Source of the DNA: an uncultured Eubacteriales bacterium
GTDB taxonomy: Bacteria; Bacillota; Clostridia; Christensenellales; CAG-138
Direction: 5' to 3'
NCBI GenBank assembly: GCA_902798825.1
Contig: CADBYI010000003.1
Coordinates: 1,993-65,992 of the forward strand
DNA: 64,000 nt
Translations under genes and position numbers: made by a program
In this document: positions 1-64,000 of the stretch, one piece after another
Numbering within the stretch: position 1 is the stretch's first letter
How the letters are laid out: every line of letters starts with the position of its first letter
Notes under the pieces: model-generated
The model's input: the letters and a program-made list of their open reading frames with translations, nothing else
The model's database searches: none
Told to the model about the DNA's origin: nothing

Positions 1-47
1 TGCTCGTTAGCGGCGACGATTGCTACATCACCACGCGAGAATCCTGA
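1..47 (+). CDS. 3' end of an unidentified upstream CDS (partial)
   Basis: Frame open from the window edge to TGA at 45..47 (..LVSGDDCYITTRES*). The SD of the next gene follows. Product not identifiable. Confidence 0.2.
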   Translation, partial: LVSGDDCYITTRES

Positions 48-57
48 GGAACACGGT

Positions 58-759
58 ATGGTCGATCTTGTGATCCTTCTTCTGGTGGCCATCGCGCTGC
101 TGGCCGGATACTATCGGGGCGTGGTGTATGCCGCCATCAGCCTTGGTTTGTCCGTTCTGTCCTTTGCATTGGCGCTGCTTTTGTGCACCACTCTGTCCGG
201 TGCGGTGCAAAAGCGTCAAAATCTCTATGAAATGATGCTCTACTACTTCGAGGGGTATGAGTATATCAACGAGACCAGCGTAGAGTTGGTCCATGTTTCT
301 GTGTCACAGATCAGCGACAGGGAGCTAAACGTGGTGGTGAAAAACGCCAACATGCCCTCCCCCTTCGACCAGGCCGTGACGAAGAATGTAAAGAAACAGG
401 TCTACGAGCGCCGGGGTATCTATTCCCTGGGGGATTACTTCAACCAGACCATCGTGGATACGGTGCTGAACATTCTCTCGCTCCTGGTGCTATTCCTACT
501 GCTCCGGCTGTTTCTGGGCTTTCTGCTGCGGCTCTTCGACTTTGGCGCCGCAGGTTTACCCCGGCTCCGCCAGTTCGACGCCCTTTTTTCCTGCAGCATC
601 GGTCTGTTGCATGGCATCTTCCTGGTGTTCCTGCTGTTCATGCTGGTGCCCCTCATGCTGGTGGTGGTGCCCCGTCTCTCCACGTTTATCGACGATTCCG
701 TTTTGGGCGGATTCTTCTATCGGGGCAACCTGTTGCTCCGCATGGTGCCCACAGTATAA
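58..759 (+). CDS. CvpA-family membrane protein (colicin V production protein-like)
   Basis: 233-aa ORF with GAGGA SD 7 nt upstream of ATG. Hydrophobic N-terminus MVDLVILLLVAIALLAGYYRG and several TM segments resemble the CvpA family. Confidence 0.55.
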   Translation: MVDLVILLLVAIALLAGYYRGVVYAAISLGLSVLSFALALLLCTTLSGAVQKRQNLYEMMLYYFEGYEYINETSVELVHVSVSQISDRELNVVVKNANMPSPFDQAVTKNVKKQVYERRGIYSLGDYFNQTIVDTVLNILSLLVLFLLLRLFLGFLLRLFDFGAAGLPRLRQFDALFSCSIGLLHGIFLVFLLFMLVPLMLVVVPRLSTFIDDSVLGGFFYRGNLLLRMVPTV

Positions 760-798
760 ATTCGCAATCTCTATTATTCTTACAGGAGGTTCTATAGA

Positions 799-1989
799 AT
801 GTCTTTCATCGAATCTGACCGCATGCGCAGTGTGTCCGGGTCCATCATCCGCGAGCTGTTCAAGCTGACGGCGGCCCCCGATATGATCAGCTTCGCCGGC
901 GGGAATCCCTCCCCCGACTCCTTCCCAACGGAGGAGATCGCCGCCATCGCCAACGACGCCCTGCTCCATCGGGGAGTGTCCATGCTCCAATACGGATTCA
1001 CAGAGGGTTTCCCGCCCCTTCGGGAGACCCTGAAAAGCTATTACATCAAAAAGCACGGGTTCCCCAAGGAGACGGACGAGCTCATCACCTGCTCCGGCGG
1101 ACAGCAGGCGGCGGACCTGGTTTCCAAGGTCCTGCTGAACGAAGGGGATCAGGTCCTCTGTGAGGAGCTGTCCTTTGTGGGCGTCCTCAATACATTCCGG
1201 GCTTACGGCGCCAAGCTGGTGGGGGTCAGGATGGAACCCGACGGCATGAACATCGAGGACTTGGAGAAAAAGATACAGGCGAGCCCCCGGGCCAAGCTCA
1301 TCTACATCATCCCCAATTTCCAGAACCCCACGGGGTTCACCACCTCCCTGGCTAAGCGCCAGGCCATCTATGCCCTGGCCCAGCGGTACGACCTCATGAT
1401 CCTGGAGGACGACCCCTATGGGGAGCTTCGCTATGAGGGCGATTTCCTGCCCCCCCTCAAGAGCATGGATACCGACGGCCGGGTCGTCTATGGCGGCAGC
1501 TTTTCCAAGACCATGGCCCCCGCCCTGCGGGTGGGCTTCGTCGTGGCGGAAAAGGCCCTTATGAAGCGGCTGGTGGTGGCCAAACAGACCGGCGACGTGC
1601 ACACCGCCACTCTGACCCAGGAGATCTGCTATCGGTATATGGCGGAGCACGACTTCGAGGGACATCTGCAGGATATCCGCCGCCTGTACGCCGTGAAGTG
1701 CAACCGGATGCTGGACGACATGGAGCAGAAGTTCTCCCCCGCCGTCACCTTCAACCGACCCCAGGGCGGGCTGTTCGTCACGGCCTTCCTGCCCGAGGGC
1801 ATGGACGCCTGGCCCTTCGTTCAGGAGGGCATCGCCCGCAAGGTGGCCTGCGTCCCGGGCGTGGCCTTCGTCATGGACCCCCAGGTGCCCAGCAATGCCT
1901 TCCGCATGAACTTCTCCATGCCTTCTCTGGAGCAGATCGATCAGGGCACGGATATCCTGGGCAAGCTCACCTATGAGTGGTGCAAATGA
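799..1989 (+). CDS. PLP-dependent aminotransferase, class I/II (2-aminoadipate/aromatic aminotransferase-like)
   Basis: 396 aa with AGGAGG SD. Motifs SFAGGNPSPDSFP, NFQNPTG and SFSKTMAPALRVG (PLP-lysine motif). Confidence 0.85.
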   Translation: MSFIESDRMRSVSGSIIRELFKLTAAPDMISFAGGNPSPDSFPTEEIAAIANDALLHRGVSMLQYGFTEGFPPLRETLKSYYIKKHGFPKETDELITCSGGQQAADLVSKVLLNEGDQVLCEELSFVGVLNTFRAYGAKLVGVRMEPDGMNIEDLEKKIQASPRAKLIYIIPNFQNPTGFTTSLAKRQAIYALAQRYDLMILEDDPYGELRYEGDFLPPLKSMDTDGRVVYGGSFSKTMAPALRVGFVVAEKALMKRLVVAKQTGDVHTATLTQEICYRYMAEHDFEGHLQDIRRLYAVKCNRMLDDMEQKFSPAVTFNRPQGGLFVTAFLPEGMDAWPFVQEGIARKVACVPGVAFVMDPQVPSNAFRMNFSMPSLEQIDQGTDILGKLTYEWCK

Positions 1990-2345
1990 TAGACTTTGAG
2001 CGGTACTGGCAGGATTGCATCAAACAGGACAGGGATGCCCTGCGCACCTGGTTCTGGCCCGACGCCAGGATCATCTGGCCCTGCACCGACGAGGTGTTCA
2101 CGGTGGAGGAGTTCCTCACGGCCAACTGCGATTACCCCGGAAATTGGAAGGGACAGCTCTTAAACGTGATCCCTACGCCCATGGGGGCGGTGACGGAGGT
2201 GCTCATCGTCTCCGTTGACAGCAGCTACAGCTGCCATGCGGCGTCCATCTTCACCCTCTATGAGGACAGGATCCTTTCCCTCACCGAATACTTCGCCGAT
2301 GACGGTCCCCCGCCTGCCTGGCGCACAAAACTGCTCAAACGATAA
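1986..2345 (+). CDS. NTF2/SnoaL-like small protein (weak assignment)
   Basis: ATG at 1986 overlaps the upstream TGA (ATGA). About 119 aa, W/F-rich, resembles nuclear transport factor 2-fold proteins. A GTG at 1977 is an alternative start. Confidence 0.45.
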   Translation: MIDFERYWQDCIKQDRDALRTWFWPDARIIWPCTDEVFTVEEFLTANCDYPGNWKGQLLNVIPTPMGAVTEVLIVSVDSSYSCHAASIFTLYEDRILSLTEYFADDGPPPAWRTKLLKR

Positions 2346-2358
2346 ATCGAAGCATAAG

Positions 2359-2632
2359 AGAACCGAGGCATTCCTCGGTTCTCAGCTTGTCAAAAAACCT
2401 TTTGACAAGCTGAGCAGGCTGTCAGCAAAGGATGGTAGAAACGGCGTTCTTCGCCCCGAATCTGTACAAAGGTACTGCAAGAGGGCGAAAACGCCGTTAA
2501 TTTGCGGCATCTCGTTAAAAAGAAATGGCGGCATGCGCCATTTCCACCTATATGTATACTCCTGTCCATTTTTTGCCGCAAATGGTCTGCCGCCTTTTTC
2601 GACAGCCTGAGAACCGAGGCATTCCTCGGTTC
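2359..2632 (+). repeat. Terminator-embedded structured repeat, copy 1 (core 2382..2609; duplicated 23-bp hairpin at 2359..2381 and 2610..2632)
   Basis: Core shares long conserved blocks with 37015..37261 (reverse strand) and 49637..49862. Flanks are identical copies of AGAACCGAGGCATTCCTCGGTTC. Only the distal copy is followed by a T-tract (CTTTTGTTTTG). Confidence 0.9.
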
Positions 2633-2673
2633 CTTTTGTTTTGCACAATGGGCTGACGAACGAGGGTAAAGTG

Positions 2674-2702
2674 TTGTCATTTTCTGCCAAATGCTGTATA
2701 CT
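2674..2702 (+). promoter_or_regulatory. Sigma-70-type promoter candidate for the transglutaminase-like gene
   Basis: TTGTCA (2674..2679), 17-nt spacer, TATACT (2697..2702). Confidence 0.5.
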
Positions 2703-2772
2703 TGTCAACAAATGACGAGAAGCAGGCGGCACGGTTCCTATATGTCAGGAGGCTGGCCCGCCGGAGGGAACC

Positions 2773-4851
2773 TTGGAGCAATCGAAAAAGAGAAAAGGAC
2801 GGACCACGATCATCGTACTGACGATTCTCGCGGTGATCTTGTGTTCGATCGGCATTCTGTATGGCGGGGTGACGCCCTATGTTTCAGCGGAATATGGGGA
2901 AAGCCTCCCACCGGCTGCTGTATTTGCCGGCGAGAACGCCCTGTACGTAGATGAATATGAGGAGCTGACGCAAGAAAAAGGGATACATCTGCTTCACATC
3001 AGGAAGCGGCCCGATGCTCTGCCGATTCCCGTCCTCCTAAAGGTCAGCGATACCTTGGCCCCGGCTGCTGAGGCCGCGGCAGACGTGCTCATTCCCCTGG
3101 GGGAAACCCGCCGCCCGGATCAGCTGCTGACCAACGTTCGCGACAACGATACCCTTCGCATCTATTTTGACACCGCCCCTGACTTTGCCACCGTCGGCGA
3201 TCACAGGGCCACTGTCATACTGGAGGACGCCTCCGGGAACAGTACCTCTGTGGTTTGCGACTATGCGATACACGGCGTCAACGAGGGCCTTTCCGTAGAA
3301 GCGGGCGCTGCCCTGCCGAATGAAAATGAATATCTGATCTGTGATCCTTCTGCGACGGGAGCGAAGCTGATCTCTCCCTACACCTCTGACATGACCCACC
3401 ACGTGGGGACCTATCCCCTTGTGTTTACCTTCTCCGGGGCGGACGCGCAGGAGGAAACCACCTTTCTCACCGTTCGTGACACCGTTCCGCCCACGGGCGA
3501 GGGGACCTTTGCTGCCGCAAAGCCCGGTGAGCCCGTAGCCGTCGAATCCCTTGTGGTCAACGCCACGGATGAAACCGACCTGACATACGGGTATGTGACC
3601 GCGCCGGACCTTGAGCTGTGCGCGCTGCAGGACGTGGTGGTCAGCATCACCGATGAAGGCGGAAACGAAACCCAGATCAGCTCCCGGCTGTATATCTCCT
3701 CCGTAGGCCAGATCCAGGTGGAGGCCCGGGACACGGCCCTGAATGCTGACGATTTTGGGACCGGAAAGGATATCGTTGTCGAGCCCTTTGTGCCCAACGA
3801 AACGGGTGAGTTCACTGTGAACATCCAAGTGGACGGGCACCCCGAAGCGGCGATCGTGACGGTGGTGGATCGCACCCCACCCACCATCTTCGTGAAGATG
3901 GATACTTTATACGGCCTGTATGTGGACCATCCCGTGGCTGTTGAGGACCTGTTTTCCGTTCAGGACGTGTCAGAGGCGACGATCCGATTCGCCAACGAGC
4001 CGGACTGGTCAAGGGTCGGAGAACAAACGATCTCTGTCCTGGCCACGGACGCCAGCGGCAACATGACCCAGTATGAGACGAAGCTGGCTTTGACGGCGGA
4101 CACGGAGCCGCCCGTGCTATATGGCGTCACGGACAGAAACGCCTATGTGGGAGAGGCTATCCCCTATCTGTTCGGCGTCAGCGCGACGGACGACGTAGAC
4201 GAAGAGGTAAGGATCGACGTCAACAGCCAGGTGGATATGCCCACGCCTGGTAGCTATGACGTGGTGTATACGGCCACGGACGTTTGCGGAAACAGCACCA
4301 CAAAGGCCTGCGTCTTCACTCTGATCGAGCCCACCGTCACCGAGGAGGATATCCAGCAGATGGCGAGGGCGGTCATGGCCGAGATCACCACCCCGGATAT
4401 GGTGAAAGCAGAGAAATTAAGGGCCATATTCGATTACGTTCGCCACCATATTCGATACGGGAACGGCATAAACCACAACTATACGGACTGGCGGAAGGCG
4501 GCCTTTGACGGATTCCAGAACGGAAGAGGCGATTGCTACAATATCTGGGCTGTGACGAAGGCGCTGCTGGACCAAACCGACATCACCTACATCTCGGTGG
4601 AGCGATTGAAGAGCTCCGCCCGCAGGACCCGCCATTATTGGGTGAATGTGGATTTGGGGACCGGATGGTACGTGTTTGACCCCACCTGGACGAATCTGCA
4701 TAAGTTCAATTGCTTTATGTGGACCGAGCAGCAGTGCCGATCCTGCTATAAATACTGGCTGTTCGACACGACCAAATACCCCGGGCTCGCCACAGAGACC
4801 TTCGACTACGATAAGATCGTCCAGATGGAACGGGACGGGCTGTTGCCCTGA
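2773..4851 (+). CDS. Membrane-anchored transglutaminase-like (Cys-protease fold) protein with repeated Ig-like domains
   Basis: 692 aa with TTG start preceded by GGAGGG. N-terminal TM segment and a long beta-rich repeat region. C-terminal core GRGDCYNIW...HYWVNVDLGTGWYVFDPTW (Cys/His/Asp arrangement). Confidence 0.75.
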   Translation: MEQSKKRKGRTTIIVLTILAVILCSIGILYGGVTPYVSAEYGESLPPAAVFAGENALYVDEYEELTQEKGIHLLHIRKRPDALPIPVLLKVSDTLAPAAEAAADVLIPLGETRRPDQLLTNVRDNDTLRIYFDTAPDFATVGDHRATVILEDASGNSTSVVCDYAIHGVNEGLSVEAGAALPNENEYLICDPSATGAKLISPYTSDMTHHVGTYPLVFTFSGADAQEETTFLTVRDTVPPTGEGTFAAAKPGEPVAVESLVVNATDETDLTYGYVTAPDLELCALQDVVVSITDEGGNETQISSRLYISSVGQIQVEARDTALNADDFGTGKDIVVEPFVPNETGEFTVNIQVDGHPEAAIVTVVDRTPPTIFVKMDTLYGLYVDHPVAVEDLFSVQDVSEATIRFANEPDWSRVGEQTISVLATDASGNMTQYETKLALTADTEPPVLYGVTDRNAYVGEAIPYLFGVSATDDVDEEVRIDVNSQVDMPTPGSYDVVYTATDVCGNSTTKACVFTLIEPTVTEEDIQQMARAVMAEITTPDMVKAEKLRAIFDYVRHHIRYGNGINHNYTDWRKAAFDGFQNGRGDCYNIWAVTKALLDQTDITYISVERLKSSARRTRHYWVNVDLGTGWYVFDPTWTNLHKFNCFMWTEQQCRSCYKYWLFDTTKYPGLATETFDYDKIVQMERDGLLP

Positions 4852-4880
4852 ACAGACTTTTTCTATATGCTTTAAGAACA

Positions 4881-4910
4881 AGCGCCTCCGCAGTTTGATG
4901 CAGAGGCGCT
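4881..4910. terminator. Hairpin between convergent genes (weak bidirectional terminator candidate)
   Basis: AGCGCCTC / GAGGCGCT 8-bp stem with a 14-nt loop, between the transglutaminase-like stop (4851) and the malQ stop (4926). No clean T-tract. Confidence 0.35.
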
Positions 4911-4925
4911 TGATGTACATAGAAT

Positions 4926-6407
4926 TCATTTCTTTTTCGGAGCAGGAGCCCTGCCGGTCATGCGGGTATAGAAAGCGAGGCGATCAGCAGTGGCCGGGTC
5001 AAAGTCCGTCGACAGGGCCCGCCATCCCCACCAGCCCGTGGTGCCGGGCAGATTCATCCGATGTTCGGAACCAAGGCCCAGCAGATCCTGCAGCTGGATA
5101 ACGGTGAGGTCCGCCACAGAGGCCATGAGCCCGCGGATGAACCCGAAGGGGAAGCCCTCCTGCTGGTTCAGGCCCAGATAGTCCACAGCAAAGGCGGCAA
5201 ACGCCGGGGGACAGGTGTTGAAATACCCCATGATGGTATCGTTGTCGTGGGTGCCCAAATATGCCACGCAGTTCTTCACATAATTGTGAGGCAGCTCTCG
5301 GGAATCCCCCATGGGCTCAAAGCCGAATTGCATGACCCGCATGCCGGGACAGCCGGAGTCGTTAAGCAGCTTTTTCACTTCGGGCGTCAAGAAACCCAGA
5401 TCCTCGGCAATGATGTTCTCCCCCAAGCCCTCCTCCCGAAAGGCGCGGATGAGCTTCATGCCGGGGCCGGGATACCACTTGCCCTCAATGGCGTTGGGCG
5501 CCCCATAGGCTACGCCCCAGTAGCTCTCCAACCCGCGGAAATGATCGATGCGCAGGATGTCGCAGCGGCTGGCGGCACCACGGAGGCGGCTCCGCCACCA
5601 GGCGAAGTTCTCCGCCTCGTTGGCGTCCCAGTCATAGACCGGGTTCCCCCAAAGCTGGCCGGTTTTGGAGAAATAATCCGGGGGTACGCCGGCAACGAGC
5701 TTGGGGATGCCCGCTTCGGTGAGCTGGAACAGCTCCCGGTGGGCCCACACGTCCGCGCTGTCAAAGGGCACATAGATGGGTATGTCCCCGATGAAGGACA
5801 CGCCCTGCTTGTGGGCGTAGGTCCGCAGGGCCTGCCACTGGGTGTCGAAGCAGTATTGGACGAAGGCGTGATAGTCTATCAAGTCCTTCAGCTCCGTTTC
5901 GTACCGGGCCATAGCCTCGGTCTCCCGGTCCCGGATATCCTCTGGCCAGTCCACCCAGGCTTTTCCCTCAAACCGGTCCTTCAGGGCACAGAACAGTGTC
6001 CAGTCCCGCAGATACCAGCTGTTCTCGGCCACGTAATCGGCCATCGCAGCCCTGTCGAACCGGGCAAAAGCCTTTTCCAGCACCTGACGACGGCGGACGT
6101 ACAACAATCCAAAATCCACCTTTCGTGAATCATCGCCCCAGTCGGTGCCGATATCCTCATCGGTCAAAAGCCCCTGTTCCTTCAACATATCCAGGTCCAC
6201 CAGATAGGGGTTCCCCGCAAAGGTGGAGGCGCTTTGATAGGGAGAGTCCCCGAAACCCGTGGGAGTCAGGGGCAGTATCTGCCAGTACCTCTGCCTCGCC
6301 CGATGCAGATAATCTACGAAATCATAGGCAGCTTTGCCCAGTGTACCCACGCCATATGGGGACGGTAGGCTGGTGATATGCAAAAGTATCCCGCTTGCTC
6401 GTTTCAT
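4926..6407 (-). CDS. malQ: 4-alpha-glucanotransferase (amylomaltase, GH77)
   Basis: N-terminus MKRASGILLHITSLPSPYGVGTLG and the length are typical of MalQ. ATG at 6407 has an AAGGA SD. The ORF extends to a TTG at 6422. Confidence 0.92.
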   Translation of the reverse strand: MKRASGILLHITSLPSPYGVGTLGKAAYDFVDYLHRARQRYWQILPLTPTGFGDSPYQSASTFAGNPYLVDLDMLKEQGLLTDEDIGTDWGDDSRKVDFGLLYVRRRQVLEKAFARFDRAAMADYVAENSWYLRDWTLFCALKDRFEGKAWVDWPEDIRDRETEAMARYETELKDLIDYHAFVQYCFDTQWQALRTYAHKQGVSFIGDIPIYVPFDSADVWAHRELFQLTEAGIPKLVAGVPPDYFSKTGQLWGNPVYDWDANEAENFAWWRSRLRGAASRCDILRIDHFRGLESYWGVAYGAPNAIEGKWYPGPGMKLIRAFREEGLGENIIAEDLGFLTPEVKKLLNDSGCPGMRVMQFGFEPMGDSRELPHNYVKNCVAYLGTHDNDTIMGYFNTCPPAFAAFAVDYLGLNQQEGFPFGFIRGLMASVADLTVIQLQDLLGLGSEHRMNLPGTTGWWGWRALSTDFDPATADRLAFYTRMTGRAPAPKKK

Positions 6408-6437
6408 GCGCTTTCCTTTCAATTCCGGTGAATTCCC

Positions 6438-6465
6438 TTGTATTTTAGCACACGAATGCTATAAT
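6438..6465 (+). promoter_or_regulatory. Promoter candidate for psuG
   Basis: TTGTAT, 16-nt spacer, TGcTATAAT (extended -10; hexamer at 6460..6465). Confidence 0.5.
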
Positions 6466-6514
6466 AGAAAGCGTTAATTGTAAAAACGTGCCCAAAAGGC
6501 CAAAAGGAGTTTAT

Positions 6515-7426
6515 ATGGAACTGAACAAATATCTGAAGCTTAGCCCGGAGGTCGCCGAGGCCTTGAAAACCGGAAAGCCGGTGGTTGCCCTTGAGAGCAC
6601 CATCATCTCCCACGGTATGCCCTATCCCCAGAACGTGGAGACGGCCTACGCCTGCGAGCGTGTGTGCCGAGAGAACGGTGCCGTGCCCGCCACCTGCGCC
6701 ATCATCGGCGGCAAGCTCTGCGCGGGGCTCACGGAGGAAGAGATAGACTATCTGGGACGAGAGGGCACCCGGGTGACCAAGGCCAGCCGTCGGGACCTGC
6801 CCCTGCTCATCGCCAAGGGCATGGACGGGGCCACTACCGTAGCTGCCACCATGATCATCGCCCACATGGCTGGCATCAAGGTCTTCGCCACCGGCGGTAT
6901 CGGCGGCGTCCATCGCAACGGTCAGGATACCATGGACGTGAGCGCGGATTTGGACGAGCTGGGCAAGACCCGGATGTGCGTGGTCTGCGCTGGGGCTAAA
7001 GCCATTTTGGACCTGCCCCGTACCATGGAGTATCTGGAAACCAAGGGTGTACCCGTCATCGGCTTCGGCACCGATGAGCTTCCCGCCTTCTATACGGCAA
7101 AATCCGGCATCCCTCTGACCTGGCGGGTGGACGACCCCAAAGAGGTAGCGGACGCCATCCATGCGGCGGAGGATATGGGTTTCGAGGGCGGCATGCTGGT
7201 GACCGTGCCCATCCCGGTGGAATGGTCCATGGATGCGGACTACATCAATGGAGCCATCGACAAGGCCCTGACCGAGGCGGATGCCCAAGGCGTGGTAGGT
7301 AAGCAGATCACCCCCTTCCTCCTGGCCAAGATCAAGGAGATCACCGGTGGCAGCAGCCTTGCCTCCAATATCCAGTTGGTGTTCAACAACGTGAAGACCG
7401 CGGCCCGGATCGCGGCACAGCTATAA
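6515..7426 (+). CDS. psuG: Pseudouridine-5'-phosphate glycosidase
   Basis: ALESTIISHGMPYPQN and the overall sequence are typical of PsuG. ATG at 6515 has an AAGGAG SD. The ORF also opens at GTG 6488. Confidence 0.9.
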   Translation: MELNKYLKLSPEVAEALKTGKPVVALESTIISHGMPYPQNVETAYACERVCRENGAVPATCAIIGGKLCAGLTEEEIDYLGREGTRVTKASRRDLPLLIAKGMDGATTVAATMIIAHMAGIKVFATGGIGGVHRNGQDTMDVSADLDELGKTRMCVVCAGAKAILDLPRTMEYLETKGVPVIGFGTDELPAFYTAKSGIPLTWRVDDPKEVADAIHAAEDMGFEGGMLVTVPIPVEWSMDADYINGAIDKALTEADAQGVVGKQITPFLLAKIKEITGGSSLASNIQLVFNNVKTAARIAAQL

Positions 7427-7456
7427 GTAGCAGGCTACCAATCATCCAAAAACTAC

Positions 7457-7486
7457 GACAGCCGACCCCATTTGGAGTCGGCTGTC
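7457..7486. terminator. Bidirectional terminator hairpin between psuG and the NlpC/P60 gene
   Basis: GACAGCCGAC / GTCGGCTGTC 10-bp stem. On the minus strand it is followed by GTAGTTTTTGG. Confidence 0.55.
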
Positions 7487-7504
7487 ATTGTAATATGCAG
7501 AGTA

Positions 7505-8743
7505 TCAATCGTCGTTCCAGGGGCGACGGGCCCAGACAAAGTTGCGTTTGAAGTATGACCCAAGATCCCGCTTCATCACCTTGCCGTTTCCGGAGGAGGC
7601 GTCGATCAAATTGCCACCGCCGATATAGATAGCGGTGTGACTGACGCCGCTGCTGGAATCGCTTCTGAAGAAGAGGATGTCCCCTTTCTCCAAATCGCTG
7701 ATGCTCGTGATCTTCTTCCATGCGCTCTTTTGTGAGTAGCCGGAGGAACTCATGCGCGTGACGTTGACACCGGCCTGCTTCAAGCACCAATAGACCAATC
7801 CGGAGCAGTCAAACTTGTTGGGGCCGCGACCACCGAGAACATATTCGCAGCCCAGCTTTTTTTCTGCCGCACGGATGAACTTGTCAATCCGGCCATCGGG
7901 CGTGGGCTTGGGCGTCTTGGTGGGGGTGGGCTTCGGCGTTTTGGTGGGTTTGGGGGTCCTCGTCGGCTTGGGCGTCTTGGTGACCTTGGGTGTCCTCGTC
8001 GGTTTCGGCGTCTTCGTGACTTTGGGCGTCCTTGTCGGCTTGGGCGTCTTCGTCGGCTTGGGTGTGGGCTTCTTCGTGGGCTTGGGTGTCTTCGTCGGCT
8101 TCGGCGTCGGTTTCTTCGTGGGTTTCGGCGTCTTGGTCGGCTTCGGCGTCGGCTTCTTCGTGGGCTTCGGCGTCTTCGTCGGCTTCGGCGTTTTCGTAGG
8201 CTTCGGCGTCGGCTTCTTTGTGGGTTTCGGCGTCTTGGTCGGTTTCGGCGTCTTGGTCGGTTTCGGCGTCGGCTTCTTCGTGGGTTTCGGTGTCTTCGTC
8301 GGCTTCGGAGTCTTCTTCGCCTTAGCCGTGGCTTTCTTCTTGCTGGACGTTTTCTCTGCCAGCTGTTCAGAGGACCTCTCCTCCGCCTGTTCTTTCTGGG
8401 CCTTCTCCCCCTCTGCGTCGTCCGTCTTCACATCGCCGGGGCGGCGGTACAAAACGATGGCACGCTGGGCCAAAGCAAAGGAGGGCATTGACCATTCGTC
8501 ATCAGCAGACCCCTCAGGCTGAGGCGTGGGAGAGACAGCTTGGAGGCTTGTCCCATTCCAGGCATCCTCACCGGTCGTCTCCACAGCGATCCCTTCCTCG
8601 ATAGCCTGCGGAATGGACAGGTAAAGACCCACCAGCAGGATCAGCAGCAGGGACAGAAAGGTTGCCGCCAGAAACAGCATGCGCCGGCCTCTGGTAGGCA
8701 CGCGGGCCGATAATTCGGTTTTTGACGTTTCCTGAGTATTCAT
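7505..8743 (-). CDS. NlpC/P60-family peptidoglycan endopeptidase with a long Pro/Thr/Lys-rich linker
   Basis: C-terminal [22 protein letters not shown]...[15 protein letters not shown] (Cys/His catalytic pattern) and an N-terminal TM anchor. The start is uncertain: ATG 8743 or TTG 8770. Confidence 0.85.
7900..8325 (-). repeat. Tandem ~18-bp coding repeat (PKPTKT units)
   Basis: More than 20 imperfect units of GGCTTCGGCGTCTTCGTC on the + strand. They encode (T/K)PKPTK repeats inside the NlpC/P60 gene. Confidence 0.85.
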
Positions 8744-8812
8744 AGGTATACTGTATCCTTTTTTTGTCAAATGCGCAAGGACAAGAGAAAAAAAGTCAAA
8801 TATTGTTCTTTT

Positions 8813-11506
8813 TTAGGTTACATCTGCCTCCGATTCCGGCTGTATCTCCTGATCAACAGCCGGCTCCTCCTCTGGCGATGTCTCGTCCTCGGGGACAGGC
8901 GTCCCCTCCGGCAGCTCCTCATCCGGCTCCAGCAGCGCTGCCAGCTCGGGGTCCACCGCTTCCACCGTGGGTTCGGGGATCAGGCGCAGCTCCTCCGCCC
9001 GGTTCTCATAGAGCCAGCTGATCACGTCCTCCACCGCCACATGACTGGCACTGCCGGACAGCCCATTGGGGATCATGACCGCCACCACGATCTTCGGGTT
9101 CTCCCGGGGGGTCACCGCCGCGAACCAGCTGGTGTTTTCAATGTCCACGTTGCTGCTGGAGGCGGTCTGCGCCGTACCCGTCTTGCCGATGATCTGACCG
9201 AGGTAGGTGTCGGAGAAGGATTTGGAGAAGACGCTGGACGCGGTACCTCCGTCCTCCGGGGACACCACGCCGGCCATACCGGTGATCAGGGCGTCCCAGT
9301 ATTCCTCCGGTGCGTCCACATGGTTCACAATCACAGGGGCGTGATCCTCATACAGGGTGCCGTCGGGGTAGTAGATGGCGTCCAGCAGGGTGGCCTTGTG
9401 CACATCCCCCCGGGTGACCACCGTGGCCGCATACCGAGCCACCGAGATGGGCGTCAGCAGGGAAACGCCCTGGCCGATGCCGCTCTGGATGGTATAGGTG
9501 GGCTTCCAGCGCAGCTCCTCCAGCCAGGTGGAGATGGTGACGACCCAGTCCGTGTGCAGCAGGCTGATGCCCATTGGGATGTTCAGCTCCTCGTTCATGA
9601 TGCGGCGGATATCCTCGCCGCGGTCCCGCTGCTCCCCATCCTGGAGCTTCAACAGCCGGGTGGCGCACCGGGTCAGCTCCTCGTCGCTGACGTTGCGTCC
9701 CACTTCCTTCACGATCCGCCGGAGCAGGGCGTAGATCTCGTTGTAGATGAGCCGAGGTATGGAGGAGGATTGCTGGGACAGGGTCTTGGTGTTATCATAG
9801 CGGGCCGCCTGGCCGCCCACCTGAACGGAGAGCTCGCCGGGCAGCTCCACCCCGGTGGTGCCCTCCAGTCCCAGCTGGCCGGCCCAATAGGCCAGCTTCT
9901 TGATGCCCACCCGGTCGGCCACGGTGAAGAAGAAATAGTTGCAGCTCACGGCCAGTGCCCGGCTCAACGTCAGATTGGCATGCCGGGAGGGCGTGGTGGT
10001 CCAGCAGGACGGGGCGTTGGCGGTGACCTTGGTGGTGGGGTCGTCCACGAAGTAATAGTAAGGGGACCTGTCGGAGATGGTGGACGTGGTGGTGATGGCC
10101 CCCTCCATAAGGCCCGCAAAGCCCGTGGCCATCTTAAAGACGGAACCGGGGGCTGTGCGAATGGCGATGGCCCGATTCAGCGTTGGCTGGTTCGAATCAT
10201 CCCCGAAGAGCATCTCCAACTCCCGGGAATCCACGCCATCGGTGAACAGATTTGGGTCATATGTGGGATAGGAGGCCATGGCCAGCACCTCCCCTGTCTG
10301 GACGTTCATGACCACGATGGCGCCGGTCTCGGCGGTGGCGATATCGTCCAGGCTGTCCCGGAGCTTGAGATACTTCCGATGGTCCTTGTCCATCCGCTTC
10401 TCCTGCTCCGCCCGGGTGGTCTCAATGTTGTGGACCAACGCCTGCTCTGCCACCTGCTGCAGCTCGATGTCCAGGGTGGTCCGGACTGTGAGCCCGCCCT
10501 GGGGCACGGTTTTCCCCAGCACGTCCACGATGGACCCGGTTTTGGATTTTTCGATGATGGTGGTGCCCTGCCGGGAGATCAGATGGCTGGTCAGGTACGC
10601 CTCACAGCTCTTTTCCAACCCGGCAACGCCGATAAGATCGGAGTAGGAATAGCCCAACTGCAGCAGATTGTTGGTCTCCTCCCCCTCCACGAATGGCGCG
10701 AAGCTATCGAATGTATAGCCCAGGTTGGTCATGTCGGTGGTCACCTGCTTGCTCATATAGCCGATCAGGTGGCAGGCCGTGTCCTTATAGGGATAGATGC
10801 GGCGGCCGGACATCTCCGTCTGGACCCCGATAAGCTCGCTTTGGAGCATATCCAGCTCCGTCACCACGGACAGATTCACGTCGTAAGCGATGACCACGCC
10901 CTCATAGGCGTGCCAGCTGTTGAGGACCGCGTCCTGACGGATGGACATGATCTTTCTTGCCTCGTCATAGGGCATATCATCCGGTATCTGCCAGCTTTCC
11001 CGGAGAATCAGATAGGCCCGCTCCGGGGTGATATCCGGATCGGAGAAGCGGCAGGCATCCACGAAGTTCTTCTTGCGGGAGGCGATGGCCGCCTCGCTGG
11101 TGACGCCGAAATCATAGCGATAGGTGCCGTCATTGTTGAGGCGGATATAGAAATGCTCCTCAATGGTGCCGCCCCCCGCCTCGATGATGCGGATGGCCTC
11201 CATGAGAGAATGAGTATAGCGGGCGGATTCCACGGGACTGGTCTTGTCCGGGTCCCGGTAGAACTTTACATTGTAGGTGGTCTCGTCATAGGCCAGGACG
11301 TTGCCGTACCGGTCAGTGATGGTGCCCCGGGTGCCGGACTGATAGGTGGTGACCACACTGGTGGCCCGGACCGCCGCCTGATAGCTCTCCGTCTCCTCCA
11401 CGGACAGCTTCATCAGGCCCCAGCAAAGATACCCGCCCATGGCAAGCAGCAACAGGGCGATGAGCAGGAGCCTTACGTTCAGTTTCCAGAGGGGTTGCCG
11501 GGTCAT
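8813..11506 (-). CDS. mrdA: Penicillin-binding protein 2 (elongation-specific peptidoglycan D,D-transpeptidase)
   Basis: 897 aa with an N-terminal TM anchor. Motifs SVFK (SxxK), SCN (SxN) and KTGTA (KTG). Directly downstream of mreC-mreD. Acidic Pro/Glu-rich C-terminal tail. Confidence 0.9.
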   Translation of the reverse strand: MTRQPLWKLNVRLLLIALLLLAMGGYLCWGLMKLSVEETESYQAAVRATSVVTTYQSGTRGTITDRYGNVLAYDETTYNVKFYRDPDKTSPVESARYTHSLMEAIRIIEAGGGTIEEHFYIRLNNDGTYRYDFGVTSEAAIASRKKNFVDACRFSDPDITPERAYLILRESWQIPDDMPYDEARKIMSIRQDAVLNSWHAYEGVVIAYDVNLSVVTELDMLQSELIGVQTEMSGRRIYPYKDTACHLIGYMSKQVTTDMTNLGYTFDSFAPFVEGEETNNLLQLGYSYSDLIGVAGLEKSCEAYLTSHLISRQGTTIIEKSKTGSIVDVLGKTVPQGGLTVRTTLDIELQQVAEQALVHNIETTRAEQEKRMDKDHRKYLKLRDSLDDIATAETGAIVVMNVQTGEVLAMASYPTYDPNLFTDGVDSRELEMLFGDDSNQPTLNRAIAIRTAPGSVFKMATGFAGLMEGAITTTSTISDRSPYYYFVDDPTTKVTANAPSCWTTTPSRHANLTLSRALAVSCNYFFFTVADRVGIKKLAYWAGQLGLEGTTGVELPGELSVQVGGQAARYDNTKTLSQQSSSIPRLIYNEIYALLRRIVKEVGRNVSDEELTRCATRLLKLQDGEQRDRGEDIRRIMNEELNIPMGISLLHTDWVVTISTWLEELRWKPTYTIQSGIGQGVSLLTPISVARYAATVVTRGDVHKATLLDAIYYPDGTLYEDHAPVIVNHVDAPEEYWDALITGMAGVVSPEDGGTASSVFSKSFSDTYLGQIIGKTGTAQTASSSNVDIENTSWFAAVTPRENPKIVVAVMIPNGLSGSASHVAVEDVISWLYENRAEELRLIPEPTVEAVDPELAALLEPDEELPEGTPVPEDETSPEEEPAVDQEIQPESEADVT

Positions 11507-12006
11507 GTGGCGTCCACCTGCCGTTTCAACAAGGGTTTAAATATGGTCATATAGAGCAGGGCCCACAGCCCCGTGAGCATGGCCCGAGGAAAGGCACCGT
11601 AAAGGATCATATTCGAGAACGGGAAGCGCATACCGATGATCCAGGCTATGAGCGCCCGAAATACCTCAACAGCCAGGGCCAGCAGGAGACAGTATAGTCC
11701 CAGTATCGGAGGCTTGGTGTCGCTGCTCTTGGGAAGCTTTTCATAGGCCACCGCCGCCAGGAGACACAGGGCCGGGGTGAGGCCGATCATGTTTTCACAG
11801 AGAAGGTCCTCAAACAATCCCCCGAAGGCGCCGATCAGGATGGCCGTTTGGAGGGAGAACACCTGCTCTGCCCCCAGCATCAGCGCCAGCATGACGAAGG
11901 GGACCATGCCAAACAGGTTCCACTTGGGCAACACGGCGGTGTCCAAAAACAGGGCGATCACAAAGGATGAAATCAAAGCGACATACCTTTTCAGCGCCAT
12001 GGTCAT
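11503..12006 (-). CDS. mreD: Rod shape-determining protein MreD
   Basis: 167-aa polytopic membrane protein. It has 4-nt overlaps with both mreC and PBP2, in the canonical mreC-mreD position. Confidence 0.75.
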   Translation of the reverse strand: MTMALKRYVALISSFVIALFLDTAVLPKWNLFGMVPFVMLALMLGAEQVFSLQTAILIGAFGGLFEDLLCENMIGLTPALCLLAAVAYEKLPKSSDTKPPILGLYCLLLALAVEVFRALIAWIIGMRFPFSNMILYGAFPRAMLTGLWALLYMTIFKPLLKRQVDAT

Positions 12007-12833
12007 CCCTCGCTTCCCAGGACGATGAGCACCTCCTCCAGATGCTCAAAATCCACGTCGCTCACCACGCAGGCGTCGTATTCCCCGTTGTCCTCGTCCG
12101 CAAGGAAGATCACCTTGCCCACATAGAGGCCCTTGGGAAAGATACCGCCGAGGCCTGAGGTGACGATGGTGTCCCCCACCTGCAAATCAGCGTCCTTGGG
12201 GAGATAGTAGAGCTTGAGCCCCACCATCTGGCCATTCTCCAGGATCAGGCCGCCCAACATGCCCTCGTCCCGGGTCCGTTCCACCATGACGGAGATGCGC
12301 ATATCCTCGTTGAGCATGGTGCGGATCTTCGAATAGGTGGCCCCCACCTCGATGACCCGGCCCACGATGCCCTGGGCGTTGACCGCCGCCATCTGCTCCG
12401 TGATGCCGCTGCGGGACCCGCCCCGGACGGTGATGGTGTCCACATAGGGATTCATGTTCCGAGCGGAGATTGGCGCGGTCATGAAATAGAAATTGCTGTT
12501 GGCGGAGACATAGTCCAGGAGTTCCGACAGCCTGGCGTTCTCCTGCTCCATGGCTTCATAAAGGATCATGCGCCGTTCATAGGCCGAGACAAGATCGGTA
12601 AGGCGCTTGTTTTCTTGTTGGATGCTGCTGGGAAAGAAAACACGGGTGAAGAAGTCCGTGACACGGTCCGTCATGTGGCTGACCGCCTCCTGAACGGGCA
12701 GCACGGCGCCGGAGAACAGGTCCTCCCCCCGTAAGGCGGTCCGCCGGCCCACCGTCAGCGCCGCCAGCACCAGAAAAAGGGCTGCCGTCAGCAAGGCAAT
12801 GAGTACGGGTCGATTTCTCCACAGTTTCTTCAC
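12003..12833 (-). CDS. mreC: Rod shape-determining protein MreC
   Basis: 276 aa with GTG start and GGAG SD. N-terminal TM, a coiled-coil region and SGLGGIFPKGLYVGKV, which is typical of MreC. Confidence 0.9.
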   Translation of the reverse strand: MKKLWRNRPVLIALLTAALFLVLAALTVGRRTALRGEDLFSGAVLPVQEAVSHMTDRVTDFFTRVFFPSSIQQENKRLTDLVSAYERRMILYEAMEQENARLSELLDYVSANSNFYFMTAPISARNMNPYVDTITVRGGSRSGITEQMAAVNAQGIVGRVIEVGATYSKIRTMLNEDMRISVMVERTRDEGMLGGLILENGQMVGLKLYYLPKDADLQVGDTIVTSGLGGIFPKGLYVGKVIFLADEDNGEYDACVVSDVDFEHLEEVLIVLGSEG

Positions 12834-12920
12834 AAAAACGCTCCGGTGTCTAAAATACTACAAATACAGTTTACAACTGTGACAAAGGGCAATCAACCGC
12901 ACAGACGTGAACATTGCGTT

Positions 12921-12948
12921 AAAAAAGCCTGCTCCCAGGGAAGCAGGC
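12921..12948 (-). terminator. Intrinsic terminator after the MraY-like gene
   Basis: Minus strand reads GCCTGCT-TCCCTGGG-AGCAGGC followed by TTTTTT. Confidence 0.7.
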
Positions 12949-12966
12949 GAAATGAAGATGATACAA

Positions 12967-13920
12967 TCAGTGATACATGGCCATGACCAACAGACCCACA
13001 AGAGCGCACAGAAACTGGACGATGGCGAACCGGAACACGGTCTGTGTGTCGGACCAGTGGCGCTTTTTCCTGGCCTCGTCGTGAAGGGGCGTCAGCAGCC
13101 ACATCATGAAGGTCTTGCTCTTGAAGGTGCGCATGACGGCCAGCTTGAAAAGGCCCAGTCCCCCGTCCAGCAGAATGACGATGGCAAAGGGCAGGCACAG
13201 AAGGAAATTCCCTGTCTGGAGGACCAGGATGCCCATAAACAGGCCGATGGCCCGGCTGCCGGCATCGCCCATCATGACGAGGCTGGGCGAGGCGTTGAAC
13301 AGCAGATACGCCAGAACGCAGCCGATGAGCACCAGGGCGCAGAGGGCGTAGTCCGGAAGGTCCCGGAAGGCATAGAGGGCGTAGCCCAGGGCCCCCAGGG
13401 AGATGACGGACAGGGTGCCGAAGTGGCCGTCCACCCCGTCGGCGCAGTTACAGCAGTTGATGAAGGCCCACAGAAGGAACAGCCCAATGGGGGCGAACAG
13501 CCACCAGGGCAAATCCACCTGCCAGCCAAAGAGAGCAAAACTGTAGCTGTCGTGGGTATTCATGAAGGTGATCAGCGCCAGCACACAGATGGCCAGATCC
13601 AGCAAGCCCTTCTTGAGCTCATTCCAAGGCAAATCCGCCCGATCGTCCAGATACCCCGTCAGCATGGCGGCCAACGTCAAAAACAGATATGCGCACCGCT
13701 CCAGGGAAAAGGGCGTCACCAGCAGGGTCACCGCCGCGAACACGGGAATGAAGATCACGCCGCTCCCCCGGGCCTTGCCCTTGCTGATCTGGCCGTTCAC
13801 CGCATAGGCCCGGCCATGATCCTGGGGCAGCTTGTCCCTGCATAGCGCGATCAGCGCCGCGCTCAAGCCGAACCCGAGCAGAAGGCCCAGCAGGGCGGAC
13901 AGAGGCGAAAGAGCAAGCAT
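12967..13920 (-). CDS. MraY/WecA-family (GT4) polyprenyl-phosphate sugar-phosphate transferase, MraY-like paralog
   Basis: 317 aa, about 10 TM segments. Motifs YLDDRAD, NCADGVDGH, GDAGSRAIG and PLHDEARKKRHWSDTQTVFRFAI align with MraY landmarks, but the gene is outside a dcw cluster. Confidence 0.75.
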   Translation of the reverse strand: MLALSPLSALLGLLLGFGLSAALIALCRDKLPQDHGRAYAVNGQISKGKARGSGVIFIPVFAAVTLLVTPFSLERCAYLFLTLAAMLTGYLDDRADLPWNELKKGLLDLAICVLALITFMNTHDSYSFALFGWQVDLPWWLFAPIGLFLLWAFINCCNCADGVDGHFGTLSVISLGALGYALYAFRDLPDYALCALVLIGCVLAYLLFNASPSLVMMGDAGSRAIGLFMGILVLQTGNFLLCLPFAIVILLDGGLGLFKLAVMRTFKSKTFMMWLLTPLHDEARKKRHWSDTQTVFRFAIVQFLCALVGLLVMAMYH

Positions 13921-13934
13921 ATGGTTCCTCCCGC

Positions 13935-16298
13935 TTAAAAGATCTTCAGGGTATACTGATGGGGGAAGGGCTTGAGGTCCCAGATATCCCGGGCGTAGTC
14001 CAGCACCGTGCGATCCGAGGAGAAATACCCGGCGCTGGCGGTGTTCATCAGGGCCTTGCGACCGAAGGTCAGGGGGTCCTGGGTGTCGTAGATGGCGTCC
14101 AGCTTCCGATCGATATAGGGAAGCAGCTCGTAGAGGACGAAATAGTAGTCCGGCCGCTGCCAGCTGTTGCCGTTCACCAGGGAGTTATACAGGCCCTGGA
14201 ACACGCCGGTGCCGCCGTCCTGGAAGGTGCCGTTGACCAGGGTGTCCACCACCCGCTTCACCCGCGGCTCATGCTCATAGATGGCCTTGGGATCGTAGTG
14301 GGGCCGCAGCTCGTTGAGGGTGTCCACCCGGGCGCCGAAGAGGTAGTTGTTCTCCTCCCCCGCCGCGTCCAGGATCTCAATGTTGGCGCCGTCGTAGGTG
14401 CACAGGCTCACCGCGCCGTTCAGCATCAGCTTCATGTTCCCGGTGCCGGAAGCTTCGGTACCCGCCGGGGAAATCTGCTCGGAGATATCCGCCGCGGGGA
14501 TGATGTGCTCCGCATAGGAGCAGTTGTAGTTCTGGACGAAGACCACCCGCATCCTGTCGTTGACGGACTCGTCGTTGTTGATGAGCTTGGCGATCTCGTT
14601 GATAAACTTGATGACCGTCTTGGCGATGATGTAGCCGGGGGCCGCCTTGGCGCCGAACAGGAAGGCCGTGGGCGGGAAGTCCTTGATGCGGCCGTCCTTG
14701 ATGCCAAAATAGATGTCCAGGATGGCGAAGGCATTCATCAGCTGCCGCTTATATTCGTGCATCCGCTTGATCTGCACGTCGAAGACGAAGTTGTCCGGCA
14801 GGCGGACCCCCTCCCGGGCGTAGACGTAATCGGACAGGGCGCGCTTGCTCTGCCGCTTGACCTCGATGAACTCCCGAATATCCGTGGAGGTCATGTGCTC
14901 CTTCAGCTTCTCCAGCTCGGAGAGGTCCAGCAGCCAGCCGTCGCCGATGCGCTTGGTGATATAGGCGGCCAGCGCCGGGTTGCACAGGCCCAGCCAGCGG
15001 CGCTGGGTGATGCCGTTGGTCTTGTTCTGGAAGCGCTCGGGGTAAAGCTCGTACCAGTTCTTCAAAACGTCGTTCTTCAGTATCTCGGTATGGATCTTGG
15101 CCACGCCGTTCACCGCATGGCTCACATACACGGCCAGATTCGCCATGTGGATCCGGTTGCCCTGAATGATGGCGTAGGAGGAGCAGTCCATGCCCCTGCT
15201 CATAAGCTCGCCGCACAGCTTGGCGTTGATGCGGTAGATGATGTCGAAAATCTCGGGGAGCAGCTCCTTGAACAGGTCCGCATCCCACTTCTCCAGAGCC
15301 TCCTGCATGACCGTGTGGTTGGTATAGCCGAAGGTCCGCTGGGCGATATCGAAGGCTTTTTCAAAATCGATGCCCTCCTCCATCAACAACCGGATCAGTT
15401 CCGGGATACTGACGGTGGGATGGGTGTCGTTGAGCTGGATGGCGTTGTGGTCGGCGAACTGCTCCATGGGCAGGTTCTCCCGCTTGAAGCGGAGCATCAG
15501 ATCCTGCAACGACGCGGAGGAAAGGAAATACTGCTGCTTCAGCCGCAGTTTCTTGCCGGCGCGGGTGGTGTCGTTGGGGTACAGGACCCGGGTGATGTCC
15601 TCCACCGCGTTCTTCTCCTTCACGGCCTCGGCATACTCCTGCTCGTTGAACATCTGGAAGTCGAAGTCCTCCACGGCCTCGCTCTGCCAGAGGCGCAGCG
15701 TGCCGATGTTGTCCGTGTGATAGCCGATGATGGGCATATCGTAGGGCACGGCGCGAACGGTCTGATCGGCGAACTTCACCAAGACCTCGTGGGTGGACCG
15801 GCGACGGCTCCAGGGGTCCCCAAACCGCTGCCAGTCGTCGGCGGCCTCATGCTGATAGCCGTCCTGCCAGCTCTGCTTGAACAGACCGTATTTATAACGG
15901 ATGCCGTAGCCGTCCAGGGGCAGATCGTGGGTGGCAGCGGAGTCCAGGAAGCAGGCTGCCAGGCGTCCGAGACCGCCGTTGCCCAAGGCGCAATCCTCGA
16001 TCTCTTCGAACATATTGATATCCAGCCCGTGTTCAGTGAAAGCCGCCTTCACCTCGTCCAGAATGTCCAGATTATAGAGATTGTTATAGACCATACGGCC
16101 TGTGAGATACTCTGCGGAAAAATAATATGCGCCCCGGCTGCGTTCATGGCGGTGACGGCTCTCATACCAGGTGTCGGCGATGCCGTCCATGACCAGCTTG
16201 CTCAGGGCGTCGTGAATCTGATAAACAGTGGCCTCGTTGGGCGCCACCTGATGGTCCTGCTTCAGTCGCTGTTCGATCTTCTCAAAAATAGTGCTCAT
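13935..16298 (-). CDS. glgP: Glycogen/alpha-glucan phosphorylase (GT35)
   Basis: EASGTGNMKLMLNGA PLP-lysine motif and full-length similarity to GlgP. ATG at 16298 is preferred over TTG at 16325. Confidence 0.93.
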   Translation of the reverse strand: MSTIFEKIEQRLKQDHQVAPNEATVYQIHDALSKLVMDGIADTWYESRHRHERSRGAYYFSAEYLTGRMVYNNLYNLDILDEVKAAFTEHGLDINMFEEIEDCALGNGGLGRLAACFLDSAATHDLPLDGYGIRYKYGLFKQSWQDGYQHEAADDWQRFGDPWSRRRSTHEVLVKFADQTVRAVPYDMPIIGYHTDNIGTLRLWQSEAVEDFDFQMFNEQEYAEAVKEKNAVEDITRVLYPNDTTRAGKKLRLKQQYFLSSASLQDLMLRFKRENLPMEQFADHNAIQLNDTHPTVSIPELIRLLMEEGIDFEKAFDIAQRTFGYTNHTVMQEALEKWDADLFKELLPEIFDIIYRINAKLCGELMSRGMDCSSYAIIQGNRIHMANLAVYVSHAVNGVAKIHTEILKNDVLKNWYELYPERFQNKTNGITQRRWLGLCNPALAAYITKRIGDGWLLDLSELEKLKEHMTSTDIREFIEVKRQSKRALSDYVYAREGVRLPDNFVFDVQIKRMHEYKRQLMNAFAILDIYFGIKDGRIKDFPPTAFLFGAKAAPGYIIAKTVIKFINEIAKLINNDESVNDRMRVVFVQNYNCSYAEHIIPAADISEQISPAGTEASGTGNMKLMLNGAVSLCTYDGANIEILDAAGEENNYLFGARVDTLNELRPHYDPKAIYEHEPRVKRVVDTLVNGTFQDGGTGVFQGLYNSLVNGNSWQRPDYYFVLYELLPYIDRKLDAIYDTQDPLTFGRKALMNTASAGYFSSDRTVLDYARDIWDLKPFPHQYTLKIF

Positions 16299-16342
16299 GT
16301 ATGCCCTTTCTTCATGGGTGTACAAATACCCAATATGGGCGG

Positions 16343-16371
16343 ATTATACCACACACAGCCTGTCAATGCAA
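16343..16371 (-). promoter_or_regulatory. Promoter candidate for glgP
   Basis: Minus strand reads TTGCAT, 17-nt spacer, TGgTATAAT. Confidence 0.5.
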
Positions 16372-16426
16372 GAGGAAAGTCCAGCCATTGCGTCATGTTT
16401 AGAGAAAAGCCGGTTCCCCTGGCCCA

Positions 16427-17215
16427 TCATTTCCTAAATTGCTTTTCCAGCAGGGCCACTCCCCCATACATGAGGGCCGCCAGCAAGCACAGGATGACCA
16501 CCGAAGCCATGACCAGATCCAGCTTGAACACCTGGCCCCCGTAGACGATGAGATAGCCGAGGCCGGACTTGCTCACCAGGTATTCCCCCACGATGACACC
16601 CACCCAGCTCATGCCCACGGATATCTTCAGCGCCGACATCATATGGGGTATCCCCGCAGGCAGGACCACCTTCATAAACGTCTGGCCCTTGCTGGCGCCC
16701 AGGGTGCGCATCAAAAACTGCTTCTCCCGGGCGGCCGCGGTGAAGCCGGAGAGGACCGTCACCGTGGTCACCACCAGGGAGACGAGGACGGCCATGACGA
16801 TGATGGAGCCCATGCCCGCCCCGATCCACACGATGAGCACCGGTCCCAGGGCGATCTTGGGCAGGGCGTTGAGCACCACCAGATAGGGGTCCATAACCTC
16901 GTTGGCAAAGGGCAGCCACCAGAGGATCACCGCGAGGATAATCCCCAGCGCCGTGCCCAGCAAAAAGCCCATGACCGTTTCGTACAGCGTCACGCTCACA
17001 TGGGTGAGCAGGCTCCCCTCTCCCCACAGCCGGCCAATGGCGGCCAGGACCCGACTGGGACAGGAGAGGATGAATACGTCGAACCAGCCGAGCCGCGCCC
17101 CCAGCTCCCACAGGCCCAAAAACAGGAAAAGAACCAGCGCCTGCACCAGGCGCACCGCCCGATCATGGCGACGGATGGCCTTCAGGTAGGCCAGATGCTC
17201 CTTGGAATAGCTCAT
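16427..17215 (-). CDS. ABC transporter permease (NitT/TauT family, SsuC/TauC-like)
   Basis: 262 aa, 6 TM, binding-protein-dependent transport fold. 4-nt overlap with the upstream ATPase gene. Confidence 0.85.
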   Translation of the reverse strand: MSYSKEHLAYLKAIRRHDRAVRLVQALVLFLFLGLWELGARLGWFDVFILSCPSRVLAAIGRLWGEGSLLTHVSVTLYETVMGFLLGTALGIILAVILWWLPFANEVMDPYLVVLNALPKIALGPVLIVWIGAGMGSIIVMAVLVSLVVTTVTVLSGFTAAAREKQFLMRTLGASKGQTFMKVVLPAGIPHMMSALKISVGMSWVGVIVGEYLVSKSGLGYLIVYGGQVFKLDLVMASVVILCLLAALMYGGVALLEKQFRK

Positions 17216-17958
17216 TGCTTCAACTCCTTCCAGATGGCGGCGAAGTGCTCCTGAAACGTCGGCGTCTCCCGACGGGCAAGAGGCGTCATATCCCGGGGAT
17301 ACGCCAGCACGATCTCCCGTTTCAGTGTGGCGGGCCGGTCCGAGAACACCAGCACCCGATCCGCCATGGACACGGCTTCGCCGATGTCGTGGGTCACCAG
17401 CAGGGCGGTCTTTCCCTCCGCCTTGATGATGGAAAAGACCTCGTCGGCCAGGGTGAGCCGGGTCTGGTAGTCGAGGGCTGAAAATGGTTCATCCAGGAGC
17501 AGCAGCTCCGGTTCCAGGGCCAGGGTGCGGATCAGGGCAGCCTTCTGCCGCATACCCCCAGATAGCTGGCTGGGATGGTGAGAGAGAAAGTCCCCCAGGC
17601 CGTACTTTTTCAGCAGGGCCAGGGTCTTCGCTTTGGTTTTCTCGTTCAGCTTATGCTGAACCTCCAAGCCCAGGATCGCGTTCTTCTCCAGCGTCCGCCA
17701 CTCCAACAGGTTATCTCGCTGGAGCATATACCCCATGGGACAGGGGCCCTGGGGGAAGACAACTTGCCCGGACGAGGGCCGGTTCAGGCCCATGATCAGC
17801 GACAGCATGGTGGTCTTGCCGCAGCCCGAAGGGCCCACCACCGCCACGAACTCTCCCTTTCTTACCGAAAAGCTTAGATCCCTCAGGGCTTCCGTCTCCC
17901 CCTGAGGGGTGTGATAGTATAAGGTCACGTGTTCCAACCGTAACAAGGCTCCATCCAT
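17212..17958 (-). CDS. ABC transporter ATP-binding protein (NitT/TauT family)
   Basis: Walker A GPSGCGKTT, signature LSGGMRQK, Walker B LLLLDEP. ATG at 17958 has an AGGAGG SD. The ORF extends to a TTG at 17976. Confidence 0.9.
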   Translation of the reverse strand: MDGALLRLEHVTLYYHTPQGETEALRDLSFSVRKGEFVAVVGPSGCGKTTMLSLIMGLNRPSSGQVVFPQGPCPMGYMLQRDNLLEWRTLEKNAILGLEVQHKLNEKTKAKTLALLKKYGLGDFLSHHPSQLSGGMRQKAALIRTLALEPELLLLDEPFSALDYQTRLTLADEVFSIIKAEGKTALLVTHDIGEAVSMADRVLVFSDRPATLKREIVLAYPRDMTPLARRETPTFQEHFAAIWKELKQ

Positions 17959-18066
17959 AGGCAGCCTCCTTTGCAAATATACAGATACACTATCCTATGC
18001 CCGGTGATAGAAATCGGGAACCTTTCGTCCCAAAGCCGCGTATCCTATACTATGGGGGTGCTTCCT

Positions 18067-18240
18067 ATGAAAAGAGCCAAATGTTCGCTGGGCTGTGTCA
18101 ACTGGCGCAACGTGATCCTTTATCTTCTTTTGTCTGTGTTGGCGGTGATCCTTCTGTGCCTGCTGCCCCGCTGGGTGCTGTGTTTCCTGGTGGTGGCCCT
18201 GGCCTGCGGGTGCGGGGCGCTGCTGGTGATGAAGCGATAA
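18067..18240 (+). CDS. Small hypothetical membrane protein (57 aa)
   Basis: ATG preceded by GGGGTG. Sequence MKRAKCSLGCVNWRNVILYLLLSVLAVILLCLL... has two hydrophobic helices. No homology recognised. Confidence 0.3.
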   Translation: MKRAKCSLGCVNWRNVILYLLLSVLAVILLCLLPRWVLCFLVVALACGCGALLVMKR

Positions 18241-18244
18241 AAAG

Positions 18245-18436
18245 TTAATACCCGTATTCCGTGTGGACGATGGACCCGTCCACGGCGTTGAGGATCAGGG
18301 CCTCCTGCATGATCTGGGGGTTGTCCCGGTTGACGGCCTGTACATCGTTCCAGGTGAAGAAGACCACTCAGCAGGGCATCTCATAGAAGTTGTCGCTGTC
18401 CCTCACCCACACGGTGCAGGTTGTAATGTTTCTCAT
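18245..18436 (-). pseudogene. Small ORF interrupted by an in-frame TGA (relic or recoded gene)
   Basis: MRNITTCTVWVRDSDNFYEMPC-TGA(18368..18370)-VVFFTWNDVQAVNRDNPQIMQEALILNAVDGSIVHTEYGY*. No SD. The ATG lies 6 nt after the upstream terminator T-run. Confidence 0.3.
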
Positions 18437-18441
18437 GGTAC

Positions 18442-18472
18442 AAAAAAGAGACGTTCCGGGAGAAACGTCTCT
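18442..18472 (-). terminator. Intrinsic terminator after the ABC-2 permease gene
   Basis: Minus strand reads AGAGACGTT-TCTCCCGG-AACGTCTCT followed by TTTTTTG. Confidence 0.75.
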
Positions 18473-18492
18473 TTGGGGGACAAAAGCCACGC

Positions 18493-19437
18493 TTATCGCT
18501 TGTCCCGGTCGATGAACTCCAGGGAGATCACCGCCACAGTGACGGCAAAGAGGATCAGCCCCAGCAGAGCAGCCCACTTCAGAAGCATGGCGTCGGGATC
18601 GCTGGCATAGGCGGCGATCCGGCTATTTTCGCCTGACCACTTCAGGAACTCGTCTACACGCCCTTCCGTTTCTACCTTTGCAAGGAGGGTGAGAATGGGT
18701 TTGGTGCCCATATACTCCACATCCTTGAACCTGAATATGGTGTTCCAAAGGGTCACCATGGGCTGCTCATTATAGCGGCCGATAGCGCAGATGCTCTCCA
18801 TGCCCCAACGGGAGACGGTAAAACCGGTCAGCTTTTGGGCAATGCCTTGAAGCTCAAAGAAAGCCCCAGAAAAGACCAGTTGAAAAATCAACATAAAGGG
18901 CATGACTGTCATGGCCATAGTGGTATTGCGAACCAGGGCGGAAAGCATGAGAGCGAGCATATCCGCTGCGTAAATGATCAAAAGGATGGAGATAGCCATG
19001 TCCACCTCACCAAAGGGAGTGATGATTCCCCTGGTGGGAAAGTTAACGCCCACCATGTTGCAAATAACCATGGTGACCACGGTCTGGGCCATACAGAGAA
19101 GGAGCTGATAGAGCATGTGGGAAGCCACATAGGACGTGATGTGCAATCCCGCCCGATGTTCCCGTTTCAGGATATCTCGTTCCCGGCAGATGACCTGAAT
19201 GGAGTTGAAAAAGCCGTTCCAGATACACACACAGGTCAAAGAGAAGGCCCCGTTGAAAGTGCCCTCCTGGGTGACGAACATATTCTGTCCCACCACGAAG
19301 GTGACCACCGCTGCGATAAAAGCCCCCATGGGCAGCACCTTCCAGTCGTTCTGATAGATGAACATGCGCAGAAGTTTGCCCAGATAGATGCCGGTTTGCA
19401 CCAGGCGGCCCGTATGCTTTGCATCCTTTTCTTTCAC
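18493..19437 (-). CDS. ABC-2 type transporter permease
   Basis: 314 aa with a cytoplasmic N-terminus followed by about 6 TM segments. 4-nt overlap with the upstream ATPase gene. Confidence 0.75.
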   Translation of the reverse strand: MKEKDAKHTGRLVQTGIYLGKLLRMFIYQNDWKVLPMGAFIAAVVTFVVGQNMFVTQEGTFNGAFSLTCVCIWNGFFNSIQVICRERDILKREHRAGLHITSYVASHMLYQLLLCMAQTVVTMVICNMVGVNFPTRGIITPFGEVDMAISILLIIYAADMLALMLSALVRNTTMAMTVMPFMLIFQLVFSGAFFELQGIAQKLTGFTVSRWGMESICAIGRYNEQPMVTLWNTIFRFKDVEYMGTKPILTLLAKVETEGRVDEFLKWSGENSRIAAYASDPDAMLLKWAALLGLILFAVTVAVISLEFIDRDKR

Positions 19438-20789
19438 GCAGCTTCGCCCCCTTCCCGTTCGCGGGTCAGCTCCGCATAGCGCTCAATGAACTGGTCCGCC
19501 AGCCCCTCGCCGCCGTCCTCCTTGCGGTTGACGCTCAAAACGATCTGCTCCATGCTGTCCCGGCCGAAGAAGGCTTTGGCTTCCTCCGGGTTGCCGTAGA
19601 AGGCCAGTCGGTCCACCCGGCCGGAGTCCTTGGCCAGAACGATCACCTTGTCGAAAAGGTCAATGACCCGATCCGGCGTATGGGTAATGACCATAACGAT
19701 CTTGCCAGTGTCTGCAATCTCCCGGAGCTTAGCGAAAATCTCCCGGGCAATGACCCCGTCCAGGCCAGAATCCGGCTCGTCGAGAACAAACAGCTCCGGG
19801 TCCATGACCAGCTCCATGGCAATGGAGATACGCCTGAGTTGGCCGCCGGATTTTTTTGAAACCAGCCCTTCGCTTCCAGCGTAAAGGCCCAGCAAGTCCA
19901 GGACCTCATGGACTTTTTGGTTCCGTTCCTTGCCCTTGACATTTCGGGGCAGCCGCATCTTAGCCGCGTCCCCCACGGTGCGGATGACGGTGTCGGAGCC
20001 CCGGATCAGATTCTGCTGGGGCACGAAGCCGATGCGATACTTCATCTCATCATATTTCTTATATACGTCCTCCCCGTTCAAAAGAATGGTGGCATCAGCC
20101 TTTTCATAGCCGATCAGCGCATTCACTAACGTGGTTTTGCCGGCGCCGGACCCGCCCAGCAGCAGTACAAGGGAGCCGTTAGGGATGTCCATGGCGATAT
20201 CCTTCAGCAGATACCGCTTTTTACCAAAATCCTTCACCATCCGCTCCCGCACGTCGATGGATATACCAGAGGCGGAGGCTGTCTTCCTTCTGGCAATGCT
20301 GGTGCCCGTGACCGCAGGCTCAGTGCCCGCCTCCCATTCCTCCATAAATTCTGCAGTATGCTGAGGCTGATACTTCTTTTTGAAGCCCAAGATGAGCCAA
20401 GCCACCCCGTTGAACAGCAGAAAGAGGATGATCCACCGTTTCCGTAGGTCGAAAATGGAGATAAGCCGTAGGTCTAAGCGAAGGCTGTAGACCAGCAAGG
20501 TGATAATGCCTACCAGCGTCAGCAAGGCTCCAGCCAGCTGCGCTCTTTCTCCGGCAGTGGAAAAGAAGGTCGATAAAAAGAATAAAACCACCTCCAAAGC
20601 GCCGCAGAGAGCGCCGGACAGGGGTAGCTCCACTGTCTTCCCAAACGCATAGTATCTAAGTCCGGGAATCCAACTGTGCCAAGGATGCTTATAGTTTAAC
20701 TTCCTGAAAACCCGCTGCATGCCGACGGCAAACATCATCCATTCCAAGACAGAGCGAACCAGGCTTATAGGCGGCATATCGAATTTCAT
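19434..20789 (-). CDS. ABC transporter ATP-binding protein with an N-terminal ~190-aa membrane domain
   Basis: Walker A GGSGAGKTT, signature SGGQLRR, Walker B LFVLDEPDSGLD, preceded by about 4 TM helices. Confidence 0.85.
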   Translation of the reverse strand: MKFDMPPISLVRSVLEWMMFAVGMQRVFRKLNYKHPWHSWIPGLRYYAFGKTVELPLSGALCGALEVVLFFLSTFFSTAGERAQLAGALLTLVGIITLLVYSLRLDLRLISIFDLRKRWIILFLLFNGVAWLILGFKKKYQPQHTAEFMEEWEAGTEPAVTGTSIARRKTASASGISIDVRERMVKDFGKKRYLLKDIAMDIPNGSLVLLLGGSGAGKTTLVNALIGYEKADATILLNGEDVYKKYDEMKYRIGFVPQQNLIRGSDTVIRTVGDAAKMRLPRNVKGKERNQKVHEVLDLLGLYAGSEGLVSKKSGGQLRRISIAMELVMDPELFVLDEPDSGLDGVIAREIFAKLREIADTGKIVMVITHTPDRVIDLFDKVIVLAKDSGRVDRLAFYGNPEEAKAFFGRDSMEQIVLSVNRKEDGGEGLADQFIERYAELTREREGGEAA

Positions 20790-20891
20790 TTTTCTTCTTT
20801 CCCGTTTTTGCTTTTTGTGTAGACCTATTCCATATTTTTCTCGATTATACCCGTTAATCCTCTTCCTGTCTATAGACTTCCTTCTTCAAAT

Positions 20892-20925
20892 CCGAAATAA
20901 CGAGGCGCCCCGTTTGGGGCGCCTC
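20892..20925 (-). terminator. Intrinsic terminator after the PFOR gene
   Basis: Minus strand reads GAGGCGCCCC-AAAC-GGGGCGCCTC followed by GTTATTTCGG. Confidence 0.65.
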
Positions 20926-20948
20926 CGTTTGGGTTGGATGGATCGGAC

Positions 20949-24494
<3,546 letters not shown>

Positions 24495-24527
24495 TTAGGG
24501 CCCTATACGCCCTTATAATCCACGTAT

Positions 24528-24556
24528 ATTATAGGCATTCTCCCTTCCCCTGTCAA
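24528..24556 (-). promoter_or_regulatory. Consensus sigma-70-type promoter of the PFOR gene
   Basis: Minus strand reads TTGACA (24551..24556), exactly 17 nt, TATAAT (24528..24533). Confidence 0.75.
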
Positions 24557-24694
24557 GGAAAACCCAGCCTTTCCTGCTGGATTTTGCAGGAAATGATGCA
24601 CAAAAAAAAGGCGCACAAAGGGGCGTGCCAAGCGGATGAGGGAAAAAGAGCAACTCCTGCTGAGAGATGCGCCGGCAGCAGCCGGATTATCCTT

Positions 24695-25315
24695 TCATAA
24701 CAGATCAAGCAGTTGCGAAAGCTGTGATATTGTATGCTCCGGTATTTCATCGTCCGACTGAGGTTCGTGGTATGCGCCCAGTCCGCGCTTCAAGCGAACC
24801 GAGTGGATGCCAAGGCGATTTGCCGGTGCCATGTCATTATCCATGCGGTCGCCAACCATAACCGCGTTTTGCGGACAGCAACCCGCTTGCTTCAGCGCCC
24901 ATTCAAAAATCGCCGGATCCGGCTTTGCCACACCGAGTTCTGCGGACGCAGCGATGATATCAAAGAATTGGTGCAGATTCCAGTTTTTCAGGCGTCGCTC
25001 TGTGCCGTAGTTCTGATTGGCGATCACACCGAGTTTATACCCGCGCCGCTTCAGCTCTGTCAGGGTCGGAACAGCATCAGGGTAGGGAATCTCGTCCTCG
25101 TTGTGCCACGGTGTCTTGGTCAGACCAAAGTATTCCATTGCAGACAGGTCACCGTTTCGGCCTTTTCGGATCATCTCAAGGCGTTTTTCACGATACGCTT
25201 CCTCTGTGACATCCGTACCTGAAATCATCTCTTTGATTCGCCGAGTGTCTGCTGCTGTTTCGTCAATCAAAGTTGAACCAAGGTCAAGGAAAACCCACTT
25301 TACTGTCAAAAGCAT
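24695..25315 (-). CDS. HAD-superfamily hydrolase (subfamily IA-like)
   Basis: 206 aa. Motif I FLDLGSTLIDE and motif IV VGDRMDNDM. Confidence 0.8.
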   Translation of the reverse strand: MLLTVKWVFLDLGSTLIDETAADTRRIKEMISGTDVTEEAYREKRLEMIRKGRNGDLSAMEYFGLTKTPWHNEDEIPYPDAVPTLTELKRRGYKLGVIANQNYGTERRLKNWNLHQFFDIIAASAELGVAKPDPAIFEWALKQAGCCPQNAVMVGDRMDNDMAPANRLGIHSVRLKRGLGAYHEPQSDDEIPEHTISQLSQLLDLL

Positions 25316-25431
25316 ATCGCTCTACTCCATAAACTCCGTTTTTTCGCCGTCACCTCTTAGGCATGATGGATACTGAATTATAGCCGGGCTCTGCGTATAA
25401 TTCAACAAAAAGCTATCAATCGCATCATGGG

Positions 25432-25471
25432 CAAAAAGAAACCGGCAGGCATCGGAAGGTGCCTGCCGGTT
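25432..25471 (-). terminator. Intrinsic terminator after ispH-rpsA
   Basis: Minus strand reads AACCGGCAGGCA-CCTTCCGA-TGCCTGCCGGTT (12-bp stem) followed by TCTTTTTG. Confidence 0.85.
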
Positions 25472-25491
25472 CGTTGTTCGGTTGGTTCAGC

Positions 25492-27918
25492 TTACTCCTC
25501 GGTCTTGAAGCCGGCGAACAGGTCGGCCAGGCTCGTGGTGGTGCTGGTCACCGGGGGCAGCTCGTAATCGCCATCCTCGCTGTTGCGGCGGCGGCGGTCC
25601 GGCCGGGACTCCCGGCGCTCGTCGTTGGCGGGACGCTCGCTGGAAGTGGGGCGCTCGCTCCGGGGACGACGCTCGCCACCGCTCTGGGCGGCGTTCTCGC
25701 GCTGGGCCCGGCGCTCCTGATAGATACGCTCCTTCTCGGCCCGCTCTGCGGCGATCTGCTCGGCGATCTCGGGATGCTCCTCCAGGGTGGCTTCCTTGCG
25801 GGAGAGGGAGATACGCTTGGCCTCGGGGTTCACCTCCAGGACCTTGCAGCGGACGATGTCGCCCACCTTCAGCTCGTCCTCCACCTTCTCGATGCGGCGG
25901 GTGGCCACCTGGGAGATGTGGATGAGGCCGTCGATGGTGGGTTCAAGGGCCACGAAGGCGCCGAAGGGAACGATGCGGACAACCTTGCCCTCCACGATGG
26001 TGCCTACGGGGTACTTTTCACCGGCCATGGTCCAGGGCTTGGGCTGAAGCTGCTTGTAGCCCAGGGAGATGCGCTTCTTTTCCTTGTCGACACCCAGGAT
26101 CAGCACGTCGATCTCCTGGTTGACGCTGAACACGTCGGAGGGGTGCTTGACCCGGCCCCAGGCCGCGTCGGTCACATGGACGAGGCCGTCCAAACCGCCG
26201 ATGTCCACGAAAGCGCCGAAGTCGGTGATCCGGCGGACGATGCCGTGGATCTTGGAGCCGACCACCAGGGCGTCCCACTTCTCCTGCTCACGAGCGGCGG
26301 CCTCCTCCAGAAGCACCTGCTTGATGGAGGCCACGATGCGCTTGCGCTGCTTGTCGATCTCCAAGACCTTGACCTTTACTTCCTTGCCCACGTACTCGCT
26401 GAGATTCTCAACATATTTGGTGGAAACGTGCGAAGCGGGGATAAAGGCGCGGACACCGCCCTCCATCTCGGCGATCAGGCCGCCCTTGACGACTTCCTTC
26501 ACCACCGCTTCGAAGGTCTTGCCCTCGGTCTCCTCAGCCATGAGATCGTCCCAGAACTTCTTGCTCTGGACGTTCTTCCGGGAAAGAAGCACGTTGCCCT
26601 CGCCGTCGTTCACCTTAACGACCTCAACATCGATCTCGTCGCCTTCCTTCACATCGATCTCGGCCTCGGGATCGGTGGAGAACTCGGCGCGGGGAATGTA
26701 GCCGTCGGACTTGTAGCCCACGTTGACCAGGATCTCACTGTCGGTGATGCCGATGACGGTACCGGTGACGATCTGGCCGGGGCGAATCCGGCGGATGGAG
26801 CTGTCGATGGCCTGCTGGAAGTCCTCGGCGGCGTCCTTCACGGGCGCGGCAGCTTCCTTGACTTCTTCGGCCACGGTCTCCACGGTCTCCTCTGCCTTGG
26901 CAGCCACTTCTTCAGCGGCCTGCTCAACAGCTTCTTCTGCCTTCACGACGACTTCCTCAGCCTTCTCAACGGCAGCGACAACGGGTTCTTCGGCCGCAAC
27001 AACAGCTTCTTCCACGGCCTTTTCGGTGGTTTCGGCGACTACCTCGGCGGGAGCTTCCGCTTCATTGGTGTCGATCGTCGTCTTTTCGAGTTCGCTCATT
27101 CCTTGTATAACCTCCATAATCATGGGGTCTGGCGTCGATGCGCCTGTGACCAAGCCTATTATATCATCCAATTTAAATATTTCAAGAGGAATTTTGCCGA
27201 TATCGTCTATCATTTTGGTGTCCAGACAGTGGATTTTACATAAATTCGCCAAGGCAAGGGTATTGGCGCTCTGTCCGGAGCCCAGCACCAGCATCTTCGT
27301 GCACCGGCGGGACAACCCCTCCGCCTCCTCCTGGCGGGTCCGGGTGGTGCGGCAGATGGTGTCGTGGACCACCAGATCGGGTACGCGGCGCTTGAGCACG
27401 GCAGCGATATCTTCGAAGGTTTTTTCGGACAGGGTGGTCTGGGCCACCAGGCAGCCGCCGTCGCCTAACTCTACCTGCTCCGCCTCCTCGGGGGTCTCCA
27501 AAATGATCGCCCTATCCTGGGCCCAGCCGGCGGTGCCGATGACCTCTGGATGGGTTCGCTTGCCAGCGATGTATACGGGGATACCTCCTTTGGCCGCAGC
27601 CTCGACGATGGGATGGATGCGGTGTACGAAGGGACAGGTGGCGTCCACGGTGCGGATGCCCCGCTTCCCGCAGTCCGCGAACAGGGACGGTGGCGCGCCG
27701 TGGGCCCGGATGATCAGGGTGTCCCCAGCCTCCAATCCGTCCAGCGTCTCCACCGGCAGAATGCCCTCCGCTGCCAGATCCCGGATCACGGTTTCGTTGT
27801 GGATCAGCTTGCCCCAGGTATAGACCCTGCCCCGTTCCCGGGCTTCCTTCCTGGCCAGCTCCACCGCCCGACGCACGCCGAAGCAGAACCCGGCGTTCTT
27901 CGCCACGATGACCCTCAT
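25492..27918 (-). CDS. ispH-rpsA: Bifunctional 4-hydroxy-3-methylbut-2-enyl diphosphate reductase (IspH) / 30S ribosomal protein S1 fusion
   Basis: The N-terminal ~280 aa are LytB/IspH-like (MRVIVAKNAGFCFGVRRAV...). An A/E/V-rich linker follows, then four S1 OB-fold repeats (e.g. GSKIHGIVRRITDFGAFVDI, GTIVEGKVVRIVPFGAFVAL) and an R/E-rich tail. Confidence 0.9.
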   Translation of the reverse strand: MRVIVAKNAGFCFGVRRAVELARKEARERGRVYTWGKLIHNETVIRDLAAEGILPVETLDGLEAGDTLIIRAHGAPPSLFADCGKRGIRTVDATCPFVHRIHPIVEAAAKGGIPVYIAGKRTHPEVIGTAGWAQDRAIILETPEEAEQVELGDGGCLVAQTTLSEKTFEDIAAVLKRRVPDLVVHDTICRTTRTRQEEAEGLSRRCTKMLVLGSGQSANTLALANLCKIHCLDTKMIDDIGKIPLEIFKLDDIIGLVTGASTPDPMIMEVIQGMSELEKTTIDTNEAEAPAEVVAETTEKAVEEAVVAAEEPVVAAVEKAEEVVVKAEEAVEQAAEEVAAKAEETVETVAEEVKEAAAPVKDAAEDFQQAIDSSIRRIRPGQIVTGTVIGITDSEILVNVGYKSDGYIPRAEFSTDPEAEIDVKEGDEIDVEVVKVNDGEGNVLLSRKNVQSKKFWDDLMAEETEGKTFEAVVKEVVKGGLIAEMEGGVRAFIPASHVSTKYVENLSEYVGKEVKVKVLEIDKQRKRIVASIKQVLLEEAAAREQEKWDALVVGSKIHGIVRRITDFGAFVDIGGLDGLVHVTDAAWGRVKHPSDVFSVNQEIDVLILGVDKEKKRISLGYKQLQPKPWTMAGEKYPVGTIVEGKVVRIVPFGAFVALEPTIDGLIHISQVATRRIEKVEDELKVGDIVRCKVLEVNPEAKRISLSRKEATLEEHPEIAEQIAAERAEKERIYQERRAQRENAAQSGGERRPRSERPTSSERPANDERRESRPDRRRRNSEDGDYELPPVTSTTTSLADLFAGFKTEE

Positions 27919-28541
27919 ACCTTGCGCCTCTGTCGCAGGGGGATCATATCCTCTGTCTCCGCCCGCAGGGTGTTAAGGGTATCCACGATCCGATCGGTCA
28001 GGGCGTCCACGGGCTTTTGGCCGGGGCAGCTGCTCTTCACTTCCTCGGGAACGATCCGCTCCCCCACCGTCACTCGCAGGTGCATCCGCTTCCAGCTCAA
28101 GGGGTCCATGTAGAGGGGAATGATGGGAACGTTGGCCCGAAGGGCAATGAAGGCAGCACCCTTCTCAAAGGAGTCCATCTCCGTGTACAGCGGGGAGCGA
28201 TGGCCCTCCGGATAGATGCCGAAGGCGTACCCGTCATTCAAAAGACCGATGGCCCGCTTCACGGGGCCCAGCCGAGAGCCCCCTTCCTCCCCTGCCGGGA
28301 CCATGTAAAGGCTCCGGAAGAAAGCGTTGGACAGGGGCTTTGCAAACAGCTTTTCCAGGGCCATGAACCGGATCACCCGGGGGCTGATGGCGGCCAGAGC
28401 CACGGCGTCCGCCAGGGAGAAATGATTGCACAGATACATGACCGGTCCCTTGGAGCGCAAGCCCTTCCAATTGTGGATCACTGGCCGAAAGATGAGCCAG
28501 AAGAATGGGGCGATGACGATCTTTCCGAACCAATACAGCAT
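27915..28541 (-). CDS. plsC: 1-acyl-sn-glycerol-3-phosphate acyltransferase
   Basis: 208 aa with NHFSLAD (HxxxxD) and IYPEGHRS (PEGxR) acyltransferase motifs. Confidence 0.85.
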   Translation of the reverse strand: MLYWFGKIVIAPFFWLIFRPVIHNWKGLRSKGPVMYLCNHFSLADAVALAAISPRVIRFMALEKLFAKPLSNAFFRSLYMVPAGEEGGSRLGPVKRAIGLLNDGYAFGIYPEGHRSPLYTEMDSFEKGAAFIALRANVPIIPLYMDPLSWKRMHLRVTVGERIVPEEVKSSCPGQKPVDALTDRIVDTLNTLRAETEDMIPLRQRRKV

Positions 28542-29209
28542 TATTTGGCCTCCAATGCCTTTAGGACCGCTTCCACGGCCTCGTCGATGGTCATGTGGGT
28601 GGTGTCGATGAGCACGGCGTCCTCCGCCTGTTTGAGAGGCGCATAGTCCCGATGGCTGTCCTGATAGTCCCGGGCCACGATATCCTTCAGGATAAGCTCA
28701 TAATCGGGCTTTTCCCCCTTCTCCTCCAGCTGGCGCACCCGGCGCATGGCCCGCTCCTCGGCGGTGGCCGTGACATAGAACTTGTAGGGTGTCTCCGGGA
28801 TGACGAAGGTGCCGATCTCCCGGCCGTCCAGGACCGCGTGGGTCTCATGGGCGATGTCCCGCTGCATACCCGCCAGCTTGTCCCGGACGCAGCGGAGCTT
28901 GCTGATAAGGGAAGCGCCCTTGCCGATCTCCTCCTCCCGCAGACGACCCGTTACGTCCTCGCCGTTGACAAAAACGTGCTGGCCGTCGGCCAGATACGCC
29001 ACCCGGATATCCGTCCGGTGCAAAAGCTCGTCCACCTTTTCGGCGTCCGTCAGGGACACGCCCTCTCCGAGAGCGCACAGGGCCATGGCCCTGTACATGG
29101 CGCCGGTGTCCAGATACGGCAGTCCCAAGCGCTTGGCAACGATCTTGGCGATGGTGCTTTTGCCCGCGCCGGCGGGCCCGTCCAGTGCGATACCGTTGAT
29201 AAACTTCAT
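28541..29209 (-). CDS. cmk: Cytidylate kinase
   Basis: MKFINGIALDGPAGAGKSTIAKIVAKRLGLPYLDTGAMYRA is a typical Cmk N-terminus. The ORF-track upstream extension is Arg/Gly junk. ATGA overlap with the upstream gene. Confidence 0.92.
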   Translation of the reverse strand: MKFINGIALDGPAGAGKSTIAKIVAKRLGLPYLDTGAMYRAMALCALGEGVSLTDAEKVDELLHRTDIRVAYLADGQHVFVNGEDVTGRLREEEIGKGASLISKLRCVRDKLAGMQRDIAHETHAVLDGREIGTFVIPETPYKFYVTATAEERAMRRVRQLEEKGEKPDYELILKDIVARDYQDSHRDYAPLKQAEDAVLIDTTHMTIDEAVEAVLKALEAK

Positions 29210-30429
29210 ATGCTGCCTCCTGCCAATGCGCCTGTGGACCAGGCGATCTGTAAGTTGAAGCCGCCGGTAAAGGCGTCCACGTCCAATATTTCCCCGGCCA
29301 GAACCAGGCCGGAAACCAGCTTCGATTCCAGGGTGGAGGGCTTGACCTCCTTCACGCTGACGCCGCCCCGGGTGATCACGGCCTCCGAAAAGGGCCGGGC
29401 GCCCTTGACGGTCAGGGGCATGCCCTTGAGGGCGGCGACCATAGCCTGTCGCTGCTCCTTCGTAAAGGAGGAGGCAGGCGCCCAAGGCTCTATGCGGGCC
29501 TGGTCGAACACGGCGTCCAGGAGCCTCGTGGGCAGCACGCCGGAAAAGGCCCCGCCCACCGCCTTTTTGGGGTTCTCCTGAATCAGGCGCTGGAGCCGGG
29601 CATGCAGCTCCTCCGCCGGAATGGCGGGCTTCAAATCGATCGTCAGCTCCGTTCCCGCCGGGTCCTCGGCGATATAGGCTGAGGCGGTGAGCACCAGGGG
29701 CCCGGACACACCGAAATGGGTCAGCAGCATCTCCCCCTGTTCGGAATAGACGGTTTTTCCGTTCTTCTTGACCGTCAACCGCACGTTCTTCAGCGTGATG
29801 CCGGAGAGAGCGAAGGGCCAGCTTTCCACGGTTTCAAGCGGCACCAGGGACGGAAAGAGGCCCGTCACGGTGTGGCCCAGGGCTTTGGCCATGCGGAACC
29901 CGGCCCCCGTGGAGCCGGTGGAAGGGTAGCTTAGGCCCCCGGTGGTCAAGATGACCCGGTCAAAGCTTTCCACGCCGCGATCGGTACGAACGCCCACGGC
30001 GGCGCCGTCTCGCGTCAAAATTTCCTGTGCATCCGCATGCAGGCGGATATCCACTCCCGCCGTTTTCAGCGCCCGATCCAGGGCTCTCTGCACGTCACTG
30101 GACTTGTCGGAAACGGGAAACACCCTTTGGCCCCGCTCCACCTTCACCGGGCAGCCGTTTCGTTCCAGGAAGGCCATCATGTCCCGCTCGTTGAAAGCGG
30201 CATAGGCGCTGTACAGGAAGCGGGGATTGCGGATCACGTTGGCGAAAAAGCCGTCCCGCCCACAGTCGTTGGTCACGTTGCAGCGTCCCTTGCCGGTGAT
30301 GTACAGCTTCTTGCCCAGCTTCTCGTTCTTTTCCAGGAGGGTGACCCTGTGTCCGTTTTGGGCTGCCACGACCGCCGCCATCTGCCCCGCCGGGCCACCG
30401 CCTATGACCGCCACGGACAGTCGGCTCAT
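29206..30429 (-). CDS. NAD(P)/FAD-dependent oxidoreductase, HI0933/BaiN family flavoprotein
   Basis: Start MSRLSVAVIGGGPAGQMAA (Rossmann fold) and the family motif GKGRCNVTN. 407 aa. Confidence 0.85.
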   Translation of the reverse strand: MSRLSVAVIGGGPAGQMAAVVAAQNGHRVTLLEKNEKLGKKLYITGKGRCNVTNDCGRDGFFANVIRNPRFLYSAYAAFNERDMMAFLERNGCPVKVERGQRVFPVSDKSSDVQRALDRALKTAGVDIRLHADAQEILTRDGAAVGVRTDRGVESFDRVILTTGGLSYPSTGSTGAGFRMAKALGHTVTGLFPSLVPLETVESWPFALSGITLKNVRLTVKKNGKTVYSEQGEMLLTHFGVSGPLVLTASAYIAEDPAGTELTIDLKPAIPAEELHARLQRLIQENPKKAVGGAFSGVLPTRLLDAVFDQARIEPWAPASSFTKEQRQAMVAALKGMPLTVKGARPFSEAVITRGGVSVKEVKPSTLESKLVSGLVLAGEILDVDAFTGGFNLQIAWSTGALAGGSI

Positions 30430-31289
30430 TTGCCGTCCTCCCCATCGGTGAGATAGACCTGGTCCCGGTTCCACACGTTTTCCAGCTCCCGAAGGTGCTC
30501 CTGGACCTCCTTCTCGCTCTGAAGGCCCGCCGCCACGATGATGGCGTTGATGACCGACAGCGGCGCCGTCAGGGAGTCGGCGAAGGAGGCCATGTCGGAT
30601 TTTGCCAGCAGGACCACGTCCGCCATGGCGCCGATGGGTGAATCCTGCTTGTCCGTCAGGGCGATGGTCTTGGCTCCCCGGGACTTGGCGTAGGCCATGG
30701 CCTCGGCGGTGCGGGTGCTGTAGCGAGGGAAGCTGATGCACACGAAGGCGTCCCGATGGTCCATGCGGACCATGGTCTCCCTAAGGTCCTGCAGATTGGC
30801 GGAGAAGGTGATGACGTTGCCGCAGATATAATCAAGGTAATAGGCAAGGAACATGGCCAGGGGCATGGCGGACCGAAGGCCCAGCACATAGACCTTCCGG
30901 GCCTGAAGGATGGTCTCCACGGCTTCCTCGAACTGCTCCTCGTCCGCCATCTCCATGGTGGTGCGGATGGAGCTCATGTCGGTGGTGAGAACGGTTTTGA
31001 ACACCTCGTTCTTCTTGATGCCGGAGGCCAGCTGGGCCCGCTGGACGGAGGTGAGGCGGCCCAGAACCATTTCCTGCATCCGATCCTGAAGGGCCGGATA
31101 GCCGTCCAGGCCCAGGGCATAGGCGAAGCGGACCACAGTGGATTCGGACACGCCCACGGTCTCCCCCAGCCGGGCGGCGGTCATGAAGGCGGCCTGCTCA
31201 TAGCTGGCAGTGATGAAATTAGCGATGCGCTGCTGGCCCTTGGACATACTGGGCAGACGCCTTTGTATTTCGTTCAGGAGGTTATTCAT
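30426..31289 (-). CDS. MurR/RpiR-family transcriptional regulator (HTH + SIS domain)
   Basis: N-terminus MNNLLNEIQRRLPSMSKGQQRIANFI...LGETVGVSESTVVRFAYALG (HTH_6) with a C-terminal SIS-like region. Confidence 0.88.
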   Translation of the reverse strand: MNNLLNEIQRRLPSMSKGQQRIANFITASYEQAAFMTAARLGETVGVSESTVVRFAYALGLDGYPALQDRMQEMVLGRLTSVQRAQLASGIKKNEVFKTVLTTDMSSIRTTMEMADEEQFEEAVETILQARKVYVLGLRSAMPLAMFLAYYLDYICGNVITFSANLQDLRETMVRMDHRDAFVCISFPRYSTRTAEAMAYAKSRGAKTIALTDKQDSPIGAMADVVLLAKSDMASFADSLTAPLSVINAIIVAAGLQSEKEVQEHLRELENVWNRDQVYLTDGEDGK

Positions 31290-32074
31290 ATCGTGTTCCC
31301 TTTCAATGGTTTCAGTATTTCCTCTTCCTCCGCCCCCAACAGGGGGATGGTGCAGTCGTAGCCCAGGGCCGTCACCGTGGCATAGCCTTGGCTTAGCCAA
31401 TACTCGTCCGTGTCCCTGGGGCCTTCCTCGTTGGGGATGCGCTGGCCGCATTCATAAAAGATCAGCTCCCCCGCTTCCGCCCCGCGTTCCTCATAGGCCG
31501 CCTCATAGAGCACCTTGCCCAGATGCCCGTACCGTATGCCCTTCACTTCCTCCAGGGGCAGATCCGGTACGTTGATGCTGTAATATCCTCCAAAGGGCAG
31601 GGGTCTTTGCTGCAGCAGGGCGAGTCCCCGCCGGGCCAGCCTGGCGGCGGTCTCGAAATGGACGAAGGGCCCTTCGTGGCTCCCGTCCAGGGATACGGCC
31701 AGGGCGGGATAGCCGTGGATAGCCGCCTCCTGGGCCGCGCTGCAGGTGCCGGAATAGAGCACGTCCGTCCCCCGATTGGGCCCCAGGTTGATGCCGGAGA
31801 TCACCACCTCAGGGCGGGGGAACAGGCGTCCGAATCCCAAGCGCACGCAGTCCACCGGCGTGCCAGAAACGGCATAGGCCCGCACTTTGGGATGCTCCCG
31901 AAAAGGAACCTGCTTTGCCCGCAGGATGTTGCGGATGGTCATGGACCCACCTGCGGCGCTGCGCTGACGGTCCGGGGCAGACACGTACAGGCGATGGTCA
32001 GCGGCCAGCTCCTGAATCAGAGCCGCCATGCCCGGGGACAATAACCCATCATCGTTGGTCAACAGTATATCCAT
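31286..32074 (-). CDS. surE: 5'/3'-nucleotidase SurE
   Basis: MDILLTNDDGLLSPGMAAL is the SurE signature N-terminus. 262 aa. Confidence 0.92.
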   Translation of the reverse strand: MDILLTNDDGLLSPGMAALIQELAADHRLYVSAPDRQRSAAGGSMTIRNILRAKQVPFREHPKVRAYAVSGTPVDCVRLGFGRLFPRPEVVISGINLGPNRGTDVLYSGTCSAAQEAAIHGYPALAVSLDGSHEGPFVHFETAARLARRGLALLQQRPLPFGGYYSINVPDLPLEEVKGIRYGHLGKVLYEAAYEERGAEAGELIFYECGQRIPNEEGPRDTDEYWLSQGYATVTALGYDCTIPLLGAEEEEILKPLKGNTI

Positions 32075-32100
32075 ACAATGCTCCCGTATTGCTTACCGCT

Positions 32101-32129
32101 ATGTTACCCCATTTGACGCAATAATGCAA
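32101..32129 (-). promoter_or_regulatory. Promoter candidate for the surE operon
   Basis: Minus strand reads TTGCAT, 17-nt spacer, TAACAT. Confidence 0.4.
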
Positions 32130-32184
32130 GAGTGAAAGTGCCATCCTGCAAAATCATTTTCGTTTTTTCCGATAATAAAGGATT

Positions 32185-33897
32185 TCATCGGGGTATATGG
32201 GAGAAAAGGTGCAAGAGTCCATGCAAAATATGCCCTGTGGTCCAGGCAACCAACAGGTGACGCACAACGAGTTTCCCCGCTTCCTTCGCTCCCAGCTCCG
32301 CCCGCACGGTCGTCAGCGTGCCCAAGCAGGGCGGCAGCAGCAGCGCCACCACACCCAGGATACAAGCCTGCTCCCCGGAAAGGACCATGCCGTCCCGAAG
32401 AAACTGGGCCGCCGTGGAGGCCATGGTCTCCTTTGCGCCTAATCCAGCCAGAAGGATCACCCCCATCCGCCAGTCATCGAGGCCCAGGGGCCGCAGCAGG
32501 GGCAGCAGCAGCCGACCCAAGGCGTAGAGCAGGCTGTCCTCCCCCGCCTGTACGGGGCGAAGAAGCCCGTCCACATGGGCAGCCGCCCACAAAAGAAAGG
32601 CCGTTGGCAGCAGGATCAGGCCCGCCCGACGCAGGAAGTGATCCAGGTGTTTCCCCGTCTCCCGCAGCACACTCTGCCACCGGGGCAGCCGTATGGTCGG
32701 CAGTTCCAGATAGAAAGCAGGCTCACGTGCACCCCTTTGGGTCAAAGAACCGTAAGCTACGCCGAGAAGCAGGCTGATCCCGTAAAGCAGCAGCGCCCCG
32801 CCAGCGGGGTGGTCTCTATGGAGCAGACTGCCCAAAAGCAATACAAAGGGCAAGCGGGCCGAGCAGGGCACGAAGGGTAGGAGCCTAACCGTAAGCTGCC
32901 GTGCCTCCCGTTCCGGCAAGGTTCGAGTAGCCATGACGGCGGGCACCGTGCAGCCGAACCCCAGCAGCAGCGGGACGGCGCATCGCCCGTCCAGCCCCAG
33001 CCTCTTCAGCCACCCATCCAGCAGAAAGGCGGCCCGGGGCAGATATCCCACGTCCTCCAGCACCGTCAGCAGAAGGGACAGGACCGTGACGACGGGCAGA
33101 AAGGACAGCACATATCCGGCGCTGGTCAGCAGCCCCTCCCGGAACCACGGCCGATCCAGCACCGTCCCTGTCAGCGCCTCCGTAGCCGCGTCCATCAGCG
33201 CCGCCACGCCCCGGCTCAACCAGGGTCCCACCCACTGAAACGTCAGGAGGAACACCACTCCCAGGATCGCCCCAAAGAGAGGCAGACCCCACAGGGGATG
33301 CAGCAGGAGCCTGTCGATGCCCTGCCGGCACTCTGTGCCCGGTTTTGTCACCACCTCCTCCCCTATCCTTCGGGCCAGCTCATATACGCCCTCCGGGGCA
33401 GCGGGCACGGCGAGAGCGGACACCCGGCCCTCCCGTAGCAGGCGATTTAGGTCCGTCAATCCCTCCCCGGTCCGGGCGCTGATGGGGTACACGGGCACCC
33501 CCAGCCGAGCGGAGAGGGCCTTTACATCCACAACGATCCCTCTCTTTCTGGCTTCATCGGTCATGTTCAGCAGCACCGCCATGGGCTTTTTAAGGGACAG
33601 CAGCGACAGGGTCAGCATGAGGCCCCGGACGAGGGCGGTGCTATCCACCACGTTCCAGATGAGATCGAAGGTCTCCCTCTCCACGGCCGCCCTGGCCGCC
33701 GTTTCGTCCGGCCCACCCCCTGTGAGGCTGTAGAGGCCCGGCAGGTCCACCAACTCCTCTTCCCGACCGCGAAGCCGCCCCCTGGCGCAGGTCACCGTCA
33801 CCCCCGCCCGGTTCCCCGTGTGCTCCTGCCGGCCGGTCAGCCGGTTGAACAGGGTGGTTTTGCCGCAATTGGGCTGGCCCACCAAAAGAATGCGCAT
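32185..33897 (-). CDS. feoB: Ferrous iron transport protein B
   Basis: N-terminal G domain MRILLVGQPNCGKTTLFNRLTG followed by a polytopic membrane domain. 570 aa. No feoA in either flank. Confidence 0.85.
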   Translation of the reverse strand: MRILLVGQPNCGKTTLFNRLTGRQEHTGNRAGVTVTCARGRLRGREEELVDLPGLYSLTGGGPDETAARAAVERETFDLIWNVVDSTALVRGLMLTLSLLSLKKPMAVLLNMTDEARKRGIVVDVKALSARLGVPVYPISARTGEGLTDLNRLLREGRVSALAVPAAPEGVYELARRIGEEVVTKPGTECRQGIDRLLLHPLWGLPLFGAILGVVFLLTFQWVGPWLSRGVAALMDAATEALTGTVLDRPWFREGLLTSAGYVLSFLPVVTVLSLLLTVLEDVGYLPRAAFLLDGWLKRLGLDGRCAVPLLLGFGCTVPAVMATRTLPEREARQLTVRLLPFVPCSARLPFVLLLGSLLHRDHPAGGALLLYGISLLLGVAYGSLTQRGAREPAFYLELPTIRLPRWQSVLRETGKHLDHFLRRAGLILLPTAFLLWAAAHVDGLLRPVQAGEDSLLYALGRLLLPLLRPLGLDDWRMGVILLAGLGAKETMASTAAQFLRDGMVLSGEQACILGVVALLLPPCLGTLTTVRAELGAKEAGKLVVRHLLVAWTTGHILHGLLHLFSHIPR

Positions 33898-33926
33898 AAA
33901 AAAATAGCCTCCTTTGGGGGAGGCTA
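33898..33926 (-). terminator. Intrinsic terminator after the beta-propeller gene, abutting the feoB ATG
   Basis: Minus strand reads TAGCCTCC-CCCAAA-GGAGGCTA, then TTTTTTT, then immediately ATG (33897). Confidence 0.8.
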
Positions 33927-33949
33927 TGCGTTGAAGCTTCTGCTTATGC

Positions 33950-35809
33950 TCACTCGATCTTGACGCAATAGATCAGGGGGCTGGTCTCGGTGCCGTCAGG
34001 GGTCTGCCCCGTGGTGCCCACCACCAGATAGTTGCCAAAGGCCGCAGGGGTGGAATCGATCCGTGCCCCCAGATCCAGGGAGGCGCACAGGGCCATGCCG
34101 CCGGTGGCAGCGTCATATAGATTCATCTTGCCGGATCGATCGCAGGCGACGAGATAGGCGTCGCCCCGGTCCGTATAGAACACCACCGGAGAGGCTACAT
34201 AGTCCGCGCTGCCCTCGGTCTCGATGGACCAGACCACGGTGCCGTCGGACTTGTCGAAGGCCACCAGCCGTCCGCCATAGGTATAGGAGCTGACGGCGCC
34301 GGTATCGTCCACCACGGGGATGCCCGCGCCGGAGAAGGCGCAGATCAAAAGGTTACTGATGTTCCCCCGCCCCACATGAGGCGTGGCCCGACAGCCGCTC
34401 TTATAGGAGCCGTTGCCCACATAGGATATCCGATCCTTGGACCAGACCACCTCCCCTGTCAGGGCGTTGATCTTCTTCATGGTGGCGTAGCCCCAGCCCG
34501 CGGGCAGGTCCGCCGCCTGTACGTTGGTCTGGCTGGCGGTGTAAACGAAGAGGGTGCCCGCCGCCCCGTCCTCCTCCAGCACGGGGGACGCGTCCGTATC
34601 GCCGCCCAGATCCACGGCATAGAGGAGCTTCAGGGTGTTGGTATCGATGCACTGAAGGTGGCCGCCGTTGTCGGTGATAAAGAGATAGTTGCGGAAGATG
34701 GCGGGCGAGGACTCGAATCCGTACCAGCGCTTGCCCGTGCCGTCGTTGGAATTGTAGTTGGGCCCGGTGTAGCGATACTTCACCCTGTCCCCGGGATTGA
34801 TGGAGATGGTCCCCTTCTCCGGGTCATACTTGGTGCGCAGGGAGACGAAGTAGATGATACCGCCCTCGCTGGGCTGGATCAGGGTGTCGTTGATGATGAG
34901 GGGAGAGGCGTCGAAGGCGTTCCACTTGCTCCGGTAGGCGAAGTAATCCCGGCCGCCGAACTCGTATTCCACCTTGTTGCTGATCAGGTTGATGGCGTAG
35001 TAGTAGCTGACCTCCGTGCCCCGGGCGTTCTTCTTCATGAGCCCAGACCCCACATAGAGCATGGGCCGTCCGTCCGGGTCCAGGGAGGCGGTCCCGAACA
35101 GGGATATGCCCACCGAAATGGGCTGCCGGGTCTGGCCGCCGGTGAGCAGGTCGAAGAAGTAGATGTTGCCGTCCGCCGAGGGGTAGATGACCTCGATAAA
35201 GTCCTCCATGGACTTGTATATGTCGCCGACGCCCAGAGTGGGGAGCACATCCGGCTTCCACTTGACCAGCAGGGGCTGGCCCGTCCAGGAGGTGCCGGCA
35301 TAGTCGCCCAGCTTGCCGATGATGGACTGCCAGGTGATCTGCAGGGATTTTAGGGTGACGGTGGCGGTGCCGAAGGCGAAGCTGTCCCGATAGGGGCCGC
35401 TGCCGAAGGTGATGACGCCGGTCAGGTCCGTGTAGACATCCTTGCTGTTGAGAGTAAGGCCCATTTCCCGGGGTGCCGTGTCCCTGATCTTGTCCTCGTT
35501 GTTCAGTCGGACAAAGGACTCCAACCCGTCCTTCTCGCTGCCGGTGACCGTATAGGTAGTATCCTTGCTAAGGCGCTTCTTTTGGACCACGCCGACAGGC
35601 TGTCCCTGGCCCTGGGATTCGTCCTCGGACCCATCCGACGGAGAGGCGCTGGCGCTCACGGGCAAATCCAGCTCGCTCTGCTTCCGACGCTCCTGAAAAT
35701 AGTCCACACCGGCGGAGGAAAGCAGCACGACGCCCACCACCAGCGCCACGGACAGCGCCAGGAACAAAAAGAACCGAGGTTGAAACGTGCGGCGTGTCTT
35801 GCGTCTCAT
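33950..35809 (-). CDS. Membrane-anchored PQQ-like (BamB-type) beta-propeller repeat protein
   Basis: N-terminal TM anchor and repeated beta-strand motifs (INALTGEVVWSK, VAFDKSDGTVVWS, NLYDAATGG). ATG at 35809 has a GGAGG SD. The ORF extends to 35827. Confidence 0.7.
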   Translation of the reverse strand: MRRKTRRTFQPRFFLFLALSVALVVGVVLLSSAGVDYFQERRKQSELDLPVSASASPSDGSEDESQGQGQPVGVVQKKRLSKDTTYTVTGSEKDGLESFVRLNNEDKIRDTAPREMGLTLNSKDVYTDLTGVITFGSGPYRDSFAFGTATVTLKSLQITWQSIIGKLGDYAGTSWTGQPLLVKWKPDVLPTLGVGDIYKSMEDFIEVIYPSADGNIYFFDLLTGGQTRQPISVGISLFGTASLDPDGRPMLYVGSGLMKKNARGTEVSYYYAINLISNKVEYEFGGRDYFAYRSKWNAFDASPLIINDTLIQPSEGGIIYFVSLRTKYDPEKGTISINPGDRVKYRYTGPNYNSNDGTGKRWYGFESSPAIFRNYLFITDNGGHLQCIDTNTLKLLYAVDLGGDTDASPVLEEDGAAGTLFVYTASQTNVQAADLPAGWGYATMKKINALTGEVVWSKDRISYVGNGSYKSGCRATPHVGRGNISNLLICAFSGAGIPVVDDTGAVSSYTYGGRLVAFDKSDGTVVWSIETEGSADYVASPVVFYTDRGDAYLVACDRSGKMNLYDAATGGMALCASLDLGARIDSTPAAFGNYLVVGTTGQTPDGTETSPLIYCVKIE

Positions 35810-35921
35810 TGCCTTCCCTCCCATCATTTGGTGACAGTATCATACATCATTCCGCGCTTTTATTGCAAGAGCGCACCCGCGGTATCCGTTTGAACGTTCT
35901 GTGAATATCGCCTGTCTGCCC

Positions 35922-36929
35922 TCATTTTGTGAGATAGGCGCGGAGCCTGTCCAGCTGACCCATACAGTCCCCGTACCCCAGGGTATAGAGGGCCAGGAGC
36001 TTGTCCACGTCCCCCTCGATGGTCCCCACCTGGATGGGCCGGGAGGGCGTCATGTGCATCAGCCGTCCCTGCCGGTCCAGCCGTTCCAATTCCTCACACT
36101 GTTCGTTGTATCGGGCCGGTCCAGCTTCCAGCGCCGCCATGAGGGCCGGATATGCCCGGTAAAAGCGCCGCAGGGCGTTCTGCTCCCGGCGGGCCAGCCG
36201 TTCCGACAGGATGGGATAGGTCCGATATATCCTTTTGGACACGGGCAGCCCCCTTTTGGCCATTTCCTTCATCAGGGCCGGCGGTTCCCGGCGGGTCCTG
36301 CCCCCGTCCCGAAAGCTCCTGTCCCTGGTGCGGATCACCACGATCTTCTCATACCCCTGTTCCAGAGCCCAGGCGTAGGGGATCTTGCAGGCGCAGCCCC
36401 CGTCCAGATAGGGCGCCCCCTCCACCATGACCACGGGCGAGATAAAGGGCATGGTGGCGGAGGCCCTGGCCGCCATCAGGATGTTCACGCAGCGTCCCTT
36501 TTCAAAATAGGTGGCCTGCCCCGTCTGGCAGTCGGTGGCCACGGCCACATACCGCTGATCAGGCCGTTTGAATCGTTCATAGTCCAGGGGCTCCAGGATG
36601 CCCCTATCCTCCGTGAGAAAGCCCACATCCAAAATGCTGTGGCTGTGGAGCAGGGATTTTGCCCCCACATACCGGCTGTCGTGGCGGAAGGTCAGGTTCG
36701 TCCGGGCGGACCGGCCGATCTGACCGGAGACATAGTTGATCCCCGCCAGAGCCCCGGCGGACACGCCGATGACGCAGGACAGGTTCAGCCCGTTCTCCAT
36801 CATTGCGTCCAAGAAGCCCTGGGTGTACAGGCCCCGAAAGGCGCCGCCCTCCAGCACCAAGCACCCCTCTATCAGCTCGGGTCCCGCCTGGCCCCGGGGA
36901 ATATCCTCTATGCGCAAAAACTCCTTCAT
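35922..36929 (-). CDS. Patatin-like phospholipase family protein
   Basis: Motifs LEGGAFRG (GxGxxG), GVSAG (GxSxG) and YLDGG (DGA/G). Confidence 0.88.
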   Translation of the reverse strand: MKEFLRIEDIPRGQAGPELIEGCLVLEGGAFRGLYTQGFLDAMMENGLNLSCVIGVSAGALAGINYVSGQIGRSARTNLTFRHDSRYVGAKSLLHSHSILDVGFLTEDRGILEPLDYERFKRPDQRYVAVATDCQTGQATYFEKGRCVNILMAARASATMPFISPVVMVEGAPYLDGGCACKIPYAWALEQGYEKIVVIRTRDRSFRDGGRTRREPPALMKEMAKRGLPVSKRIYRTYPILSERLARREQNALRRFYRAYPALMAALEAGPARYNEQCEELERLDRQGRLMHMTPSRPIQVGTIEGDVDKLLALYTLGYGDCMGQLDRLRAYLTK

Positions 36930-36992
36930 CCGCTGCTCTCCTTTATATGCGACGGGTCAGTCTACCACATTCCCGGCTCCATTTCAAGCAAA

Positions 36993-37283
36993 AGAGGAGC
37001 CTTTCGGCTCCTCTCAGGCTGTCGAAAAAGGCGGCAGACCATTTGCGTCAAATAAATAGATGGGCGGTCTATGGATCGCCCCCACAGAACTAAAGGTTGA
37101 AATGGCGCCAGATGACGCCATTTCTTTTGAATAGGTGCCGCAAATTAACGGCGTTTTTCCCCTCTCGCGGTACCTTTGTACAGCTTCGGGGGAAAGAACG
37201 CCGTTTCTGCCATCCTTTGCTGACAGCCTGTTCTGCTTGTCAAAAGGTTTTTGACAAGCAGAGAGGAGCCGTTTGGCTCCTCT
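36993..37283 (-). repeat. Terminator-embedded structured repeat, copy 2 (core 37015..37261; duplicated 22-bp hairpin at 36993..37014 and 37262..37283)
   Basis: The reverse complement of the core aligns with copies 1 and 3. It lies directly after the groEL stop (37301). On the minus strand only the distal hairpin is followed by TTTTG. Confidence 0.9.
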
Positions 37284-37300
37284 TGCGTGTCTGTATGGGA

Positions 37301-38932
<1,632 letters not shown>

Positions 38933-38943
38933 TTATATCCTCC

Positions 38944-39228
38944 TTATTTCACGATGGCCAGAATGTCGTTCTGCTTGAGGATGACGAACTCCTCGTCGTC
39001 CAGCTTCACTTCGGTGCCGGCGTACTTGCTGTACACCACTTTGTCGCCGGCCTTGACCTGCATGGAGACTTCCTTGCCGTCCACCATGCCGCCGGGGCCC
39101 ACCGCGATGACCTCCGCGAATTGGGGCTTCTCCTTCGCCGCGCTGGTGAGGATGATGCCGCCCTTGCTGACCTCCTCCGTCTCCACTTGCTTCACGACCA
39201 CACGGTCCATCAAAGGTTTCAGTTGCAT
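38944..39228 (-). CDS. groS: Co-chaperonin GroES
   Basis: 94 aa. MQLKPLMDRVVVKQVETEE..., immediately upstream of groEL. Confidence 0.97.
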   Translation of the reverse strand: MQLKPLMDRVVVKQVETEEVSKGGIILTSAAKEKPQFAEVIAVGPGGMVDGKEVSMQVKAGDKVVYSKYAGTEVKLDDEEFVILKQNDILAIVK

Positions 39229-39254
39229 GATCTACAATGCCTCCTGTTGATTAT

Positions 39255-39281
39255 TTAGCACTCAAACTTCCCGAGTGCTAA
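39255..39281 (-). promoter_or_regulatory. CIRCE operator (HrcA binding site)
   Basis: TTAGCACTC-N9-GAGTGCTAA is a perfect match to the CIRCE consensus. It lies between the -10 and the groES SD. Confidence 0.92.
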
Positions 39282-39292
39282 TTCTGGAACCT

Positions 39293-39320
39293 ATTATATC
39301 ATCGATTTCATCCCTGTCAA
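39293..39320 (-). promoter_or_regulatory. groES-groEL promoter
   Basis: Minus strand reads TTGACA, 16-nt spacer, TGaTATAAT (extended -10). Confidence 0.7.
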
Positions 39321-39360
39321 GCGAACCATATGCTGGAAAATGCAACGAAGTTGTGAAATC

Positions 39361-39393
39361 AAGGGGCAGGAAACAAAATGTTTCCTGCCCCTT
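39361..39393. other. Perfect 15-bp hairpin without a T-tract
   Basis: AAGGGGCAGGAAACA-AAA-TGTTTCCTGCCCCTT, in the spacer between the P-loop gene and the groES promoter. Confidence 0.6.
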
Positions 39394-39574
39394 GGAAACG
39401 CCTGCGGGCGAGTGCTCCGCGTTCGCTCCGCTTACGGCTCTGCCTATGACACAGTCACCGGGCGGCAGAGCCGCAAGGAGTCAAATCCACCGCACATGTC
39501 GCTGGATTTGACATATTAGAAGCCAACCGTTCTTCTTTAAGCGTTTACGTTCGCGCGGCTACACCGCGCTTATG

Positions 39575-40099
39575 TTACCCGTTGAGTGGAATATTCGTTG
39601 ATGTATGGTAGTCTTCCTCTGTCCAGATGACTTGCTCCCCCGCCGCCTGGAATCCCTCGGCATACTTGCGGTTCTCCGCCTTTAGATATGAGGGCGTGAG
39701 GCTGGAATCGTCCAGGCGACATTCGATATCAGAGGCGTGGGCCTTGATCTGGTCGAAGTGGGCGTCGATGTAATCGTCGGACATGGCCAGGCACAGGAAG
39801 CGGATGGACGCAAGATAGTCTGGGGTGAAGTCCTTACGCCAGTCGAAGGGCACGTAACAGCCCTCCACGATCAGGTCCTGCCGGTTCTCGATGGCGGTCT
39901 TCATGATCTCCCGAACAATGGGCCAGAGATACCCTGTCAGGGCGTCGTCATCCGCCGGGGTCAGGTCGGTCTGGCCGCTGCGAATAAGGCCCATCTTCAG
40001 ATGATCTATGGACAGATATGGATACCTGTACCTCTCCAGCATCCGCTGGGCCAAAAGGGTCTTCCCCGTGTGGCTGGCCCCGGTGATCAGAATGACCAT
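39575..40099 (-). CDS. P-loop NTPase (putative small-molecule kinase)
   Basis: Start MVILITGASHTGKTLLAQRML (Walker A) with a GGGAGG SD. 174 aa. Family not resolved. Confidence 0.6.
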   Translation of the reverse strand: MVILITGASHTGKTLLAQRMLERYRYPYLSIDHLKMGLIRSGQTDLTPADDDALTGYLWPIVREIMKTAIENRQDLIVEGCYVPFDWRKDFTPDYLASIRFLCLAMSDDYIDAHFDQIKAHASDIECRLDDSSLTPSYLKAENRKYAEGFQAAGEQVIWTEEDYHTSTNIPLNG

Positions 40100-40110
40100 A
40101 TGTTCCTCCC

Positions 40111-41142
40111 TTACAGTTTCATATCCCGAAAGGCATCGGACATCCCCGATACCAGATGCCACTGCCGCTTCATGTAGGCCCGCAGGGGCTCCACAGAGCT
40201 TGCATAGGCGGCAAGGACGGCCTTAGGGTCATCGAAGTGGTCCAGCATGGCTGTTGCCAGCTGGTGGCCGCTCTCAATGGCGGAGGACACGCCTTCGCCC
40301 ATGGGGTTGAGAAAGCCCGCCGTTTCCCCAGCGAAGAAGACCCGCCCCACGCCATGATCGATGACGCAGCCGGGCTGGACCCGGTGCATGAGCCACCGGT
40401 CTTTTTTCAGCTCCCGCTCTATCCTCAGGCCATGTCGGTCCTGCATATATGCAATGAATTTTGAGAAATATTCATTGACCTGATCGCTGTCCCGGACGGA
40501 CACGCCCATCACCAGTTGCCCATCCTTCACGTTGAACCAGGCGTCGTACTGAGACAGGTCCGATTGGAGCCAGGCATAGAAATAGTGAGGGTCCAGGTCG
40601 ATGGTGCCCCGGTTATAGGTCTGATAGGTGGTGATGAACTTAGGCTCCCTCCCCGTAAGCTTCCGCTTCAGCATCCCCGTGACGCCCTCGCCGTCTATGA
40701 GGTATGGAGCCTGCTCGGTGTAGGTCCGCCCGCAGCTCTTCAGCGTCACAGTCACGACGCCCGCCCTTTCCTCGCAGGCAATGGCCGCCGTATCGTCCCG
40801 GATCTCCGCCCCGGCGCTGGCCGCCTTGTCCGCCAGCCACTGGTCGAAGGTGCTACGCCACACATTGCGCCCGCTCTGCTCGAAGCGAAAGGTATTGCCC
40901 CTGTCGTCCGTCAGGATCACGCCCCGATTCTCCGTGGGGGTGCACATGGTCGCTTCGGGAACGGGCTCTCTGAAATATGCTTCCACCAGGTCCAGGGTCT
41001 TTTGGATGAGTTGGCCGGAGCAGGACTTGTATCGGGGCATTTTGAAGCGTTCCACCAGCAGTACCCGGTAGCCCTTCTCGGCCAGGGTCCTGGCGGCGGT
41101 GCTGCCCGCCGGTCCCGCTCCGATAACGATGGCGTCGTACAT
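40111..41142 (-). CDS. NAD(P)/FAD-dependent oxidoreductase (geranylgeranyl reductase-like)
   Basis: MYDAIVIGAGPAGSTAARTLAEKGYRVLLVE is a dinucleotide-binding N-terminus. 343 aa. Confidence 0.8.
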   Translation of the reverse strand: MYDAIVIGAGPAGSTAARTLAEKGYRVLLVERFKMPRYKSCSGQLIQKTLDLVEAYFREPVPEATMCTPTENRGVILTDDRGNTFRFEQSGRNVWRSTFDQWLADKAASAGAEIRDDTAAIACEERAGVVTVTLKSCGRTYTEQAPYLIDGEGVTGMLKRKLTGREPKFITTYQTYNRGTIDLDPHYFYAWLQSDLSQYDAWFNVKDGQLVMGVSVRDSDQVNEYFSKFIAYMQDRHGLRIERELKKDRWLMHRVQPGCVIDHGVGRVFFAGETAGFLNPMGEGVSSAIESGHQLATAMLDHFDDPKAVLAAYASSVEPLRAYMKRQWHLVSGMSDAFRDMKL

Positions 41143-41151
41143 GCTTCCTCT

Positions 41152-43149
41152 CTATTCCTTCTCCCCGCTGTATTTGTCGAACCAATCCGTGATCTCCTTC
41201 AGGCGGCGGAGGCGGTGCAGGGGCTTGCCGGAGCGGGAAAGCTCGTGGTTTTCCCCGTGGAACAGGCACAGCCGGGCGGGCACGCCCCGATCGACCAGGG
41301 CCGAATACATCTGCAATCCCTGCTCCAAGGGGCAGCGATAGTCCTCGTCGGAATGGATGAACAGTGTGGGCGTCTTCACGTTTTTAGCATACTTCAAAGG
41401 CGACTGGGCCCAGAGCGTTTCAGGGCTTTCATAGAGGTCGCCGGCGGTCTGGTCCGGGGCGAAGTAGGAACCGATGTCGGACACGCCGCAAAAGCTCAGC
41501 CAATTGGAGATGGACCGCTGGGAGGCGCAGCAGCAGAACCGGTCCGTGTGGCCGATGATCCAGTTGGTCATGAAGCCGCCATAGCTGCCGCCGGTCTCGC
41601 AGACGCGCTTAGGGTCGATGGCGGGATAGGCCGCCAGCACCGCGTCCGCGAAGGCCATCAGGTTCTTATAGTCCACGTCCCCGTAGCCGCCCCGGATGTC
41701 CGCGAAGGCGTTGTCGCCGCCGTCGCTGCCCTTGGGGTTACAGAAGAAGACGAAGTAGCCCTTCCCCGCCCAATACTGCATCTCGTGGTAGAACACGGGG
41801 CCGTAGACGGTTTTGGGGCCGCCGTGGATATCGAAGATGGCGGGATAGGTCCTGTTTGGGTCATAGCCCAAGGGCTTGAGCACCCAGCCATGGACGGTCA
41901 AGCCCTCGCTTTCCACCGAGAGGGACTCCGGCTGAGCCACATACCTGTCCGCCAGGGCGGGCCCGTTAAAGTCGGTGATGCGCTTGGCCTCCCCTGTTTT
42001 CAAATCGCAAAGGTACAGCTCCTGAGGCCGCATGTCGTAGAGCCCCACGCAAAGGGCCCTGCCCTCCGCCACGTCGAAGCAGTCCATGGCCCCGGCCTTG
42101 GTGAACACGGGGGTATCGGCGCCGTCCCGGTCCAGCCGATAGAGGACGGCGTCCCCGCCCCGGGTGGTCAGATGATAGAGGCTGTCCCCCACCGCCACCG
42201 CTTCCCGGCCGCCACCCAGACGGCAATCGCTGCCCACGCTGTTGTAGAGGCTGTGCTCCGCCGGGAACAGGAGCTTGAGCGCTCCGGCGGCGGTATCCAG
42301 CTCATATACATAATCGTTTTCATTGAGGCCGTAGCGTTTGCCCTCGCCGCCGAAAACCAGTATCCGATCCCCCACGGTCTCGAAGCGGGAGAGCATGAAG
42401 GCGTCGGTGTGGAGCACCTCCCGGGTTTTGCCGGTCCTTAGATCATGGGCCATGACGGTGAATTCTTTGAGCTGCATCCTGGGCCCGCGATTCTGTATCG
42501 CATAGACCACCTCGTCCCCTCGGACCGTGAAGCCGCCCATGTCCTCCTGGGGGCCGGAGAGCGGCGTGATGGTCAGCGGGTCCACCGTCACCAGAAACAG
42601 CCGGCGTCGCTGGCCGTTCACCACGCCCGCCCCGTTGTGCCAGAAGGGGAGTTCGTCGAAGACCTCATAGTCCTTGTCGTCCTCCCGGGCCTTGAGGACT
42701 GCCTTGCGGGTTTCTTCATCCGCCGCGTACAGGTCGGGATGGGCCTTGTCGAAGAAGCCGATCACCAAGAATCGCTTGCCGTCCAGGGCCCTGATCTCGC
42801 CGGCGGTGAAGGGCACCGTGAAGTAGGGCAGAGCCTCCCCGCCCCTTAGATCCAGCACATAATAGGAAGTGAAGGGGTCCTTTCCCTCCGCCCGCTTCTT
42901 CTCCGCCGCGGAGCGCACGGCCGGGAACAGAAGCCGATCGTCGTCCAGCCAGATATAGCGACCCTCCTTGCCCAGGTCGGTAAGCTGCCTGGTCGCCCCG
43001 TTCTCATAGAGCCAAAGCCGGGACTCATAGCTGTTCTCCGCCTCGTTGGCCGTGGAAACCACGAAGGCCGCCCGGGTGTGGCCCGGGTTGTAGCGAACCT
43101 CCGATAGAAAGCGATAGGTCAGAATGTCCTTTTGATCGATGGGTGTCAT
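41152..43149 (-). CDS. S9-family serine peptidase (prolyl oligopeptidase / acylaminoacyl-peptidase-like)
   Basis: N-terminal beta-propeller region. C-terminal alpha/beta hydrolase with nucleophile elbow GGSYGG and HGENH. ATG at 43149 has an AAGGA SD. Confidence 0.88.
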   Translation of the reverse strand: MTPIDQKDILTYRFLSEVRYNPGHTRAAFVVSTANEAENSYESRLWLYENGATRQLTDLGKEGRYIWLDDDRLLFPAVRSAAEKKRAEGKDPFTSYYVLDLRGGEALPYFTVPFTAGEIRALDGKRFLVIGFFDKAHPDLYAADEETRKAVLKAREDDKDYEVFDELPFWHNGAGVVNGQRRRLFLVTVDPLTITPLSGPQEDMGGFTVRGDEVVYAIQNRGPRMQLKEFTVMAHDLRTGKTREVLHTDAFMLSRFETVGDRILVFGGEGKRYGLNENDYVYELDTAAGALKLLFPAEHSLYNSVGSDCRLGGGREAVAVGDSLYHLTTRGGDAVLYRLDRDGADTPVFTKAGAMDCFDVAEGRALCVGLYDMRPQELYLCDLKTGEAKRITDFNGPALADRYVAQPESLSVESEGLTVHGWVLKPLGYDPNRTYPAIFDIHGGPKTVYGPVFYHEMQYWAGKGYFVFFCNPKGSDGGDNAFADIRGGYGDVDYKNLMAFADAVLAAYPAIDPKRVCETGGSYGGFMTNWIIGHTDRFCCCASQRSISNWLSFCGVSDIGSYFAPDQTAGDLYESPETLWAQSPLKYAKNVKTPTLFIHSDEDYRCPLEQGLQMYSALVDRGVPARLCLFHGENHELSRSGKPLHRLRRLKEITDWFDKYSGEKE

Positions 43150-43255
43150 GTCGCGTCCTTTCCCCGCCGGGGGCGGTTCCTTTTTCCTTACGATACTATA
43201 CTGCCGGCCAATACACAAGGCCAAAATTCCTTTGAAAAAAAGATAAAATAGGGGC

Positions 43256-43284
43256 TTGCATTTTTGAAAGTCATTTAGTATAAT
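43256..43284 (+). promoter_or_regulatory. rpsT promoter
   Basis: TTGCAT, 17-nt spacer, TATAAT. Confidence 0.7.
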
Positions 43285-43329
43285 AGCGTAGTTCGTGTAA
43301 AGGACAATTATCTATAGGGGGTAAATGCT

Positions 43330-43593
43330 GTGGCAAACATCAAATCTGCTATGAAGCGTGCAGGCACCAATAAGAAGGAGAATCTTCGCAACCGCGAGGA
43401 TAAGTCCGCTTTGAAGACCGCTCTGCGTCGCTTTGACGAAGCTCTCCAGGGTGAGGATACGGCAGCCGCCGAGGCCGCTTATCTCAAAGCCGTGAGCACC
43501 GTCGATAAGGCAGCTGCCAAGGGCGTCATCCACAAGAATGCCGCCAACCACAAGAAGGCTCAGCTGGCCGGCAAGCGCGCGTCCGCCAATTAA
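43330..43593 (+). CDS. rpsT: 30S ribosomal protein S20
   Basis: GTG start after AGGGGG. MANIKSAMKRAGTNKKENLRNREDKSALKTALRRF is typical of S20. Confidence 0.95.
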   Translation: MANIKSAMKRAGTNKKENLRNREDKSALKTALRRFDEALQGEDTAAAEAAYLKAVSTVDKAAAKGVIHKNAANHKKAQLAGKRASAN

Positions 43594-43616
43594 ACCCCAA
43601 ACGTATAGATTGTGTT

Positions 43617-43660
43617 CGGCCCCTTTCCTTCTTACGAGAAACGGAAAGAGGCCGTTTTTT
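43617..43660 (+). terminator. Intrinsic terminator after rpsT
   Basis: CGGCCCCTTTCC...GGAAAGAGGCCG stem followed by TTTTTT. Confidence 0.8.
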
Positions 43661-43682
43661 ATAGCATTGTGAGGTAACATCT

Positions 43683-45371
43683 ATGGCCATGGACGGTCTT
43701 TCCCTCCACGCCATGCTGTGGGAGATCCGGGACCTCATGGGCGCCCGGGTGGACAAGGTGCAGCAGCCGGACAAGGATACGCTGCTCCTTTCCTGCCACG
43801 GCAGCAGCTGCGGACGGGTAAAGCTTCTCGTCAACATCCATAATGAGAACGGGCGCATCGCCCTGACGCGAGACACAGCGGAGAATCCCGCCGCGGCGCC
43901 CGCTTTTTGCATGCTTTTACGAAAGCGGCTCATCGGCAGCCGGATCACCGGGATGGAGCAAACGGGCCTGGATCGGACCGTCCGCTTCTCCTTCTCCGGC
44001 CGGGACGAGCTCATGGACGAAACGGCCTGCTCCCTGGTGGTGGAGCTCATGGGCAAGCACGGCAACGCCTTTTTGCTGGACGATACCGACACGATTTTGG
44101 ACTGCCTGCGCCACATCGGCGTGGGGGCCGAGGCCCTGCGGGTGTGTCTGCCCAACGTGAAGTACGAGCCGCTTCCGCTTCAGGACAAGCGTGACCCCCT
44201 GTCTGCCTCCCGGGAGGAGCTGCAGGCGGTGGATTCGCCCCGGACGCTGATGAACGGCTATATGGGCATCTCCCGGCAGGTCGCCACGTTGCTGCTTCCG
44301 GACAGCCTTTCGGAGGGCCAGCGGGGCCAATGGCTCTTCGACACGCTGCAGGCTTTGAAGGCCGGGGCCCTCTCCCCCTGCCTGGTGCCGGGCGTGGGGC
44401 CCGCCCCCTTCCGTCCCCTTGACCGGAATGACGCCGTCCCCTACCCCACCCTGTCGGAATGCTACGACGCCTGGTATCGGGCCAGGGACGTGCGCATCCG
44501 GATGCTCCGGGAGACCGGGTCCCTCCGGGCCACCCTGGAGCACGCCCTGAAACGGTGTGAAAACAAGATCAGCGCCTTTTCGAGCGACCTGCTGAGCGAG
44601 GAGGAGGAAGGCCGCCTGCGGCTCTGCGGCGAGCTGCTGCTGGGGTTCCACGGGGAGCGGCCCAAGGGCTCCGAATCCGTGATCGTGGACAACTATTATG
44701 AGTTCCCCCCCGTTAAGGTGACGGTGAAGCTGGACCCGGCCCTATCCGTGCCGGAGAACGCGGCCCGCTACTTCAAACGGTATCAAAAGCTGAAGGCCGC
44801 CCGGGCCTACGCCGAGGGCGAGATGGGGAAGCTTCGGGAGGAACAGCTGTATCTGCAAGGCCAGCTGCTGTCCCTCAACAACTGCGAAAGCGGGGAGGAT
44901 GTGGCCGAAATACGGCAGGAGCTGATCCGGGAGCGATACATTCGCCCCTCCCCCATAAAGGGCGGTGCCAGACCCAAGGCCATCAGATCCATGCCCCTGC
45001 ACTTTTTATCCTCGGCCGGGCTGTCCATCTACGTGGGCAAGAACAACGAGCAGAACGACCGGCTCACCCGCAACGCGCCTGCCGACGCCCTGTGGCTCCA
45101 CGTGAAGGACGCCGCCGGGTCCCACGTGATCGTGGATTCCAAGGGTATGCCCGACAAGCAGACGCTACTGGAGGCGGCCACCTTGGCGGTCCATTTCAGC
45201 AGCCAGCGGGGCGGGGCCAGCGTACCCGTGGATTATGTTCCCCGGCGCTACGTGAAGAAGCCCTCGGGAAGCAAGCCTGGGTTCGTCATCTTCACCAATC
45301 AACGGACCCTTTTGATCACCCCTGACCCGAATCTGATCGACACCCTGAAAAAGGGAATACAAGAGGTATAA
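43683..45371 (+). CDS. rqcH: NFACT-family ribosome quality control protein (RqcH / fibronectin-binding protein A-like)
   Basis: 562 aa. N-terminal NFACT-N (MAMDGLSLHAMLWEI...) and C-terminal DALWLHVKDAAGSHVIV...PGFVIFTN (NFACT-R). Confidence 0.85.
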   Translation: MAMDGLSLHAMLWEIRDLMGARVDKVQQPDKDTLLLSCHGSSCGRVKLLVNIHNENGRIALTRDTAENPAAAPAFCMLLRKRLIGSRITGMEQTGLDRTVRFSFSGRDELMDETACSLVVELMGKHGNAFLLDDTDTILDCLRHIGVGAEALRVCLPNVKYEPLPLQDKRDPLSASREELQAVDSPRTLMNGYMGISRQVATLLLPDSLSEGQRGQWLFDTLQALKAGALSPCLVPGVGPAPFRPLDRNDAVPYPTLSECYDAWYRARDVRIRMLRETGSLRATLEHALKRCENKISAFSSDLLSEEEEGRLRLCGELLLGFHGERPKGSESVIVDNYYEFPPVKVTVKLDPALSVPENAARYFKRYQKLKAARAYAEGEMGKLREEQLYLQGQLLSLNNCESGEDVAEIRQELIRERYIRPSPIKGGARPKAIRSMPLHFLSSAGLSIYVGKNNEQNDRLTRNAPADALWLHVKDAAGSHVIVDSKGMPDKQTLLEAATLAVHFSSQRGGASVPVDYVPRRYVKKPSGSKPGFVIFTNQRTLLITPDPNLIDTLKKGIQEV

Positions 45372-45374
45372 GGT

Positions 45375-45977
45375 ATGAAGCTTTTGATCGCATCCAACAA
45401 CGCCCATAAGGTCCGGGAGATCGAAGATATCCTTTCGGGCTACTTCGATGAGATGGTGACCATGAGGGAGGCGGGCCTCGACATCGACGTGGTGGAGGAC
45501 GGCAGCACCTTTCGGGAGAACGCCGTGAAAAAGGCCACGGAGATTTTGGAGAAAAGCGGCTTCGACGCCACACTGGCGGATGACACAGGCCTGTGCGTGG
45601 ACGCTTTGGGTGGCGCGCCGGGGGTCTACTCCGCCCGCTACGCCGGGGAGGGCCATGACACAGCGGCCAACAACGCCCTGCTCATGGAGAACATGAAGGA
45701 CGTGCCCGACGAGAAAAGAACCTGCCGCTTCACCTGCTGCGTGGCGCTGGCCCGGAAGGGACGAGACGTGCTGGTGGCGGAGGGCAAAGCGGAGGGAACG
45801 CTCCTGCGGGCCCCTGCCGGAGAGAACGGCTTCGGATACGACCCTTACTTCTTTTATCCCCCCCTGCATAAATCCTTTGCGGAGCTCACCGCCCAGGAAA
45901 AGAACAGCGTCAGCCACCGGCGGGCAGCTTTGGACGCCCTGCGCCGCGCCTTGGACGCGGAGAGCGAGGGTCGATGA
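45375..45977 (+). CDS. rdgB: Non-canonical purine NTP pyrophosphatase (RdgB/HAM1 family)
   Basis: IASNNAHKVREI, GFGYDPYFF and SHRRAAL motifs. 200 aa. Confidence 0.9.
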   Translation: MKLLIASNNAHKVREIEDILSGYFDEMVTMREAGLDIDVVEDGSTFRENAVKKATEILEKSGFDATLADDTGLCVDALGGAPGVYSARYAGEGHDTAANNALLMENMKDVPDEKRTCRFTCCVALARKGRDVLVAEGKAEGTLLRAPAGENGFGYDPYFFYPPLHKSFAELTAQEKNSVSHRRAALDALRRALDAESEGR

Positions 45978-46459
45978 GGATCGGGGTCTTCTCCGACACC
46001 CATGGGGACATCTCCCACGCCAAGCTGTTTTATGACAGTCTGGCGCCGCTGGATTGTCTCTTTCATCTGGGGGACTATGCCAGCGACGGGGCGAAGCTCT
46101 CCCGACTTTTCTCCTGTCCCGTCTATGCCGTGAGAGGAAACTGCGACTATCGCTCGGAGGAGCCCCTGGAGCGGATCGTGGATCTGGCCGGGAAGCGGTT
46201 TTTGCTCCTCCACAGCCATCAATACTATCACATGAGCGCCCTGCTGTATCGCGGCGAGGAGGTCCATGCGGACATGGTCCTCTACGGCCACACCCATGTG
46301 CCGGACCTTTCCGCCGACGGGCCTCGGCTCCTGCTGAACCCCGGCTCGCTCTCCCGTCCCCGGGGCGGTTCCGTGGAAAGCTGCGCCCTGATCCTGGCGG
46401 ATGGAAAGGACCTTCGGGTGCGCTTCATCAACGCGGACAACGTCCCCAGGGATCGGTAA
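45974..46459 (+). CDS. YfcE/MJ0936-family metallophosphoesterase
   Basis: VFSDTHGD, RGNCD and GHTHVP metallophosphatase motifs. 4-nt overlap with rdgB. Confidence 0.85.
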   Translation: MRIGVFSDTHGDISHAKLFYDSLAPLDCLFHLGDYASDGAKLSRLFSCPVYAVRGNCDYRSEEPLERIVDLAGKRFLLLHSHQYYHMSALLYRGEEVHADMVLYGHTHVPDLSADGPRLLLNPGSLSRPRGGSVESCALILADGKDLRVRFINADNVPRDR

Positions 46460-46567
46460 TAAATTGTTCATCTTTCCGGCACAAAAGATTGGCATATGCG
46501 CCATTGACAGGGACAAGGTGAGAGGGGTAAACTTATACCATGCTTTTTCCCTTCGAGGTGTATATAT

Positions 46568-48151
46568 ATGCGCAATAGAGTCGTTTCCTGTATATTAGCT
46601 TTTGTCTTCGTTTTTCTGCTGCTGCCCGCCCCCCTATCCCGGGCGGACGATTTTGACGTGGGGAGTTTACGGGAGCGGTATGCCATCTTGGTGGACGCCA
46701 GCGACCCCACCACGGCCCTGTACGGCATCGAGAAAAATGCTGACGAACAGTGTGCTACGGGCAGCACCATCAAGATCCTCACCTGTATGCTGGCCATCGA
46801 GTCAGGCCGGCTGGACGAGGAAGCCACCGTATCCGACAACGCCGTCAATTTCAACAAGAAATACAACTCCCTCATGGGGCTGGAGGCCGGACAGAAGTGG
46901 ACCATCCGGGACCTTCTGTATGGGCTCATGCTCCCCTCCGGCAACGATGCGGCCATCGCCATTGCGGAACAGCTGGCCGGTTCCACCAAGGCCTTTGCCA
47001 ACCAGATGAACGAGAAGGCCAAGGAGCTGGGCATGACCCACTCCCACTTCGTCACCGTCCACGGCAAGGACAATAAGGATCATTACTCCACCGCCCGGGA
47101 TATGGCGCTGCTCACTGCCTGGGCTCTGCAGAACGACACCTTCCGGCAGATCGTCAGCACCACCACCTACACCTGCTCCGATACCAGCGGCCAGAACACT
47201 ATCACCCTGCAAAACACCAACAGGCTGCTGATCGACGCGGCCTCCGACGGAACCTACACGCCCATCAGCTGCCTCTATCCCGATGCCATCGGCGTGAAGA
47301 CCGGCGACACCAACGCGGCTGGCAAGTGCTTCATCGCGGCGGCCTCCCGGGGCGGCGTCACCCTGATTGCCGTGCTGCTGGGCGGCACGCTGGACGACCA
47401 GGAGTATTTGGACAAGTCTGCCAATATGAACGCCAAGACCAAGGACCCTTACAACGCCCAGCGGTTCGAGGACGCCATCGCCCTGTTCGATTATGGCTAC
47501 AAGCAGATGTCCCAGTTCCTGACCGTCCAGGATCTGATCGACATGGGTATGCCCGTATCCTTCCCCTGTGAGGTGCAGAACGCCGCCAAAAACGATCCGC
47601 AGAATGGGATGCTGACTGTATCCCCTCGGCTGGATTACAGCCAGCAGCTGCAGCTGATGCAGCCCTTTATGGAAAAGATCACGGAGAACATCACCAACCT
47701 GGCCGACACGAAGATCGGCACCCTGGTGGCCCCCATCAACGCCGGGGACGTGGTGGGTACGGTGGAATACAAGGTGGGCGACTCCGTCCTGTTCACCTCC
47801 AACCTGTACGCCGACAGGGACGTGAAGGAAGGCATTCTGAACAGCGAGCCCAGCGAGCCCGTCGTCAACGCCCAGGAACAGCCCCAGGTGTCCGTCGGTG
47901 CGCCCCTCATGGGCACCGCCTCCACTCTCACCGGCGAGCCGGTCAAGCAGAGCAGCTTTAAGCGGACATTGCTGATCGTGCTGGTGGTTCTGTTTGTGAT
48001 CGTTTTGATCGCCTTCGTGGCGTTTATGATCGTGGTCCGCATTCGTCGTGAGCGCCGCCGCAAGGCCAGGGCCGCTGCCCGCCGCAGAAAGCGGATACAG
48101 CAGGAGCGGATCGCCCGTCAGCGGGCGGCGGAACAGGGTCGCCGGTCATGA
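46568..48151 (+). CDS. D-alanyl-D-alanine carboxypeptidase (S11, low-molecular-weight PBP) with C-terminal TM and Arg-rich tail
   Basis: Signal peptide. Motifs GSTIKIL (SxxK), PSGND (SxN) and VKTGDT (KTG). C-terminal TM helix followed by RIRRERRRKARAAARRRKR. Confidence 0.85.
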   Translation: MRNRVVSCILAFVFVFLLLPAPLSRADDFDVGSLRERYAILVDASDPTTALYGIEKNADEQCATGSTIKILTCMLAIESGRLDEEATVSDNAVNFNKKYNSLMGLEAGQKWTIRDLLYGLMLPSGNDAAIAIAEQLAGSTKAFANQMNEKAKELGMTHSHFVTVHGKDNKDHYSTARDMALLTAWALQNDTFRQIVSTTTYTCSDTSGQNTITLQNTNRLLIDAASDGTYTPISCLYPDAIGVKTGDTNAAGKCFIAAASRGGVTLIAVLLGGTLDDQEYLDKSANMNAKTKDPYNAQRFEDAIALFDYGYKQMSQFLTVQDLIDMGMPVSFPCEVQNAAKNDPQNGMLTVSPRLDYSQQLQLMQPFMEKITENITNLADTKIGTLVAPINAGDVVGTVEYKVGDSVLFTSNLYADRDVKEGILNSEPSEPVVNAQEQPQVSVGAPLMGTASTLTGEPVKQSSFKRTLLIVLVVLFVIVLIAFVAFMIVVRIRRERRRKARAAARRRKRIQQERIARQRAAEQGRRS

Positions 48152-49599
48152 AGATACAGTTTGAAAGAAACCATCTACGCCGTCTTGCGGCTTTTCTCGC
48201 CGCAGTGACGGCGTTCGTCGTTTTAGCGCCGGCAGGATTCGCCACCGACAAGCCGGACCTGTCGAGTTTTCCCGAACGGAACGTGATCCTGTCCACCGGC
48301 GATGCGCCAACCGTCAGCGTAAATGGCCTGGAAAAGAACGCCGACGAGCGGGCCTACCCCGCCAGCATCACAAAGGTGCTCACCGGTTTGGTGGCTCTCG
48401 AGCAGGGCAACATGGAGGATTTGGTGACCATCTCCGCCCATGACGTGGATCTGGCCAGCGCCAACACCAAGATCGGCGTGAAGGAAGGCGAGGTCTATAA
48501 GCTGGGGGACCTCATGTACGGCATGCTCCTGCCCTCCGGAAACGACGCCGCCCGGGCCGTGGCCGAGCAGGTGGGTGGTTCGGAGGAAGGCTTTGCTGCA
48601 CTCATGAATGAAAAGGCCCAGGCACTGGGCATGACCAACAGCCATTTCACCAACGCATCCGGCCTTCACGATGACGGCATGTATACCACCGCACGGGACC
48701 TGGCCATCCTCGGCGCGGCGGCGGCTCAGAATGAGGCCCTTTGCAAAATACTGACCACGCCGAATTACACCCTTCAGGAGCAGACGAAGGGCCGTTCTGT
48801 CAGCGTCAGGAACATCGACCGATTGGTGAACGAGCCAAGACCCGGGGAGTATGAGAAGGTCTCCGCCCTGTACCCCTGGTGCGTAGGGGGCAAGACCGGC
48901 AGCACCAACGCCGCCGGCCGCACCTATATGGCCATGGCCCGCTACAGCGGCGTCACCCTGGTCTGCGTGCTGTTGGGGGACAAGGTCCCTACCTCCGGCA
49001 CCAAGGGCACGAAATATGACAAGATCATCGCCAACCGCTTCCTGGAGGCGAAGAACCTGTTTGAATATGGCTATTCATATCTCTTCCCCCTGGTGAACGT
49101 GCGCACGCTGAAGGACGAGGGATTGCCGGTGGCATTCGAAGGTGCCGTTCAGAAGGGCGAGGAAACCCTGTCCGTTCCCACCATGGTGGAGGATGTGGAC
49201 GCCGTCGTGTCCATGTACCTGCCGGCCCGCCAGGCGCTGCTGGAGAAAGACCGGATTCGGGCCCAGATCTCCCAGCCGGAGGTGACCGTGCCCATTGCAG
49301 CCGGAGCCCCGGCCGGCGAAGTGTCCTATTTCTATGAGGATCGGTTGCTGTTCACCCTTCCCCTGGTGTTTCAGTACGGGCTTGAGCCGGACCCCACGCC
49401 CTCCCCCGCCCCCATCCTGCAGGTGGAAAAGCGACCCCTGCCCTCCCCCGGAGAAACAGAGGTCCCCGTCCAGGAGATACAGACGGAGCCAGAGACGGCA
49501 GCACCGCCGTCCATACAACTTCTCTGGTACGTCCTCCTTCCCCTTCTTTTGGTGAGCGCTGTCTTCGTCCTCTGCCTGATGAAACGGCGGAAACGATAA
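48148..49599 (+). CDS. D-alanyl-D-alanine carboxypeptidase (S11), second tandem paralog
   Basis: ASITKVL (SxxK), PSGND and GGKTGST motifs. C-terminal Pro-rich linker and TM anchor. ATGA overlap with the first paralog. Confidence 0.85.
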   Translation: MKIQFERNHLRRLAAFLAAVTAFVVLAPAGFATDKPDLSSFPERNVILSTGDAPTVSVNGLEKNADERAYPASITKVLTGLVALEQGNMEDLVTISAHDVDLASANTKIGVKEGEVYKLGDLMYGMLLPSGNDAARAVAEQVGGSEEGFAALMNEKAQALGMTNSHFTNASGLHDDGMYTTARDLAILGAAAAQNEALCKILTTPNYTLQEQTKGRSVSVRNIDRLVNEPRPGEYEKVSALYPWCVGGKTGSTNAAGRTYMAMARYSGVTLVCVLLGDKVPTSGTKGTKYDKIIANRFLEAKNLFEYGYSYLFPLVNVRTLKDEGLPVAFEGAVQKGEETLSVPTMVEDVDAVVSMYLPARQALLEKDRIRAQISQPEVTVPIAAGAPAGEVSYFYEDRLLFTLPLVFQYGLEPDPTPSPAPILQVEKRPLPSPGETEVPVQEIQTEPETAAPPSIQLLWYVLLPLLLVSAVFVLCLMKRRKR

Positions 49600-49613
49600 C
49601 CATGTAACTCAAA

Positions 49614-49886
49614 AAGCACCGCCAGCAGCGGTGCTTCAGCTTGTCAAATACCTTTTGACAAGCTGAGCAGGCTGTCAGCAGAGGATGGCAGAAACGGCGT
49701 TCTTCGCCCCGAAGCTGTACAAAGGTACCGCGAGAGGGCGAAAACGCCGTTAATTTGCGACATCTCTATTCAAAAGAAATGGCGGTTTACGCCATTTCCT
49801 CCTACCAGTGATTCTTCAAATGTATTTGTCGCAAATGATCTGCCACCTTTTTCGACAGCCTGAAGCACCGCCAGCAAGCGGTGCTT
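49614..49886 (+). repeat. Terminator-embedded structured repeat, copy 3 (core 49637..49862; duplicated hairpin at 49614..49636 and 49863..49886)
   Basis: The core aligns with copies 1 and 2. It sits between a convergent carboxypeptidase gene and metK. The flanks are AAGCACCGC-loop-GCGGTGCTT with a 1-nt loop indel. Confidence 0.9.
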
Positions 49887-49903
49887 TGTTGTAGTCGTTT
49901 GCG

Positions 49904-51037
49904 TCAGATGGACAGGTCCAGTCGCTCCCAGGGCATGTCCTCGGCGTTCTCGCCGAAGTGCCCATAGGCGGCCAGCTTGGAATAGATGGGCCGCCGAAGG
50001 CCGAACCGATTGATGATGGCCATGGGCCGCAAATCCACTGTCTCCATGATATGGTCCTTCAGGGCGCCCACATCGTTGATGTGGGCGGTACCGAAATCCT
50101 CAATGCGGAGGCTGGTGGGCCGGGCTACGCCGATGGCATAGGAGAGCTGGACCTCGCAGCGATCCATATATCCCCCGGCCACGATGTTCTTGGCCAGGTA
50201 TCGGGCCATGTACGCGCCGGTCCTGTCAACCTTGGTGGGGTCCTTTCCGGAGAAAGCGCCGCCGCCGTGACGGGCATAGCCGCCATAGGTGTCCACGATG
50301 ATCTTGCGGCCGGTGAGGCCCGTATCCCCCGCGGGACCGCCCACCACGAACCGACCGGTGGGATTGATGAAAAACGCCGTCCAGTCCCCCATCATGTTGG
50401 CGGGCAAAACGGGCAGGATCACCTGTTCCTTGAGGACCTGCCGCAGGGTGTCGATGTCGATGCTCTCCTTATGCTGGGCGGAAAGGACCACTGCCAGGAT
50501 GCGGCTGGGCACGTTGTCCCGATACTCTACCGTCACCTGAGACTTGCCGTCCGGCAGAAGGAAAGGCAACGTACCGTCGTTGCGCAGGGTCTCAAGACGC
50601 CTGGTGAGGCGGTGGGAGAGCTCGATGGGCAGGGGCATATAGTGCTCCGTCTCCCGGCAGGCGTAGCCGAACATCATGCCCTGATCCCCGGCGCCGATCT
50701 CCAGAGGATTGGCGTTGTCCACACCCATGGCGATGTCGGGAGACTGATGGTTCAAATCCACGTCGATGATGGCGGTGTCGCAGTCGAAGCCCCGATTCGG
50801 CTCCGTGTAGCCGGTCTCCCGGATCACCCGTCGGGAAACGGCTTCATAGTCCACCCGGGCGGAGCTGGTGATCTCCCCCATGATATGCATATGGTTCGTG
50901 TTGGCGGTCACTTCACAGGCCACGCGGGCAGCGGGGTCCTGGCTTAGGATAGCATCCAAAATGGCGTCGGCAGTCTTATCACACAGCTTGTCCGGGTGCC
51001 CCCCGGTCACGGATTCAGATGTAAAGCACGCAGGCAT
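49904..51037 (-). CDS. metK: S-adenosylmethionine synthase
   Basis: SESVTGGHPDKLCD and GAGDQGMMFGYA motifs. ATG at 51037 has an AGGAGAG SD. The ORF extends to a TTG at 51070. Confidence 0.95.
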   Translation of the reverse strand: MPACFTSESVTGGHPDKLCDKTADAILDAILSQDPAARVACEVTANTNHMHIMGEITSSARVDYEAVSRRVIRETGYTEPNRGFDCDTAIIDVDLNHQSPDIAMGVDNANPLEIGAGDQGMMFGYACRETEHYMPLPIELSHRLTRRLETLRNDGTLPFLLPDGKSQVTVEYRDNVPSRILAVVLSAQHKESIDIDTLRQVLKEQVILPVLPANMMGDWTAFFINPTGRFVVGGPAGDTGLTGRKIIVDTYGGYARHGGGAFSGKDPTKVDRTGAYMARYLAKNIVAGGYMDRCEVQLSYAIGVARPTSLRIEDFGTAHINDVGALKDHIMETVDLRPMAIINRFGLRRPIYSKLAAYGHFGENAEDMPWERLDLSI

Positions 51038-51073
51038 CTCTTTCTCTCCTGTCCTTCGGTATTTTAGCAAGCT

Positions 51074-51102
51074 ATACTACCATTTTCGTCATCTTCTGTC
51101 AA
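51074..51102 (-). promoter_or_regulatory. metK promoter candidate
   Basis: Minus strand reads TTGACA, 17-nt spacer, TGgTAGTAT (extended -10). Confidence 0.6.
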
Positions 51103-51110
51103 TGGCGCAC

Positions 51111-51137
51111 AGAAAAGACGGCGGGCAAAACCCGCCG
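51111..51137 (-). terminator. Intrinsic terminator after the 5'-nucleotidase gene
   Basis: Minus strand reads CGGCGGG-TTTTG-CCCGCCG followed by TCTTTTCT. Confidence 0.65.
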
Positions 51138-51162
51138 CCTTTTAATAGGTCTGTGTCAGAGC

Positions 51163-52860
51163 TTATGCCTTGGGGATGATGGTGATGCGGCCCTGGCCAT
51201 AGGGATCGACGTATTCGCCGCCGACGGTGCCGCCCAGCACTTCCACGATGTAGTTGATGAGGACCTGGTTGTCCAGCATGACATCCTCCGACAGGAAGTT
51301 GTTGTCAGCGAACATGGTGTAGCCGTCGCCCATATCCTTCAGCAGGTAGTTGTGGCAGGCCAGCGTGTAGGTCTTGTTGGGATCGAGGGGAGCATAGGTG
51401 CCGTCCTCCTGGAGGACCTCCACGTCCTTGACCCGGCGATCGCCGGCGACCTCGACGAACATCTTCATTTCATCCTTGACCACGGTGGACTCCACGTTCA
51501 GATCCACGGTGAACTTGAGGCCGGACACATGGAGGAATCCGCCGGACTCGCCAGGCATGCTGGCAACGGACATCTCCAGGGCGTCCAGAATCTCCTGGCC
51601 GGTGGCTTCCACGGTGCACAGGGCATTGCCGAAGGGATGGACCTTGATGATCTGACCATAGGTGATGTCGCCTTCCTCAATGTTGGCGCGGATGCCGCCG
51701 CCGTTCACAAAGGCGATGTCAGTGTTGCCCATGGCGCGGTATGCGTCAGCGCACAGATCGCCCAGGTTGGTCTCCTGGTTGCGGACGATACGAATGGCAT
51801 TTCCCTTCTCGTCCACGGCCACAGGATCGGTCGTGGTCAAAGTGACAGCGGTCTTGGCGACCACGGTGTTGACCAGCTCCTCATTCTTGGCGATGGCAGC
51901 CGTCACGGCTTCACCGGCGCCGTTATCGTCAGTCAAAACGCCGACAGCGCTGATGAACTGAATGGCATCCGCATCCAGAAGCATGGAGGACATCTTGCCT
52001 TCGCCGGTGATGGTGAAGATACCCACGTTGGCCAGCTTGGTGCCGGTGGAGGTAAGGATGACATCATTTCCGTCCTTGTTCTTCACCGCTTCGCCGGAGA
52101 TGACGCTGTGAGAGTGACCATCCAGCATGGCATCAATACCGGTGGTGTTGGTGATGACCTCCGTGGACATCCAGGGAGAGCTCTGGGAGTCGATGCCCAG
52201 GTGGGCCAGGGCGATGACGTAGTCGGCACCCTCGGCACGGGCGGCGTCCACGGTCTCCTGGACCTTGTCATAGAGATCCTGACCCTTGTTGCCTTCGCAG
52301 AAGGAGAAGATGAAGTTGCCTTCCCCGTCCTGGAAGTAGGTGGGGGTGGATTTGGTGAAGGACTCAGGCGTGTCGATGCCGACAAAAGCGACCTTCTTGC
52401 CGCCCTTCTCGATGATGGTGTAGGGCTTGAGCACCGCTTCACCATTGTCGTTGAGGAAGTTGCAGCAGACATACTGGAACTTCGCGAGGGACACGTTCTT
52501 GTTGAACTGGTCCATACCGTAGTCGAACTCATGGTTGCCGGGAACGGCCACATCGTAGCCCACTTCGTTCATGAGCTCCACAAGGGCTTCGCCCTTGCTC
52601 AGGGTGCCGATGACGTCGCCCTGGACGGAATCGCCGTTGTCCACCAGGATGACTTCCTTGCCGGCAGCCTCATAGGCGGCCTTCACGCGGGCCAATCCGG
52701 CATATCCGATGTTGTCGGCGATACCACAATGCACATCGTTGGTGTAGAGGATCACGATATCCTTCGCTTCCTCACCCTCGGCCTTAGCGGCGGCGGGCAC
52801 TGCAACCAGGCCCAGCAGCATCACGAGGGCCAGCAGACAGGCAAATACTTTCTTGTTCAT
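51163..52860 (-). CDS. Secreted bifunctional metallophosphatase / 5'-nucleotidase (UshA-like)
   Basis: Signal peptide MNKKVFACLLALVMLLGLVAVPAAA. Motifs NDVHC, NGDSVQG and GNHEFD, plus a C-terminal 5'-nucleotidase domain. Confidence 0.88.
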   Translation of the reverse strand: MNKKVFACLLALVMLLGLVAVPAAAKAEGEEAKDIVILYTNDVHCGIADNIGYAGLARVKAAYEAAGKEVILVDNGDSVQGDVIGTLSKGEALVELMNEVGYDVAVPGNHEFDYGMDQFNKNVSLAKFQYVCCNFLNDNGEAVLKPYTIIEKGGKKVAFVGIDTPESFTKSTPTYFQDGEGNFIFSFCEGNKGQDLYDKVQETVDAARAEGADYVIALAHLGIDSQSSPWMSTEVITNTTGIDAMLDGHSHSVISGEAVKNKDGNDVILTSTGTKLANVGIFTITGEGKMSSMLLDADAIQFISAVGVLTDDNGAGEAVTAAIAKNEELVNTVVAKTAVTLTTTDPVAVDEKGNAIRIVRNQETNLGDLCADAYRAMGNTDIAFVNGGGIRANIEEGDITYGQIIKVHPFGNALCTVEATGQEILDALEMSVASMPGESGGFLHVSGLKFTVDLNVESTVVKDEMKMFVEVAGDRRVKDVEVLQEDGTYAPLDPNKTYTLACHNYLLKDMGDGYTMFADNNFLSEDVMLDNQVLINYIVEVLGGTVGGEYVDPYGQGRITIIPKA

Positions 52861-52956
52861 AGCTTTCCTCCCTGTTGATTTTGTGTTTCCACAATCAAAG
52901 ATATTTTATCACACATTCTTTCCGGTTTCAACTGAAATCCGCACATTTGCATAAAC

Positions 52957-52985
52957 AGAAAAACCGACCCGTGTGTCGGATCGGT
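52957..52985 (-). terminator. Terminator candidate after the cytidylate kinase-like gene
   Basis: Minus strand reads ACCGATCC-GACACAC-GGGTCGGT (one mismatch) followed by TTTTCTG. Confidence 0.55.
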
Positions 52986-52994
52986 TCAAAGCGT

Positions 52995-53600
52995 TTATTC
53001 TTCGTTGGCCAGATGCACGATCAGCTCCACGCACCGCTCGATGCCCAGCTTGCCGCTGTTGAGGGACAGGTCATAGTTCCGGCTATCGCCCCAGGTCCTG
53101 TCCGTAAAGTGCTTATAGTTCACGGAACGCTTGGTGTCCTTCTCCTTGAGCCGCTCCTCCGGCTTCTTCTCGCTCTCGCCGTACAGGCGCACGATCCGAT
53201 CCGCCTTGAAGGCTTCGTCCGCGTGGATGAACACGTGGAGGGCGTCCTCCCTGTCCTTCAGGATGTAGTCGGCGCACCGGCCCACGATGACGCAGGGCCC
53301 CTCCTCCGCCACCTCCAGGATGGCCTTGCGCTGGACCACATAGAGGAAGTCGTAGATGCTCATGCCCCCCATGGTGCCGTGGGTGCCGGTATAGGAGGAC
53401 AGCAGGGAAAGGAGAGATTTTCCGGGAGAGTACTCCCCATACTCCTCCACATAGTTGGGATCAAAGCCGGTCTTCTCCGCCACGGTCTTGATAAGCTCCT
53501 TGTCGTAGTAGGGATAGCCCAGCTTTTCGGCCACCTGATGGCCGATGGTGCGGCCGCCGCTGCCGAATTCACGGCTGATGGTGATGATGGATTTCTTCAT
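52995..53600 (-). CDS. Cytidylate kinase-like family protein (AAA/P-loop)
   Basis: MKKSIITISREFGSGGRTIGHQVAEKLGYPYYDKELI is the characteristic N-terminus of the cytidylate kinase-like family. 201 aa. Confidence 0.8.
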   Translation of the reverse strand: MKKSIITISREFGSGGRTIGHQVAEKLGYPYYDKELIKTVAEKTGFDPNYVEEYGEYSPGKSLLSLLSSYTGTHGTMGGMSIYDFLYVVQRKAILEVAEEGPCVIVGRCADYILKDREDALHVFIHADEAFKADRIVRLYGESEKKPEERLKEKDTKRSVNYKHFTDRTWGDSRNYDLSLNSGKLGIERCVELIVHLANEE

Positions 53601-53700
53601 GACTGCCTCCTGTGTACACGGTTTACAACTCTTGTGTGAATGGCTCTTATTTATTATAGTATACTTTTTCCCCGGCTCTCACGTCAAGGCCAAATTGTGC

Positions 53701-53887
53701 AAACAAAAAACATCGGTGCGCGGCCGGGACCTCGATCTGCTTCGGAAACGGGCATGGCCCGGTCCAATGATTGAGCGATCAACTGGAGGAGGCGATCGAA
53801 GAACGGCAAGCGCACCGATGTTTTCATCCATCCGCCTGCCGACGAGCGGCAGGATATGGATATGGCAATCAGCTTTGCGGTGATGCG
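53701..53887 (-). ncRNA. Candidate ~185-nt structured transcript (small RNA or cis-regulatory leader), unclassified
   Basis: It sits downstream of the promoter candidate at 53894..53921. It contains the hairpin ATCCAT-at-CCTGCCG..CGGCAGG-cgg-ATGGAT (53826..53861). A 13-bp long-range stem (53810..53822 / 53709..53721) is followed by TTTTTTGTTTG. Confidence 0.3.
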
Positions 53888-53893
53888 GGTGCT

Positions 53894-53921
53894 ATTGTAT
53901 CAGAATACCTGATCCTGTCAA
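53894..53921 (-). promoter_or_regulatory. Orphan promoter candidate in the hydrolase / kinase-like spacer
   Basis: Minus strand reads TTGACA, 16-nt spacer, TACAAT. A second candidate lies closer to the gene (TTGACG 53682..53687, 18-nt spacer, TATACT 53658..53663). Confidence 0.45.
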
Positions 53922-53963
53922 TACTTTTTTGCCTAAAATACAACAAAAAATGTCAAATATATT

Positions 53964-54887
53964 TTATGACAGGCAACGAATGGTCCTCTCCTTGAAAGCA
54001 GGCCCATCGATGCGCTGGATCACAAAACCGTTATGGGGTCGATGCAGATGGTTTATATAGTCGTAGACGACCATGCCGGTGGTATATTTTCCCATCGTTT
54101 CCACGCACATATAGGTTTCCTGCTGTTCAAGAACGATATCGGGCCACAGGACCACCGCCATGGCCGCCGGGTCCGCCAGGCACAGGCCGTTGAGGCCCAG
54201 CCGCTTGCCGTATTCGATCAGGACCTTGTTGCAATCCACGGCAAAAGCACCCGTCTCGGAGGCCGCGGCCAACCTGTCCCGATCCGCCTCCAGGAAGAGG
54301 CTTTCCCCGGTGCAGATCTCGAAGGGAGCCAGGATCACCGGCACGCCGGCGTGGAGCACCGCCTCGGCCGCTTCCGGGTCCACGATGATGTTGAACTCCG
54401 ACACGGGGCTCCAGTTCCCCGGCATCCGAAGGGCGCCACCCATGATGGTGACGGATTTGAAGCAGCGAAAGCCCTCCGGGTCCTTGAAGGCGGCGACGGC
54501 CACGTTGGTCAGGGGCCCCAGGGTGACCAGCTCCACCTCCCCCGGGTTCTCCCTGGCGCATTGAAGCATGGCGTCCACGGCGTTCCCTTGGGCGGCAGAA
54601 AAGGCCGGATCCGCATACCCGCGGTCGGAAAGGCCGTCCACCCCATGGCAGACCACGGCAAAATCCGTGTCCCGGTACAGGGGCTTCCTCGCACCGGCAT
54701 ATACCGGCGGCGCATAGGTCCCGGCGCGCTCCACGCTGATGAGGGCGTTGCGGATTGCCCGCTCCAAGCTCACGTTCCCCATGACCACGCCGATGCCCAG
54801 CACCTGCACGGTGGGCTCCCTAAGCGCCATCAAGAGCGCCACAGCGTCGTCAGACGCCGTATCCGTATCGATCCACAGTTTGCGCAT
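53964..54887 (-). CDS. Nucleoside hydrolase (inosine/uridine-preferring family)
   Basis: MRKLWIDTDTASDDAVALLMAL carries the DxDxxxDD fingerprint. ATG at 54887 has a GGGAGAG SD. Confidence 0.88.
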   Translation of the reverse strand: MRKLWIDTDTASDDAVALLMALREPTVQVLGIGVVMGNVSLERAIRNALISVERAGTYAPPVYAGARKPLYRDTDFAVVCHGVDGLSDRGYADPAFSAAQGNAVDAMLQCARENPGEVELVTLGPLTNVAVAAFKDPEGFRCFKSVTIMGGALRMPGNWSPVSEFNIIVDPEAAEAVLHAGVPVILAPFEICTGESLFLEADRDRLAAASETGAFAVDCNKVLIEYGKRLGLNGLCLADPAAMAVVLWPDIVLEQQETYMCVETMGKYTTGMVVYDYINHLHRPHNGFVIQRIDGPAFKERTIRCLS

Positions 54888-54946
54888 ATGCTTCTCTCCC
54901 GTCTTTTTTGTTTTAGTATAGCACATTCACCCGGCAAACGGAAGCC

Positions 54947-54975
54947 AAAAAGAGGATCGTCCCATCGGACGATCC
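54947..54975 (-). terminator. Intrinsic terminator after pntB
   Basis: Minus strand reads GGATCGTCC-GATG-GGACGATCC followed by TCTTTTTGG. Confidence 0.8.
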
Positions 54976-54991
54976 CCTTCATGTTCCCCAG

Positions 54992-56428
54992 TTAGAGCAT
55001 TTCCTTCAGCCTGGCCAGGCTTTCCTTGGCGTCGCCGATGAGCAGCGCCACGCCCTCGCTCCGCTCATACAGCGGGTTGGGCACGCCGGCATAGCCCGGG
55101 TTCAGATCGAAGTTGCAGATGATCACCTGGCCGCAGTCGCCCACGTTCAGCACCGGCATACCGTAGATTGGGGTCCCCTCGGCGGTGTTGGCGGCCGGGT
55201 TCATCACGTCGTTGGCGCCGATGACCAGCGTCACGTCAGCGCTCTTGAAGTCGTCGTTGATATCCTCCATCTGGAACAGATCCTCATAGGGGATATCCAC
55301 CTCGCAGAGGAGCACGTTCATGTGACCGGGCATCCGGCCGGCCACGGGGTGGATCGCAAAGCGCACATGGGCGCCGTGGGCCTCCAGGGCGTCCTTCAGC
55401 TCCCGTACCGCGTACTGGGCCTGGGACAGGGCCATGCCGTAGCCGGGAACGATGATCACGTTCTTGGCGGCTTTGAAGGCTTCGAACACCTTCTCCTCCT
55501 CGGCTGCCTTGTCCACGACGGGCGCCTCAGCCACAGGCGTTTCCTCTTGGGCAGGCTCTCCCTTCTCCTCCACGGGAACGGGCTCCTCCGTTTTAGGCGA
55601 CGCTGCAACGGTGGTTGCACCGGTCAGAATAGCGGACAGCTTCCGGTTCATGGCCCGGCACATGACCTCTGTGAGGATCAGGCCGGAGGCCCCCACGATG
55701 CCGCCAACGGCCACCAACAGGGGCTCGCCGATGGCCATACCCGCGATGCCGCCGGCTACGCCAGACAGGGAGTTCAACAGGCTGATGGTGATGGGCATAT
55801 CGGCGCCGCCCACCCGCAGCACGAACAGCCAACCGAAGGCGCCGGCCAGGGCCGCGCACAGGAGGGTGAACAGGATGAGCCGGCCGTTGTTCCCCTGACA
55901 CAGGATCAGGGGGAGAACGCACAGCACGGCCAGGACACCGGCCAGCAGCACCAGGGCCTTGTGCCCCTTGAGGATCACGGGGCGCTGGTTGAACCACTTG
56001 GCCAGCTTCCCGGCGGCCAGGATGCTGCCCAGGAGCGTGACCATGCCGATGATGAGGGCAATGCCGGCCGTGGCGGCCTCAAAGGCGCCCACGGCCTTGC
56101 CGTCGGTCAGGGTGACCGCCGCCACCAGGGCGGAGGCCGCGCCGCCGAAGCCGTTGAGCATGGCCACAGTCTGGGGCATTTCGATCATCTTCACCTTTTT
56201 GGCCAGGATCGCCCCCGTCACAGCCGCAGGAACGAGGCCCACCAGGAGCCAGAGCCATTTGCCGGCAAAGTCGTATCGAAGGAGGGTCAGCACGATGGCG
56301 GCGGCCATGCAGGCGCAGGAGAGCAGGTTCCCCCAGAGGGCGGTCCTTACCTTGCTCATCATGGAGATGCCCAACAACACCAGACCGGCCAGGAGGATGC
56401 AGAGAACGTAGTAGACGGAATCGATCAT
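54992..56428 (-). CDS. pntB: NAD(P) transhydrogenase subunit beta
   Basis: 478 aa. N-terminal polytopic membrane domain and a C-terminal NADP(H)-binding dIII domain (VPGYGMALSQAQY). Confidence 0.93.
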   Translation of the reverse strand: MIDSVYYVLCILLAGLVLLGISMMSKVRTALWGNLLSCACMAAAIVLTLLRYDFAGKWLWLLVGLVPAAVTGAILAKKVKMIEMPQTVAMLNGFGGAASALVAAVTLTDGKAVGAFEAATAGIALIIGMVTLLGSILAAGKLAKWFNQRPVILKGHKALVLLAGVLAVLCVLPLILCQGNNGRLILFTLLCAALAGAFGWLFVLRVGGADMPITISLLNSLSGVAGGIAGMAIGEPLLVAVGGIVGASGLILTEVMCRAMNRKLSAILTGATTVAASPKTEEPVPVEEKGEPAQEETPVAEAPVVDKAAEEEKVFEAFKAAKNVIIVPGYGMALSQAQYAVRELKDALEAHGAHVRFAIHPVAGRMPGHMNVLLCEVDIPYEDLFQMEDINDDFKSADVTLVIGANDVMNPAANTAEGTPIYGMPVLNVGDCGQVIICNFDLNPGYAGVPNPLYERSEGVALLIGDAKESLARLKEML

Positions 56429-56724
56429 GCTTCCTTCTCCTCCTTCTCCTTCTTATGGCCGAACATCAGCAGCATGCGATGGGTCACCAGGAACCCGCCC
56501 GCCACGTTGAGCATGGCGAGGGCGATGGCGATCACGGCCAGGACCCTGCTGCCCGTGAAGGCGGCGGTGGCCACGGCGATCATGGCTCCCAGCACGGTGA
56601 CGCCGGAGAGGGCGTTCATGCCGGACATGAGGGGCGTGTGCAGCAGGCTGGGCACGTTTTTGATGAGCACGTACCCCAGGACGCTGGACACGATGAAGAT
56701 ACCCACAAGGATCAGCGGATGCAA
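56425..56724 (-). CDS. pntAB: NAD(P) transhydrogenase subunit alpha, part 2 (membrane)
   Basis: 99 aa with 3 TM segments. It sits between pntAA and pntB and overlaps pntB by 4 nt. Confidence 0.88.
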   Translation of the reverse strand: MHPLILVGIFIVSSVLGYVLIKNVPSLLHTPLMSGMNALSGVTVLGAMIAVATAAFTGSRVLAVIAIALAMLNVAGGFLVTHRMLLMFGHKKEKEEKEA

Positions 56725-56736
56725 GGGAAACCTCCT

Positions 56737-57897
56737 TTATTTCAGGCCCATGGCCTCCAGGGCCCCCTCATGGACGATCTTGCCGTCTCGAGTGACCAGG
56801 ATGGACTTGACGATCTCGTCGTTCATATCCAGCCGGATCTCGCCGTCGTGGGTGAGGAAACGGGTCAGGTTATAGATGTTCTGGGCGAACATCCAGGTGG
56901 AGCTGGAGGCCAGCATGCCGGGGATGTTCTTGATGCCCTCCAGGACCACGCCGTGCTTCACTTCCCGGCTGCCCGGCGGGGTGATGGCGCAGTTGCCGCC
57001 CTGGTCGATGGCGATATCCACGATGACGGAGCCTTCCTTCATGGTCTTGACCATGTCCTCGGTGATGACCACGGGGGCCAGCTTTCCGGGGATCAGGGCG
57101 GAGCAGAACACCACGTCCATGTTGGGGAGCACCTCGGCAATGGCCTTGCGCTCCTTCTCCAGCGTGGCGTCGGGAAGCTTCAGGGCATAGCCGCCCGGGG
57201 CGATGGCTTCCTCGGCGGGGACACCCAGCTCGATGGGCTTGGCGCCCAGGGACTTGGCCTGCTCGGCGGCGGCGGGACGGATGTCGGCGGCATAGGTGAC
57301 GGCGCCTAGGCGCTTGGCGGTGGCGATGGCCTGCAGACCGGCCACGCCCGTGCCGATGACCAGCACGTTGCAGGGTTTGATCATGCCCACGGCGCAGAAG
57401 ATCTGGGGCATGAACTTCTCCAGGTCGGAGGCGGCCATGAGCATGCCCTTATAGCCGGCCACGGTGCTCATGGACGTGAGAGCATCCATGTTCTGGGCCC
57501 GGGAAATACGGGGCACGCCGTCCAGCGTCAAGCCGATAACGCCCTTTGCCGCCATGTCCTTCACCATCTGATGGTTCACGGGGGAAGCGGGATGGATGAA
57601 GGTGATGATGTACTGGCCGGCATGCATCATGTCGATCTCAGAGCAGCCCTTTTCCTCGTTGAACAGGGGCTCCTTTACCTTCAGGATCACGTCCGCCCGC
57701 TTGTAGAGGTCGGCCACATCCGTCACCATCTCGGCACCGGCTGCAGCATAGGCGTCGTCCGCGAAGAACGCGCCGACACCGGCGCCATTCTCCACCAGCA
57801 CATGGGCGCCGTCCTTGACGAACTTCGCCACGGTTTCAGGGGTAGCGGCCACACGGCGCTCGCCGTGCATGATTTCCTTTGGGACACCGATGATCAT
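56737..57897 (-). CDS. pntAA: NAD(P) transhydrogenase subunit alpha, part 1 (dI)
   Basis: MIIGVPKEIMHGERRVAATPE is an alanine dehydrogenase/PNT-type N-terminus. Rossmann motif VIGTGVAGLQAI. Confidence 0.93.
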   Translation of the reverse strand: MIIGVPKEIMHGERRVAATPETVAKFVKDGAHVLVENGAGVGAFFADDAYAAAGAEMVTDVADLYKRADVILKVKEPLFNEEKGCSEIDMMHAGQYIITFIHPASPVNHQMVKDMAAKGVIGLTLDGVPRISRAQNMDALTSMSTVAGYKGMLMAASDLEKFMPQIFCAVGMIKPCNVLVIGTGVAGLQAIATAKRLGAVTYAADIRPAAAEQAKSLGAKPIELGVPAEEAIAPGGYALKLPDATLEKERKAIAEVLPNMDVVFCSALIPGKLAPVVITEDMVKTMKEGSVIVDIAIDQGGNCAITPPGSREVKHGVVLEGIKNIPGMLASSSTWMFAQNIYNLTRFLTHDGEIRLDMNDEIVKSILVTRDGKIVHEGALEAMGLK

Positions 57898-57922
57898 TTG
57901 TTTTTCCTCCCTAGTTTTTTGA

Positions 57923-58435
57923 TTATTTCGTCGCTTCCGGCAGCGGGGATAGGATGTTTTTATCCGTCCGAAGCACCAGATGCGTCCGCGTCATGCTGAC
58001 GCCGGGGATGCGCTTGATGTCCTCCAGCACGTCGGTCAGGGTGCGGGTGGAGGCGGTCACCACATGGAGCAAAAAGTCGAAGTCCCCGGCCATATAGTAG
58101 CATTGGATGATATCCTTGTGGCCGTTGACGGTGCGCACAAAGCCCTCCACGTATTTGGGATGCTCCATGCCCACCGAGATAAAGGCGGACACATCCCGCC
58201 CCATGACGGCTGCACCAAAAACAGCGGTGTACCGTTCGATACAGCCGCTGTTCTCCATTTTGCGCATACGTTCGATCACCGCCGAGGTGGAAAGGTTCAC
58301 CCGCTCGGCAATGGCGGAAGCATTCATCCTGGCATTCTCCTGCAGGCAGGCGAGAATTTGGATATCCGTTCTGTCCACGATCGTCACGCTCCGTATTTTT
58401 TTCTTTAGTATATCTTGTTTATGATAATATTTCAA
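57923..58435 (-). CDS. Lrp/AsnC-family transcriptional regulator
   Basis: DRTDIQILACLQENARMNASAIAERVNLSTSAVIERM (HTH) plus a C-terminal RAM-like domain. The start may lie downstream of 58435. Confidence 0.85.
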   Translation of the reverse strand: MKYYHKQDILKKKIRSVTIVDRTDIQILACLQENARMNASAIAERVNLSTSAVIERMRKMENSGCIERYTAVFGAAVMGRDVSAFISVGMEHPKYVEGFVRTVNGHKDIIQCYYMAGDFDFLLHVVTASTRTLTDVLEDIKRIPGVSMTRTHLVLRTDKNILSPLPEATK

Positions 58436-58583
58436 TCAATAGTGTTGATATCGAAAATAATTTTTGCCTTTCCGCCGCTTGCGTCATTTCTTTTCGTTGA
58501 TCTGTCCCTCTCCCCCCTTCCCGCCGCATTTTTTTCGCATAAAACGATGCAGGGGGCACCTTTCCAGTATATCAAAAAAGGGC

Positions 58584-58612
58584 TTGACTTTTTCCTGCCC
58601 CGATGCTAATAT
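58584..58612 (+). promoter_or_regulatory. tRNA-Pro promoter candidate
   Basis: TTGACT, 17-nt spacer, TAATAT, about 30 nt upstream of the tRNA 5' end. Confidence 0.65.
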
Positions 58613-58642
58613 ATGCAAGGTCAAGGAAACAACCGCATATAT

Positions 58643-58719
58643 CTGGGTGTAGCGCAGTTTGGTAGCGTGCTTGAATGGGGTTCAAGAGGCCGGAAGTTCA
58701 AATCTTCTCACCCAGACCA
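58643..58719 (+). tRNA. tRNA-Pro (anticodon GGG), CCA encoded
   Basis: Manual cloverleaf: acceptor CTGGGTG/CACCCAG, D stem GCGC/GCGT, anticodon stem CTTGA/TCAAG with loop A-T-GGG-G-T (G37), T arm GGAAG-TTCAAAT-CTTCT, then A-CCA. Confidence 0.9.
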
Positions 58720-58725
58720 AAGAAA

Positions 58726-58756
58726 AGAGACAGGGTATAACCTGGCTCTTTTTTTG
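58726..58756 (+). terminator. Intrinsic terminator after tRNA-Pro
   Basis: AGAGACAGG-GTATAA-CCTGGCTCT (one A.G mismatch) followed by TTTTTTTG. Confidence 0.7.
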
Positions 58757-58770
58757 TTTTTGTTCAAGGG

Positions 58771-58790
58771 ACTTCCGGCCTCTTGAACCC
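58771..58790 (-). repeat. Inverted 20-nt copy of an internal tRNA-Pro segment
   Basis: ACTTCCGGCCTCTTGAACCC is the exact reverse complement of tRNA positions 58678..58697. Confidence 0.95.
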
Positions 58791-58903
58791 TAAGAGGGGT
58801 TGTCTGCCGGTCGCCGTCAGGCGATTTCGGCCATCCTGTGAATGGTCGAAAAGGCGGACAACGGGCGGCAGTCCGCTGCGCAACAGCGGCAAGTCCGCCC
58901 CGG

Positions 58904-58972
58904 GGCCGGAAGTTCAAATCTTCTCACCCAGACCAAAGAAAAGAGACAGGATTACAACCTGGCTCTTTTCCT
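58904..58972 (+). repeat. Direct duplicate of the tRNA-Pro 3' half plus trailer and terminator-like hairpin
   Basis: 58904..58950 is identical (47/47) to 58688..58734. It is followed by the same hairpin stem with a different loop (ATTACAA versus GTATAA) and a T-run. No matching 5' acceptor strand is present. Confidence 0.95.
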
Positions 58973-58985
58973 TTTGTTTGAAACA

Positions 58986-59013
58986 AACAGGACAGGTCAA
59001 CGCCTGTCCTGTT
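58986..59013 (-). terminator. Intrinsic terminator after the symporter gene
   Basis: Minus strand reads AACAGGACAGG-CGTTGA-CCTGTCCTGTT followed by TGTTTC. Confidence 0.65.
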
Positions 59014-59041
59014 CGATTTTATTATGTTTGTATTCTGAGGG

Positions 59042-60490
59042 TCAGTTCGCTTTCTTTTTCCCAAAGAGCAGCCGTCCGAAGAGGACGCCGCAGAGGATGA
59101 GGAAATAGGCCGCCAGGATGCCGAAGACCAGCCAGGTGGTGGCGGGCTGGTTTTGGGCGATAAGGCCCAGGACCAGAAGGAACGGGGCGCCAAGGAGCAC
59201 GGCGTACAGGTTCTGGAAGATCAGATTCTCCGCAGCCGGGGTCTCAAAGAGAGGATCGATCTCCCGGCAGAGGATAAGGCCCGTGCTCACCGTGCCCGTC
59301 AGCATGCCATAGAAGCAGAGGAACTGCTCATGGGCATAGTCCGGGAACAGCTTCTGGCTGGCGTAACGGACAAAGAGGAAGGTGGCCACGGCGCCCGCCA
59401 CGCAGATGAGCAGCAGGGGCACGATGAACTCCGGATGGCCGAAGGCGGTGAGATCGATGGAGGCGATGGAGGCCACCACCATGATGTCGAACATCCAGCC
59501 GGAGATCCGGTTCAAAAGGAAGGTGTTCCGGTATTCCCGCTGCATCCAACCGGCCTTGGAAAAGCCCTTCAGGAGCGCTTTGACGATGACGCAGGCCAGC
59601 AGACCAAACAGGAAGTTGAAGCCCCAGATGGTGGACTGCAGGGTCTTCACATAGAAGGGAATGGAGCCGAAGGCGGCGTCGATGCCCTTCATGATGCCGT
59701 AGGCCAGGATATAGGTGACCAGGATCAGGGCCGCCTGGACGGTGAACTTGTCCATGCTCTCGCTAAGGGCGATCTCCCCCTTGCCGGTGATGGTCTCCGC
59801 CGTCAGGTCCTCCGCCTCATCAGCGTTCTCGTGCATCTTGAGCTTGCCCTTCTTCTGCATCACGTTCATATACAGAACGCCGCCCACGCTGGCGGATACA
59901 AAGCCCATGGCCGCCACGGTGAGGCCGAAGCTGGAGCCGTTGACGAAGCCGTAGCTGTTTTCAAAGGTGAGGCCCCAGTTGAAGGCCTGCCCGGGGCCCT
60001 GGCCGTATCCCAGGGGCAGCAGGATGCCGCTGGACGCAAAGGTCCTGCCCTTGAAAAGGTAGAAGAAGCCCAGCGTAATAAGCAGGCCCACCACGCCCTG
60101 GATCAGATACCCGCAAACGGTGATGGCGCCGGAGCGGAAGATTTCCCGGTTCCGGCCCTTGCTCTTGGCCCGCTTGCTCTGTTTCAGGCTCATAGCCACG
60201 ATGCCCAGGCCCAGCCCGTGATAGGTCATGGCCTCCAGGGTGATGAGGTTGTTGCCGCTTCTAAAGAAGCTGACGCCGGTGATAGCCCGATAGACACCGT
60301 CTCCGATGAGCAACAGAAAGCCCGCCAGCACCGCGCCGGGCAACAGGGACTTTCGAAGCAGTGGGATCATCCGCCGCAGAGCGCCGGCCAGAAGCAGGGC
60401 CCCGGAAAGGATGGCCAACATGATGATGAAGTTCCAGACCTCGATGCTCTGGAAGCTGGTGAACTCGGATACGGCTGCTTGATTGATCAT
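59042..60490 (-). CDS. Polytopic membrane transporter, probable sodium:glutamate symporter (GltS/ESS family)
   Basis: 482 aa, about 12 TM segments. The N-terminal pattern ...LRRMIPLLRKSLLPGAVLAGFLLL resembles GltS-type proteins. Assigned from memory only. Confidence 0.5.
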   Translation of the reverse strand: MINQAAVSEFTSFQSIEVWNFIIMLAILSGALLLAGALRRMIPLLRKSLLPGAVLAGFLLLIGDGVYRAITGVSFFRSGNNLITLEAMTYHGLGLGIVAMSLKQSKRAKSKGRNREIFRSGAITVCGYLIQGVVGLLITLGFFYLFKGRTFASSGILLPLGYGQGPGQAFNWGLTFENSYGFVNGSSFGLTVAAMGFVSASVGGVLYMNVMQKKGKLKMHENADEAEDLTAETITGKGEIALSESMDKFTVQAALILVTYILAYGIMKGIDAAFGSIPFYVKTLQSTIWGFNFLFGLLACVIVKALLKGFSKAGWMQREYRNTFLLNRISGWMFDIMVVASIASIDLTAFGHPEFIVPLLLICVAGAVATFLFVRYASQKLFPDYAHEQFLCFYGMLTGTVSTGLILCREIDPLFETPAAENLIFQNLYAVLLGAPFLLVLGLIAQNQPATTWLVFGILAAYFLILCGVLFGRLLFGKKKAN

Positions 60491-60533
60491 AGGTTCTCCT
60501 TATGCTGTGGCGCCCTGTATAGGAGGCGGCGCT

Positions 60534-60989
60534 TTACCCCTTCAATAGTTCATCCTTCTCCATGAGGGCGTTCCACTTGTCCAGGGAATCGTCCAGTATG
60601 GCGGTGAGCTTTTCCGTTTCCTCCCGGGTCATGTTGTGGGCGATACGCTTGGCAAGGACCCGGCAGCTCTGCTCGAAGGCGGGGCCGCATCCCTTGAACT
60701 TCTCCGTCAGCTCCAGATGGAATTCTCTCCGATCTGTCTGGGAGGGGACCCGCTTCACATAGCCCTTGCGAATGAGGCAATTGACCCGATAGGTGGCGTT
60801 GCTCTGGGAGATGCCGGTGAACCGGGCGAACTGAGAGATGGTGGGCCGTTCCATGGCTTCGATGCCTTCCAGGCAGAATATCTCCATGGGCGTCAGATCC
60901 TGGCTCTCCTCCCTGACCGTGATGAACATCTTTCGCAAAAAACCCAGCCGCATCCGCAGCATGACCCGTGACAGTGATTCGCTCAGCAT
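60534..60989 (-). CDS. MarR-family transcriptional regulator
   Basis: 151 aa with a winged HTH core ISQFARFTGISQSNATYRVNCLIRKGYVKRVPSQTDRREFHLELTEKG. Confidence 0.85.
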   Translation of the reverse strand: MLSESLSRVMLRMRLGFLRKMFITVREESQDLTPMEIFCLEGIEAMERPTISQFARFTGISQSNATYRVNCLIRKGYVKRVPSQTDRREFHLELTEKFKGCGPAFEQSCRVLAKRIAHNMTREETEKLTAILDDSLDKWNALMEKDELLKG

Positions 60990-61098
60990 ACGTTCACCCC
61001 CAAACAGATAATTACTATTGTTTTTTTAAGTATATGCCCTTTTCCAGGCTGCGTCAATGAAAAACTACGAAAAAACGTGTTATTTTCCACATAAAAAC

Positions 61099-61132
61099 GG
61101 AGCTTCAAAGCCGGCCGCGGCCTGAAGCTCCC
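61099..61132. terminator. Bidirectional intrinsic terminator
   Basis: GGAGCTTCA...TGAAGCTCC stem flanked by AAAAAC on the left and CTTTTTT on the right. It lies downstream of the DUF1858 gene. Confidence 0.7.
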
Positions 61133-61161
61133 TTTTTTCGACACCATGAAAGGGAGGATAT

Positions 61162-61371
61162 TTACTCTCCCTGGGCCTCCAGGTATTCGTTGATCTGGTC
61201 CACCAGCGCGTCAGCGTCGATGCCGTGGACGGCGCAGGCCTGTTCGAGATTCTCAAAGTGGGACATCATGCAGCCTAAACAATGCATACCCGCACCCATG
61301 AGGAGCTCGGCGATGCCCTCGTCCATCATGACCATTTCCCGGATGTTCATATCCTTGCTAACTTGCTTCAT
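61162..61371 (-). CDS. DUF1858-domain protein (hybrid-cluster-protein-associated redox disulfide domain)
   Basis: 69 aa. IREMVMMDEGIAELLMGAGMHCLGCMMSHFENLEQACAVHGID with a CxxC motif, typical of the family. Confidence 0.8.
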   Translation of the reverse strand: MKQVSKDMNIREMVMMDEGIAELLMGAGMHCLGCMMSHFENLEQACAVHGIDADALVDQINEYLEAQGE

Positions 61372-61416
61372 CGTTCTGTTCTCCTTTTCGTTGTTCAGTA
61401 TAGTATATCCGCCTTT

Positions 61417-61872
61417 TCAGCTTTTGGCAATAAACTGATTGCGGCATTTTGTGCAGGTGACCCTGATTTTGCCCTTTCCCCGGGGGACACGCAGCCGCTG
61501 GGAGCACTGGGGGCAGATGAGATACCGATAGGTCCGATACTCCCGCCACTGTCGCTTCCACTTCTCCATCAGGCCGCCGGAGCCGGGGGCGGAAGATTGC
61601 TGACGCCCACCGCCTGCGTTGCCAAAGGGTTTGGCGAAGAACTCCTTCACCGCCGTCACACCCGCCAGGAACTTCATGTTTTCATTGTTCCGCTTTTCGG
61701 GATGCCCGGCAAAGAGGCGAATGCCCAAAAAGACAGCCGCCGCAGCGAACAGCAGGCGAAACAGGGTGCTGGCCCCGGCGTAGCGGTTCAGCACGAAGCT
61801 CAACAGATAACAGACGCCGATGGTGATGAGCAGGGCTTTGTTCAGTTCGTCCAATCGAAGCTTGGGTCTCAT
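61417..61872 (-). CDS. Membrane protein with a C-terminal zinc-ribbon
   Basis: 151 aa. Two TM helices, then CPQC...CTKC. ATGA overlap with the upstream GH13 gene. Confidence 0.5.
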   Translation of the reverse strand: MRPKLRLDELNKALLITIGVCYLLSFVLNRYAGASTLFRLLFAAAAVFLGIRLFAGHPEKRNNENMKFLAGVTAVKEFFAKPFGNAGGGRQQSSAPGSGGLMEKWKRQWREYRTYRYLICPQCSQRLRVPRGKGKIRVTCTKCRNQFIAKS

Positions 61873-63815
61873 AGGTTCGTTTCCTTCCGATAGATGCAGT
61901 ATCCTTCCGCGGGCACCAGGGCGCTCAACACGCTGCGCACCCGCAGACTTTCTCCGGTAAACAGCTCGGTGTATTGGCCGGAAAGGGGCACGGGCACTTC
62001 CCCATCCTCTCCCTTATAGAGAAGAGACGGATAGATGGCCGCGGACACGGGCACGGCGCTTTGGTTCACCATAAGTACCACGCACTCCTCCTCCGTGTAT
62101 CGAACCAAAGCGAAACACTTGCCGGAGATGGCGCCCATGCGAAGATGACCGGAACGAATGGCCTCGCTCCCCTGCCGAAGGCCGATGAGGGTCCGCACCG
62201 TGTCCCGCATGACAAGGTCCTCCCTGCCCCAGGGGTAGGGTCGCCGGTTGAGGGGGTCGCCGCCGCCGGTAAGGCCCACCTCGTCCCCATAGTAGATGCA
62301 GGGGACGCCGGGCAGCAGCAGCTGCAAGGCGGTGCCGGCCAGGAAGAGGCGCTTAGCTCGAACCAGGGTGGGGCCATCGGGATGGAAGGCCGCCTGTTCC
62401 GCCCGGGTGGCGCTGAACCGATCCGGTCCACCCGCAAGACAGGTGATGGCCCTGGTCTCGTCGTGGGAGGAGAGCAGGTTCAAGCAGGCGTCCCGGAAGG
62501 GCTTGGGGTAGTTCTCAAACAGGGACCAGAGGCGGCGCTCCAGATCGAAGGCGCTCTCCTCCCCCCGCAAGTAGCGCAGGATGCCCGTGCGCAGGGGATA
62601 GTTCATGGCGGAGTCCAGCTCGTTGCCATCCACATACCCCCGGCGGCCTTCGGGACCCTGCTTGTTGGAGCAGTCGTCCCAAACCTCACCCAGGAGCACG
62701 TTCTCCTCCCCCTCCGCCTTCACCCGGCTGCGCACATCGCGAATGAAGCAGTCGGGCAGTTCGTCCGCCACGTCCAGCCGCCAGCCGGAGGCCCCGGCCT
62801 CCAGCCACTTGTGGAGGACCCCCTCGGGCCCATGGATGAAGGCGCCGTAGCTGGGCTCCTTCTCCTCCACGTTAGGCAGAGTGTCAAAGCCCCACCAGCA
62901 TTCGTACCGTTCCGGCCAGCGGGAGAAACGATACCAGGAGAAGTAGGGGGAATCGGTATGATGATAGGCTCCGTTGCCGTAGCGGTTGCGCTTGTCGAAG
63001 TAGCGGCTGTCGGCGCCGGTATGGGAGAAGACCCCGTCCAAAATGATGCGGATGCCCCGCTCCTTCGCCTCCGCGCAAAGGGTTCTAAAATCCTCCTCCG
63101 TCCCCAACAGCGGGTCGATGCGGGTATAATCCGCAGTGTTGTAGCGGTGGTTGCTGTCGGCTTCGAAGATGGGGTTCAGATAGATACAGGTGATCCCCAG
63201 CTCCTCCAGATAGGGGAGCTTTTCCCGAATGCCGTTCAGATCGCCGCCAAAGTAGTCATCCGGGGCGTAGGTCCGGCTGCCGCCATGGGGGCTGTAGAGG
63301 GGCTCCTCCGCCCAGTCCCGGTGCAAAAACACCTTGCGCTCCATGCGCTGATGGTAGGCGGCGCCGGCGGCCATAGGTGCGCGCTCGCTGCGGCAGAAAC
63401 GGTCCGGGAAAATCTGATAGGCCACAGCCTGACGGAACCAGGCGGGGGTCGCAAAATCCGGATCGTACACGGTAATCTGCCACAGCTCGCCCCGATCCTC
63501 CCGCAGCTCGCCACGGCCGGAACTGCCGCAATAGTAGTACTCCCGGCCGTCCTGACGCAGCAGGAAGCCATAGAACATGAGCCCCGGCTCCTCCAGGGCC
63601 GAAAATCGCACCGTGAACCGGTCCCCCACCGGCCACATGGGCAAAAGACGCTCCCCCATCCGATCCTGCAGCAGCAGAAACACCTCGCCGTAGATATCGG
63701 CGGTACGGACGGACAGCGTCACCTCCTCGTTCGCCTTCACGGCGCCCTGGGGCCGACGGTAGGTTATGTCCAACGAATCGTGCTGAAAGTACATGATTTC
63801 ATTATACACATCCAT
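61869..63815 (-). CDS. GH13 alpha-amylase-family glycosidase (neopullulanase / cyclomaltodextrinase-like)
   Basis: GH13 conserved regions DGVFSHTG, GWRLDVADELP, LLGEVWDD and LLSSHDETR. 648 aa. Confidence 0.88.
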   Translation of the reverse strand: MDVYNEIMYFQHDSLDITYRRPQGAVKANEEVTLSVRTADIYGEVFLLLQDRMGERLLPMWPVGDRFTVRFSALEEPGLMFYGFLLRQDGREYYYCGSSGRGELREDRGELWQITVYDPDFATPAWFRQAVAYQIFPDRFCRSERAPMAAGAAYHQRMERKVFLHRDWAEEPLYSPHGGSRTYAPDDYFGGDLNGIREKLPYLEELGITCIYLNPIFEADSNHRYNTADYTRIDPLLGTEEDFRTLCAEAKERGIRIILDGVFSHTGADSRYFDKRNRYGNGAYHHTDSPYFSWYRFSRWPERYECWWGFDTLPNVEEKEPSYGAFIHGPEGVLHKWLEAGASGWRLDVADELPDCFIRDVRSRVKAEGEENVLLGEVWDDCSNKQGPEGRRGYVDGNELDSAMNYPLRTGILRYLRGEESAFDLERRLWSLFENYPKPFRDACLNLLSSHDETRAITCLAGGPDRFSATRAEQAAFHPDGPTLVRAKRLFLAGTALQLLLPGVPCIYYGDEVGLTGGGDPLNRRPYPWGREDLVMRDTVRTLIGLRQGSEAIRSGHLRMGAISGKCFALVRYTEEECVVLMVNQSAVPVSAAIYPSLLYKGEDGEVPVPLSGQYTELFTGESLRVRSVLSALVPAEGYCIYRKETNL

Positions 63816-63888
63816 GCCCTTTATTCAAGTCGCAAGTTGCCAAATGTTGCACGTTTTTCACAAGTAAAAAACGGCCCCGTTGTTTTCT

Positions 63889-63917
63889 TTGACGAGTGGA
63901 GAGAATGCTGGTATACT
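63889..63917 (+). promoter_or_regulatory. Promoter candidate for the last (partial) gene
   Basis: TTGACG, 17-nt spacer, TGgTATACT (extended -10). Confidence 0.55.
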
Positions 63918-63923
63918 GATGAC

Positions 63924-64000
63924 ATGACGAAGGAACGAATGACACAATTTCTCATACGGTTCGCCTATGTGGCGGTGATGCTGGGGCTGATCTTTTTGGG
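63924..64000 (+). CDS. 5' end of a hypothetical membrane protein (partial; runs off the window)
   Basis: MTKERMTQFLIRFAYVAVMLGLIFL.. is open to the window end. An alternative ATG at 63939 follows GAAGGA. Confidence 0.3.
   Translation, partial: MTKERMTQFLIRFAYVAVMLGLIFL

Follow-up and report, generated by a model that had tools for sequence, protein, structure and literature searches.

Three copies of a structured element in the window

The 64,000-nt window, by which we mean the whole stretch of DNA that was analysed, holds three copies of a short element, about one per 20 kb. Each of them is flanked on both sides by a GC-rich stem-loop which is specific for its site, and a T-tract is found only on the distal stem-loop. 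For the copy at 2383, the proximal hairpin (AGAACCGAGGCATTCCTCGGTTCT), which is nearest to the gene, is located at 2359-2382 (+), and the T-run after it is gone. The same hairpin recurs distally at 2610-2633 (+), followed by the original T-tract (2634-2643). Distal hairpin and T-tract together (2610-2643) are predicted to be the working terminator.

The copy at 49 kb (whole unit 49614-49886, element 49637-49862, both +) lies between the convergent genes for an S11 peptidase and metK. It is flanked by hairpins at 49614-49636 (AAGCACCGCCAGCAGCGGTGCTT) and 49863-49886 (both +), the second of which carries a 1-nt loop indel. The copy at 37 kb is downstream of groEL on the reverse strand (whole unit 36993-37283, element 37261-37015, both -) and has about 20 extra nt in its variable segment. 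Its proximal hairpin (37283-37262, -) reads AGAGGAGCC-AAAC-GGCTCCTCT; the distal one (37014-36993, -) reads AGAGGAGCC-GAAA-GGCTCCTCT and continues into TTTT.

At the groEL site, two sister species (L085 with 98% and L084 with 97% GroEL identity) have one hairpin with a T-tract, and the element is absent. The single hairpin of L085 has the same stem as the hairpins in the window (AGAGGAGCC/GGCTCCTCT). Synteny ends exactly at the groEL terminator (36930-37014 of the window versus L084:4140-4260 and L085:1540-1640). Beyond it, the window continues with the element and then a patatin-like gene, while L084 and L085 have a different membrane-protein gene. This suggests a rearrangement at or close to the element.

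Fold of the copy at 2383

This copy is a 227-nt fold (2383-2609) and all helices are given for the forward strand (+). P1 (2383-2395/2400-2412, CAGCTTGTCAAAA-AACC-TTTTGACAAGCTG) is a perfect 13-bp palindrome and represents the 5′ end of the element. The 3′ end is formed by the 3′ arm of P2 (2415-2423/2601-2609, CAGGCTGTC/GACAGCCTG). In P3, 2427-2431 plus 2434-2439 are paired with 2586-2591 plus 2593-2597, and this includes the pair U2436.G2589. P4 (2440-2456/2483-2498) has a GA-rich internal loop and an apical hairpin. P6 (2500-2507/2576-2583) encloses P5 (2522-2530/2536-2544, loop GCATG) and a variable AT-rich segment (2545-2575). Together, P2, P3, P4, P6 and P5 make up the structured core (2415-2609).

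The six helices had been proposed in an initial annotation, and reading the sequence directly we found all of them at these positions. They are also returned by the minimum free energy (MFE) fold of the copy as RNA, which has -104.9 kcal/mol (z = -9.8) and is matched by none of 200 dinucleotide shuffles. Its complement is slightly less stable (-99.8 kcal/mol, z = -9.0), and the fold with DNA parameters is extreme, too (z = -11.8). The differences between the three copies that had been listed in support of the fold are real: the second pair of P1 is U-A and P4 carries the double change TTTCCCC/GGGGAAA in the 37-kb copy, the 49-kb copy has the A-U pair in P6 and the wobble stretch AGAGG/CCTTT, and the loop of P5 differs among the three.

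A family of homologues maintains the fold

The element belongs to a non-coding, multi-copy family of about 225-250 bp, with more than 100 copies in about 25 metagenome-assembled genomes (MAGs) and in rumen metagenomes. Homologues were found with a 17-mer from the core, followed by scans for the P1/P2 junction and the P6 junction, and were confirmed by a purpose-built covariance model; most come from fragmented MAGs and metagenome scaffolds. The hosts are uncultured rumen and gut Clostridia (MAGs of Christensenellales type), in which the element is abundant. Since copies differ by indels that are not multiples of three, the element is considered to be non-coding, and the idea of a protein-coding element was discarded.

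A larger alignment could have overturned the nested multi-helix fold of the initial annotation, which instead emerges strongly supported by the MFE fold, by covariation among homologues and by de novo folding of an alignment. In an alignment of 28 sequences, double changes occur at 17 of 50 pairs; among 64 copies aligned to the covariance model this rises to 33 of 50. Upon fitting these 64 copies to the model, 95.4% of the cells are paired, compared to 45-53% in slid controls. Their covariation score of 0.386 is not reached by any of 500 shuffles (0.146 ± 0.005). Because the 64-copy alignment had been fitted to the model, the analysis was repeated independently with 34 diverse copies, using a MAFFT alignment and de novo folding by RNAalifold. 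The resulting consensus has 56 pairs, 34 of them compensatory, and shows the same P2/P3/P4/P6/P5 architecture plus an apical P4b.

Whole stems have been rewritten between subfamilies. In P2, CAGGCTGTC/GACAGCCTG is replaced by GGCCCCCG/CGGGGGCC, and in the outer part of P4, AACGGCGTT/AACGCCGTT is replaced by AGCCGTTTT/AAAACGGCT or AATTCGTGTTTTCAC/GTGAAAACACGAAT. Subfamilies that share the multi-branch junction are only about 60-70% identical, and the interior three-way junction P3/P4/P6 with P5 has been maintained through extensive compensatory change. Covariation and the rewriting of whole stems thus argue that the fold is real and under selection.

P1 is an exception. It is nearly invariant: 71 of 73 copies keep its sequence, and its covariation is limited to rare variants, namely the 37-kb copy, L342 (T-A to G-C) and L358 (G-C to U-A). 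As P1 is conserved as a sequence, a role in protein recognition or as a terminal module is probable.

Ends, target sites and hairpin duplication

The boundaries of the element are precise (CAGCTTGTC...GACAGCCTG) and its ends are conserved across 73 copies. They are imperfect inverted repeats: the 5′ end (CAGCTTGTCAAAAAACC) agrees with the reverse complement of the 3′ end (CAGGCTGTCGAAAAAGG) at 12 of 17 positions. P1 and P2/P3 double as the conserved inverted-repeat termini of a mobile element, which limits the case for an RNA.

At many unrelated loci, the element adjoins the 3′ foot of a GC-rich stem-loop of an intrinsic terminator. Stems of 6 bp or more that end within 2 nt of the 5′ end of the element are present at 61 of 65 distinct sites, and the 32 nt upstream of the element have a mean MFE of -16.2 kcal/mol (-6.3 kcal/mol in control windows). 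Among the 35 complete P1-type copies with both flanks, 25 show a direct duplication of 21-32 bp which comprises the entire hairpin of the site. Its offset at the element boundaries is zero, and all 25 duplicated copies have exact ends on both sides. Two further complete copies have the duplication with an indel. Duplication length tracks each target hairpin, and this argues for an enzyme that reads structure (a cruciform or hairpin) instead of sequence or distance. The target-site duplication would thus be defined by the structure of the target. The end of the duplication does not always coincide with the end of the maximal palindrome. Its termini are usually A...T, which may indicate a weak cleavage preference.

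A matching duplicate is absent in 10 of the 35 complete copies (L053, L196, L191, L205, L216, L231, L228, and others). Assembly chimeras account for a part of them: the RGIG775 contigs L215 and L216 share an identical 3′ flank and are probably chimeric. For the remaining ones, recombination or decay is needed as an explanation.

Several observations relate to the history of the copies. Near-identical copies occur at different sites in different genomes. One locus (L187) has a tandem insertion in which element and hairpin alternate (E-hairpin-E-hairpin). In L217 and L358, both flanking hairpins stay paired by compensatory change. Duplication of a whole hairpin appears to be an undescribed insertion signature: our full-text literature searches, which included exact sequence strings, returned no description of it or of the element.

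Strand preference and transcription

The initial annotation had read the fold as an RNA on the gene-sense strand which is co-directional with the upstream gene. Support for this is moderate and indirect. G.U pairs exceed A.C mismatches across the family (78 versus 41 cells; 42 versus 21 when counted per 90%-identity cluster, with a single conserved U.G position accounting for much of the excess). Among 34 diverse copies, 29 have a sense strand whose fold is more stable than that of the complement; the mean difference is -5.4 kcal/mol (Wilcoxon p ~1e-5), and in shuffles the composition favours the antisense strand, opposite to what is observed.

All three copies in the window are co-directional with their upstream genes, but this does not extend to the family as a whole. 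A one-sided count gave 47 co-directional copies against 18, and a general orientation with the upstream gene was rejected since tests with both flanks and with T/A tracts contradict it. According to our gene-orientation calls, which rest on a home-made codon model, neighbouring genes are convergent at 14 sites, antisense-only at 14, sense-only at 7 and divergent at 7. The flanking T/A tracts point in sense direction in 8 cases, antisense in 7 and both ways in 10. The 47 versus 18 excess is due to a preference of the sites for convergent intergenic regions, not for the sense orientation.

We lean towards the view that the sense strand folds as RNA, and it is possible that the same strand acts as single-stranded DNA. 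An internal promoter was not found in the element; P1 contains TTGACA but without a -10 partner for sigma-70. For sense-inserted copies, which include all three in the window, transcription that continues past the upstream gene would be expected to cover the element from end to end. On the antisense strand, P5 (2522-2544, -) is a hairpin followed by TTTCTTTTT, with the U-run UUUCUUUUU, and an equivalent is present in all copies and subfamilies; on the sense strand, this run is the A-run upstream of P5. An antisense terminator of this kind limits the case for a sense RNA. It is predicted to act as a canonical intrinsic terminator for transcripts that enter from the 3′ side. At one orthologous locus (L055/L061/L293), antisense P5 is seemingly the sole terminator of the adjacent convergent transporter gene.

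Search for a mobilising enzyme and for relatives

Pfam scans revealed no protein of a mobile element in the window, where all 51 genes are of the housekeeping type. An all-against-all comparison of 1171 ORFs flanking the copies gave no recurrent partner protein; the only recurrent families are ABC transporters, LRR proteins and similar host families. Pfam also showed that cas1 is absent from all window genes and from the recurrent neighbours. A search for longer variants with the same ends, covering pairs of ends separated by 0.6-4 kb as well as plasmids and phages, was negative, and no cognate autonomous insertion sequence (IS) with a transposase was found in the window, beside copies, in plasmids or in phages. 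Copies of the element itself were not found in viral contigs, plasmids or phages, and four viral 17-mer matches proved to be chance matches.

Rfam 15 was searched with the window region and with divergent copies at gathering and at permissive thresholds. This gave nothing relevant, only a tRNA elsewhere in the window, and the element has no match to the omega-RNA, HEARO, IS605 or intron families. A sub-threshold match to STnc490, which is IS200-related, in L177 was rejected because it is outside of the element and lacks tnpA. The RNA-like fold family is new and has no relative in Rfam.

Comparison with known systems

The element shares several features with MITEs: its ends are inverted repeats, it has a copy-specific duplication of 21-32 bp, it is small, gene-less and dispersed, and there are relatives with a single hairpin. 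To our knowledge, however, a duplication of 21-32 bp is atypical of any IS family.

Group IIC (bacterial class C) introns are structured RNAs which insert directly 3′ of terminator or attC stem-loops and recognise these by structure. Insertion just 3′ of a terminator stem-loop is likewise seen at 61 of the 65 element sites. However, group II introns have at least about 600 nt and the six domains I-VI, usually encode a reverse transcriptase (RT) and do not duplicate their target, whereas the element has about 225 nt, no Rfam intron match, no six-domain structure and a duplicated hairpin.

With bcr1, Correia, RUP and ERIC, the element has in common that it is small, gene-less, dispersed in many copies, has inverted-repeat ends and is flanked by direct repeats. 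The bcr1 repeats of the Bacillus cereus group have been reported to be transcribed and to carry compensatory base changes which preserve an RNA structure (PMC3184786). However, the duplication of bcr1 has a fixed 5 bp, while the 21-32 bp found here are a whole terminator hairpin. Furthermore, the fold of our element is a conserved multi-branch junction, not a simple foldback, and there is no relation in sequence or in Rfam.

Long direct repeats of variable length (8-514 bp), for which there is no mechanistic model, are known from IS1549/IS1634 (PMC2266710). These, however, are autonomous DDE elements of 1.5-2 kb, their duplications have not been reported to be hairpins, and no related transposase occurs here. 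Extragenic GC-rich hairpins also are targets of IS1397/ISKpn1, of IS621/ISPpu10 (IS110 family) and of REP/RAYT systems, and ISPpu10 is reported to recognise sequence and structure (bioRxiv 10.64898/2026.03.19.712850). Such palindrome-targeting IS elements insert into or beside one conserved repeat family with a duplication of 0-4 bp, whereas our element uses any terminator hairpin and duplicates it completely. It also differs from IS200/IS605 elements and their PATE derivatives and from omega-RNA/HEARO, since a duplication is present, a hairpin is found at the 5′ end only and Rfam returns no match.

Cas1-Cas2 integrates beside cruciform-prone inverted repeats with duplication of a repeat (PMC5137440). 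In CRISPR spacer integration, staggered joining at the borders of a repeat of about 25-50 bp, which often is palindromic, duplicates that repeat, and this resembles our case. However, there is no cas1, leader or array as in CRISPR or casposon systems, and one conserved insert is found at many different terminators. None of bcr1, group IIC introns, IS1549/IS1634 and Cas1-Cas2 combines all features of the element.

Proposed mechanism and alternative explanations

We consider it probable that the fold is the body of a gene-less, non-autonomous element that is MITE-like, mobilised in trans and integrated in a structure-specific manner. An enzyme encoded elsewhere would recognise the conserved end module, consisting of the P1 palindrome and the arms of P2/P3, and would join the element to both target strands at the two feet of the terminator palindrome. 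These feet are 21-32 bp apart in B-DNA and would be adjacent in space only in an extruded cruciform or hairpin. Gap repair would then duplicate the whole hairpin on both sides. As neither a mobilising enzyme nor an autonomous relative was found, we infer both the DNA-transposon mechanism and the cruciform geometry indirectly.

Insertion would deprive the gene-proximal hairpin of its U-tract, so that co-directional transcription should cross the element and stop at the distal hairpin with its U-tract. Transcripts of the antisense strand would be expected to end either at the antisense terminator of P5 or at the other hairpin with its A-tract. Insertion would thus turn one bidirectional terminator into two unidirectional ones, which fits the compensatory pairing of both hairpins in L217 and L358. 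Because stops in sense and antisense direction remain after insertion, termination in the host would be preserved. The fold may be kept by selection on lineages that are still spreading, for instance if the mobilising enzyme uses it as a recognition scaffold or cofactor. Several points count against a MITE-like element: some complete copies lack a duplicate, distant subfamilies have neither P1 nor duplicates, the duplication does not always end with the maximal palindrome, and it is not obvious why a transposon of double-stranded DNA should require a covarying fold in its interior.

Each of the other explanations that we considered fails at least one observation. The covariation of the whole fold of about 200 nt, not of the ends alone, is what a cis-acting RNA template would need. 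It would suit a SINE-like retroelement with the sense read-through transcript as intermediate, whose fold is recognised by an RT that performs target-primed reverse transcription at nicks flanking the terminator hairpin. The 5′ and 3′ ends lie next to each other owing to P2, which closes the fold, the G.U excess and fold stability favour the sense strand, and read-through transcription is built into the architecture of sense-inserted copies. Target-primed reverse transcription, as known from LINE and SINE biology, typically yields duplications of variable length, as found here. However, no RT is encoded in the window or beside any copy, there are neither 5′ truncations nor A-tails, and the ends are exact in all 25 duplicated copies. 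Moreover, the transcript would include the distal hairpin of the donor, but new copies lack a donor hairpin, and orientation is independent of transcription. We thus regard a retroelement as unlikely. Slightly less likely still is an element that moves as single-stranded DNA, with the fold or P1 recognised by an HUH enzyme (IS200/IS605 or RAYT-like) or a tyrosine recombinase (attC-like) and the single-stranded terminator hairpin as target. The great stability of the fold with DNA parameters would agree with this, as would the layout of P1, which resembles a recombinase core site (11-bp arms and an 8-bp spacer), the targeting of structures instead of sequences, and the preference for one strand, which suits a top-strand mechanism. 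It is contradicted by the duplication of 21-32 bp, as known HUH and integron mechanisms do not duplicate the target, by the lack of a sub-terminal hairpin at the 3′ end and by the lack of a match to omega-RNA, HEARO or IS605 in Rfam. In addition, the copies in the window point both ways within 50 kb, so that there is no fixed orientation relative to replication.

Duplication of a whole 21-32 bp palindrome mirrors the repeat duplication at spacer integration, and a Cas1-family integrase (casposase-like or Cas1-Cas2) might use terminator palindromes like CRISPR repeats, leading to a repeat-insert-repeat arrangement. Off-target integration by Cas1-Cas2 adjoins cruciform-prone inverted repeats (PMC5137440), and re-insertion at a copy of the hairpin would give a tandem unit as in L187. 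We nevertheless judge this to be very unlikely: cas genes were found neither in the window nor beside copies, duplications by casposons have a fixed length of 14-15 bp at a target defined by sequence (PMC5137440), and the ends of the element are conserved in sequence while those of spacers are not. Least likely of all is a host ncRNA gene or 3′-UTR module, with a role in protection of mRNA 3′ ends or in control of termination, that has been multiplied by duplication or recombination and is not mobile. An old orthologous copy without P1 and hairpin duplicates has been kept in three species, its antisense P5 apparently terminating a transporter gene, and compensatory change keeps both flanking hairpins paired in some copies, which speaks for a host function. 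However, dozens of copies at unrelated loci have exact boundaries and site-specific hairpin duplicates, near-identical copies reside at different sites in different genomes, the groEL site of the sister species has one hairpin but no element, and contigs break at the element as they do at repeats.

Target-site duplications normally are a fixed few bp, set by the geometry of the transposase, and a duplication of hairpin length implies a new rule for the choice of integration sites. A terminator that is split while termination remains intact would explain how the element reaches a high copy number without harm to the host. With its covarying interior fold, the element offers a concrete candidate for a mobility cofactor made of RNA or DNA, and it could be developed into a terminator-seeking insertion tool. 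A broader proposal, to which we give little weight, is an undescribed integration system in which a structured RNA or DNA is inserted by a structure-specific integrase or RT at any extruded terminator hairpin and duplicates this hairpin. If true, this would be a bacterial generator of the 'repeat-insert-repeat' type, either SINE-like or Cas1-like. It would provide a mechanism for target-site duplications defined by structure and possibly a model for the origin of palindromic repeat arrays.

Variant copies, assembly artefacts and other repeats

Distant subfamilies, in the RGIG3365 arrays and at the orthologous locus L055/L061/L293, lack P1 and hairpin duplicates. RGIG3365 has more than 35 copies of its divergent subfamily (L016:1-480 and 1380-1860; L068:1885-2272). 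The arrays are arranged head-to-tail and inverted with a spacing of only 3-7 nt, two subfamilies alternate, and the intergenic regions also contain several other short repeat families. Between the orthologous copies L055/L061/L293, four pairs of P4 differ in a compensatory way while the flanks are highly similar. Compensatory evolution in situ was considered and rejected, as these differences are better explained by gene conversion from another subfamily.

A related element of about 370 nt (L167:2041-2412) has the same 5′ module of P1/P2/P3, an interior that looks unrelated, and flanking hairpins that do not match. This may indicate that the end module is common to several types of cargo. In some copies, a second repeat of about 65-100 nt (GATGGCGACGCGCG...CGCGCGACGGCAC...CTGAAACGAAGCGAAGCGGAGTG) is nested in the apex of P4 (L226:224-437, L231:7285-7550, L205:7915-8105, L191:261-419, L358:~4540-4650). 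It would be another mobile mini-element which uses the element as its landing site.

Public assemblies collapse or break at the element. There are NN gaps inside copies, and many contigs end in P1/P2, with the LXOW01 scaffolds L181, L186, L187, L193, L197, L172 and L182 being affected. The element thus breaks metagenome assemblies of rumen Clostridia, and for this reason mismatches between flanks in MAGs should not be over-interpreted. Copies of 113-166 nt were considered as internal deletion derivatives, but all of them contain NN scaffold gaps and are assembly artefacts.

Two other repeats were noticed in the window. Inside the gene for an NlpC/P60 cell-wall hydrolase (7505-8770, -), a periodic repeat of 18 or 24 nt with 17 registers (7897-8376) probably represents a repetitive linker. 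The other one concerns tRNA-Pro(GGG) (58643-58719), where an exact 47-nt repeat (58688-58734 and 58904-58950, about 216 nt downstream) consists of the 3′ third of the tRNA and the 5′ arm of its terminator. The rest of the terminator follows in both copies, with an identical stem but a different loop (region 58643-58980), and about 125-170 nt of GC-rich, structured-looking non-coding DNA are found between them. This locus, which is unrelated in sequence to the hairpin-duplicating element, resembles a small insertion, or the remnant of one, that has an att-like duplication at the 3′ end of the tRNA.

Follow-up and report, generated by a model that had tools for sequence, protein, structure and literature searches.

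Each of the three copies of a short repeated element in the stretch of DNA analysed here (64 kb, hereafter the window) stands between two copies of one and the same hairpin, and the hairpin is a different one at every locus. This raises the question of how a stem-loop specific to a single site comes to be present on both sides of an element shared by several sites. As described below, the element stands for a genuine family of mini-transposons that have been active recently, target hairpins and duplicate a whole terminator stem-loop.

Three element copies and their flanking hairpins

The window copies are ~227-247 bp long, and repeat searches give no fourth one in the 64 kb. They are crossed only by spurious open reading frames and contain no transposase gene. 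All three share the same layout, in which a stop codon is followed by a hairpin, the element, the hairpin again and a T-rich tract, and all three are oriented like their upstream gene. The direct repeats flanking them are 22-24 nt long, differ from locus to locus and form a perfect palindromic stem-loop each. Since this holds for three of three copies, each with a different stem-loop, bracketing of the copies by doubled stem-loops is not a chance pattern. An earlier note on this DNA had described the locus-specific hairpin as present twice around each copy, the gene-proximal one abutting the element and only the distal one keeping a T-tract. The sequences bear out the first description, with which 13 further loci agree, and the order is the same at all three copies.

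Copy 1 lies on the plus strand. Its hairpin, the 23-mer AGAACCGAGGCATTCCTCGGTTC, is found gene-proximally (2359..2381, the left target duplication) and distally (2610..2632) with no difference between the two. The proximal hairpin lacks a T-tract and runs directly into the element, while the distal one is followed by CTTTTGTTTT and qualifies as an intrinsic terminator by score; in sense-strand scoring of the window hairpins it is the only one that passes. The element itself spans 2382..2610 if its ends are read as TCAG...CTGA and 2383-2609 if they are read as CAG...CTG. Base 2610 (A) is counted both in the element and in the distal stem-loop, the boundary being ambiguous by 1 nt.

Copy 2 (37015..37261, minus strand, 247 nt) is inserted at the terminator of groEL (37301..38929, minus strand) and carries an additional internal hairpin of ~21 nt in comparison with copies 1 and 3. 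The groEL-proximal stem-loop (37262..37283) reads AGAGGAGCC-AAAC-GGCTCCTCT on the minus strand, and the distal one (36993..37014) has the minus-strand loop GAAA and is followed by TTTGCTTG and further on by the promoter region of a patatin-like gene. Written on the plus strand, the pair is AGAGGAGCC-TTTC-GGCTCCTCT (36993-37014) and AGAGGAGCC-GTTT-GGCTCCTCT (37262-37283), with the same stems and two different loop positions. Copy 3 (49637..49862, plus strand) is located 3´ of a D-Ala-D-Ala carboxypeptidase gene. Its proximal stem-loop (49614..49636) is AAGCACCGC-CAGCA-GCGGTGCTT, and the loop of the distal one (49863..49886) has one A more (CAGCAA). The latter stem-loop lies between convergent genes, metK (49904-51070) being on the minus strand; an exact-protein look-up of this MetK returned no identical record.

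Doubled hairpins at other loci

Public genomes were scanned with a conserved internal 18-mer of the element. Related elements were confined to rumen and gut Clostridia, the other matches belonging to unrelated taxa. A fragmented goat-rumen MAG (RGIG3365) contains more than 40 related copies, mostly ending contigs; the element breaks metagenome assemblies. A scan of metagenomes with the 3´ terminal 24-mer yielded 33 loci belonging to the same subfamily as the window copies, and all their junctions were inspected.

The stem-loop is also doubled at 13 more loci, all of them independent, which come from metagenomes and one phage contig; with the window copies this gives 16. Copies elsewhere thus do carry doubled hairpins, contrary to the finding that the earlier note had named as refuting its view. 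The duplications measure ~20-32 nt, mostly 22-25 nt with a median of 24, and each spans the local hairpin from foot to foot. They amount to 21-23 nt at L066b, 22 nt at L048 (9-bp stem), 22-24 nt at L054, 23 nt at L061 and L066a, 24 nt at L069, 25 nt at L053 and L064, 27 nt at L059, 29/30 nt at L068, and 32 nt at both L071 and L073 (stems of 14 and 13 bp); the phage contig, L113, has a doubled hairpin around a member of a second mini-element family. The stem sets the duplication length, stems of 9 bp going with 22-25 nt and those of 13-14 bp with 32 nt, so that the length tracks hairpin size as had been proposed from the window copies. The repeats are perfect at seven of the 13 further loci and at window copy 1, eight in all.

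Two other proposals do not hold generally in the larger sample. Paired hairpins had been said to diverge only in their loops, yet the stems differ at L048, L069 and L068, as do the terminal pairs at L054 and L066b. The view that both stems are kept as functional had been built on three loci, and the stem changes in the larger set give it no support.

A stem-loop lies within 0-2 nt of the element end in 33 of 36 distinct right flanks, and the assembled left junctions repeat the stem-loop of the right flank with the sole exception of the metagenome loci L031/L070. The 30 different flanking stem-loops are alike in shape only, the target having no primary sequence specificity, and the duplicated sequences share no motif except for a frequent A...T outer pair. 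At L066b a single terminator has received two insertions and now consists of three hairpin copies. Two nested insertions (L062 and L063) are situated directly after the internal hairpin P4 of another element copy, and therefore any stable hairpin can serve as target. Some family members have the hairpin on a single side of the element (L031/L070, L029, L075/L079, L077/L056 and the Vescimonas locus L115). These one-sided copies may result from later loss or from an alternative geometry, in which joining takes place at the 3´ feet and replication resolves the product.

At 22 of 29 loci, the gene to the right is encoded on the opposite strand. Sites between convergent genes thus dominate, and element orientation says little there. 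At nearly all loci with a known left flank, the element is located 3´ of a co-oriented gene. When orientation was compared with terminator polarity, scored by T-tract against A-tract, the bias was not significant (10 vs 4, p = 0.18), so that the uniform co-orientation in the window may be a small-sample effect or a consequence of retention.

Empty sites at the groEL terminator

The groEL gene next to copy 2 gave access to relatives, and the DNA 3´ of their groEL genes was compared. Relatives with groEL 97-99% identical (L080-L103) have a single hairpin with a T-tract and no element. In 14 of these loci (L080-L093; GroEL 98-99% identical) the stop codon is followed by ~20 nt, one hairpin and the T-tract, and the hairpin stem is of the window type (AGAGGAG/CTCCTCT), some alleles differing at one or two stem bases. 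At the remaining 10 loci (L094-L103) there is also a single hairpin, though a different one, together with a T-tract. All strains sharing the gene order of the window (L046, L104-L108) have the element.

As the element-free relatives have one hairpin, the groEL site was formerly a single terminator, whose duplication arose together with insertion of the element. The earlier note had pictured the ancestral site as stop codon, one hairpin and T-tract, to which the element and one hairpin copy were added at the hairpin foot, and it had named two tandem hairpins in relatives as the observation that would speak against this. The groEL relatives display the predicted ancestral site with one hairpin, not two, and addition at the foot agrees with these empty sites as well as with the 16 loci. 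In the groEL allele L106, both hairpin copies share the loop AAAC. The loop differences in the window, judged by this allele, are ordinary later drift.

Ends of the element

The element terminates in inverted repeats, which are imperfect: (T)CAGSYTGTCRAAAAA...CTG(A). Of 17 positions, 13 agree between the 5´ end CAGCTTGTCAAAAAACC and the 3´ end in reverse complement, CAGGCTGTCGAAAAAGG. The end motif, which can also be given as (T)CAGNNTGTCGAAAAA and is placed in inverted orientation at the two borders, recurs at least twice more within the left end, once inverted and once directly at the start of the core. The inverted copy creates a left-end palindrome of about 29-30 nt. In copy 2 this 5´ end module is a 29-nt palindrome (37233..37261, minus strand), in which an outer terminal repeat is joined to an inverted copy of itself (CTGCTTGTCAAAAACCTTTTGACAAGCAG), and the 3´ terminal inverted repeat (37015..37031) reads CCTTTTTCGACAGCCTG on the minus strand.

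In the three-copy alignment, columns are ~80% identical across the aligned regions, and similarity has its left-hand limit at ...CAGCTTGTC and its right-hand limit at CGACAGCCTG.... The outermost duplicated base is mismatched at three loci (window copy 1, L054 and L113), and reading the ends as TCAG...CTGA makes the repeats perfect at all three. The element may therefore end in TCAG...CTGA instead of CAG...CTG, which leaves the border uncertain by one base per side. Under the longer reading, the duplications lose 2 nt, the window values becoming 22, 20 and 21/22 nt. Repeat finders tuned to short duplications will misplace borders of this kind. Shortened copies (L066b, L062, L074, L075 and L077) keep the TCAG start and have internal deletions, with no 5´ truncation; at L078 the deletion also takes 3 nt of the left hairpin.

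The phage contig L113 bears a second mini-element of ~190 nt, whose interior is unrelated to the window family and whose ends, (C)CAGAGTGTCGAAAAACC...CCTTTTTCGACAGCCTG(A), are the same. Its flanks consist of the doubled hairpin GGAGAGGTTAGCAAACCTCTCC followed by a T-tract. Decayed relatives of this second type are present on plasmids of Vescimonas fastidiosa. Given the same ends, another interior and a duplicated hairpin, duplication behaviour goes with the element ends and not with the interior.

A conserved fold in the core

The core is conserved far beyond the subfamily of the window copies, since copies in other genera are ~70-80% identical to it, over the core only. For an alignment of 30 cores, the RNAalifold prediction comprises 53 pairs, and compensatory changes occur in 32 of these. 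In the structure named below, 97.7% of the cells are paired, compared with 40-51% in controls in which the 3´ partner was slid by 1-3 columns, and 31 pairs change on both sides as against 4-10 in the slid controls. The closing stem is the terminal-repeat pair, where co-variation is expected anyway. P2 is a long helix carrying a small apical hairpin, P3 is formed by TTTGCGGC/GCCGCAAA, and P4 by GAAATGGCG...CGCCATTTC (37099..37124, minus strand, in copy 2). On the opposite strand (plus for copy 2), P4 gives a hairpin with TTTTG behind it, which attains a terminator-like score. Most G-U pairs belong to the strand that has the sense of the upstream gene; pair 22-207, for instance, is U-G in 10 sequences.

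An Rfam search of the whole window at gathering thresholds found one tRNA and nothing else. When copy 1 was compared with Rfam 15 at an E-value of 10, the matches were at chance level (E-values of at least 0.6) and far under the gathering scores. The core has a conserved four-helix single-strand fold, maintained through compensatory changes, that has no counterpart in Rfam and is new here. To judge from L113, the fold is dispensable for hairpin targeting. Within the element this fold is what is least accounted for, as a DDE transposon has no need of several strongly conserved helices.

Search for a partner transposase

Pairs of end motifs 0.8-3 kb apart were sought in all fetched loci (~120) and revealed no autonomous element. 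Proteins recurring across unrelated contigs were orthologues only, with no shared transposase among them. Three scans of viral contigs uncovered the second mini-element family of L113 and no IS, and BLAST of plasmids and phages with both element types gave no autonomous element. The 142-kb Vescimonas plasmid pMM35_02, which carries related mini-elements, encodes no transposase according to its full annotation, and ten window proteins compared with Pfam include neither transposase nor integrase.

Probable mechanism of insertion

The element has terminal inverted repeats, its flanking duplication is absent from empty sites, and it is short, dispersed and devoid of a transposase gene. It is probably a non-autonomous, MITE-like transposon that depends on a DDE-type transposase supplied in trans, the enzyme attacking the 5´ feet of extruded hairpins. 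The terminal repeats, the repeated end motifs, the clean duplication and the second family with the same ends together argue for a transposase acting in trans. Encoded elsewhere, it would bind the element ends and would most likely be a DDE enzyme of the IS1272/IS1182-family kind, a kinship suggested by target choice. Shape would decide which target is used, namely stem-loops of 8-14 bp that are rich in GC, in practice intrinsic terminators, when they extrude from the duplex as a hairpin or cruciform. Joining at the 5´ feet of the extruded hairpin would place the staggered cuts one whole stem-loop apart, and gap repair would then leave a copy of the stem-loop at either side of the element. The expected product is a stop codon, a hairpin without T-tract, the element and a hairpin with T-tract. 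Symmetric bidirectional terminators of convergent genes should extrude cruciforms well, and the family offers a tractable system for testing cruciform formation at terminators in living cells. Several points weigh against the transposon reading: no autonomous element or transposase with matching ends turned up in the window, the fetched loci, the viral contigs or the Vescimonas plasmid, the one-sided copies need a second outcome or later loss, the conserved fold is explained only loosely, and IS1272 itself removes the hairpin, so that the likeness is one of targeting and not of outcome. Of the two mechanisms considered in the earlier note, a staggered attack directed by structure to the foot of an extruded hairpin fits best, because the element has terminal inverted repeats and a same-ended element with unrelated interior behaves alike; template switching fits less well.

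A transcript of the upstream gene probably passes the first hairpin, takes the element into its 3´ UTR and stops at the second hairpin. Insertion doubles terminators behind housekeeping genes such as groEL and would place a highly structured, conserved RNA in their 3´ UTRs, where termination and mRNA stability may change.

Several other explanations have to be weighed against a transposase acting in trans. One, rather unlikely in our opinion, is an undescribed mobility system, in which the four-helix fold, as RNA or single-stranded DNA, would serve a structure-specific integrase as scaffold or for recognition, the terminator hairpin being recognised and duplicated in a manner linked to RNA or transcription. 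A further possibility of this kind is that hosts keep the copies because the doubled terminator with its structured RNA acts on the stability or processing of 3´ UTRs. Insertion mediated by RNA or by copy choice is, we think, also unlikely. A folded 3´-UTR RNA or its DNA copy would serve as template for a reverse transcriptase or a stalled replicative polymerase, and a template switch at one foot of the terminator hairpin with return at the other would copy the hairpin twice. The conserved single-strand fold with G-U pairs mainly on the sense strand of the upstream gene would suit such a route, as would the fact that the element lacks a promoter of its own and, where the left flank is known, nearly always follows a co-oriented gene, and the failure to find a nearby transposase in the fetched loci or among the ten window proteins. 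The terminal inverted repeats and further end-motif copies, however, resemble protein-binding sites, and L113 duplicates its hairpin with the same ends but without this fold. An A-tail is absent, short copies are internal deletions that keep TCAG and not 5´ truncations, and the lack of statistical bias in orientation relative to terminator polarity (10 vs 4) also disagrees with an RNA intermediate. Insertion of single-stranded DNA by a folded hairpin, whether by an HUH enzyme (IS200/IS605-like), an integron-type tyrosine recombinase at the replication fork or class C group II reverse splicing, would explain the placement exactly at the hairpin foot irrespective of sequence, the fold, and the one-sided hairpins of some family members, which it leads one to expect. 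These mechanisms leave the target unduplicated, whereas the full hairpin is duplicated at 16 loci. Moreover, the window copies occur in both orientations within 64 kb and track the local gene, not the direction of replication, Rfam gives no match to a group II intron or other family, and the element is too small for a group II-type ribozyme. We regard this route as distinctly improbable.

The two remaining alternatives concern the duplication itself. A long, essentially fixed stagger with preference for palindromes, as in the IS1202 family, would make the match with the hairpin coincidental. Duplications mostly of 22-25 nt (median 24) could be taken in this sense, and IS1202-group elements are known for long direct repeats (bioRxiv 10.1101/2022.12.17.520857). 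The range of ~20-32 nt, always ending at the local stem feet, makes such a coincidence very improbable, as is best seen from the contrast of L071 and L073 (32 nt; 14- and 13-bp stems) with window copy 2 and L048 (22 nt; 9-bp stems); in addition, IS1202-family ends start with TGT and those of the element with (T)CAG. That tandem hairpins are older than the element, which merely inserted between them, has nothing in its favour except the arrangement itself and is scarcely credible. The orthologous groEL terminator is single in relatives, which refutes the idea at that locus; the copies are perfectly identical at eight loci, and L066b combines two insertions with three hairpin copies.

Comparison with known systems

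The closest resemblance in target choice is to IS1272 and the composite TnSha1 of staphylococci, DDE elements of the IS1182 family that insert into stem-loops of 22-30 bp (PMC4923244, PMC5678879). Their targets have 9-12-bp stems, are mostly intrinsic terminators just 3´ of genes and show no primary sequence specificity; the terminal inverted repeats of IS1272 are 16 bp long, the same hairpin is hit repeatedly and independently, and the stem-loop is deleted or replaced with no target duplication (PMC4923244, PMC5678879). Our element likewise targets terminator hairpins by shape and has short terminal inverted repeats. It differs in duplicating the whole stem-loop that IS1272 and TnSha1 remove, in having no transposase gene and in its interior, a conserved structured module. 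What is known here is the IS1272-like target choice, and what is new is that the hairpin is duplicated and not deleted. Removal of the stem-loop is a property of IS1272 and not necessarily common to the IS1182 family.

Wan et al. 2017 sketched three ways in which attack on a cruciform could in theory end (Fig 13; PMC5678879). In pathway b of that figure, joining at the 5´ feet leads to the entire stem-loop being duplicated, a theoretical outcome given with no example (PMC5678879). Its predicted product is exactly the one seen here, the evidence for our element being comparative only. The loci would thus provide natural multi-locus evidence for attack at the feet of extruded hairpins in bacterial transposition, which had only been sketched before for IS1272.

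Class C group II introns settle directly 3´ of terminator stem-loops, which they recognise by shape. They are ribozymes of at least several hundred nt with a reverse transcriptase gene, and they reverse splice into single-stranded DNA with no duplication. The likeness lies in insertion at a shape-recognised terminator stem-loop; our element, in contrast, duplicates its target and has no intron match in Rfam. When Cas1-Cas2 integrate a spacer, they attack a partly palindromic repeat at either end in staggered fashion, and repair of the gaps yields a second copy of the entire repeat. The insert is a spacer of ~30 bp, and a ruler together with sequence motifs measures the length of the repeat. 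Whole-repeat duplication through staggered attack and gap repair would be common to both systems, whereas neither cas genes nor arrays are involved here. CRISPR integration in vitro is described as favouring cruciform-prone palindromes (PMC4940900).

Members of the IS1202 subgroup have direct repeats of 27-28 bp and of fixed length, and ends that start with TGT (bioRxiv 10.1101/2022.12.17.520857). Very long direct repeats are shared with our element, and no hairpin targeting is described for IS1202. The family was rejected as a candidate, its TGT ends and fixed repeat length not being matched.

Bacterial MITEs such as Correia, RUP, ERIC and MITEPye1 (the last of the IS1182 family) are short and ORF-less, with terminal inverted repeats and direct repeats, and they are multicopy, intergenic and capable of stable RNA folds (PMC3184786, PMC10969869, PMC11578231). 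All these traits are also found in our element. A target duplication of fixed length is normally the fingerprint of a transposase, and those of known MITEs are fixed at 2-10 bp (4 bp in MITEPye1); here the folded target dictates the length, 20-32 nt according to its structure.

A second family of mini-elements and diverged relatives of the core

Among the fetched loci we identified a second family of mini-elements, which have the same terminal repeats as the element but an unrelated interior. Its members are located on an IMG/VR phage contig (L113:310-476) and on Vescimonas fastidiosa plasmids (L115:2476-2632; L117:7040-7175 and 26660-26770). At the phage copy, the flanking hairpin is duplicated. 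The Vescimonas copies are placed between a hairpin and the T-tract of that hairpin, a second hairpin is absent from these loci, and the copies look decayed.

At L117:540-600, directly 3´ of a terminator hairpin, lies a palindrome of about 40 nt consisting solely of two terminal-repeat-like halves, GACTGTCGAAAAACCC...GGGTTTTTCCGACA, and similar to the 30-nt left-end palindrome of the element in the window. This palindrome may represent a minimal form of element or may have been left behind by excision.

Diverged relatives of the core, the conserved four-helix fold inside the element, are present in more than 40 copies in a metagenome-assembled genome from goat reticulum (RGIG3365; L001-L045). 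They are about 70% identical to the core and differ in the sequences of the closing stem formed by the paired terminal repeats. The majority are located at contig ends, and the assembly has evidently been fragmented by the element. Some copies are in tandem or adjoin other short repeats. Across L001-L045, the 3´ end often lies directly against the stop codon of a convergently oriented gene, and no duplicated hairpin was observed.

A terminator hairpin is also duplicated, together with part of a tRNA gene, elsewhere in the window. The final 29 nt of the tRNA gene at 58643-58716 and the terminator hairpin that follows it are present in two copies (58688-58760 and 58904-58975), which are identical over 47 nt from their start and differ in the hairpin loops. 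Between them lie about 140-170 nt, which include the T-arm region of the tRNA in inverted copy and a GGTCGAAAAGGCGG stretch similar to the terminal repeat of the element. The whole arrangement (58643-58975) may have been left by an integration event at the tRNA, or it may be a relative of the element that has decayed.

Internal variation of the element

In two different element copies, the apical portion of helix P2 contains a purine-rich insert of about 108 nt (L104:3765-3874 and L076:5609-5710); judged by eye, these inserts are about 75% alike. Since orthologous copies at the groEL locus (the window and L105-L108) lack it, either the insert is mobile or conversion has spread it. Copy 2, located after groEL, contains an extra internal hairpin of about 21 nt (37060-37085; GGGCGGTCTATGGATCGCCCCC on the plus strand), which is missing from copies 1 and 3 and present in all groEL-locus alleles.

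Core helix P4 (2527-2548 in copy 1, 37099-37124 in copy 2, 49782-49803 in copy 3) is preceded by an A-run, so the opposite strand reads as a hairpin followed by TTTTG. By its score, this arrangement resembles an intrinsic terminator that would act on antisense transcripts.

Genomic context of groEL

A patatin-like phospholipase gene (35922-36929) lies between groEL and a beta-propeller gene only in element-carrying strains; relatives with an empty groEL terminator (L080-L093) do not have it. Copy 2 and the empty sites therefore do not have orthologous right flanks. In further element-free relatives (L094-L103), runs of GACAAA/GACAAG hexamers, differing in length between strains, are located about 130-330 nt 3´ of groEL. 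They fall within a small called ORF (54-106 aa) and constitute an Asp-Lys repeat of variable length.

Another repeat, long, tandem and imperfect, occupies 7897-8376 of the window, with 17 registers and start-to-start spacing of 18 and 24 nt. It is enclosed by a minus-strand ORF (7505-8770) and presumably encodes a repetitive protein segment.

Follow-up and report, generated by a model that had tools for sequence, protein, structure and literature searches.

Background

Among described mobile elements, those closest to the element analysed here belong to the insertion-sequence (IS) family IS1182. The staphylococcal members IS1272 and TnSha1 target terminator hairpins by structure and were reported to delete all or part of the hairpin, with no target-site duplication being formed (PMC4923244, PMC5678879). 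Targeting of palindromes by some IS1182 members is also mentioned in PMC4923244, citing Siguier et al. 2015. ISPse1, a further member of the family, is accompanied by a 4-bp repeat (PMC3281130), and the IS1182 family is therefore heterogeneous. Within the open literature searched, hairpin targeting in this family was found for IS1272 only, there with loss of the hairpin, and no description of an IS1182-derived MITE family was found. The family table of ISfinder lists direct repeats of 0–60 bp for IS1182, a range that would fit the lengths observed in the present study. In classical bacterial MITE and repeat families, duplications are either short and of fixed length (e.g., TA for Correia) or absent. 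We know of no transposition mechanism established for the IS1182 family, whose one studied member is IS1272.

The DNA studied here is a stretch of 64,000 nucleotides from an uncultured Eubacteriales bacterium (contig CADBYI010000003.1), referred to in its entirety as the window. An original prediction, made from the letters alone, had described a non-coding element of ~230 bp occurring three times in the window and had considered it a non-autonomous mobile element, a structured RNA borne on 3' UTRs, or both.

Results and discussion

Element copies in the window and their flanking hairpins

Three copies of the element were detected in the window (226–247 bp, ~80–87 % mutual identity), at positions agreeing with the original prediction to within 1 nt (copy 1 starts at 2383 rather than 2382). 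Mean column identity of their three-way alignment is ~80 %, and the core 23-mer GGCGAAAACGCCGTTAATTTGCG occurs three times at up to two mismatches versus 0.00 occurrences expected from 100 shuffles. The alignment contains all shared blocks listed beforehand, i.e., the left hairpin CAGCTTGTCAAA.ACCTTTTGACAAGCTG, a ~95-nt block, the GAAATGGCG...CGCCATTTC hairpin, a variable stretch and the right end GCAAATGGTCTGCCGCCTTTTTCGACAGCCTG, and the predicted imperfect inverted repeats at the ends are real (Table 1). In copy 2, the variable segment is longer, and both the left hairpin and P3 show compensatory changes. Minus-strand reading of P5 gives a hairpin with a T-run after it, a terminator-like arrangement. 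A scan for sigma-70 promoters over copy 3 yielded none.

As predicted, the copies follow unrelated genes, namely an unassigned 122-aa ORF, groEL and a gene for an S11 D-Ala-D-Ala carboxypeptidase. Since the flanking genes are mutually unrelated, a local segmental duplication, which the prediction had named as a competing origin, is excluded. Four other assemblies (L048–L051) carry identical copies at the locus of copy 3, the copy of L051 being cut by the contig end. Compared with strain L046, the window contains an additional segment of 1 kb, which was considered as a candidate IS and rejected, as it represents a gene for an FAD-dependent oxidoreductase.

At each of the three copies, one GC-rich hairpin specific to the locus stands both before and after the element, constituting a target-site duplication of 22–24 bp. 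This duplication of the target-site hairpin is the decisive feature and had been missed in the original prediction. Each flanking hairpin is that of the upstream gene's intrinsic terminator, and a T-run is present only after the right-hand hairpin. The duplication at copy 1 comprises 24 bp with one mismatch (folding energy −14.9 kcal/mol) and that at copy 2 comprises 22 bp with two mismatches, both located in the loop. The carboxypeptidase gene ends at position 49599, and its terminator provides the target hairpin of copy 3; the interval of the original prediction (49614–49886) corresponds exactly to the pair of hairpins.

Table 1 Features of the element copies and of their flanking hairpins (positions refer to the window)
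Feature	Position	Strand	Sequence or remark
Element copy 1	2383–2609	+	227 bp
Element copy 2	37015–37261	-	247 bp; downstream of groEL
Element copy 3	49637–49862	+	226 bp; copy treated in the original prediction
Terminal inverted repeats			CAGCTTGTCAAAAA / CAGGCTGTCGAAAAA; imperfect
Left terminal hairpin	49637–49665	+	terminal inverted repeat CAGCTTGTCAAA and inverted subterminal copy TTTGACAAGCTG
P1 and P2, outer helices, 5' strands	49668–49691	+	CAGGCTGTCAGCAGAGGATGGCAGA; third, internal copy of the terminal-repeat motif
P3, long hairpin	49693–49751	+	AACGGCGTTCTTCGCCCC ... GGGCGAAAACGCCGTT; apical mini-hairpin GTACAAAGGTAC
P4, helix	49752–49836	+	AATTTGCGAC / GTCGCAAAT; encloses P5 and the variable AT-rich stretch
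P5, hairpin	49776–49798	+	GAAATGGCGGTTTACGCCATTTC
Right end	49839–49862	+	TCTGCCACCTTTTTCGACAGCCTG; terminal inverted repeat when reverse-complemented, CAGGCTGTCGAAAAAGG
Copy 1, left hairpin	2359–2382	+	AGAACCGAGGCATTCCTCGGTTCT
Copy 1, right hairpin	2610–2633	+	AGAACCGAGGCATTCCTCGGTTCC, then TTTT
Copy 2, left hairpin (element orientation)	37262–37283	-	AGAGGAGCCAAACGGCTCCTCT; also written AGAGGAGCCaaacGGCTCCTCT
Copy 2, right hairpin (element orientation)	36993–37014	-	AGAGGAGCCGAAAGGCTCCTCT; also written AGAGGAGCCgaaaGGCTCCTCT; then TTTTG
Copy 3, left hairpin	49614–49636	+	AAGCACCGCCAGCAGCGGTGCTT; A-run upstream, no T-run after
Copy 3, right hairpin	49863–49886	+	AAGCACCGCCAGCAAGCGGTGCTT; one extra A in loop; then TGTTG

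Relationship to insertion sequences of the IS1182 family

Plasmid and phage collections searched by blastn with the entire element gave no match. The 35-nt right end, however, matches a plasmid of Brevibacillus borstelensis ~110 bp from an annotated IS1182-family transposase gene. The corresponding IS (NZ_CP144923.1) starts with CAGGCTGTCGAGAAA... and finishes with ...TTTCTCGACAGCCTG; to its left lies GGGGGCGCAGAGCGCCCT and to its right GGGGCGCAGAGCGCCCT-TTTTT, which represents a duplicated hairpin with the T-run after the right copy only. The same ends and terminal hairpins were identified in three further annotated IS1182-family ISs from B. subtilis (NZ_CP032858.1), A. pseudofirmus OF4 ('ISBspe1 family') and B. 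pumilus (pBP-T2), with hairpin duplications of 19, 20 and 28 bp. Against NCBIfam model NF033551 (transpos_IS1182; cut-off 270), scores of 486 and 505 bits were obtained for the transposases of B. subtilis and A. pseudofirmus, the transposases of L100 and L101 being confirmed as NF033551.

At the level of the termini, the IS ends CAGGCTGTCGAGAAA / CAGCTTGTAGAGAAA (L099–L102) match the element ends CAGCTTGTCAAAAA / CAGGCTGTCGAAAAAGG. An inverted repeat of the right-end type, with small differences, bounds the IS copies L100–L102, L129, L132, L140 and L154; the ends of L154 (CAGCCTGTCGAAAAAGG), L129 (CAGCCTGTCGAAAAAG) as well as L140 and L132 (CAGCCTGTCAAAAAAG) are nearly identical to those of the window element. 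The terminal-hairpin layout likewise recurs at ends of IS1182-family ISs (L120, CAGCTTGTCGACAAAGTCGACAAGCT; ends of L100). A profile-guided scan of IMG/VR provided 52 more loci, and the 41 complete IS copies comprise four from plasmids and 37 from IMG/VR. Gap-free duplications of a whole, perfect hairpin, 15–40 bp in length, are present in 27 of these 41 copies; further full-length ISs carry the same duplication with differences in the loop, and several have different hairpins on the two sides. Locus L091 harbours a MITE of ~170 bp with an unrelated interior, the same ends and a duplicated hairpin.

The ends characteristic of the family (CAGnnTGTCnAAAAA) bound the window element, the left end of which forms a terminal hairpin. 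The element sits at GC-rich palindromes, mostly intrinsic terminators, with the full palindrome on both sides. On account of the shared ends and the same hairpin duplication in IS1182-family ISs, the window element is therefore assigned to a hairpin-targeting clade of this family (including ISBspe1-like and IS660-like elements) and very probably represents a non-autonomous MITE derived from an IS1182-family IS (probability about 0.85). Of the options in the original prediction, that of a mobile element is strongly supported by the terminal inverted repeats, the target-site duplications, the many independent insertions and the type of ends and duplication known from IS1182-family ISs. Its statement that no IS or MITE family could be assigned is superseded by the assignment to IS1182.

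The reported lack of a transposase in the window holds for the IS1182 type: tblastn with three IS1182 transposases retrieved no match, neither from the window nor from the fetched loci (780 kb). A cognate full-length IS was not found in the window, the fetched loci or 13 extra IS1182 loci of gut metagenomes. The latter, obtained via homologues of the L140 transposase, have only the ~15-nt terminal repeat in common with the MITE, and none of the ISs examined shares its subterminal or internal sequence. For the B. subtilis transposase, every homologue was Bacillaceae-like and gave no lead to a partner in the rumen. In related species (carboxypeptidase with 78 % identity), the carboxypeptidase gene is followed by a 60–70-bp spacer that contains only a single bidirectional terminator hairpin and is devoid of the element; the window has another hairpin and another downstream gene at this place. 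An exact empty site, i.e., the same hairpin lacking the element, was not recovered from orthologous carboxypeptidase loci at 78 % identity.

Occurrence at other loci

Scanning representative genomes with an 18-mer revealed the MITE family in MAGs of rumen Clostridia, which carry the labels Christensenellales, Oscillospiraceae, Clostridiales or Clostridia, and the MITE is abundant in rumen Clostridia. In one MAG from goat reticulum, the copies number more than 30 and lie for the most part at the ends of contigs. When metagenome contigs were scanned with the 24-mer of the right end, 34 loci were obtained. Among 17 independent full-length MITE loci from rumen metagenomes, 14 display gap-free flanking direct repeats of 22–32 bp, all of which are complete hairpins folding at −12 to −26 kcal/mol; two more have a duplication differing by a loop indel only, and one (L031 and L076, the same locus) has the hairpin on the left only. 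The duplication is not of fixed length and tracks the length of the palindrome. In the 32-bp repeats of L077 and L079, an A-run pairs with the T-run and these A/T pairs lie inside the repeat; the unpaired rest of a T-run lies outside the duplication. Duplications are exact at L059, L065, L077 and L079. In L072, one hairpin occurs three times, separating a truncated copy and a full one. The insertion target in L068 and L069 was the P5 hairpin belonging to a copy already resident there.

The predicted placement after a stop codon and in the orientation of the preceding gene applies to the window and does not extend to other loci, as L070 and L072a show opposite polarity and, in the goat MAG, copies next to a pyruvate kinase gene are antisense to it. 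Relative to the T-run, ~11 of 13 decidable MITE copies share one polarity, whereas full-length ISs occur in both polarities without bias. The bias of the MITE hints at orientation-dependent selection. In the goat MAG, the ends of the copies have diverged (GGCCCCCG...), and a hairpin duplication is not obvious.

Copies truncated at the 5' end are common. Only the 3' (right) end has been kept in L061, L081/L086, L084/L062 and tandem 3' fragments of the goat MAG. The truncations of L046 and L085 start in the P3 apical loop, and these copies are nevertheless flanked by direct repeats (31 and 28 bp, respectively); at the same point of the P3 apical loop, L047 and L082 carry an insert of ~115 nt. 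The strain variants L046 and L047 differ in element structure. These truncations and inserts are attributed to deletion and nested insertion. In the L046 allele, the 31-bp left repeat runs through the T-run, which is not fully explained.

A larger element with the same ends was sought in the 34 metagenome loci and not found, and large ORFs recurring among the loci proved to be orthologues only. Scanning for duplicated hairpin pairs 40–6000 bp apart recovered the MITEs and, in L068, a family of hairpin repeats unrelated to them; no IS was among the results.

Conserved internal core and alternative readings

Alignment of 18 diverse copies (220 columns) yielded a consensus fold of five helices for the internal core of ~170 nt. 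The fold is very stable (z = −13.5 versus shuffles). Within the core, 97.3 % of the cells form a standard pair, versus 41–52 % when the 3' partners are slid, and 23 of 50 pairs are compensatory, versus 5–9 when slid; none of 500 shuffles reached 23. Compensatory changes affect 13 of 21 pairs in P3 (helices 2 and 3) and six of nine in P5 (helix 5), and eight of ten pairs in P4 (helix 4) are invariant. The most conserved stem covaries too, with AACGGCGTT/AACGCCGTT replaced by AGCCGTTTT/AAAACGGCT in the metagenome-scan loci L058 and L060. The core is under real structural constraint, and the covariation fits RNA and DNA hairpins alike. This bears on the possibility that the core functions mainly as a structured RNA, acting as a stabiliser or terminator module of 3' UTRs or as a small RNA, with the transposon ends serving as its vehicle or the copies being RNA genes. 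Such a function would agree with the fold stability, with the retention of all five helices across rumen MAG lineages, with the persistence of the core in MAGs with diverged ends, with the polarity bias absent from full-length ISs and with one U-G pair kept in 10 of 18 sequences. Against it, G-U and A-C cells on the element strand number only ~13 versus 8 in the pair table, the most invariant stretches lie in helices (P4 and the base of P3) in a manner suiting protein-binding DNA equally, and hairpins are intrinsic to this transposon family as DNA, at its ends as well as at its targets; moreover, the MITE of L091 combines the same ends with a wholly different interior. Rfam searches at the gathering threshold and at E ≤ 10 revealed no relevant family over the element (best match GcvB, 17.4 bits versus a threshold of 42; the only match in the window is a tRNA). 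A main role of the core as RNA is regarded as possible and rather unlikely. The internal hairpins may, by analogy, be inward-facing terminators like those beside the ends of full-length ISs, protein-binding sites, or RNA; a small inward-facing hairpin with a T-run directly after the transposase-proximal end was observed in the inspected ISs L129, L132 and L140 and in L167–L176 of gut metagenomes. As a tentative proposal, to which a low probability is attached, the core (P1–P5) would be a selected cargo, either a structured RNA or a bidirectional terminator/insulator installed in many 3' UTRs of rumen Clostridia; its retention with compensatory changes, its survival next to decayed ends and the ~11:2 polarity bias would then follow.

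A SINE-like retroelement would insert by target-primed reverse transcription, a nick at the foot of the hairpin priming cDNA synthesis from the 3' end of the RNA, and would generate duplications of variable length, as are seen, together with 5'-truncated copies, of which many retain only the 3' end and two (L046, L085) are still flanked by direct repeats. The terminal inverted repeats, however, are identical to those of ISs with a DDE transposase that make the same duplications, no reverse transcriptase was seen among the inspected ORFs near the copies, a 3' tail is lacking, and the duplication equals the hairpin in length, which is a structural rule rather than a random stagger. Moreover, the left hairpin of L085 is 3–4 nt shorter, as would result from a later deletion, and some seeming truncations are resident copies split by nested insertion (L068, L069); a retroelement is very improbable. 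Strong hairpins near both ends and the position downstream of genes are also reminiscent of other hairpin repeats, i.e., an IS200/IS605-type or orphan TnpB scaffold, REP/BIME, attC, a retron non-coding RNA or an IS110 bridge RNA, and the rod-like fold of the MITE recalls retron non-coding RNA. Elements of the IS200/IS605 type, however, have neither target-site duplications nor terminal inverted repeats, both of which are present in the MITE, and insert 3' of a set tetra- or pentanucleotide; the left flanks of the MITE share no common tetranucleotide apart from the hairpin foot. Neither TnpA, TnpB, reverse transcriptase, integrase nor IS110 recombinase was noticed in the ORFs inspected beside the copies, and REP sequences are far shorter than the ~230-bp MITE. 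Rfam includes models of the IS605-orfB, retron and HEARO types, none of which matches the MITE, and membership in any of these classes is extremely improbable.

Proposed insertion mechanism and implications

For the IS1182-derived MITE, a DDE transposase would act in trans, being provided by a full-length IS1182-type element elsewhere in the genome. The target would be recognized by structure and not by sequence, as an extruded cruciform or hairpin, a form that would set the two stem feet side by side. The transposase would then join the two 3' ends of the element at the stem feet, and gap repair would leave the whole hairpin duplicated. In dozens of independent insertions, the duplication length is set by the secondary structure of the target (15–40 bp) instead of a fixed stagger, a pattern suggesting that integration takes place at a cruciform or hairpin that has been extruded. 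Structure-defined joining at the stem feet would explain why the duplications vary in length and why an insertion costs little. Under the DDE model, 5'-truncated copies would arise only via later deletion or nested insertion.

Insertion parts the hairpin from its T-run on one side, and both neighbouring genes retain a hairpin; insertion would therefore be nearly harmless and allow the family to reach high copy number. As the first hairpin lacks a T-run, read-through into the element and a stop at the second hairpin are expected, and transcripts of the upstream gene probably cross the element and end there. Many 3' UTRs, including that of groEL, have in this way gained ~230 nt of highly structured sequence, which may affect read-through, mRNA stability or antisense termination. 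On the practical side, the MITE is a frequent cause of contig breaks in MAGs of rumen Clostridia, and the signature CAGnnTGTC...GACAnnCTG bracketed by a duplicated terminator can serve its annotation.

Comparison with known systems

The hairpin-targeting IS1182 family is already known; new is the MITE family. In common with IS1182-family ISs of Bacillota, the terminal inverted repeats of the MITE follow CAGnnTGTnGAnAAA, the ends form terminal hairpins, terminator-like palindromes are targeted and the T-run accompanies one hairpin copy only. The duplicated hairpins measure 22–32 bp for the MITE and 15–40 bp for the ISs. In contrast to these ISs of 1.5–1.7 kb, which encode a DDE transposase of ~450–480 aa, the MITE comprises ~230 bp, has no transposase gene and possesses an extra internal terminal-repeat motif as well as two conserved hairpins, its interior being devoid of detectable similarity to any IS examined. 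IS1272 and TnSha1 resemble the MITE in targeting a DNA hairpin, often a confirmed terminator, in the absence of a primary-sequence consensus, and also in hitting one hairpin repeatedly and in both orientations. They differ in the fate of the target, as IS1272 is reported to remove all or part of the hairpin, which stays intact and is duplicated with the MITE; an IS1272-type insertion replacing the hairpin was ruled out by the complete hairpins on both sides. With Correia, RUP, BOX, SPRITE, ERIC and RPE repeats (reviewed in PMC10969869), the MITE shares its small size, the lack of a transposase, and its multi-copy and intergenic occurrence; terminal inverted repeats, stable folds, frequent co-transcription with neighbouring genes and mutual insertion are further likenesses to these repeats (PMC10969869). 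The window element is set apart from classical MITEs by its target-site duplication, which is a complete hairpin of variable length.

Sequence variation between duplicated hairpins and among MITE alleles

Where a hairpin has been duplicated, its two copies are at times set apart by an inverted loop. The hairpins flanking the IS1182-family element at L154 carry the loops TTT and AAA, respectively, and those of the gut-metagenome elements L169 and L173 carry TATCTGTG and CAGATATG. Since duplicated copies differ by inverted loops at these loci, a flip-flop of the loop inside the palindrome following insertion is suggested. The loop differences between the two target hairpin copies bordering the groEL-downstream MITE (copy 2) may likewise have arisen in this way.

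In a strain variant of copy 2 (L046), the initial ~83 nt of the MITE are missing. The left repeat of this variant comprises the whole terminator plus 9 extra bases (AGAGGAGCCattcGGCTCCTCTTTTGCTTGA), so that it matches the right flank over 31 bp. A simple deletion in the window allele fails to account for this arrangement. A sub-family, represented by a second strain variant of the window locus (L047) and by MITE locus L082, has the apical loop of its long hairpin (P3) enlarged by a ~115-nt insert that follows GGTACCGCG. The L047 locus also differs in its right-hand hairpin and possesses an additional PIG-L-family gene ahead of metK. Because the left part of the L047 contig is 99.7 % and the right part 95 % identical to the window, this contig is possibly an assembly chimera.

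Features located in the window and at comparison loci
Feature	Locus	Position	Remark
Left target hairpin, copy 2	window	37262-37283	
Right target hairpin, copy 2	window	36993-37014	
Copy 2 strain variant	L046	4650-4680	orthologue of window 37172-37290
Extra segment (~1 kb)	window	40100-41139	missing in L046
tRNA gene	window	58643-58716	sole Rfam match in window
Insert-bearing sub-family	L047	4585-4865	
Split transposase gene	L099	2059-3389	split around 2847
Intergenic repeats	L068	2690-2920, 6640-7100	
Intergenic repeats	L063	60-130	
Intergenic repeats	L016	1800-1960	goat-MAG locus

Other repeats and strain-variable content

The contig of L091 (IMGVR_UViG_3300006201_000011), classed as viral, contains a distinct MITE of ~170 bp, the terminal repeats of which (CAGAGTGTCGAAAAACC ... 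CCTTTTTCGACAGCCTG) are the same as those of the window MITE, with an unrelated interior and GGAGAGGTTAGCAAACCTCTCC as duplicated hairpin. Further intergenic repeat families were observed at L068, L063 and goat-MAG loci such as L016, one consisting of arrayed GGGGAGGGGCTTGCCCCTCCC and CCTTCCCCCGGGGGGGAAGG hairpins and another of a CCCTCCGCTCGCTTCGCTCGGTCGGGATGACAAG motif recurring beside MITE copies. The ~1-kb segment that the window has in addition to the 97-98 %-identical L046 assembly of the same locus encodes a single FAD-dependent oxidoreductase (PF01494), and neither repeats nor IS features were observed where the segment meets its flanks.

Full-length IS1182-family copies

The gene annotated as IS1182-family transposase on a Brevibacillus plasmid (L099) is broken into two overlapping reading frames of 194 and 262 amino acids, which could reflect a frameshift or a pseudogene. 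In some full-length copies (L133, L144, L145, L127, L124 and the L169-L173 group) the hairpins on the two sides differ, and several copies (L169/L173, L170/L172) have sequence past the apparent right end in common. Possible causes of mismatched hairpins and shared flanks are recombination between copies, a true element longer than delimited, or hairpin replacement as reported for IS1272.
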